From IMG/VR virus record IMGVR_UViG_3300050500_000527: 27,405 bases of DNA; one strand, written 5' to 3'. This stretch comes from a virus (Duplodnaviria > Heunggongvirae > Uroviricota > Caudoviricetes). The translations under genes were made by a program, and so were the position numbers. Position 1 is the first letter of the stretch; each line of letters opens with the position of its first letter. Shown piece after piece: positions 1-27,405 of this stretch. The notes beneath the pieces were generated by a model. It saw nothing but the letters and a program-made list of their open reading frames with translations, did not search any database and was not told the DNA's origin.

Positions 1-1865
1 TGAACTTGTAACGCAAGATGGTGGCCCGCCCTGTCCACTTCCACAATCGCGGCCTTACACTGATCGCCGGAAGAACCCTGAATCAGCCGGTTTAGCCCCT
101 TGTATGACCAGTCATAATTGCCGTTCTCATCCTTCGGGAAGCGGCAACGGCGCCCGAGGACGGTCTTGATATAGCCACGCTGCTTGGCCACCGTGGAGCA
201 GGCCTCGCTGAGCTTCCGCACGAACGGTGCATTCTGGTCGAAGCGGTCTAGCACCAGCTGACCTTGCGGCCCCGCGGCGAGCAGGCGGCGTCCGCCTTGT
301 TTCAGCGCGTCAGCGCCTTCCGGGCTATCTTCCTCGTACCACCGGCCCTTAAGCACCACCTTCACCGTGGTGGGATATCCCAGGTCCATGCAAAGCTTAT
401 AGCCGCCTTCGCCGTACATAATGCCCAGGTAGACGATCTTGGCCTCCTTGCGGGGCAGGCCAGTCAGGTCGGCCATCATCTGGTGGTTATCGGTGGTGGG
501 GTCTTCGTTATAGCGCCGCACCATTTCGGCGGCGCCCTCGAGTTTCATTGCGGCGGCGAAATGCGCGCACCAGCGCGGCTCTTGCTGGCTAAAGTCAGCG
601 CAGTACCAGGTCGCGCCTTCCTCCGGCAGGTAGATGGAGCGCCACTCCTTCGCGAATTCGTCGCGGCTGGGCTGCTGTTGGAGGTTCGGGTTCTCGCAGC
701 TCATCCGCCCGAAGCGCGCGCCGCGCAGCCCACCGTCTTCCCGCTCGCCGAAGATTTGATTCAGCGTCGTGTGGATACGACCGTCGCACATATGGTCCCA
801 CACCGACTTCGCGAAAGTGGTGCGGAGCTTATTCACCTTGCGTGCCCAGAGGATAGCCTTCAGGACGGGGTGGTCCTCGCTATTCAACAGGGCCTTATCA
901 ATCTGCGGCGCGGCCGTCTTAGCCGTGGTGGAAATAGTAATACCCGCGCTCTCCAGCGCTGGGGCGAGCGCCCGCGCCTTCCACACGTCGCCGAGGTCAA
1001 TACGGCGCCCGGTTTCGTGGTAGACGATATCGAGGGCTTTCTGCTCTTCTTCCTCGGACCACTCCTCAATCCGCCGCAGTCGGTCCTGGTCAATACGCAC
1101 CCCGCGCCGCCGCATTTTGACCAATACGGGTAGCAGGGCTGATTCTACGTCCCAGATGCGCCCGAGTTCCTGTTCGGCAATATCCTCTTCCTGCCGCGCG
1201 AGGACGCGCAGGGGCAAGTAGGCGTCCTGCTCGGCGTAAGCGCCCACGTAACGCGCCGGGAGCCGCCAGAGGCCACCCTTGGGATCTACGTTAAATTCTG
1301 CGGCCGCCTGCCGCAGTAGCGTCTCATCCTTCCCCTCCATGCCGTAACGCTCGGCTACAGCATTAAGGTTGTAGCTCATATGGAGCTCATAAATCAGCGC
1401 TGCGGCCACCATCGTATCGCGGAACGCCTGCGCACGCCGGAACACCACCTTACGCTTCCCCACGCGCTCTTCGGCGAGCCAGTCTAGGTCATAATTGAGG
1501 TGGTGACCGACGACCTCACCTTCGAAGTCCTCCGCCTGGTCAGCCAGGTAACTCCAGGCTTGGACGGGGTCTTCGACGTTATCGCCGCCGAGGTGAGCCA
1601 CGGGGATGTAATAAGCCGGGCCGTCGTCGATCGCGAAGCTATAGCCTGCAATATAATTGCTGGAGGGCTTGCGACGGACGCCCGGCCCGAGCTCGCGCAG
1701 GTCGGGGTCGCGCGTTTCGATATCGATAGCGACGCGCCGCGCCCCGCGCCAGGTCGCGGGTAACATAGAAAGCGCCGGGGGCTTCCAAGCAGCCTCCGGC
1801 GCGAACAAGTTCAGTTGTAACGTGGTGCCCCGCTTAAGCTGCTGGGCTTTGCTCAGAGACGCCAT
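1..1865 (-). CDS. polA: Family A DNA polymerase with 3'-5' exonuclease domain (3'-truncated by window edge; absent from ORF track)
   Basis: Manual minus-strand translation from ATG at 1865 (MASLSKAQQLKRGTTLQLNLFAPEAAWKPP) is open to position 1. Exonuclease motifs: AIDIETRDPDLRELGPG, HHLNYDLDW, YAEQDA. Polymerase motifs: RMSCENPNLQQQP, ADFSQQEPR (motif A), KIVYLGIMYG (motif B), LNRLIQGSSGDQ, start of LQVH (motif C). Confidence 0.96.
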   Translation of the reverse strand, partial: MASLSKAQQLKRGTTLQLNLFAPEAAWKPPALSMLPATWRGARRVAIDIETRDPDLRELGPGVRRKPSSNYIAGYSFAIDDGPAYYIPVAHLGGDNVEDPVQAWSYLADQAEDFEGEVVGHHLNYDLDWLAEERVGKRKVVFRRAQAFRDTMVAAALIYELHMSYNLNAVAERYGMEGKDETLLRQAAAEFNVDPKGGLWRLPARYVGAYAEQDAYLPLRVLARQEEDIAEQELGRIWDVESALLPVLVKMRRRGVRIDQDRLRRIEEWSEEEEQKALDIVYHETGRRIDLGDVWKARALAPALESAGITISTTAKTAAPQIDKALLNSEDHPVLKAILWARKVNKLRTTFAKSVWDHMCDGRIHTTLNQIFGEREDGGLRGARFGRMSCENPNLQQQPSRDEFAKEWRSIYLPEEGATWYCADFSQQEPRWCAHFAAAMKLEGAAEMVRRYNEDPTTDNHQMMADLTGLPRKEAKIVYLGIMYGEGGYKLCMDLGYPTTVKVVLKGRWYEEDSPEGADALKQGGRRLLAAGPQGQLVLDRFDQNAPFVRKLSEACSTVAKQRGYIKTVLGRRCRFPKDENGNYDWSYKGLNRLIQGSSGDQCKAAIVEVDRAGHHLALQV

Positions 1866-2277
1866 ACTGGACCAAAATGATTGACGCTATTACGTCCATT
1901 ACATAAGCCAGCTCAGCGCTATTCCATTCTGAGCAAAGCACGCGGAAGCATTCCTGCTCCTGGTCTTCCATCGGGTGGCGTGCGAAGAACAGCACCAACG
2001 CTTCCACCGGAACGGCGCCACGCGCAGTGCGGGCAGGGATCACCCCGCCGAACGGCGTTTCCACGGGGGCGTTGCTCAATTCGAAGAGCTTCTCCACGTA
2101 ATGGAGCGCCTTTTCCAAGTCCTCCTTGCCATTCTTGGAGCGATGGCGTGCGATATATTTGGTGGCACAACCCTCAAGGTAACCCAGGCCGTAACGCTCG
2201 ACCAGGTCCCAATGCTGAAAGTCGCCGCCCTGGGCGTAGTGGCTACCACCGACCTGGCGACTATTCGGGCTGTTCAT
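1834..2277 (-). CDS. DUF3310 (SaV-like / T7 gp1.7-related) protein, possible nucleotide kinase
   Basis: QVGGSHY...QHWDLVERYGLGYLEGCATKYIARHRSKNGKEDLEKALHY is the DUF3310 signature. Confidence 0.85.
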   Translation of the reverse strand: MNSPNSRQVGGSHYAQGGDFQHWDLVERYGLGYLEGCATKYIARHRSKNGKEDLEKALHYVEKLFELSNAPVETPFGGVIPARTARGAVPVEALVLFFARHPMEDQEQECFRVLCSEWNSAELAYVMDVIASIILVQYGVSEQSPAA

Positions 2278-2908
2278 TCAGGATATCCTCCAATGTTGTT
2301 TCGATCGATGCTGCAGAAATTTGATGCACGATTTGCCAAATCGGTACCGGCACCTTCTCTATCGCCTTGGCAAACCAGGCATAGAGAACGACGCAAGTCT
2401 CCTTAAATGCCAGGTTGCCCAGCCGGTATTGCTCACGGCTAAAGAGCAAGCATTCCAGCTTATCCACTGCCCAAAGCCAGTCCTGCTCCTCACCGGAGAG
2501 CAGCTCCAGGTTGACGCCAAGGTGGCGCCGCAAGAACTCCCGCTCCAAGCTGTCATAAACCGTGCCATATTCGGCGTCCGCCCGCAGCACCGGGCTGGGC
2601 ACGTCGCCAATATATTGCTCGGCCATATCGTGCCACAACACGGCTTTGAGCAAGGTTAGCGTCGGATTCGGGTGGAGCAGGAGAAGCAAGGACACCACCC
2701 CGAAGGAGTGGTGTCCCAAATTCTGCTCGCCAATTAGCGTCTTCGTATGGAAGCGCTTAACGTAACTGCCTTTACGCAGCGTTGCTATTCGATCCAGGGT
2801 CGACTGCAGCTCGCTCGCGGTCCATCCGGCGACGATGGAGCCAGTCTTTGCATCCGACGCGCCAGTCGTCGGCTTGGATGCGGTGGGCGATTTCGAAGGC
2901 GTCGTCAT
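2261..2908 (-). CDS. HD-domain (YfbR-like) deoxynucleotide phosphohydrolase
   Basis: VKRFHT...QNLGHHSFGV...LWHDMAEQYIGDVPSP...VDKLE matches YfbR-type HD motifs. Start uncertain because the nearest ATG (2908) lies inside the upstream gene. Confidence 0.85.
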   Translation of the reverse strand: MTTPSKSPTASKPTTGASDAKTGSIVAGWTASELQSTLDRIATLRKGSYVKRFHTKTLIGEQNLGHHSFGVVSLLLLLHPNPTLTLLKAVLWHDMAEQYIGDVPSPVLRADAEYGTVYDSLEREFLRRHLGVNLELLSGEEQDWLWAVDKLECLLFSREQYRLGNLAFKETCVVLYAWFAKAIEKVPVPIWQIVHQISAASIETTLEDILNEQPE

Positions 2909-3941
2909 AGCGTTGCTCTCGGTAAGCCTTGTGCGCATCCCGGAGAGGGACGGCAGTGCGGGTGAGGAAGGGGTCCGTCAGCCCGTCATGTTTGTTTATC
3001 CCGCCGCCGAGGAAAATGGCTAACTCCGCGTCCCACGCTATGTAGTCTGCGCGGTTATCAAATTCTTGCCGCTTCATCATCGGAATCAGCCCGTGGAACA
3101 CCGCCCCGCCCGGCCGATTGCCGCGCTGAAAAGAACTGTCCACGTAGGGGTCCCAGATCGCTTCCGCTGGGCCATCCGGAACCTTGGCAATATTTTCCCG
3201 GAGGCTGTGCCCTTCGTAGAGCCCCGTCCGCTCGTTCATCACCTTCTCGTAAAAGCCCCGATAGGCATGCCAATTGAAAGAATTCTGATAGTATCGTCCA
3301 ATGCTCACGCCAATAGAGGAAGCCAGGTATTCTAGCAGCATGCTCATATGCACAGCATTACTGCCATAGGCGCCCCAGAAAATATCGTTGGAGCGGCAAT
3401 TCACCATCATATCTAGGCGGTTATGCCGAATGTTCAGGAAGATATTCGTATTGCAGGGAACGTCTTTACTTCCGTTGTCCGCTTTCATGGAATCAACGTC
3501 CGCATCCCACATGGAAATTACTGTCCGCCGATCGTTCGGATCGTTCCTAAGCCGCTTAATAGCCCAGGGGAGCTGGTCAAAATCAAAATAGCTGCGCCAG
3601 CGACGGCCGTAACTTGCCGGTAGCACCTCGCCGTCGTCACTATAAGCCGCCATCTGCTTGGCGTAAGTGGCGAAGAACTCAACATCGTATCTCCCCCCGA
3701 GAAAGCCGAGCCCTTCCATAAAGTGGAAGAACGGGTTGGCGTCGCGCTCGTGCCAGAAGACCACGCGCTCTTGCGGCTTGCGATAGACAGTCATCACCGG
3801 GTGTTCCATGACGAACACCTCGCCATTGCGGGAGTCTTGGCTCACGCCCGTAGAAGTCAGCAGCACGTAAAGCGCCGTAGGCAGCGCAACATGGACGTTG
3901 CGAATATCAATGACGTAGGGGTTCGGCGTCGACCAATCCAT
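2772..3941 (-). CDS. Thymidylate synthase-fold dUMP hydroxymethylase (5-hmdUMP synthase)
   Basis: DANPFFH, YGRRWR, DPNDRRTVISMWD, catalytic KDVPCNT, RSNDIFWGAYGSN (Asn at the dUMP-specificity position), NWHAY. Genomic context is a 5-hmdU hypermodification cluster. Confidence 0.88.
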   Translation of the reverse strand: MDWSTPNPYVIDIRNVHVALPTALYVLLTSTGVSQDSRNGEVFVMEHPVMTVYRKPQERVVFWHERDANPFFHFMEGLGFLGGRYDVEFFATYAKQMAAYSDDGEVLPASYGRRWRSYFDFDQLPWAIKRLRNDPNDRRTVISMWDADVDSMKADNGSKDVPCNTNIFLNIRHNRLDMMVNCRSNDIFWGAYGSNAVHMSMLLEYLASSIGVSIGRYYQNSFNWHAYRGFYEKVMNERTGLYEGHSLRENIAKVPDGPAEAIWDPYVDSSFQRGNRPGGAVFHGLIPMMKRQEFDNRADYIAWDAELAIFLGGGINKHDGLTDPFLTRTAVPLRDAHKAYREQRYDDAFEIAHRIQADDWRVGCKDWLHRRRMDRERAAVDPGSNSNAA

Positions 3942-4836
3942 GCTTATACCTTCTCTTCAACTTCAGCCCCTTAAGGCCCCGAAGATATTTGCTTACCTCG
4001 CAAAACGCGAATTCGACTGTGTGCAAATTCCACTCCGGCCAGTCTTCCGGCCAATAGCGCGGGCGGCGCGAGGCTTGCAGGAACACGTCCATCACGTCCA
4101 TCATCACCGCGCGGTCCTTTTCCGAGTGGCGATTGTAAGCGGCGAGGTTGTTATGCAGCAGCAAGCCGATGCCCGCGGCGCAGCCCGGCCCCGGATTGGT
4201 CCAGGTCATCAGGTCATTAGCGTCTTCGAGGATATCGGTATGGATTAGGTCGCAAGCCACCTCAGCCGCGGTAAAATCACCCATATAGGGGAATTTCCGG
4301 ATAATCTCCCAGAGGCCGCGCTGTGAGCGGTCAGCGTGGCCGGTATTCCAGTGCCATTGTAGCAGCTGCGGCTCGCGCAGCTTGGCCTGTTCAATGATCC
4401 ACAACACCCCATCCAGCTTGGTCATGTTCGGAGGAGTCTTAATGATGTATGCGCCGGTAACCAGGGGCAACATATCTGGGCCGCGATATTCGAGCAAAGT
4501 TTCGCGCCAGGCCCGGAGGTTGTAGTCCTCCTTGAGGAGGAACGGCTTGAGCAACTCGCCCGTTTCAATGCGGTTAAAGGCCCGGAAGGCGATCGTCGCC
4601 ACCATCACCCGCGGGAAATGTCGCAGCGGGTCACGAATATGCTCACGGAACCAGGTGGTGGTTTTATCGTCTTCGCGGAAAACGTTGGTGAATCGCCAAG
4701 TAGAGAGGACCGGGTCGGTAGTCCAGGGGGCGGGTTCCCCGGCGCAGCGCCGAAGCAGAATAGAGTAACGCTCTCGGGCGTAATCGAAAAATCTGGTTAA
4801 ATGCTTGTCAGTTACCGTGCGAATATTTGAGCTCAC
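3907..4836 (-). CDS. aGPT-Pplase1 / 5-hmdU DNA kinase (helical domain) family protein
   Basis: FFDYARERYSI...PWTTDPVLSTWRFTNVFREDDKTT, FRAFNRIETG, YMGDFTAAEVACDL, NPGPG, EFAFCEVSKY are characteristic of this HhH-glycosylase-related family. Adjacent to the dUMP hydroxymethylase. Confidence 0.88.
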   Translation of the reverse strand: MSSNIRTVTDKHLTRFFDYARERYSILLRRCAGEPAPWTTDPVLSTWRFTNVFREDDKTTTWFREHIRDPLRHFPRVMVATIAFRAFNRIETGELLKPFLLKEDYNLRAWRETLLEYRGPDMLPLVTGAYIIKTPPNMTKLDGVLWIIEQAKLREPQLLQWHWNTGHADRSQRGLWEIIRKFPYMGDFTAAEVACDLIHTDILEDANDLMTWTNPGPGCAAGIGLLLHNNLAAYNRHSEKDRAVMMDVMDVFLQASRRPRYWPEDWPEWNLHTVEFAFCEVSKYLRGLKGLKLKRRYKHGLVDAEPLRH

Positions 4837-5132
4837 CTCGGCCTCCGGTCAGGACATTCGGATAAGGCCATCTTTATCCCCCAACAGCCTTGAAAACATC
4901 TGTCCAACCGTTCTTCGCGTTCCTTCGGCGCAACACGGTGCCCGCGTAGCGAAATTTCCTCCGCGCGGCACCCTGAATTGCAAAGCTTTAGGATATTCGC
5001 CCCGCGCTCACACTCTACCGTGATGTCCGGGCTGTCCAGCCGCTGAGCCAGCGCCAGGCCCGCGCTGGCCACCATGAAGCAAATCGCCCAGGCCATAACC
5101 TTTTCCGGGGCTGCGGATTGGCTTTTAACCAT
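4833..5132 (-). CDS. Small hypothetical protein, possible signal peptide and Cys pairs
   Basis: Hydrophobic MAWAICFMVASAGLALAQ followed by several Cys; stop overlaps the next ATG (ATGA). Start uncertain. Confidence 0.55.
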   Translation of the reverse strand: MVKSQSAAPEKVMAWAICFMVASAGLALAQRLDSPDITVECERGANILKLCNSGCRAEEISLRGHRVAPKEREERLDRCFQGCWGIKMALSECPDRRPR

Positions 5133-5278
5133 GCTCTAAGCTCTTCTATGGGGATGTTATCGACCGCGTCTTCGTCCGGGCCGATACGATGGGCAATCTC
5201 TGCACGCACCGGCCCGCCCGCGCGCGGACCGATAATAATGACGTTCGTACCGTCCGGAGATCAGTAATACTGGGCCAT
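5015..5278 (-). pseudogene. ORF interrupted by in-frame TGA at codon 6
   Basis: ATG at 5278 overlaps the upstream TAA (TAATG). Reads MAQYY*SPDGTNVIIIGPRAGGPVRAEIAHRIG... and is then open to TAG at 5015. Confidence 0.35.
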
Positions 5279-5484
5279 TACTCATGCACCTTGCGGTAGA
5301 GGGCGCGTGCAGGAATGTCCCATAATTTCATGTACCCGCGTTCCAGTTTCTCTGGATCGTCGACGTAGCGCAGCGCCACGGTACTCGCTGCAGGATCAGC
5401 CTCGATATAAACCGCCGAGACAATCCAAACCCGGTTTGGATTGAGCAGCGCGTCGCCGACCTGCACGTCCTTAAACTCAGTCAT
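5278..5484 (-). CDS. Hypothetical protein (68 aa)
   Basis: ATG at 5484 overlaps the kinase TGA (ATGA): MTEFKDVQVGDALLNPNRVWIVSAVY... Confidence 0.7.
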   Translation of the reverse strand: MTEFKDVQVGDALLNPNRVWIVSAVYIEADPAASTVALRYVDDPEKLERGYMKLWDIPARALYRKVHE

Positions 5485-6113
5485 GCCGCTAAAGCCCCCT
5501 GCCGCAGCCCCAGCAGCTCTAGGATCGTCGGAACGCACTCCGCCCGGCTAACCCGCCGCACCGGAATACCGCGCTCCTCGAGCACCTTGGAGGCCCGTAT
5601 AACCTCGGCGTGACGGCGGATGGTATTGTCTGGGTTAAAGGTGTTCGGATCCTGGCCTTTCCGGGCGCGCCGCTCTTTCACCGAAGCCAGGCACGTCTCT
5701 AGCGACTCGGTGAGCTCCAGGACGGTGAAGTCCGTCTTGCCGAGCCGCTCCCACAGCGCCGTAACCTGCTTTTTATCGTGGCTGAGCAACAGCCCTTCGA
5801 AGAGCACGTGCATATATTCATGATGGCGCTCCCAGATCATGTTCATAATAAATTCGTAAGTGGGGAGGGTGTCGCACCCGCCGCAATCCGCGGATTCATA
5901 ATTACCCAGGACGGCGACGTCCCGGTGGCCAGGAAATTCAGCAATGTGGTAAAGCGGCCCCTTGCGCTTCTTGCCGAAGATGGCGGGGTCCGCATAAACG
6001 GGCGTGACGCCCGCTCGGCCAGTTTTAAGCGCCCCCTCAATCGCGAGGTTGAGAATGGCCCGCATGGCCGTAGACTTACCCGACCCGCTAGTCCCACGCA
6101 CGTTTATGATCAT
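5481..6113 (-). CDS. P-loop nucleotide kinase of the type associated with 5-hmdU hypermodification loci
   Basis: N-terminal Walker A IINVRGTSGSGKST, CGGCDT, VLFEGLL, LETCLASVKERR lid region. Confidence 0.85.
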   Translation of the reverse strand: MIINVRGTSGSGKSTAMRAILNLAIEGALKTGRAGVTPVYADPAIFGKKRKGPLYHIAEFPGHRDVAVLGNYESADCGGCDTLPTYEFIMNMIWERHHEYMHVLFEGLLLSHDKKQVTALWERLGKTDFTVLELTESLETCLASVKERRARKGQDPNTFNPDNTIRRHAEVIRASKVLEERGIPVRRVSRAECVPTILELLGLRQGALAA

Positions 6114-6325
6114 TTGACGCTCCCCTGCAGAGATTTAACTTTCTGCTTAATCAGCCGCCTCACAGCCGGAAAGTGATCGGCGCCGCAACGATTGCACTCC
6201 CAGCCGGTATCCAACGTACCGCCACACAGCACGCAGCCGGTCGACTTTGTGTCAAAATCCGGTGGAAGGATATCAATGGCGAACCCGGTCCGATCCGGAG
6301 GATTTTCAACCCATTTGGGAATCAC
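6110..6325 (-). CDS. Small Zn-ribbon protein
   Basis: CVLCGGTLDTGWECNRCG (CxxC-x9-CxxC); stop coupled to the kinase start. Confidence 0.65.
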   Translation of the reverse strand: MIPKWVENPPDRTGFAIDILPPDFDTKSTGCVLCGGTLDTGWECNRCGADHFPAVRRLIKQKVKSLQGSVK

Positions 6326-6347
6326 GTCCGCTACCCCATAAGGAGTA

Positions 6348-6385
6348 TTATCGTACCCCTAAGCGGGGCTCAGGGAGTACGATAA
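6348..6385 (-). other. 17-bp intergenic hairpin
   Basis: TTATCGTAC-T-CCCTGAGC / CCC loop / GCTTAGGG-GTACGATAA, with one bulge and one G-U pair. Confidence 0.6.
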
Positions 6386-6397
6386 GACCCGTTAACC

Positions 6398-6958
6398 CTA
6401 CGCCGCTGCTTCTTCGCCCGCGGCGCCCGCCGTCGAAGCCGTCGCTTCGGCCCGCAATTGCGCGACCTCCGCGTCGCCCGCTTTCTGCGCCTTCCAATAT
6501 TCGGCGAACCGCCCGGAGGCTTCCACGAGTTGGTGCATAATTTCCAGGAACTCGGCCGTGCCGGGCTTCTGGAACATCGGGTCGCCGATGCGCGGGCTCT
6601 GCTTCGCCAGGAACGCGCCGAGCGGCCGGGTCTTGGCGTGGTAAGTGCCGATTTCCGCGTCGAGGTTGGCATCTTTCCAGATTTGGTCGATGCGGCCGAG
6701 CTGGCCCGAGTCAGCATAGAGGATCACTTCCGCTTCGCGTAGCATCTCCACCGTCACGGATTGCGAACGATGCGCTGAAAGGTCGAGCCCCTCATTTTCC
6801 AATGCCCAGTCGCGCACCTTCTTAGGGCAGGGCTTCGGCTTTTCGGTCGGCGGCTTAAACCCGGCCGTGATTACGTCGGTGAGCCCGGCTCGACGCATTA
6901 CCGCAGCGGCCAGCGGCGAGCGGCAAATGTTACCGTGGCACAAAACAAGAACTGTCAT
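6398..6958 (-). CDS. Low-molecular-weight protein-tyrosine phosphatase / arsenate reductase fold protein
   Basis: VLVLCHGNICRSPLA P-loop (Cx5R), DLSAHRSQSVT, downstream IGDP general-acid motif. Confidence 0.9.
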   Translation of the reverse strand: MTVLVLCHGNICRSPLAAAVMRRAGLTDVITAGFKPPTEKPKPCPKKVRDWALENEGLDLSAHRSQSVTVEMLREAEVILYADSGQLGRIDQIWKDANLDAEIGTYHAKTRPLGAFLAKQSPRIGDPMFQKPGTAEFLEIMHQLVEASGRFAEYWKAQKAGDAEVAQLRAEATASTAGAAGEEAAA

Positions 6959-7125
6959 GCTTCGTCCTTCTTCTTAAGACGGTGGCAACGCTGGCACCAA
7001 GTTTTGGCATGCCCGTCTACGTCATGCCAGCTCCCTGGTTGGTGACCAACGCAGCAACACCATAACCAACGCGCTGTAGCGACTATGTGGTGGATTGCAC
7101 TAAGTGCCTTCGCTTTACCAGTCAA
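6955..7125 (-). CDS. Small Cys/His-rich hypothetical protein
   Basis: Probable TTG start at 7125; WLWCCCVGHQPG...TWCQRCH; stop coupled to the phosphatase ATG. Confidence 0.5.
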   Translation of the reverse strand: MTGKAKALSAIHHIVATARWLWCCCVGHQPGSWHDVDGHAKTWCQRCHRLKKKDEA

Positions 7126-7318
7126 GCCGACCAAACCCACAACAAACAGAGCAATAAGCGCTAGGCCCTTCGTCCTCTGCTTCGAGGGGGTCGAAGTCTG
7201 GGTCAAACTCTTCCCCGTCCCCCTTGCCAGTACCTTCGCATTCCGGGCAAACAACGACGGGCTCGCCTTGCTCGTCAAAAGGATGCTCTAGTGACCAGCG
7301 GGGCGGGGAAATCACCAT
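7115..7318 (-). CDS. Small acidic protein with DnaJ-type Zn-finger repeats
   Basis: ATG at 7318 overlaps the amidoligase stop; CPECEGTG and CSVCCGFG (CxxCxGxG twice). Confidence 0.65.
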   Translation of the reverse strand: MVISPPRWSLEHPFDEQGEPVVVCPECEGTGKGDGEEFDPDFDPLEAEDEGPSAYCSVCCGFGRLDW

Positions 7319-8271
7319 TTCATCCGCGCGCCCCACTCGAAATCGTTAAAACGTCCTTCTTCTATCTCGTTGATATTATGAGCGATTTGCTTCTTCGTCC
7401 AGGTGCCGTCGTGCAACGTGGCCCGGTAGCGGATCTCTAGGGCGTGTTGGTAAGGCTCGAATACTGGGAATTTATGCCATTCTGGCCGCTTTGAGCCACG
7501 CGAACGGAACACATCCCAAGGGTTACATTCTTCCGGGAAGCTCCAATCGCTCAGCGCGCATTCCGTATAAATCTCGCACCACAACAAGCTATGGCCCAAC
7601 TCGCGCTCATCCAACGTGCCCGGGAAGTGACGAAACTCAATCGTATCCGTTTCCCGCATTTGCCGCAGATTAACCGCGCAGCGCGGCTGGGCATGCCACA
7701 TCGGCCGCCCTTTACTATCCTTCGGCACCTCAAGCTCAAAGAACTCCTGTGGGCTGGAAGCTTCCTCGATCTGATTGGTCGCACGCTCCGGAGTAAGCAA
7801 CGTGTGGTGCGAGCGCTTCCGGCGCCGGTAGCGGCGCATCGCGCCGTGATATTCCTGCTCGACGATATAATCCGAATATTTGGGCACCGGGATGGGCTCG
7901 ACCAGGTCGAGCATGCGCCAAAGCCAAAAACGATTGTAGCGAGCGAAGCGGATCAGCCCCTCAAAGTCATCCTTGAGGCCCGGAACCCGGATGTGGCAAT
8001 GGAGGTTGGAGCGATAATTAACCTTAGCTTCCGGCGCCCAGAGCTTAATTCCGCTCAGGCAGGTCATCTGTCCAACGATTGTTTCCGTCGGCGGGGTATT
8101 GATCTCGCCGCCGAAGGCGTAGAGCTTACCCTTCGGGTCATTCGCGATGCCATTGCTATTGACAATGGTGATATCACGGTCGTCCCACTTAAAGCCTTTC
8201 GGCAGCTCTTTTAAACGCGGGATATCAGCGAGCTCGTGCTCCGCTCCGAAGGTGTGCCCTACCAGCCTCAT
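7312..8271 (-). CDS. Putative amidoligase (COOH-NH2 ligase, Amidoligase_2-like)
   Basis: TFGAEHE (GxExE), GGEINTPP, VNYRSNLHCHI (HxH), RCAVNL, TIEFRHFPGTLD (EFR) match the glutamine synthetase/glutamate-cysteine ligase-related amidoligase signature. Confidence 0.85.
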   Translation of the reverse strand: MRLVGHTFGAEHELADIPRLKELPKGFKWDDRDITIVNSNGIANDPKGKLYAFGGEINTPPTETIVGQMTCLSGIKLWAPEAKVNYRSNLHCHIRVPGLKDDFEGLIRFARYNRFWLWRMLDLVEPIPVPKYSDYIVEQEYHGAMRRYRRRKRSHHTLLTPERATNQIEEASSPQEFFELEVPKDSKGRPMWHAQPRCAVNLRQMRETDTIEFRHFPGTLDERELGHSLLWCEIYTECALSDWSFPEECNPWDVFRSRGSKRPEWHKFPVFEPYQHALEIRYRATLHDGTWTKKQIAHNINEIEEGRFNDFEWGARMKW

Positions 8272-8546
8272 TTTCGACCCCGCTCTTCAAGCCACCGCGG
8301 CAAGTCTCGGTATTCGATTTCCGTCGCTCCGGACCTAATCGCATGCGCCTTCTTACTCAAACAAATATCGTAATGCGACCAAGAAGCGTCCATTCCCGGA
8401 GCTTCACAGGCCGGACGTTGATGCCAACGCCTCGCAACACCTATTTTGCGGGCCATGGCGTGAAGCTCCTCGTCTGTATCGGCGAACATATGACACATGA
8501 TCATCCGACCAAACGGCGCGCGCATTGTGTCTACAAAAACAGGCAT
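8268..8546 (-). CDS. DUF4031 family protein
   Basis: MPVFVD...GRMIMCHMFADTDEELHAMARKIG...RWHQ...SHYDICLSKKAHAIRSGA. Confidence 0.85.
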   Translation of the reverse strand: MPVFVDTMRAPFGRMIMCHMFADTDEELHAMARKIGVARRWHQRPACEAPGMDASWSHYDICLSKKAHAIRSGATEIEYRDLPRWLEERGRK

Positions 8547-8557
8547 CTGCGGCACCC

Positions 8558-9496
8558 CTAATTCGTCGCCGAAGCAATCTTATGCGCCGCCCAGGCCGCG
8601 CCCGCCGTGCCATTCTTCGCGCCGCCCGTCGCTATCCAAAGGCCCGGCTTAACTTCCTGCACATAAGCCGGGGCACCCAGCCCGCGGATATAGGGGCGGC
8701 GCCCGACCAGCACGGTCGGCTCAATTGCCACAAGCCGTTGAGTGGGCTCGTCCAGCTCTTGCATATGGACGAAGCGTGCGCATCGTTGCTTCGAATCGTC
8801 TAGGCGCTTCGCAGTCAGGTCAAAGACGGCCGTGCCGTCGCCCACCCAGAGCTCTCCCGGATAGCGGTTCGGAAGACTAACGAGCTGCTTATACGGCGCC
8901 CAGGGGCGGACGGAAACGCGCGACTCCCGATTAGGGTCGCAAGGCCACGTAAACGCGGCGCCGAGCTGCGCGCGCAGGCCGGTCACTTTTAAGTAGTCTG
9001 GCAAGATGTCGTTGCACCAGCTCCCAGTGGCCACTACCAAGAGCTTCGCCGCATGGCATTGCGTCCTTAAAGCGTCGCCATGCAACGATTCACTTTTCTC
9101 GATCGTCCGGGCATATGGTACACCATAATCCTCCTCCCAGTCGACCACGGTAACTTCTTGTTTTACCACGTTATCGGGCTTCGTGGTGGAGAAGATGGAG
9201 CCCGGCGCCACCCACCATATGGTGGAGCGCTTCCCCATGCCCGCCACGGCCTGGATAAAAGCCTCGATTTCATGCACGCCATAGCACTCGTCCAACACGG
9301 CCATAGACTGGGCCTGTTCGACTTTACTCATGCTGGTTAGCCAAGACGGCTTCATGAGGCATGCCGCGGGCTTCGACCCGGCTTGTTCGAAGCCCGCATC
9401 GAAGAGGGTAACGTCGCGGCCCTGGCGCTTCAGGTAGCGGCCAATAACGCGGCCGAAGATGCCCGCCCCGATAATGAGAACGTCGTATTCTTTCAT
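8558..9496 (-). CDS. FAD-dependent oxidoreductase (DAO family), likely the flavin-dependent lyase of the hypermodification pathway
   Basis: ATG at 9496 (ATGA coupling); YDVLIIGAGIFG Rossmann motif, AGSKPAACL, LLVVATGSW, GRRPY, ATGGAKNG. Lies next to the AADT, as in PaMx11-type loci. Confidence 0.88.
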   Translation of the reverse strand: MKEYDVLIIGAGIFGRVIGRYLKRQGRDVTLFDAGFEQAGSKPAACLMKPSWLTSMSKVEQAQSMAVLDECYGVHEIEAFIQAVAGMGKRSTIWWVAPGSIFSTTKPDNVVKQEVTVVDWEEDYGVPYARTIEKSESLHGDALRTQCHAAKLLVVATGSWCNDILPDYLKVTGLRAQLGAAFTWPCDPNRESRVSVRPWAPYKQLVSLPNRYPGELWVGDGTAVFDLTAKRLDDSKQRCARFVHMQELDEPTQRLVAIEPTVLVGRRPYIRGLGAPAYVQEVKPGLWIATGGAKNGTAGAAWAAHKIASATN

Positions 9497-9831
9497 TCCT
9501 CCCCCCTCAGGAACGGTTGCACCGGGAAGCGAAGTGGCTTCCCCTGCGCGCCCCATTCTGCAATCTTCTGCAATACAGCGGACTCGTTATGATTCTCCCG
9601 CATCCATTGCAACGCACCCTGGCCCGCCGAAAAGCCCATCGTGTAAAAGCTGTTCTTCCCGCGCGTTACACCGACAACATGAGCAATCTCAGCGTCCGGG
9701 AGCTTCGCAATAAACTCGACGCCTTTGTGGACCAGCTGAATGTCGCACAGCACGAGCTCGTCATAGGCGAACTCCGCGCCTTCCCAGAAGCCCCGCGCGG
9801 CGTCGCGAGCGTCCATTTCGTGAAGCCTCAT
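9493..9831 (-). CDS. Hypothetical protein between AADT and flavoenzyme
   Basis: 112 aa ORF with ATGA overlaps at both ends; no recognised motif. Confidence 0.75.
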   Translation of the reverse strand: MRLHEMDARDAARGFWEGAEFAYDELVLCDIQLVHKGVEFIAKLPDAEIAHVVGVTRGKNSFYTMGFSAGQGALQWMRENHNESAVLQKIAEWGAQGKPLRFPVQPFLRGEE

Positions 9832-10706
9832 GCCACGACCTTTTGCGGAACCTTCGGCATCGATGATTTAAAAAACGCCGCAACCTCACTCACCTGAGCC
9901 CAGGGAACGAGCCCTTCATGGATCTCGGTAAGGTCATTGTAGAGCGGATAGTGGCCGTTACAGTGGGATTTCCACTTGCAGAGGATGCTCTCGACCTCCT
10001 GGAGGCCGATCGGCCGGTCGTAGAGGGGCGGCGCCGCGTAATCAGCGAAGTAGGCTTCCAACCCCTCGAACACCGCCCTAATGGCCTCCGGCTTAACCTG
10101 GGCCGCCGCGGGGAGATTATTGCGCTGCCGGACCAGGCGTTCAGCCGCCTCCACGGGGTCTTTGTAAATCGTCACGTCGTCGTAATTGAACGTAACCTGT
10201 GCCAGGCCCAGCCGGTCGATCATATCGGCGAGCTTGAAACTGATCCAATTGCCGAAGCCGTGTAGGGAGAGAATACGCGACGTGACAGCTCGGAAGGACG
10301 TTGCGACGCGCCGGTCGCTCGCCGGAGTGATCTCCGAGAGGAAAATCTCCGGCCGGAAGCCGTAGCGATTGTGCAGGTACTGGCAGGAATTGATGGCTTG
10401 GGCGCCGCGCCAGTGCCGCCGTTCATGGCCGCGTGGCCAGCGCTCGCCCGTGGGAGCGGCTTCCTCATTCCGGGCCGCCTTCATCAACTCTTCGAAGAAG
10501 GCGTCGCCCTCAAATTCGGAGATGTAACTAGCGGCGCCACAATGGTAGAGGCAGGAATAAGCGAGCAGCCACCGCGCCAGGTGGTCGCGGCTCAGCACGT
10601 CCGCGGACAACATTGTGTATAACGCGCAATAGACCGGGTCGAGGTCATTGCTCTCAATGAGGATTTTCCCGAATTCCTCAATCGAAAGGCGCGGATAACT
10701 CTGCAT
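9828..10706 (-). CDS. Amino acid:DNA transferase (aGPT-Pplase2 family)
   Basis: NDLDPVY, RWLLAYSCLYH, WPRGHERRHWRG, GFGNWISFKLADMIDR, LQEVESILCKWKSHCNGHY resemble M6 gp51 / PaMx11 gp46-type transferases. Confidence 0.88.
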   Translation of the reverse strand: MQSYPRLSIEEFGKILIESNDLDPVYCALYTMLSADVLSRDHLARWLLAYSCLYHCGAASYISEFEGDAFFEELMKAARNEEAAPTGERWPRGHERRHWRGAQAINSCQYLHNRYGFRPEIFLSEITPASDRRVATSFRAVTSRILSLHGFGNWISFKLADMIDRLGLAQVTFNYDDVTIYKDPVEAAERLVRQRNNLPAAAQVKPEAIRAVFEGLEAYFADYAAPPLYDRPIGLQEVESILCKWKSHCNGHYPLYNDLTEIHEGLVPWAQVSEVAAFFKSSMPKVPQKVVA

Positions 10707-11039
10707 TTATTCATCATCCTTGTCGTAACCAACATAGTGGTAGGTTAGCCGCCACTTCTTCTCATGGATCAGCCGGTTCAGGATTTGCCGCTCGTCGTAG
10801 CCGCGCAACATCTCGCCAATAATCGGCGAGCAATAAGCGTCAATCACTGCACGGGCCAGGGCTTCATGTGCTCGGTGCTTCTGCGCTTCCCAGCTCTTAA
10901 AGCCGCCATAACCGCTCAGGCCGAAGTCATTCGCCGCATGGGTGAAGCCGTCCGGGCGCGTAACAATCGCCACGACGCCTTGCGGCCTAGCCGGTTCCTC
11001 GGTGGAATCAGCGGCCGGGATTTCAACTTCTTCCGTCAT
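10707..11039 (-). CDS. Hypothetical protein
   Basis: Likely start MTEEVEIP at 11039, coupled to the upstream TGA. Confidence 0.7.
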   Translation of the reverse strand: MTEEVEIPAADSTEEPARPQGVVAIVTRPDGFTHAANDFGLSGYGGFKSWEAQKHRAHEALARAVIDAYCSPIIGEMLRGYDERQILNRLIHEKKWRLTYHYVGYDKDDE

Positions 11040-11848
11040 CGAATGTACTCCCGCATCTGCGTTAAAATCTCGTCGCCCACATAAACCACTTCCGCTTCGC
11101 CCGGCTCGCCCCAAGGCTTATAGAACAACCCTCCATAAGCGGGCGGCAGACCCAGCCGAACAACGTCCCGGAGGTCTTGTTCTAGCTCGAGCGTGAGACT
11201 AATCTTCTCGTTAAGCTCGGGCAGGTCGCCGAAAGGGATTACCGTCGGCAGGTTAAGTAGCCGCTTAAAATCGGTAAAGTTATCCAGGCCGTCGCTCCGG
11301 TCCCGTTGGCGCTTCATATGTTCGATCATCGCACGGCGGGCGAGGGCGGGGTCGCGGAGCTGGACGAGGGCGATAAAGGCGAAGCACCCGCGGCGAATGC
11401 CATTAACCCGCCGCCAGTGTTCTGAGCCATCTTTTTCGTTCCGGTCAATCAACTCGAAGCCGAGGGTGGTCAGGTCCAGCGCGCCCGTGCCACCCATCGG
11501 CATCTCCCGGCCCGCGCCGACCGCGCCCGCCCCTTCAATAGCGAAACGTTCCAGAACCCGCTGCCGCCCGGCGCCGCGGCGGGAAGACGAGCGCACCGGA
11601 TAGTTTTCCATTAAACGGACCAAGTCCCACAGTGCACCTTGCAGCAGCGAGGTATTTGCGGCGAGGCGGTTACGCCATTGCCACTTCTGGTAGAGGCGCA
11701 CAATGCCCAGGGAGACCGCGACTAAGGGGAGCAATACCCAAAGCACGTCGGCGTCGAGGTCGAGCCGGAGCAGGATTAGGCGGCCGACGAAAGCGGCGAG
11801 CAGCGTAAAGATGAGGAACTCCAATACAACACGGGTTGCTAGCGTCAT
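11036..11848 (-). CDS. Hypothetical membrane-anchored protein
   Basis: Two N-terminal hydrophobic segments and a soluble C-terminal region; SD GGAGGAG upstream. Confidence 0.7.
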   Translation of the reverse strand: MTLATRVVLEFLIFTLLAAFVGRLILLRLDLDADVLWVLLPLVAVSLGIVRLYQKWQWRNRLAANTSLLQGALWDLVRLMENYPVRSSSRRGAGRQRVLERFAIEGAGAVGAGREMPMGGTGALDLTTLGFELIDRNEKDGSEHWRRVNGIRRGCFAFIALVQLRDPALARRAMIEHMKRQRDRSDGLDNFTDFKRLLNLPTVIPFGDLPELNEKISLTLELEQDLRDVVRLGLPPAYGGLFYKPWGEPGEAEVVYVGDEILTQMREYIR

Positions 11849-11864
11849 GGACTCCTCCCCACCC

Positions 11865-12374
11865 CTATAGCTTCCTCGCTATGGCACCTCCCGAACCCGC
11901 GATCAGGATATGCGCCAAGATCACCTTCTCATAGAACACGTGGTGGTGCGCCATAAGGATCAGCCACCGTAAGTTCGGGATCAATCGCGGCGAGCGCCAA
12001 GCTTCCATCGGGAAGCGCATGAGCAGCTCGTCGGTTTGCGCCCGCGCATCGTTGTATGCTGTTGTATCGCGGGCCGCGAAGAAATGCAAAACGTGCTCGC
12101 GGTACTCTACGCAGGCATATTCGCTCCACTCCGGGTCAATACCGGCTTCCTCGATAGCCTCCCGGCGCATGGCCTCGGCCGGGGTTTCGCCCGGCTCTAC
12201 ACGCCCGCCGAGGCCGTTCAGCTTCCCTTCCTGCCAGGCGGGCCGCTTCTTTTCGATCAGCAATACGTCCAGGTCTTCGGTGTCCGGAAACAAAAAGCCC
12301 ACCGTAAAGTGGGCTTTCGCTGCTTCGACGACGGCGCCATTTAGGCCGCCTTCTTCGCCTTCCATGCCGTCCAA
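11865..12374 (-). CDS. Nudix (MutT-like) hydrolase
   Basis: Nudix box GGRVEPGETPAEAMRREAIEEAGI; KKRPAWQEGKLNG; PNLRWLI. Confidence 0.92.
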   Translation of the reverse strand: MDGMEGEEGGLNGAVVEAAKAHFTVGFLFPDTEDLDVLLIEKKRPAWQEGKLNGLGGRVEPGETPAEAMRREAIEEAGIDPEWSEYACVEYREHVLHFFAARDTTAYNDARAQTDELLMRFPMEAWRSPRLIPNLRWLILMAHHHVFYEKVILAHILIAGSGGAIARKL

Positions 12375-12853
12375 GCCTCCTTGTCCATCAGGTAGATAAT
12401 CCGGGCCTCGCCGACGCCTTCTTCGCGTAGCGCATAACCCACATAAGAGTGCAGCAAGCGGACCAGGCCATAAGCACGCTGCTCAACCCGGTGCGGCTTC
12501 TTGCCCGCGCGCTTATCCCATTCGGCCACCAGCTGCTCAATGCGGCCGAGCGTGGCACCCGTCAGCAATAAGTCACGCGCTTCCGCCCGCAGCGAGCCGG
12601 GATTAAGCGTCTTGATTTCCGAGAGCGGCGGATAGTTGAACACCTTCTGGCGGCGCTTCCGCTCCGGGGCCACCACGAAGCGCGCCCTGGCCTCCGCCTG
12701 GATCGCCTCAAGACGGCGCACGGCCGTCGCTTTGTCTTTAAACCGCGTAACCGCAGCTCCCCCCACCATCGCGGCGAGGCGGTTGTACTGTGCGGCAATT
12801 TCTTTGATTGAGAGTTCTGTAGAAGCAGGACGAACGAGTTCAGCGCTAAGCAT
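12341..12853 (-). CDS. Hypothetical basic protein, possible DNA-binding early protein
   Basis: RFKDKATAVRRL motif; strong SD GGAGGGG; directly downstream of a sigma70-like promoter. Confidence 0.7.
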   Translation of the reverse strand: MLSAELVRPASTELSIKEIAAQYNRLAAMVGGAAVTRFKDKATAVRRLEAIQAEARARFVVAPERKRRQKVFNYPPLSEIKTLNPGSLRAEARDLLLTGATLGRIEQLVAEWDKRAGKKPHRVEQRAYGLVRLLHSYVGYALREEGVGEARIIYLMDKEAWTAWKAKKAA

Positions 12854-12907
12854 TTGATTCCCCTCCAGAAAGTGGGGATGTAACCAGCTCTCCCCACCGC
12901 AGAAGTA

Positions 12908-12936
12908 ACTTTACTCTTGCTGAACGCAGAAGTCAA
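12908..12936 (-). promoter_or_regulatory. Sigma70-like promoter
   Basis: TTGACT, 17 nt spacer, TAAAGT on the minus strand in the intergenic gap. Confidence 0.7.
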
Positions 12937-13008
12937 GTCGCTTGTTTAGCATAGCCTAAGAGAGTTGAGGGGAGCGTTGCCGAAAAGCCTCGCTACCACC
13001 CGGAAACA

Positions 13009-13719
13009 TTAGCGCCCGCGGCCCAATTCGAGGAAGGCTTGTGCAAAAAGCTGATCAATCAACGCCGCATCGGCCGCGCTAGCGCCGCGCACTACGACCT
13101 TAGGTGCCTTCGGCCCGGCCAGCTTCGGGGCGTCCGGCTTAGCCTTAGCCACCAGGAACTCGTAATCCGCCATAATCTCGCGGGACATCTCTACCGTTAC
13201 GCGGTCGGAGCGGATCAGCCGCAATTGCATCCGGATTTCTTCGAGCTTCTGCATAATCAAGATCTGCACGATATTGCGCTGATCCGGGCTCTTGCGGCGG
13301 AAGCGCTTCACCACGCGCCGCAGCTTCTTCTCCTGCACGCGGTGTTGCGCAATAATGCCGTCGATCTCTTTCAGTTTGGCGTCCATGACTTCGAGGCAGA
13401 GCTTCTGCATATCGTCATACGGGCCGTAATTATGGCCGCCGCCCAGGATCACCTCATTGAGCGTGTTGCGCAAGAAGAGGCAGATGCGCTCATAGCGCCG
13501 CTCGTCTTCTGTCGGTTCGGCGTGATAATCGCCAGTCTCGTCGTAGCGCGCCCGCTTAACCGGGTCTTTCAGCACGTCATAGGCCAGGGAGAGTGCCTTA
13601 TAAGCCATTTCATCCCCGCCCATATCAGGATGCGCCTTTTTAGAGAGGAAGCGGAATGCGGCTTTGATTTCGTCTTGCGTCGCATTGCGCTTGACGCCGA
13701 GCAGCTCATAGAAGTCCAT
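13009..13719 (-). CDS. J-domain (DnaJ-like) protein
   Basis: MDFYELLGV...IKAAFRFLSKKAHPDMGG...AYDVLKDPVKRARYD with HPD motif; SD AAGGGAGGGG before ATG 13719; coiled-coil-like C-terminus. Confidence 0.92.
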   Translation of the reverse strand: MDFYELLGVKRNATQDEIKAAFRFLSKKAHPDMGGDEMAYKALSLAYDVLKDPVKRARYDETGDYHAEPTEDERRYERICLFLRNTLNEVILGGGHNYGPYDDMQKLCLEVMDAKLKEIDGIIAQHRVQEKKLRRVVKRFRRKSPDQRNIVQILIMQKLEEIRMQLRLIRSDRVTVEMSREIMADYEFLVAKAKPDAPKLAGPKAPKVVVRGASAADAALIDQLFAQAFLELGRGR

Positions 13720-13739
13720 ATCACCCCTCCCCTTAATGA

Positions 13740-13765
13740 AAATGGCCCGTTTCAACAGGCCATTT
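13740..13765 (-). terminator. Hairpin, possible weak intrinsic terminator
   Basis: AAATGGCCTGT-TGAA-ACGGGCCATTT followed by TCATT. Confidence 0.45.
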
Positions 13766-13787
13766 CCACTATACAGGGTGTTGCACC

Positions 13788-14426
13788 TTAAAACTGTGCC
13801 CTACAGGGCCGCGCGCGGGCACGGCACTCCCAGATTTTAGGCCAGGTGCCCTCAATCGGGTCACAAGCAAACGCCTTATTGCGCGCCCGGCCCCAAGAGG
13901 CATAGGAATTGGAGTAATCAGCGCGCACTTTAGCCGCCCAGCTGCGCAATGCCTTACCTTCAGCCCGCGGCCGGATCCGTGCACGTTCGCCATAACCCGT
14001 CACGTATGGCTTACAGCTCGTGCCCGAATCGCGCTCGTAGTCACGGTCGGCATAACTCAAGTCACGCTCCGCATACCGACGCCGCTGCGCTGCGTAACGA
14101 CGGTTCTCCTCGGCCAGGGCGAGCCCCTCGCGCCGTTCGCGGCGTTCCGCGGCCCTGCGGCGCTCCTGCCGCTCTTCAGCCGCGTATGCCCTTTCCTGAG
14201 CCGCTCGGCGAGCGGAGCGCTGGGACCGGCGATAACGGTCATAATCATGCAGCTCGGCTTGTTCCCGGCGCCAGCGTTCATAATCGCGGCGTAATTGACG
14301 CTCATAGCGGGTAGAAGCGGGACGTTCGCCGTAATATTGGGCGCTATATCCGGGTTCCGGACCGTCCGCCACGGCTGACGCGGTGAATAAAACCAATGCG
14401 AGGAAGGTAAGAAGAGCGTATTTCAT
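13788..14426 (-). CDS. Secreted protein with Arg-rich helical linker and Cys-containing C-terminal domain
   Basis: Signal peptide MKYALLTFLALVLFTASAVA; C-terminal CKPYVTGYG...W...V...Y...C...CRARARPC pattern. Confidence 0.8.
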   Translation of the reverse strand: MKYALLTFLALVLFTASAVADGPEPGYSAQYYGERPASTRYERQLRRDYERWRREQAELHDYDRYRRSQRSARRAAQERAYAAEERQERRRAAERRERREGLALAEENRRYAAQRRRYAERDLSYADRDYERDSGTSCKPYVTGYGERARIRPRAEGKALRSWAAKVRADYSNSYASWGRARNKAFACDPIEGTWPKIWECRARARPCRAQF

Positions 14427-14515
14427 GTTCGGGCCTTTAGTTATTGGCGCGGCCTAAACCGCGCCATTCACTTTAAGCCAGAATTTTTAGCCGATCACGG
14501 AGTAATATGCGGAAA

Positions 14516-14911
14516 TTATTCGGCTTTCAGTGTAATATTGAACTCTTGGGCGATGTTGAGCTGGCCGCAGAAGTGTTGTTCGCTGGGTTCTGCGTCCTTT
14601 AACGTGTAATTGCCATCCCGGCACATCTGGTCGATCGCACTATCCAGGAGCCGCCGCGCGAAAGGCGTGATCTTTCCTGAATCGTCATAGAAATGCGCCT
14701 CAACACGAGCTTTAACGCGCGCTTTTTGACCTTCACGCAGTGTCATTCGGTAATCCCGTTCTATTGCGTTTACTTCGACCATAATGCACCCGCCCTGGCA
14801 GCTTCGTTCATGAACCTCCTGATAGCGGACAGCCACCGAGATGAAATCTGGGGGATATTTCCTATAATCCCAGAACGGCATCCGTTCGAAGACGTAGCGG
14901 GTGCAAGGCAT
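14516..14911 (-). CDS. Hypothetical protein
   Basis: 131 aa minus-strand ORF abutting its neighbours; start uncertain. Confidence 0.55.
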   Translation of the reverse strand: MPCTRYVFERMPFWDYRKYPPDFISVAVRYQEVHERSCQGGCIMVEVNAIERDYRMTLREGQKARVKARVEAHFYDDSGKITPFARRLLDSAIDQMCRDGNYTLKDAEPSEQHFCGQLNIAQEFNITLKAE

Positions 14912-15121
14912 TTATGATGCTCGGCGCGCCAGCGTTACGGCAGGCGGCCGTCCCACGCCATTCTCGCGGCGAATGGCGGGCAGGTTCGCCCAGGTATAGC
15001 GGGAGTTGTCAGGCCACGCCGTTAGGAAACCAGGCTTGAGCGGCGGAATCGTAATGCGGGACTTGCCTTTCTTCTTGCGCTTGATAAAGCGCGAGCGCCT
15101 TACAACTTTCCCTACTCGCAT
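14912..15121 (-). CDS. Small highly basic hypothetical protein
   Basis: ATG at 15121: MRVGKVVRRSRFIKRKKKGKSRI... Confidence 0.5.
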   Translation of the reverse strand: MRVGKVVRRSRFIKRKKKGKSRITIPPLKPGFLTAWPDNSRYTWANLPAIRRENGVGRPPAVTLARRAS

Positions 15122-15270
15122 GATCGTTCTTCCCAATGAGGTTTACCTTGCGAGGGTATGTAATCGCAAACCGCGCAATTGCATTCTCCCCAATAGAATT
15201 CGAAGGCGCCCCAAGCGACTACGCCCAGAAAGGGGAGGGTGAATGCGAGCCACCATTTTGCCGCTTCCAT
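15112..15270 (-). CDS. Small single-TM protein (52 aa; not in ORF track)
   Basis: SD AAGGGGAAG then MEAAKWWLAFTLPFLGVVAWGAFEFYWGECNCAVCDYIPSQGKPHWEERSCE*. Confidence 0.6.
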   Translation of the reverse strand: MEAAKWWLAFTLPFLGVVAWGAFEFYWGECNCAVCDYIPSQGKPHWEERSCE

Positions 15271-15344
15271 CACTTCCCCTTAATGTGCGAAAAGCCAGAG
15301 CTGTTGTAGCCCCGGCTCCCGCAACCCAAGTGTGGAGAATTAAC

Positions 15345-16049
15345 CTACCACTGCGCACCGACGCCGACCTGCCAGCCGAACTGCTCGAAATCCATATCCG
15401 AGCCAAGCTTAGCATTCAACGAGAAGGTCTCGTCGATCCGTCCGATTGCTGCGAAGCCGAGGGCCGTCTCGTCACCGAAGCCGCCGATCGCGCCGAAAAC
15501 GCCGAAGCGCTTCTTGTCGCTCAGCCAGGCGTCGGGCATGGCCATTGCGATAGCAAGGCCCTTTTCGTGCTCGTCGAGCCGAGCGGTGTGTTGAGAAAGC
15601 AGTGCGTCGTGCGCGTTCAGGCGCGTTTCGTGCTGCTGCGTCACCTGTTCCAGCGAGCCGATACGCTCATTGTGGTTCCAGAGCTGCTTCTGCTGAGCCC
15701 AATCCCAGGCATAATTATAGGCAATCGCCGCGTTCTGCTGGGCGTTCTTCTGATCGACATAAGTTTTATTGGCCTTTTTTCCGATCTCAACGTCCTGAGC
15801 GTCGTTTTCACTATCGACATAGGTTTTGTCGGCTTTGCCCTCGATTTCCGTCTTGAGGCCGGGGGCGAGATCTTCTTTCTTCACTGTGCCGTTGAGGATT
15901 TCCTCCGTGGTAATCGCGTCATTGGCAACATTGATATTTTGCTGAACGCACAGGAAGCCGCAACTGTCCAAGCTCCAAGCGCCGTCATCCTCAGCCCAGG
16001 CTGGCGCCGCGGCTAGCGCAATTACAACAGCGAGCAAAATACGCTTCAT
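15345..16049 (-). CDS. Trimeric autotransporter adhesin-like protein with YadA C-terminal anchor
   Basis: Signal peptide; short repeats (KADKTYVD/KANKTYVD); coiled-coil stalk (HETRLNAHD...HTARLDEHE); GLAIAMAM linker; four-strand beta anchor ending WQVGVGAQW. Confidence 0.9.
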   Translation of the reverse strand: MKRILLAVVIALAAAPAWAEDDGAWSLDSCGFLCVQQNINVANDAITTEEILNGTVKKEDLAPGLKTEIEGKADKTYVDSENDAQDVEIGKKANKTYVDQKNAQQNAAIAYNYAWDWAQQKQLWNHNERIGSLEQVTQQHETRLNAHDALLSQHTARLDEHEKGLAIAMAMPDAWLSDKKRFGVFGAIGGFGDETALGFAAIGRIDETFSLNAKLGSDMDFEQFGWQVGVGAQW

Positions 16050-16063
16050 GGTCTTCTCCTAAG

Positions 16064-16091
16064 AAAAAGGCCAGAGCGTTATGCCCTGGCC
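16064..16091 (-). terminator. Intrinsic terminator between omp and YadA-like genes
   Basis: GGCCAGGGC-ATAAC-GCTCTGGCC followed by TTTTT. Confidence 0.7.
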
Positions 16092-16116
16092 CGCCGTCTT
16101 AAACTGTGCTGGAGTA

Positions 16117-16767
16117 TTACCAGCCGAACGTCGCGCTGTTGATGCGGTAGGTGGCGCGCAGCTTGACGGTATCGTCCTGGAGCTTGGCGTCATCCGTGTA
16201 CTTGGTGATGTCCACCCAGTCATGGACATATTCCAAGCTCAGCGAGATGTTCTTGGCGACCTGGTGCTCGACGCCGCCGCCGAGGCCCCAAGCGTCGAAG
16301 GTTTCATCGAAAGCACCAGCCGAATAGGACTTCTGGCCGTAAGTGCCTACGCCGTAGAAGAGCGTGGGGCCAGAAGTAAAGCCGAGGCGCGCGCCGATGG
16401 CCCACTCGTCTTCCTGGTCGACGGTCCCACCACCACCGAAGTCGAGCGATTCGTCGGAGATGCCATACTGGGCGAAGATGCCACCCAGCAGGCCACCACG
16501 GGCCACGTCAATGCCGACACGAATATCGCCCTTAATGCCGTTCAGCGCGATGCCACCCTGACCGTTATCAGCGCCGAGCGTGGTTGAACCGCCGCCGACG
16601 CCGCCGCTGACATAAACGCCCGACCAGTTTACGGCCGGTGCACTCTCTTCGACCGCGACCCGTGCCGCAGGCTGCGACGCGCCGCCCTTGCGGTCATAAC
16701 CGTCGGCCGCGTAGGCCGCGCTCGAAGCCAGCGCGAGTCCCAGCGCCGCCAGAATAGTCCGCTTCAT
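16117..16767 (-). CDS. Outer-membrane beta-barrel protein, Omp25/Omp31/RopB-like
   Basis: Signal peptide MKRTILAALGLALASSAAYA; NWSGVYVSGGVGG; AIGARLG; GLGGGVEHQVAKNISLSLEY; alternating amphipathic strands. Confidence 0.9.
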   Translation of the reverse strand: MKRTILAALGLALASSAAYAADGYDRKGGASQPAARVAVEESAPAVNWSGVYVSGGVGGGSTTLGADNGQGGIALNGIKGDIRVGIDVARGGLLGGIFAQYGISDESLDFGGGGTVDQEDEWAIGARLGFTSGPTLFYGVGTYGQKSYSAGAFDETFDAWGLGGGVEHQVAKNISLSLEYVHDWVDITKYTDDAKLQDDTVKLRATYRINSATFGW

Positions 16768-16929
16768 GATATGTTCCCTTCGCATTATTGCGGTTGTACG
16801 CCAGCGCTAGTAGGGCAGCGCGCGTAGGGGTGCACTTTACGGGGGCACCGGGTAGGGCCGCTGTGCGCGAGAGTGTTGCTAAGCGGCTGGGCGATCAAGG
16901 TAAGTTGCTCAAAAGCAACGGATTCGGCA

Positions 16930-17009
16930 ACGAAAAAGCCCCCGAGGACTGGTTTCCTCGGGGGCTCTTCTGTCACTGCTCAACTGTCACGTACCAAAAG
17001 CTCGCATAC
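16930..17009 (-). ncRNA. Candidate ~80-nt small RNA
   Basis: Bounded by the near-consensus promoter at 17016-17044 and the terminator at 16933-16965; contains GTGACAG twice; no convincing ORF. Confidence 0.45.
16933..16965 (-). terminator. Strong intrinsic terminator
   Basis: GCCCCCGAGGA-AACCAG-TCCTCGGGGGC (11 bp) followed by TTTTT. Confidence 0.85.
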
Positions 17010-17015
17010 GGGCTC

Positions 17016-17044
17016 AGTATAGAGGGGGGTGCCGAGCCCGTCAA
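17016..17044 (-). promoter_or_regulatory. Near-consensus sigma70 promoter
   Basis: TTGACG, 17 nt spacer, TATACT; overlapped by inverted repeat CGGGCTC...GAGCCCG. Confidence 0.8.
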
Positions 17045-17050
17045 GCCACC

Positions 17051-17455
17051 TTAGGCGTCGAGCGCGGCAATCTCCTTCTCGATATCCTCCTTGCTCATGC
17101 CGGCCAGGGCCGCTTCTTCCTTGGTGCCCAGGGCGGCGAGCAGCTTCCGCTTACGCTCCGCATTGGCCGCCGCCTTCGTGGCTTTCTCGCGCTCTTCCAG
17201 CTTGACAGCGATCACGCGCTTCAGCACTTCCAGCTGCAGCTCCAGGCCCGCCTTGCGGGGGTCCGGCTTCAGCGTCACGAAGCTGCCTTCCTCCAGGCTC
17301 TTCAGCTCGGTGTTCACGGTGCGCGCCATCGCGTCCAGGTTCGGACGGTTCGCGTTCGCCGAGGTCAGCGGCAGGTCCCAGAGCTGTTCCACGCTGAGCA
17401 GCCCGACGGGGCTGTCCCACCGCACTTTATCACGGGTGGCTTTCTCGAAAATCAT
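17051..17455 (-). CDS. Conserved phage hypothetical coiled-coil protein
   Basis: MIFEKATRDKVRWDSPVGLLSVEQLWDLPLTS...; SD AAGGGAG; pattern recalled from other phages. Confidence 0.8.
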   Translation of the reverse strand: MIFEKATRDKVRWDSPVGLLSVEQLWDLPLTSANANRPNLDAMARTVNTELKSLEEGSFVTLKPDPRKAGLELQLEVLKRVIAVKLEEREKATKAAANAERKRKLLAALGTKEEAALAGMSKEDIEKEIAALDA

Positions 17456-17499
17456 GTTGGCATTCTCCCTTAAAAGAAGATCGGCTGACTCTCTCAACC

Positions 17500-19506
17500 T
17501 CAAAAGACGATGGTGTAAGCCTTATTCAGGTTCGGCCCCATCGCAACGACCGTAACCTTATCTCCGCGGCCCGCCGAGAACCCGACGCCGCTCATCTGCT
17601 CCGCGACCACCGGGCATTTGGTCTTATCGCCGAGCACTTCGAACACCTTGCGGTGCGCTTCCAGCTTCGGGCTCAAGAACTCGTTGTAGAGCCCACGAAT
17701 GGTAGTCGGGTTGGAGCACCCTTCCAGGATGAAGAACCAATGCTTATTCCCGACCGCATTGCCGTCCCAGTGGTTCGGGCTGAGGATCAGCGAGTTCACG
17801 CGGGTTGGGGCGAGAGTTTTCAGGCCCCATTTTTCCTGCGGCAGGGAGCCGGACGTAATGCCCGCCGCGGGCTTGATGGTGGCGCGACCGCCCTTCATCG
17901 TAATCGTGGCGACGGCCTGGTCCGCCTTAGAAGGGATGCCCTTCGCGTAGTTAAGCTGGAACAAACCCGACGCGCTCTCCACTTCCACGGTAAAGCCCAG
18001 GCCGGTGCTCTCCCGCCGACTGAACTGGTTGACATAAACAGAATAATCTCCGTCCGGCGCGTGGCTGACCCAACGGATATTCTCCACCGGCTCCCGCGTC
18101 GTGCCGCCGCCCGCATTCATGTCAACGTCGAGCTTGTGGCTCTTGTTGCCGAAATAAATGTGGTTCTTATTCGGCTCGATGACATGCAGGTCCAGGTCAT
18201 CGTAATTGTGCCACGCTAAGCTAATGCGCAGCGCGACGCCTTCCACCTTACCGCCCGCCTTCTTGACCTTCTCCTTAATGCTGTCCGTGACGTTGCCGTC
18301 ATAGGACCACGCGAAATCATTGTTCCACCGGAACAAGGACTTAGAGTCAGCCACCTCCGGCGCCGTGAGGCTCATGAAGTTGCTAAGGTGCGTGCCTTCC
18401 AGGTAAAGCTGCAAGCTGGTCACGCCCGCGAGGGCGCCGAGGAAGGTTTCAATATCCACCTCCTCGGCCCGCGAGAGGTCCAGTGGCGCCGGTTTTACCT
18501 CGGCCATCAGCAGGTTCTCAATACCGCCTTTCATTCTCCCCTGCACTGCGTTATCCACGAACAGCACGGAGTTGACGCTCACGTCGCTGAGCCGGGCATG
18601 ACGGCGCTGCAGGGCGTCTTCCAAGCCCAGCTCGGTGATGGTCTTCATCGCCGAAGCCACCATGGCCTTTGTAATGAGCGCCGTGGGCCTCTTATAGTTT
18701 TGCGGGGCGACCTTGGACTCATAAACGCGAACCGCTTCTTCGACTGCGCCGCCAGTGGTGAGGTCTTCCACCAAAGTGCCAATAACAGTGTTGCGAAAGC
18801 GCGCGGCCGGATCGCGCAGCATCTTCCAGGCCAGGTTCTCCTGCACCTTCGGGTCATTAATGCCATGGAATTTGGCCTGCAGCGCCTGGAAGCCCGCCAC
18901 GGCCTTCTTAAATTCGGCGCCACGATAAATGGCCCCATCCCGGATCAGCTCGGCGACCGTCTCAACGGCCGCGGGGCTCAGCTCCCGCACCGCACGGAGC
19001 AACATGGCATGCGTGGTGCGCAGTTCGCCACGCTTCGCGTCAGCGTCGCGGGTTACGTAGTCGCGCGGCACGTCCACCGAGAAATGCGACCACTGATGAG
19101 TTACGCCATCGATCAGCTCGAAGTTCTTCTCCACGCCGAATTTGGAGAACGGCGTCAGGAACACGTCGCGGACGACCAGGCCCCGAACGTAAGTCGCCAT
19201 GGCGTCAGCCACTTCCGCATAGGGGCTCGGCAATGTTCCCTGCCAACCAGCATCCCAAATTGTACGCAACTGGCCGTCATAAATGCCCACCACGTTACCC
19301 ACCGACCGGATAAAGGACCGGCAGCACGAGCAATCATGCTCGGTACGCTCACGGAAGACGGGGTTGGTGCCCTCGGGGAAGGCGGCGAGGTAAGCAGCCC
19401 AAATTGCGTCACGGTCGCTCTCAGCGACGAACAACTCGCCCTTGGCGAGGTCATTGAAATTCTTGCGGATCGCCGCGCCGAAGACGTGGAAATTATCGGT
19501 GGTCAT
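17500..19506 (-). CDS. Large conserved phage protein (668 aa) with HDCxCC motif and YfaP/DUF2135-like segment
   Basis: EHDCSCCRSFI; LRISLAWHNYDDLDLHVIEP...LDVDMNAGG...PVENIRW. Confidence 0.8.
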   Translation of the reverse strand: MTTDNFHVFGAAIRKNFNDLAKGELFVAESDRDAIWAAYLAAFPEGTNPVFRERTEHDCSCCRSFIRSVGNVVGIYDGQLRTIWDAGWQGTLPSPYAEVADAMATYVRGLVVRDVFLTPFSKFGVEKNFELIDGVTHQWSHFSVDVPRDYVTRDADAKRGELRTTHAMLLRAVRELSPAAVETVAELIRDGAIYRGAEFKKAVAGFQALQAKFHGINDPKVQENLAWKMLRDPAARFRNTVIGTLVEDLTTGGAVEEAVRVYESKVAPQNYKRPTALITKAMVASAMKTITELGLEDALQRRHARLSDVSVNSVLFVDNAVQGRMKGGIENLLMAEVKPAPLDLSRAEEVDIETFLGALAGVTSLQLYLEGTHLSNFMSLTAPEVADSKSLFRWNNDFAWSYDGNVTDSIKEKVKKAGGKVEGVALRISLAWHNYDDLDLHVIEPNKNHIYFGNKSHKLDVDMNAGGGTTREPVENIRWVSHAPDGDYSVYVNQFSRRESTGLGFTVEVESASGLFQLNYAKGIPSKADQAVATITMKGGRATIKPAAGITSGSLPQEKWGLKTLAPTRVNSLILSPNHWDGNAVGNKHWFFILEGCSNPTTIRGLYNEFLSPKLEAHRKVFEVLGDKTKCPVVAEQMSGVGFSAGRGDKVTVVAMGPNLNKAYTIVF

Positions 19507-19507
19507 A

Positions 19508-19551
19508 GGTAACTCCCTTTACCTGGTTTGAGCCAGGCGTTGAGAGTTACC
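19508..19551 (-). promoter_or_regulatory. RBS-sequestering hairpin upstream of the 668-aa gene
   Basis: GGTAACTCTC pairs with GGGAGTTACC (contains SD GGGAG); inner CCTGG/CCAGG stem; ends 1 nt before the ATG. Confidence 0.55.
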
Positions 19552-19577
19552 TTAATTTCAACTAGGGGGCTGTCCCC

Positions 19578-21344
19578 TTAGGCGCATTCCCGCTGACCAT
19601 CCGGGCCGATTATACATTGCATATTCTCGTCCGGCTTTACCTCAGCCTTCTTGAGAATGCCGCCTTTCTGACCTGTGGGCCGAAAAGTTGTGCAGCTCTT
19701 GCAACCCGACTCATAAGCTTCCAGGTAAATATTCTGGAACTGCTCCCAGGTGACATCGGCCCCGACATTAATCGTCTTAGAAACGGACTGATCCACCGCG
19801 CTGCTCACCGCTTTCAGCACGTCAACATGCTGCCTCAGCGAAACCTCCTCGATGGTCCGGCCTGTCACGTCCAGCTGGCCGAAGCCATAATCGGTGACGC
19901 GGGTCGGGACCGGGTCCGGCGAGCTCGGAAAACGGATATCGCGCACCATTTCATGCTGGAAAACTGGCTCCAGGCCAGAGCTCACGTTGTCCATCGTCAG
20001 CGAGATGGTGCCCGTCGGCGCAATGGAAAGCAAGTGCGAGTTGCGAATACCGTGCTTGGCAATCAGCGCCTTGACATCCTCCTCCAATTCTTGAACATGA
20101 CGCGAGCGGGCAAATTTCTCAGCGTTGTAAAGCGGAAAGGTGCCTTTCTCCTTCGCCAATTGGGCCGAGGCCCGATAAGCATTGTTGCGCAACACCTGCG
20201 TAACCTTTGCGGCAAAATCCACAAACTGCGGCGAACCATACGGCCAGCCCTGAGCTTCGCCCGCATTCGCCAGGCCCGTAAAGCCCAGGCCAATCCGGCG
20301 CTTCGACTTCATCTCCCGCTCCTGCTCATAAAGCGGATAGGTGGAAGCTTCGATTACGTTATCCATCGCCCGGACCACCACCGGGATATCTTCGCAGAAC
20401 TGACCCCAATTGAATGTATAGCGACGGCCCGTAACGCTGTCTTCCGTTGCCTTAATGCCAATGCGCAGGGCCGTGGGTTCCAGATATTTAGCCAGGTTGA
20501 ACGAGCCCAGCAGGCACGAGCCGAAGGCGGGCAACGGCACTTCACCGCAAGGGTTAGAGCCGATGATCTCTTCGCAGTAATTCAGGTTGTTATCAGCGTT
20601 GACGCGGTCGATGAAGAACACGCCCGGATCGCCCCAGTCCCAGGTGGAACGCATCATCGTCTCCCAGAGTTCTTCCGGGTCGACTTCGCCATGCGGGGCG
20701 CCGTTGTGCTTCAGCTGGAACGGCCGCTTGGCTGCTAGGGCTTCCATAAAGGCGTCAGTAACCTGCACGGAGAGGTTAAACCGGGTCAGGTAATTCTCCC
20801 GGCCCTGCTTACACCGGATAAACGCCATGATGTCCGGGTGATCGATGCGCATCATGCCCATCTGGGCGCCGCGCCGCTCGCCGGAGGACGAAATCGTACC
20901 GCCCGCGGCGTCGAACATCTCAATAAACCGCATCGGGCCGCAGCTATGGCTGCCGAGCTTCTTGATCAGCGCCCCGGCCGGGCGCAGTAGCGAAAAATTA
21001 TAGCCAATACCGCCGCCCATGCGCAGCGTGGTCATCGCTTCCGTGAGCCGCTTCATGATTGAGCCGTCGCCTTCCAAGAGGCTGTCCTCGATCGGCCCAG
21101 AATGGTAGCAGTTCAGTAGCGTGACATTCTTCGCGGCGCCCGCGCCCGCCCAGATACGGCCCGCGAAGCTAAAGCGCTGGAGGCCGAGCATCTCGCGCAG
21201 GTCGTGATAGTGGCGGGAGCTATCGCTCGTTGCGCTGGCTACACGATTGGTGGCTTCGCGGAAGGTTTCATATGGCGCGCGATATTTCGCGGCATGCACG
21301 GCGTCGGCCGCAGGCGTGACTGGTCCAAACTTAAATTCCGACAT
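19578..21344 (-). CDS. nrdJ: Class II (adenosylcobalamin-dependent) ribonucleotide reductase
   Basis: TLLNCY, GGGIGYNFS, RRGAQMG, SNPCGEVPL, CLLGSFNL, RRIGLG, SIAPTGTISL, VDQSVSKTIN, C-terminal Cys. No small-subunit gene nearby. Confidence 0.92.
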   Translation of the reverse strand: MSEFKFGPVTPAADAVHAAKYRAPYETFREATNRVASATSDSSRHYHDLREMLGLQRFSFAGRIWAGAGAAKNVTLLNCYHSGPIEDSLLEGDGSIMKRLTEAMTTLRMGGGIGYNFSLLRPAGALIKKLGSHSCGPMRFIEMFDAAGGTISSSGERRGAQMGMMRIDHPDIMAFIRCKQGRENYLTRFNLSVQVTDAFMEALAAKRPFQLKHNGAPHGEVDPEELWETMMRSTWDWGDPGVFFIDRVNADNNLNYCEEIIGSNPCGEVPLPAFGSCLLGSFNLAKYLEPTALRIGIKATEDSVTGRRYTFNWGQFCEDIPVVVRAMDNVIEASTYPLYEQEREMKSKRRIGLGFTGLANAGEAQGWPYGSPQFVDFAAKVTQVLRNNAYRASAQLAKEKGTFPLYNAEKFARSRHVQELEEDVKALIAKHGIRNSHLLSIAPTGTISLTMDNVSSGLEPVFQHEMVRDIRFPSSPDPVPTRVTDYGFGQLDVTGRTIEEVSLRQHVDVLKAVSSAVDQSVSKTINVGADVTWEQFQNIYLEAYESGCKSCTTFRPTGQKGGILKKAEVKPDENMQCIIGPDGQRECA

Positions 21345-21454
21345 GGAATTAGCTGCCCCCGAATTGGTGAAACACTATAGGTAGGGCAACTAATTTAACG
21401 CAGGATTGCGGCTAAGTACGTGCAGAATTGTGGGTTTTAGGCGAAAAAGTGAAA

Positions 21455-21607
21455 CCTATTTGCCGCGTTTACTGCGAGTGCCTCACGCACGTATACGGTC
21501 CGGTTAACGGCGATGTCGGCCAAGCAAGGTCCGACCCAATTTTAGCGCTTGCCGGGTTTTACGCGGCGGCATCAGGGTCCCAGGTCGCGACGAGCGCGGC
21601 AAATAGG
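21455..21607 (-). ncRNA. Candidate structured non-coding RNA (153 nt)
   Basis: Perfect 13-bp closing helix CCTATTTGCCGCG/CGCGGCAAATAGG; internal stems GTCGG/CCGAC and GTGC/GCAC; U-rich tail. Confidence 0.45.
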
Positions 21608-21617
21608 CCAGGCTAGT

Positions 21618-21842
21618 TTATGGCCGCTGCTCCCGGTCGACTAGCGCTTTCCGGGCCGTGGCCAAAGGCAACGCAGCGATAGCGAGATCGGCGTGCACCG
21701 TCCAAGGGTTGCCCAGCTGGGCGGCGATCAGCCGGTCGCCGCGGGGCGAACGCAGGCGCTTTTCAATATAGAGCCGCGCCCTAAGGACGAGCATCTGCCA
21801 CTTCCAGGCGTAGTCCTTCTTATTCGTGAACACGGTAATCAT
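21618..21842 (-). CDS. Hypothetical protein
   Basis: Likely start ATG 21842 (MITVFTNKKDYAWKWQ...); the longer track ORF overlaps tRNA-Gln. Confidence 0.55.
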   Translation of the reverse strand: MITVFTNKKDYAWKWQMLVLRARLYIEKRLRSPRGDRLIAAQLGNPWTVHADLAIAALPLATARKALVDREQRP

Positions 21843-21923
21843 GAGTGTTTCCGCCTCGCAATATGCGACCAAGCGACCGTCGGGCGCTGTGTACACGGAA
21901 AACGGGAAGATCAACACTGGTTC

Positions 21924-21997
21924 TGGTTCCCCCTCGAGGATTCGAACCTCAGTCTCAAAGTCCAAAGCCTTGTGTCCTACCACTAGACGAAGGGGGA
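21924..21997 (-). tRNA. tRNA-Gln(UUG)
   Basis: TCCCCCT/AGGGGGA acceptor; CAAGG-CTTTGGA-CTTTG anticodon arm; TTCGAAT loop; encoded CCA. Confidence 0.93.
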
Positions 21998-21998
21998 G

Positions 21999-22072
21999 AA
22001 GACGCGGCGGGATTCGAACCCGCGATCGCTCGATTAAAAGTCGAGTGCTTTAAACCACTTAGCCACGCGTCC
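21999..22072 (-). tRNA. tRNA-Lys(UUU), no encoded CCA
   Basis: GGACGCG/CGCGTCT acceptor; CTCGA-CTTTTAA-TCGAG; GCGGG-TTCGAAT-CCCGC. Confidence 0.9.
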
Positions 22073-22076
22073 AAAC

Positions 22077-22151
22077 TGGCTCCCGCGGCTGGATTCGAAC
22101 CAGCAGTCACCCGGTTAACAGCCGGGCGCATTACCATTATGCTACACGGGA
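22077..22151 (-). tRNA. tRNA-Asn(GUU)
   Basis: TCCCGTG/CGCGGGA acceptor; CCCGG-CTGTTAA-CCGGG; GCCA end. Confidence 0.95.
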
Positions 22152-22154
22152 AAA

Positions 22155-22308
22155 TGGTACTAGGAGAGGGATTCGAACCGACGACCTTCCTCATGTGTGG
22201 TTTCCGTGGATGGGTTCGAACCACCGACCTCAGCGTTATCAGCGCTGCGCTCTACCGGACTGAGCTACACGGAATAACGAGGACGCTCTACCTCTGAGCT
22301 ACCCTAGT
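22155..22308 (-). tRNA. Split Val(UAC)-like tRNA gene (halves 22275-22308 and 22155-22195) interrupted by a 79-nt insert
   Basis: ACTAGGG/TCCTAGT acceptor plus ACCA; GCTC/GAGC D arm; TCCTC/GAGGA anticodon stem. Removing 22196-22274 gives loop GT-TAC-AT. T stem has 2 mismatches. Confidence 0.7.
22198..22274 (-). tRNA. tRNA-Ile(GAU), nested in the split Val-like gene
   Basis: TTCCGTG/CACGGAA acceptor; CAGCG-CTGATAA-CGCTG; GGTGG-TTCGAAC-CCATC; ACCA end. Confidence 0.95.
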
Positions 22309-22314
22309 GAAATT

Positions 22315-22389
22315 TGGTGCCGGGAGAGGGAGTTGAACCGACGACCTTCCCCTGTAAACGAGGACGCTCTACCACTGAGCTACCCCGGC
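22315..22389 (-). tRNA. Atypical tRNA (Val-like paralog; 7-nt loop GTTTACA, positional anticodon UUA)
   Basis: GCCGGGG/TCCCGGC acceptor plus ACCA; TCCTC/GGGGA stem; G32 and C37 non-canonical; T stem has 2 mismatches. Confidence 0.65.
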
Positions 22390-22395
22390 AATAAT

Positions 22396-22471
22396 TGGTA
22401 CCACGGGTTAATTTCGAGTTAACGACCTCCGGTACTTCAGACCGGCGCTCTACCAACTGAGCTACCGTGGC
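22396..22471 (-). tRNA. tRNA-Phe(GAA) with atypical T arm
   Basis: GCCACGG/CCGTGGT acceptor; CCGGT-CTGAAGT-ACCGG; GTTAA-CTCGAAA-TTAAC; ACCA end. Confidence 0.85.
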
Positions 22472-22478
22472 ATTCTTA

Positions 22479-22569
22479 CCCACTACGACCGCGGTCGCAT
22501 TATCCTGCGTGCCGCAGAGGCTGGCTTAAGTTTTTAACCGGATCCGAGCCGTCCCCCTGCCGTAGCGGG
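22479..22569 (-). ncRNA. Candidate structured non-coding RNA (91 nt)
   Basis: 11-bp closing helix CCCGCTACGGC/GTCGTAGTGGG (2 G-U); internal GGCT/AGCC and CTGCG/CGCAG stems; 7 nt upstream of tRNA-Phe. Confidence 0.45.
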
Positions 22570-22574
22570 CCGGG

Positions 22575-22979
22575 TCAGTTTAGCTGCTCCGGCGCCGCCG
22601 TAAATGCGGAATTGTCTTGGCCCGGCCCGCGCCACCAGCGCACCATCGCCTCGGCCCGTTGACAACAACCGCCACAGAGGTCTGACGGGCCATCATACCT
22701 CAAGTCAAAGCCCAATTCCAACCAGATTAGCGGCCATATCGGCGTCAGGATCACGCCGCGCCAGAATTTCCCTGTGAGCATACTCATCCTCCGTAAACAC
22801 CCAACGCCGACTAGCTGACGTGAAACGCGCTCCTGTTCGACTTCAGCAAGATACTCAGAGATTACCTCGTTTTGCAGAGCGAGCGCTGTGCGGATATAAT
22901 CGCCGGGCGTCTGGCCCTCATAGAGCCGCTCGCGAAACTTCGCCTCGATAAGACGTTGGAAATCTTCAGGTTTACGCAT
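22575..22979 (-). CDS. Hypothetical protein within the tRNA array
   Basis: 134 aa ORF filling the gap between tRNA-Glu and the structured element; hydrophobic segment; internal GGAGG-ATGAGTATG possible second start. Confidence 0.55.
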   Translation of the reverse strand: MRKPEDFQRLIEAKFRERLYEGQTPGDYIRTALALQNEVISEYLAEVEQERVSRQLVGVGCLRRMSMLTGKFWRGVILTPIWPLIWLELGFDLRYDGPSDLCGGCCQRAEAMVRWWRGPGQDNSAFTAAPEQLN

Positions 22980-22984
22980 TTAAG

Positions 22985-23061
22985 TGGTGATCCCTGCGGG
23001 ATTCGAACCCGCGACCTTTGGAGTGAAAGTCCAATATCCTGGACCGCTAGACGAAGGGACC
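22985..23061 (-). tRNA. tRNA-Glu(UUC)
   Basis: GGTCCCT/AGGGATC acceptor; TTGGA-CTTTCAC-TCCAA; TTCGAAT; ACCA end. Confidence 0.95.
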
Positions 23062-23064
23062 AAT

Positions 23065-23138
23065 TGGAGAAATGGACGGGACTTGCACCCGCTTCCACGG
23101 CTTTGCAGGCCGCCGCATAACTATTCTGCCACCATTCC
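23065..23138 (-). tRNA. tRNA-Cys(GCA)
   Basis: GGAATGG/CCATTTC acceptor; GCGGC-CTGCAAA-GCCGT; U73 discriminator plus CCA. Confidence 0.92.
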
Positions 23139-23149
23139 TATAAAAGGGC

Positions 23150-23329
23150 GGAATGGGTAGCCTCTTACGGCCAACGAACACCACGACGACGGCGTGGCAT
23201 CCCCTACCAGCGCAACTGATACATAGACTTACGGGGCGAGTCCGTCGCAAATCCCCCGCCTAGCGTCTTCAGTGTTGTTGCCAGCCAGCTTTAACGGCGA
23301 TCACTCCGTAGTATCACTGGACCCATTCC
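23150..23329 (-). ncRNA. Candidate multibranched non-coding RNA (180 nt)
   Basis: 9-bp closing helix GGAATGGGT/ACCCATTCC; long-range CCAG/CTGG and TGATAC/GTATCA; hairpins ACGG/CCGT, CTGGC/GCTAG, GCGGGG/CCCCGT, GCCAC/GTGGT, GGCC/GGCT. Confidence 0.5.
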
Positions 23330-23339
23330 TGAAACGAAG

Positions 23340-23882
23340 TTACCCAGCTTTTTCCGCTTCGGAAATGCGGAAATGTCTTGGCATGGGATAACGGTGTAGG
23401 GCGCCCAGGGCAGCGCACTCGCCCTCACCCGCACGCCGAGCCCCTTCCCTCGGGCCGTAGAGGAAAACGGCACGGTAGAGCCGCTCTAGGCGCTCCGGAG
23501 TCCACTTGCGGCGCGCGCTGAGCGGCCGGGAAGGCTTCCGCTCGCGGAGGTCGTCGTATAAGCCGCGGAAAGCGTAATTCTGAGCCATTGCCTTACAGGC
23601 TGAGGGTGTTCGGTAAGTGCCGACATAAAAAGCGGCACCCGTACAAGTTAAGCCCGCTTCCGCGGCTTCCTCGAGGCGAAGAAGTTCTTCGGCGCTCCAC
23701 GCCGTCCAAGGCCATCGCCGCGGCACCCAACCGGCCGCCAGCTTCTTCTCACGTTGCCGACGCCGATAATCCGCATTTTTGATTGTATCCGCAGCACGTT
23801 GGCAGGTAATACAACGCGGGCCGGAGAAGAACTTCATCGGCCCGCCGCATTCTGGGCAAGGTTTTGTAGAATAACCCTGCAT
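23340..23882 (-). CDS. Zn-finger protein with two GcrA/Myb-like HTH repeats
   Basis: ATG 23882 coupled to the helicase TAA; CPECGG...CITC; WSAEELLRL...GLT...A and WTPERLERL...G...A...G...AALGALHR resemble the GcrA N-terminal HTH. Confidence 0.65.
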   Translation of the reverse strand: MQGYSTKPCPECGGPMKFFSGPRCITCQRAADTIKNADYRRRQREKKLAAGWVPRRWPWTAWSAEELLRLEEAAEAGLTCTGAAFYVGTYRTPSACKAMAQNYAFRGLYDDLRERKPSRPLSARRKWTPERLERLYRAVFLYGPREGARRAGEGECAALGALHRYPMPRHFRISEAEKAG

Positions 23883-25072
23883 TATTGCACCAAGAGTAGC
23901 TTCTCCGAAGCACGGGTGATCGCGGTATACAGCCACCGCGCCGCATCACCGCGGGCAATTTCGGACTCATCCACGATATAAACGCGGGGCCACTCCGAAC
24001 CCTGCGCCTTATGCGCAGTGAGCGCATAGCCATAGGTAAATTCGTCCAAGCCGCCGCTGCCCCAACGCGGCGCGTCCTCATAGCGGAAAGGCTCGGAATA
24101 AGCGAGCGTTTCTACAGCCTCGCCCCCTTCCTCCGGGCGCACTTTCAGCTCGAGTGAGTTGATATCGCCGCTGCACTCCTCAACGGTCCAGAGCGTGCCA
24201 TTAAGCAGCCCCTTTTCCTTGTTATTGCGCAGGCACACGACGCGCTCCCCGGCGAGCGGATAGGTGCCTTCATAGCCCATCCGGCGCCGCATCGCCTGAT
24301 TGGCCGCCTGGCGCGTCTTATTCCGGCCGACCAGCACCTGATCATAATCCAGCGTCTCGCCGCCTTGCAGGGCCGCCTTCTTAATTACAGCACTCTCGCC
24401 ATACGTCCCCTGGGCCAGCTTCTTGCCCTCCCGGACCAACGTAGCCATGGCCAATACCGGATTGTCCAGGGCGTGACGATGAACTTCCGTAAGCATGACA
24501 TGCGGGCTCGGCGTATTGAAATAACCCAGGCCGTTTACAGGCGGCAGCTGCGCCGGATCGCCGAGCACGAGGATCGGCTTGCCGAAGCTCTTAAGGTCTT
24601 CGCCGAGCCGCGCGTCCACCATGGAGACTTCGTCCACCACAATCAGCTTAGCGTCGCGCGCGTCACTATAGGGGTTGAGCTCCCAGTCCGGCTTATTGGC
24701 GTTGCGCTTCGCCTGCAGCAGCGCCTTTTCACAAGTTTGGAGGGCTTTGGTGTCGATCTCCTCAGCCGCGAGCAGATTGGCCCGTTCTTCCTCGAGCTCT
24801 AGGATGCGCTTCTTGCTGGCCGCCTTGGCATTGTAGAGGAGGCTATGCAAGGTCTGGGCGCCGCTACAGCCCTTCTTCCGCATCACGGACGCTGCCTTCC
24901 CGGTAAAGGCACCGAAAATCACTCGACCCTCAACGGACTGGGTCAGCTCAATGGCGAGCGTCGTCTTCCCCGTGCCAGCATAACCGAATAAGCAGAACAC
25001 CTGCTCCTCGCCCGCCGCGAACCAATCCCGGAAGGCTATGAGGGCCGCGTCCTGTTGCGGTGACCATTTCAT
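23882..25072 (-). CDS. SF1B helicase, Dda/RecD2-like
   Basis: GYAGTGKTT, IVVDEVSMV, LGDPAQLPPV, LTEVHR, YALTAHKAQGSEW, LYTAITRA. Confidence 0.95.
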   Translation of the reverse strand: MKWSPQQDAALIAFRDWFAAGEEQVFCLFGYAGTGKTTLAIELTQSVEGRVIFGAFTGKAASVMRKKGCSGAQTLHSLLYNAKAASKKRILELEEERANLLAAEEIDTKALQTCEKALLQAKRNANKPDWELNPYSDARDAKLIVVDEVSMVDARLGEDLKSFGKPILVLGDPAQLPPVNGLGYFNTPSPHVMLTEVHRHALDNPVLAMATLVREGKKLAQGTYGESAVIKKAALQGGETLDYDQVLVGRNKTRQAANQAMRRRMGYEGTYPLAGERVVCLRNNKEKGLLNGTLWTVEECSGDINSLELKVRPEEGGEAVETLAYSEPFRYEDAPRWGSGGLDEFTYGYALTAHKAQGSEWPRVYIVDESEIARGDAARWLYTAITRASEKLLLVQ

Positions 25073-25257
25073 GGTTGCACTCCGAGGTTAAACAGCCAGT
25101 TGAGCAGCTCTCCGGCGCCATCCGGGAAGCGTCCGACCTTATTGATGAAGCTGAGAAAAGCGAAGAGCCACGCCACCCAAAATGCTATGAGCATAGCCAG
25201 AATGTAGGTTTGCCACCGGTCCAGCTGAGCGACGAGCGCGAGCAATTTGTCCTTCAC
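25069..25257 (-). CDS. Small single-TM protein
   Basis: GTG at 25257 overlaps the upstream TGA; YILAMLIAFWVAWLFAFLSFI hydrophobic helix. Confidence 0.6.
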   Translation of the reverse strand: MKDKLLALVAQLDRWQTYILAMLIAFWVAWLFAFLSFINKVGRFPDGAGELLNWLFNLGVQP

Positions 25258-25700
25258 TTCTTCCCCTCCTCCACTGGCACGCGGGCATAGGCACAATAAC
25301 CCCGCCAATGTAACTCGCGCTGATATTGGCCGTGGTTCATGGAGTTGTATGGGGTTCCCCAGCCGTATGCGATTTCCCAACCCTCGCCTTCTGGGCGAAA
25401 ATCCTCCATCTTCATATCTTTGCGCGGCGGAGTTTGCGTATCCTGCCCCGGATAGTGCAGCGACGCGACGGTACGTTCCGGAGTCAGACCGAAGCGCACC
25501 GCGACCTCCACCATCTGATCGCCCCACCGCCAAGCCATGCATTGTGAACCGAGGCACAACCGCGCAGCCGTATAGCCGGGCACCGTGGTAAAGTGGCCGC
25601 ACCCCTGAGGCCCACAACAGAATTTCTTCCTCGCTTCCTCTTCCGAATACTCCGGCACGCGGGTTACGCGGGGCCAAGCTGGCACAACGCACTTTGTCAT
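25254..25700 (-). CDS. Cys-containing phage hypothetical protein
   Basis: SEEEARKKFC...CLGSQCMAWRW...RGYCAY pattern recalled from alphaproteobacterial phages. Confidence 0.7.
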   Translation of the reverse strand: MTKCVVPAWPRVTRVPEYSEEEARKKFCCGPQGCGHFTTVPGYTAARLCLGSQCMAWRWGDQMVEVAVRFGLTPERTVASLHYPGQDTQTPPRKDMKMEDFRPEGEGWEIAYGWGTPYNSMNHGQYQRELHWRGYCAYARVPVEEGKK

Positions 25701-25874
25701 TTAATTGCTCCCTTGCTTAATCAGCTTCTCGTACAGGCCCCGCCAGTAACCAGCGGCAATAGAGAGCTCCGGCGCTGACACATAAAGGGCTGCAGTTTCC
25801 GCCTGCTGCTTCACCGCGGCGACAGCGTCAACCACTCCACGGAATTCTTCGTCGGTAAGGTCTATCGTCGGCAT
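25701..25874 (-). CDS. Hypothetical protein (57 aa)
   Basis: SD GGAGG 6 nt before ATG 25874 (MPTIDLTDEEF...). Confidence 0.65.
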   Translation of the reverse strand: MPTIDLTDEEFRGVVDAVAAVKQQAETAALYVSAPELSIAAGYWRGLYEKLIKQGSN

Positions 25875-25889
25875 TAGGGCCTCCAAATG

Positions 25890-25929
25890 AAAAACGCCGC
25901 CCGCTACGCAGGAAACGCAACGGGCGGCG
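25890..25929 (-). terminator. Intrinsic terminator after the SSB-like gene
   Basis: CGCCGCCCGTTGCG...CGTAGCGGGCGGCG stem followed by TTTTT. Confidence 0.8.
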
Positions 25930-25957
25930 CAGGCTGCTAAGGGCTGTAACCCCGAGC

Positions 25958-26812
25958 CTAGAACGGAATTTCCGCGTCGACGACTGCCCCACCCGCGGCT
26001 TCCGCGGCGCCGGGCGACGTATAATCCGGCTTGGCTACGCCATCCTTGCAGAGGCGATAGAACTCGGCCGCTTCCTGGAAGATCTCCGAAGTTGGGTCCA
26101 GCCGCGCTTCGATCGCGTTATCCCCGTCGAAGGCAATCTCCATAATGTAGAAGACGCCTTTGTCATTCTCCTGGCGGAGCGTGGTGATGCGAGCGCGGTG
26201 CGCCCAGAGCGGCGGCTTCTGGCCGTTGACCTTGATATTGGCCAGCCGGGTCATCCAGTGCTTGTACGCTTTGATCTTCGTCGAGGTGAACGGCAGAACC
26301 ATCGGCTGCCAGGTGCCGTCCGGCTTGATCAGCAAGCCGTAGACGTAGAAAGTCTCGATCAGGTCGTTGCCGTTCTGTTCGAGCTTGCCGAAATCATATT
26401 TCTTCTTGGCCGCTTCCACGACGGCCGAACCGACCTCGTGCTGGCCGACGTAACCACCGCCCCCGCCTTTTTCGTCGCGCTTCTTCCACTCAACGAAGAG
26501 GTGCTGACGGTGACAGGGAATGAAGGCCACGCCAGCGTGTTCCGCACCTTTGGACTTCTCAGCCTTCCACATCTCCTGACTAACGCTGTCCATCAGCATG
26601 CCGGGCCGGGCATTGTCGTCGAGCGTGGTAATGGGGGAGGTGGGCTGCAACACGTAGAGGAATGGAGTGGCGTAATCGTCACGCCCCATATCCTCGAAGC
26701 CTTCACCGGCATAGGCGCCATAATCATAGTTCATGGCGGGCAGGTTCGCGGCGTCTTCCACCACAGCAACGGCCTTACCGTCGCGAGCAGGGGACTTCTC
26801 GGCTTTTGCCAT
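25958..26812 (-). CDS. Putative single-stranded DNA-binding protein
   Basis: DYATPFLYVLQPTSP, FTSTKIK, acidic C-terminal DAEIPF tail typical of SSBs; replication context. Confidence 0.7.
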   Translation of the reverse strand: MAKAEKSPARDGKAVAVVEDAANLPAMNYDYGAYAGEGFEDMGRDDYATPFLYVLQPTSPITTLDDNARPGMLMDSVSQEMWKAEKSKGAEHAGVAFIPCHRQHLFVEWKKRDEKGGGGGYVGQHEVGSAVVEAAKKKYDFGKLEQNGNDLIETFYVYGLLIKPDGTWQPMVLPFTSTKIKAYKHWMTRLANIKVNGQKPPLWAHRARITTLRQENDKGVFYIMEIAFDGDNAIEARLDPTSEIFQEAAEFYRLCKDGVAKPDYTSPGAAEAAGGAVVDAEIPF

Positions 26813-26814
26813 CG

Positions 26815-27405
26815 TTACTCTTTCGGTTCTGTAATTGCTATTCTACGTTGACGATGTATTCCGAACAGTTTCATATCTTCTGTGGAGAGATTATCGCCCC
26901 TTTCCAAAGAATCACGCACCCATTTAGCCAGCGTCGAGTGATGAATATTCCGTTCGTCGCTGACTTCTACTTCCATCGCCGGACCAATTGCCCGCTCAAT
27001 GGCTTTAACAACTTTATCCGCTAATTTGCCCTGTTTTGTGTTAAACGGCACGGTAATCGTCCGTTTTACAAGGCTTCCATAGCCGCGCTTCTCCAGCTCC
27101 GCGCAACCCTTTTCGCGGTCCTCTTTCTTAAGCGTCGCATGGATTTTCTCGTCCAGCACCACTTTACGACCGCCCGTAAGACCGAAATACTCCATCTCAT
27201 TGGCGTCCATCACGTCGGGCATAAGCTTACAAGCGAGGTGCTCGGCCGCCGCGTGGGTCGCCTTGCTCAGCGCTTCCAACTTTTCCGAAAGCTCTTCGAA
27301 AGCGAGCTGGGCGCGCAACATCAGCCGCAATTTGCGCAACGAATCATTTTCGAGCGCCGCGAGCTCCTGATAGGCGTGCGCCTGAAGAAGCTCCAGGTTG
27401 AAAGG
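26815..27405 (-). CDS. Conserved phage protein adjacent to SSB (5'-truncated)
   Basis: Frame is open from the window end; LMPDVMD...G...LVKRTITVPF...IHHSTLAKWVRD. Confidence 0.7.
   Translation of the reverse strand, partial: PFNLELLQAHAYQELAALENDSLRKLRLMLRAQLAFEELSEKLEALSKATHAAAEHLACKLMPDVMDANEMEYFGLTGGRKVVLDEKIHATLKKEDREKGCAELEKRGYGSLVKRTITVPFNTKQGKLADKVVKAIERAIGPAMEVEVSDERNIHHSTLAKWVRDSLERGDNLSTEDMKLFGIHRQRRIAITEPKE

Follow-up and report, generated by a model that had tools for sequence, protein, structure and literature searches.

Interrupted tRNA genes are known in the form of ribozyme introns, archaeal and eukaryal protein-spliced introns, and split or permuted genes, and group I introns occur in the anticodon loops of bacterial and phage tRNAs. 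We know of no interrupted tRNA gene whose intervening sequence is another working tRNA with its own mature ends, and full-text searches of the literature found no description of nests of unlike tRNAs in phages. In T4, the precursors of tRNA dimers are separated by RNase P. Here, we analyze a phage locus at which a tRNA-Ile(GAU) gene lies inside the anticodon loop of a tRNA-Val(UAC)-type gene, as had been proposed from the letters of the DNA and its open reading frames (hereafter, the sequence-only reading). The locus is located in a stretch of 27,405 nt (the window), which is part of a 60,434-nt IMG/VR record (IMGVR_UViG_3300050500_000527, Caudoviricetes) covering about 60% of the phage.

Group I introns interrupt tRNA genes at the same position as in the nest, but the 79-nt insert lacks a ribozyme core: E-value scans with Rfam match it only to tRNA, which sets it apart from this intron class. 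In archaeal bulge–helix–bulge and split tRNAs (reviewed in PMC4090602), the anticodon loop is likewise interrupted and stems hold the halves, and a ligase is needed, as it would be for the nest if its halves are rejoined. In the nest, however, a 7-bp helix is flanked by 4 unpaired nt on its 5′ side and 9 on its 3′ side; the inner acceptor helix begins directly at the 5′ junction, and 6 unpaired nt separate its end from the 3′ junction. Inspection of the junctions revealed no bulge–helix–bulge, so the locus is not a spliced or split tRNA of the archaeal type. Moreover, the intervening sequence is itself a tRNA, the 60-kb record encodes no splicing endonuclease (PF01974), and a bacterial host would not be expected to carry one. 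Nor does the locus look like a gene-replacing cassette or a homing-endonuclease cassette of the SegB type: an Ile gene stands in a Val-type gene, the insert consists of a tRNA and 2 nt, and neither a GIY-YIG nor an HNH gene was found in the 60-kb record. A reverse transcriptase gene is likewise absent from that record.

A broken anticodon loop that is resealed by a phage RNA ligase is known from T4, in which Pnkp heals and Rnl1 seals the break made by PrrC, and ligases of the Rnl5 type (DraRnl and NgrRnl) seal nicks with 3′-OH and 5′-P ends (PMC1807946, PMC4408790, and PMC5397189). For the nests, such sealing is putative. In T4, the ends produced by a host nuclease need healing. The phage of the window gave no Rnl5 match in about 88% of its genome. 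In tRNA-dependent lysogeny (Guerrero-Bustamante and Hatfull 2024, PMC10865867), an integrase places the prophage within a tRNA gene of the host. There, as here, inserted DNA that carries a tRNA gene destroys a tRNA gene, but the two genes are of the same isotype and the insert is a whole prophage, whereas in the nest both genes belong to the phage, their isotypes are unlike, and the insert is a single tRNA. In the val and lys polycistrons of Escherichia coli, abutting tRNAs standing side by side are freed by RNase P and 3′ trimming (PMC4176162 and PMC7049720), and RNase E is able to cleave directly at the CCA or slightly past it (PMC5291269). By analogy, the release of tRNA-Ile from the nest is likely to follow this polycistronic route of RNase P cleavage and 3′ trimming.

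Results

Anatomy of the nest and its operon

The nest lies in a tRNA operon with the order (5′ to 3′) Cys, Glu, a 134-aa orphan ORF, Phe(GAA), a paralogous tRNA with a UUA anticodon, the nest, Asn, Lys, and Gln (Table 1). The spacers between the tRNAs on the 3′ side of the 134-aa ORF are 0 to 9 nt long, and CCA is encoded by most of the genes. A ribonucleotide reductase (RNR) gene is located about 580 nt beyond the Gln end, and every gene in the region is encoded on the minus strand. The 134-aa ORF could be assigned to no family and showed no nuclease-like fold. No further tRNA gene was found in the rest of the genome sequence examined, and this is the only tRNA operon detected in the phage. 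The tRNA-Phe(GAA) gene (22399–22471, minus strand) was found by Rfam (61 bits) but not called by ARAGORN; its A/U-rich T arm has an unusual loop, and the tRNA has G37. Structured-looking elements head and trail the array (23150–23329 and 21455–21607), neither of which matched an Rfam family at an E-value of 0.01 or better.

Table 1 Features of the nest in the window, followed by nests in other lineages on their own contigs
Feature	Position	Strand	Inner tRNA	Outer tRNA	Basis or fit
tRNA operon	21924..23138	-			ARAGORN (seven tRNAs) and Rfam (eighth, Phe)
Outer Val(UAC)-type tRNA, 5′ half, 34 nt	22275..22308	-			Sequence read; ARAGORN tRNA-Val(UAC) once joined
Inner tRNA-Ile(GAU), 77 nt including encoded CCA	22198..22274	-			ARAGORN; Rfam tRNA
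Two extra bases CA, from inner CCA to outer C36	22196..22197	-			Sequence read
Outer tRNA, 3′ half, 41 nt, ending in CCA	22155..22195	-			Sequence read; refolded after joining
Paralogous tRNA	22315..22389	-			ARAGORN "tRNA-Stop(tta)"; Rfam 46.7 bits
Lineage B	L338 2025-2177, L211 4972-5124		Phe(GAA)+CCA, 76 nt	Perfect Arg(UCU), split 34/35	Exact
Lineage C	L235 6109-6259		Asn(GUU)+CCA, 76 nt	Perfect Lys(UUU), split 36/37	Exact
Lineage D	L303 3022-2871		Arg-like, 6-nt loop, +CCA	Val-like	1 extra nt
Lineage E	L311 489-641		Without encoded CCA	Met/Ile2(CAU)-like	2 extra nt
Lineage F	L332, L340, L379		His(GUG) or Asn(GUU)	Loop one base short	-1 nt
Lineage G	L398 4995-5145		Ile(GAU)+CCA	Loop untidy	About 3 extra nt

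The inner tRNA-Ile(GAU) is canonical, with a 7-nt loop CUGAUAA (U33 and a purine at position 37), A73, and C4–G69. It scored 68.8 bits with Rfam RF00005 (E = 2e-14), against a gathering threshold of 29, and is thus a tRNA by these measures. A 79-nt unit comprising tRNA-Ile(GAU), its CCA, and CA (22274–22196) splits the outer, phage-specific tRNA between nt 35 and 36. The 5′ half of the latter contains the acceptor 5′ strand, the D arm, the 5′ strand of the anticodon stem, and the loop nucleotides G32, U33, U34, and A35. The 3′ half contains C36, A37, and U38, the 3′ strand of the anticodon stem, the variable loop, the T arm, the acceptor 3′ strand, A73, and CCA. The flanks read as the sequence-only reading had described them, and both ARAGORN and Rfam call the tRNA-Ile(GAU) at 22274–22198.

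When the 79 nt (22196–22274) were removed and the flanks joined, ARAGORN refolded the product as the 75-nt tRNA-Val(UAC) cloverleaf that had been predicted, with the loop G-U-UAC-A-U. Its acceptor stem has 7/7 pairs (one of them G–U), its D stem 4/4, and its anticodon stem 5/5, and two mismatches (U–U and C–C) are present in the T stem. The junction of the joined halves would read ...CCUCGUUACAUGAGGA... Retention of the CA gives a joined loop of 9 nt, or of 7 nt (UUACACA) when the stem register is shifted, and the result is an odd 77-nt fold that is called "Cys(ACA)". In its interrupted state, the outer tRNA was called neither by Rfam nor by ARAGORN, including with the intron option of the latter.

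Comparison with the neighbouring paralogue

The outer halves are homologous to the tRNA immediately upstream (22389–22315), with 10 substitutions and a 1-nt shift of the loop register; in BLAST alignments, 28/29 bases of the 5′ half and 31/36 bases of the 3′ half are identical. The loop of the paralogue (GUUUACA) is register-shifted, giving the anticodon UUA with G32 and C37. The U–U and C–C mismatches of the T stem are common to both genes. The acceptor stem of the paralogue differs in sequence from that of the outer gene and is fully paired. All seven substitutions that fall in stems keep pairing, including three G–C to A–U double changes in the acceptor stem, in agreement with the compensatory changes noted by the sequence-only reading. 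The chance of all seven being compensated in unconstrained sequence is approximately 4e-4 by our rough estimate. As judged from these alignments, the compensated changes show selection on pairing after the duplication, which may have preceded or followed the insertion. A UUA anticodon would be ochre-reading. TAA is the commonest stop in the phage and ends 24 of the 45 long ORFs, so an efficient UUA suppressor would read through most of the phage genes.

The nest in independent assemblies

A MEGAHIT contig from ENA (L050, k141) is 100% identical to the window from 21300 to 23400, i.e., over 2.1 kb around the array. In the Logan assemblies of SRR5585586 and SRR5582390, the spacing between the flanking ORFs is 610 nt, where an insert-free allele would give 531 nt. 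Another ENA assembly has 2 SNPs relative to the record across 17 kb, indicating that the phage was sampled more than once. The nest was present in every assembly examined, and because independent assemblies agree in sequence or spacing, it is not a chimera, as the sequence-only reading had argued. The tRNA-Ile gene within the anticodon of a Val-type tRNA gene is thus a genuine nested pair. It is very improbable that the arrangement was created by assembly or sequencing from parts of two paralogous genes placed on either side of tRNA-Ile. The outer gene and the paralogue do have a repeat of up to 29 nt in common, but they share no exact 31-base stretch, and the outer acceptor strands fit each other rather than the paralogue. 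The arrangement also recurs with identical sequence in the independent MEGAHIT contig and with the same spacing in both Logan assemblies.

The uncultured phage has a genome of about 100.6 kb, which is represented in ENA by contigs of 100,595 and 100,719 nt that carry one sequence in different circular permutations. Its accessory region includes a short tyrosine-recombinase gene (211 aa; L388 2761–3396, minus strand). The IMG/VR record is rated 96% complete despite covering about 60% of the phage.

Predicted processing and the search for a ligase

Cleavage by RNase P, and on the 3′ side by RNase E or Z, yields 3′-OH and 5′-P ends. Such ends suit ATP-dependent ligases of the Rnl type, whereas RtcB needs a 3′-P or cyclic phosphate and a 5′-OH. 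RtcB, which had been offered as a possible sealer, therefore does not fit the ends expected here, and it is absent from the 60-kb record. The genome search suggested along with it, for RtcB, Rnl, and Pnk, returned none of RtcB, Rnl1, Rnl2/Rnl5 (PF09414), or an AAA_33-type kinase in that record. PF09511 gave no match there either, in a search that lacked a ringing control and carries little weight. A profile built from 123 Rnl5 homologues was run against the six frames of about 88% of the genome and gave no match, while the positive control scored 522 bits. The gene tables for most of the remaining genome list no member of the ligase family; about 2.5 kb lies outside both the DNA and the tables. 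These results speak against the ligation of the halves in this phage that the sequence-only reading had considered.

Cofolding predicts that the two halves stay annealed (-24.5 kcal/mol), and in the full precursor the acceptor pairs of the outer tRNA have predicted probabilities of 0.56 to 0.98. The nested double cloverleaf has an energy of -41.8 kcal/mol, compared with -49.1 kcal/mol for the predicted minimum. tRNAs often fail to come out as the predicted minimum, and this difference was therefore not counted against the nested fold.

Relatives of the phage

The nearest phages have RNR genes that are 76 to 79% identical to that of the window's phage, and the same place in their genomes holds different tRNA sets and various tRNA-like RNAs. 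IMG/VR and the JGI metagenomes yielded a single relative with 78% RNR identity, and four relatives (77–79%) were reached via an RNR search. No homologue of the outer gene or of the paralogue was found in relatives with 76 to 79% identical RNR, and INPHARED contains no close relative of the nest. The inner tRNA-Ile has a free-standing homologue (80% identical) in one relative (G001); the T arm and the acceptor 3′ strand are common to the two genes, and the anticodon arm differs, being that of Asn(GUU). A 17-mer from the outer 5′ half had 0 matches in IMG/VR, and a 16-mer from the outer 3′ half matched unrelated tRNAs only. Across 185,579 species genomes, the restored Val anticodon arm had six chance matches, all of them outside tRNAs. 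A match to the Agrobacterium phage Atu_ph07 reflects generic tRNA similarity, and this phage was rejected as a relative.

G001 encodes an Rnl5-type ligase with a PF21189 OB domain and PF09414 (L056 1018–2034), which adjoins a NUDIX gene. Of the 120 listed homologues of this ligase, whose identity to it is about 49% or higher, none is on a contig with a size matching the window's phage.

Several tRNA-like elements were seen in the related phages. G001 has a 184-nt tmRNA-like RNA (L002 422–605; 29 bits, below threshold) and a 114-nt tRNA-like gene (L002 1485–1598) with normal acceptor, D, and T arms, in which an extended arm of about 53 nt replaces the anticodon stem–loop. A YrlA-like match was found in a related phage at L051 2026–2164.

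The same layout in other phage lineages

IMG/VR was scanned for two D-arm motifs too close together for neighbouring genes and followed by a T loop; the completed scan gave 93 loci. At each, the ARAGORN tRNA at the second motif was excised, and the joined flanks were refolded. A locus was assigned to the class when the anticodon loop of a refoldable tRNA is split by an unlike tRNA and the insert ends within about 3 nt of the latter's mature 5′ end and CCA. The window was recovered as the positive control and belongs to this class of unlike-tRNA nests. Beyond it, the D-arm scan revealed eight loci in five lineages, and a scan from the T-loop side added a sixth (L398), so that at least seven lineages including the window are represented (Table 1). 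The requirement for D-arm motifs samples only a small part of tRNA space, and the true number of phage nests is probably much larger. When the downstream flanks were exchanged from one locus to another, a junction-spanning tRNA was obtained in 2 of 275 trials, compared with 9 of 55 real arrangements. Wider excision windows rescued no further nests, and a T-loop-pair scan found no new one. One candidate (L149) was discarded as a spurious fold adjoining a mini-helix.

All nests pair unlike tRNAs and lie within tRNA arrays, and several were seen in more than one sample. No cultured phage carries the nests of L235 or L211. The exact fit of lineage B holds for L338; L211 has CCC in place of CCA. 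The question whether the same nesting exists in related phages, raised by the sequence-only reading, therefore has a divided answer: the outer gene is missing from the relatives with 76 to 79% RNR identity, and nests of unlike tRNAs are present in other lineages. The decay of the outer gene in relatives that it had also envisaged was not shown, since there the gene is absent altogether.

The phages of lineage F are approximately 99% identical apart from one replaced segment. Their inner tRNAs (L332 1702–1776 versus L340 8130–8204 and L379 1316–1390) have three differences, all in the anticodon arm, which switch the tRNA between His(GUG) and Asn(GUU); one of these differences converts a G–U to an A–U stem pair. 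Both forms have A33 in place of U33. In the nest of lineage G (L398), one copy of a 7-nt direct repeat (AACATTC) precedes the insert by 5 nt and the other follows the inner CCA immediately, which hints at an origin of that nest by DNA-level slippage.

At approximately 20 viral loci (among them L317, L320, L319, L336, L355, L323, and L354), a tRNA 5′ half abuts a complete tRNA at the distance of an anticodon-loop break, and the 3′ half is degenerate or absent. In some of these, the fragment is shorter and consists of the acceptor and D arm. Some pair unlike tRNAs, and in others a single tRNA has been partially duplicated. L317 has the appearance of a nest in decay, and L320 retains the 5′ half only. 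The existence of such half-only loci indicates that outer genes of the nest type decay or become truncated in phage arrays.

Ligases in nest-bearing phages

The presence of a ligase was judged in the five nest lineages with at least 50 kb of sequence, including the window's phage. A PF09414 ligase is encoded in three of them: lineages B (a weak match of 26 bits), E, and F. The ligases of E and F have the Rnl5 build, and that of E matches the Naegleria ligase NgrRnl (E = 7e-57). The ligase gene of lineage E (phage G006, L384 994–2115) lies between genes for an RlaP RNA-repair nucleotidyltransferase and a metallophosphatase, a neighbourhood (L384 29–3002) that looks like an RNA-repair cassette. 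No such ligase was found in lineage G or in the window's phage (about 88% of the latter genome was profiled), which carry two of the less exact nests. Among control contigs, namely viral contigs of at least 50 kb from the same D-arm scans, 12 of 43 have a ligase (5 of 33 at 50–210 kb). We estimate a binomial p of about 0.03 to 0.14 depending on the base rate used, and the association of the ligase with nests is suggestive.

Discussion

Here, we propose a fate for the nested transcript based on the anatomy of the locus and the known enzymes of tRNA maturation. RNase P would cut the operon transcript at the 5′ end of each tRNA, and the 3′ ends would be matured back to the encoded CCA, releasing tRNA-Ile. 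The outer tRNA would be cut between A35 and U1 of the inner tRNA and again near CCA-CA, giving a 34-nt 5′ half that ends in 3′-OH and a 3′ half that starts with 5′-P. Maturation of the inner tRNA-Ile would thus necessarily cut the outer tRNA inside its anticodon; the sequence-only reading had reached the same conclusion, and its logic holds.

With slightly better than even confidence, we favor the reading in which tRNA-Ile is the working product, the outer gene is disrupted, and its halves are left unrejoined in this phage, probably now serving only as leader and trailer of tRNA-Ile. The outer gene would then be a fairly young relic. This reading is favored because no ligase was found, because the 3′ junction has two extra bases and the T stem is weak, because the break separates the two main identity bases for valyl-tRNA synthetase (ValRS), and because no relative conserves the nest and decayed forms exist elsewhere. 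Several observations stand against it. All stems of the outer tRNA except the T stem are intact, its own CCA is kept, and the stem differences from the paralogue are all compensated. The layout occurs in six other lineages, two of which have exact canonical loops, and ligases are encoded in three of the five assessable lineages. Furthermore, useless DNA is usually deleted by phages.

That the tRNA acts as an intron in this phage, with RNase P and a cut 2 nt past the inner CCA excising tRNA-Ile and an ATP-dependent ligase sealing the halves, we consider unlikely. One segment of transcript would then give both tRNA-Ile and a working tRNA-Val(UAC), and the ligase would be either a host enzyme or one that escaped detection; sealing by a host ligase is conceivable. 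GUA accounts for 11% of the Val codons of the phage, which encodes no other Val tRNA, and this would give the rejoined tRNA a use. An exact cloverleaf appears once the 79 nt are removed, the halves are predicted to anneal with well-paired acceptor strands, and the layout recurs, with the Arg(UCU) and Lys(UUU) loops restored exactly in L338 and L235. The ligases of the nest lineages, at a higher frequency than in either control set, and the Rnl5-type enzyme of G001 point in the same direction. On the other side, no ligase was found in the window's phage and the statistical association is weak. The cut would have to fall exactly after CCACA, and the break lies between A35 and C36, the main identity bases for ValRS. 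The T stem is also weak, and the nest is conserved in no relative.

Still less probable is a non-decoding role, for which the halves would be kept as a paired leader–trailer clamp that stabilizes tRNA-Ile maturation or sets its timing, or as a nicked tRNA-like duplex that acts as a decoy for host defenses aimed at tRNAs. In the precursor, the outer acceptor strands are predicted to pair, and related phages carry tRNA-like non-decoding RNAs in the same region. Phage tRNAs are reported to counter anticodon nucleases (PMC10264068), which we counted in favor of a decoy. The proposal is nonetheless speculative: no conservation was seen, and the operon's eight other tRNAs do without a clamp. To our knowledge, no anticodon nuclease targets tRNA-Val. 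The stable split tRNA or decoy envisaged by the sequence-only reading found no support in this phage.

As to the class as a whole, the intron-like reading stays alive because the layout recurs in other phages. It is possible, although we hold it doubtful, that in some phages a tRNA serves as the intron of another tRNA, which is excised by the enzymes of end maturation and whose flanks are rejoined by a ligase of the Rnl5 type. Such ligated introns may belong mainly to members of the class other than the present one. An RNA-derived origin of the inserts was considered because their boundaries are exact mature ends: halves could have been ligated to a mature tRNA and the product then copied into DNA. 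The exact boundaries across the class call either for selection on excision at the RNA level or for an RNA-derived insert, and either would be new.

If selection keeps the outer tRNA usable, the nests would represent a new splicing route with no requirement beyond housekeeping nucleases and a ligase that seals nicks. What Rnl5 ligases do physiologically has been described as uncharted (PMC5397189); rejoining by Rnl5, if true, would be a new protein-only route of splicing in bacteria and the first physiological job for these enzymes. Otherwise, a recurrent mutational process would insert units of mature-tRNA size at anticodon loops, and the tRNA arrays of phages would thereby have a new source of turnover. 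In either case, tRNA finders miss the outer genes, so the tRNA repertoires of phages are undercounted or miscounted.
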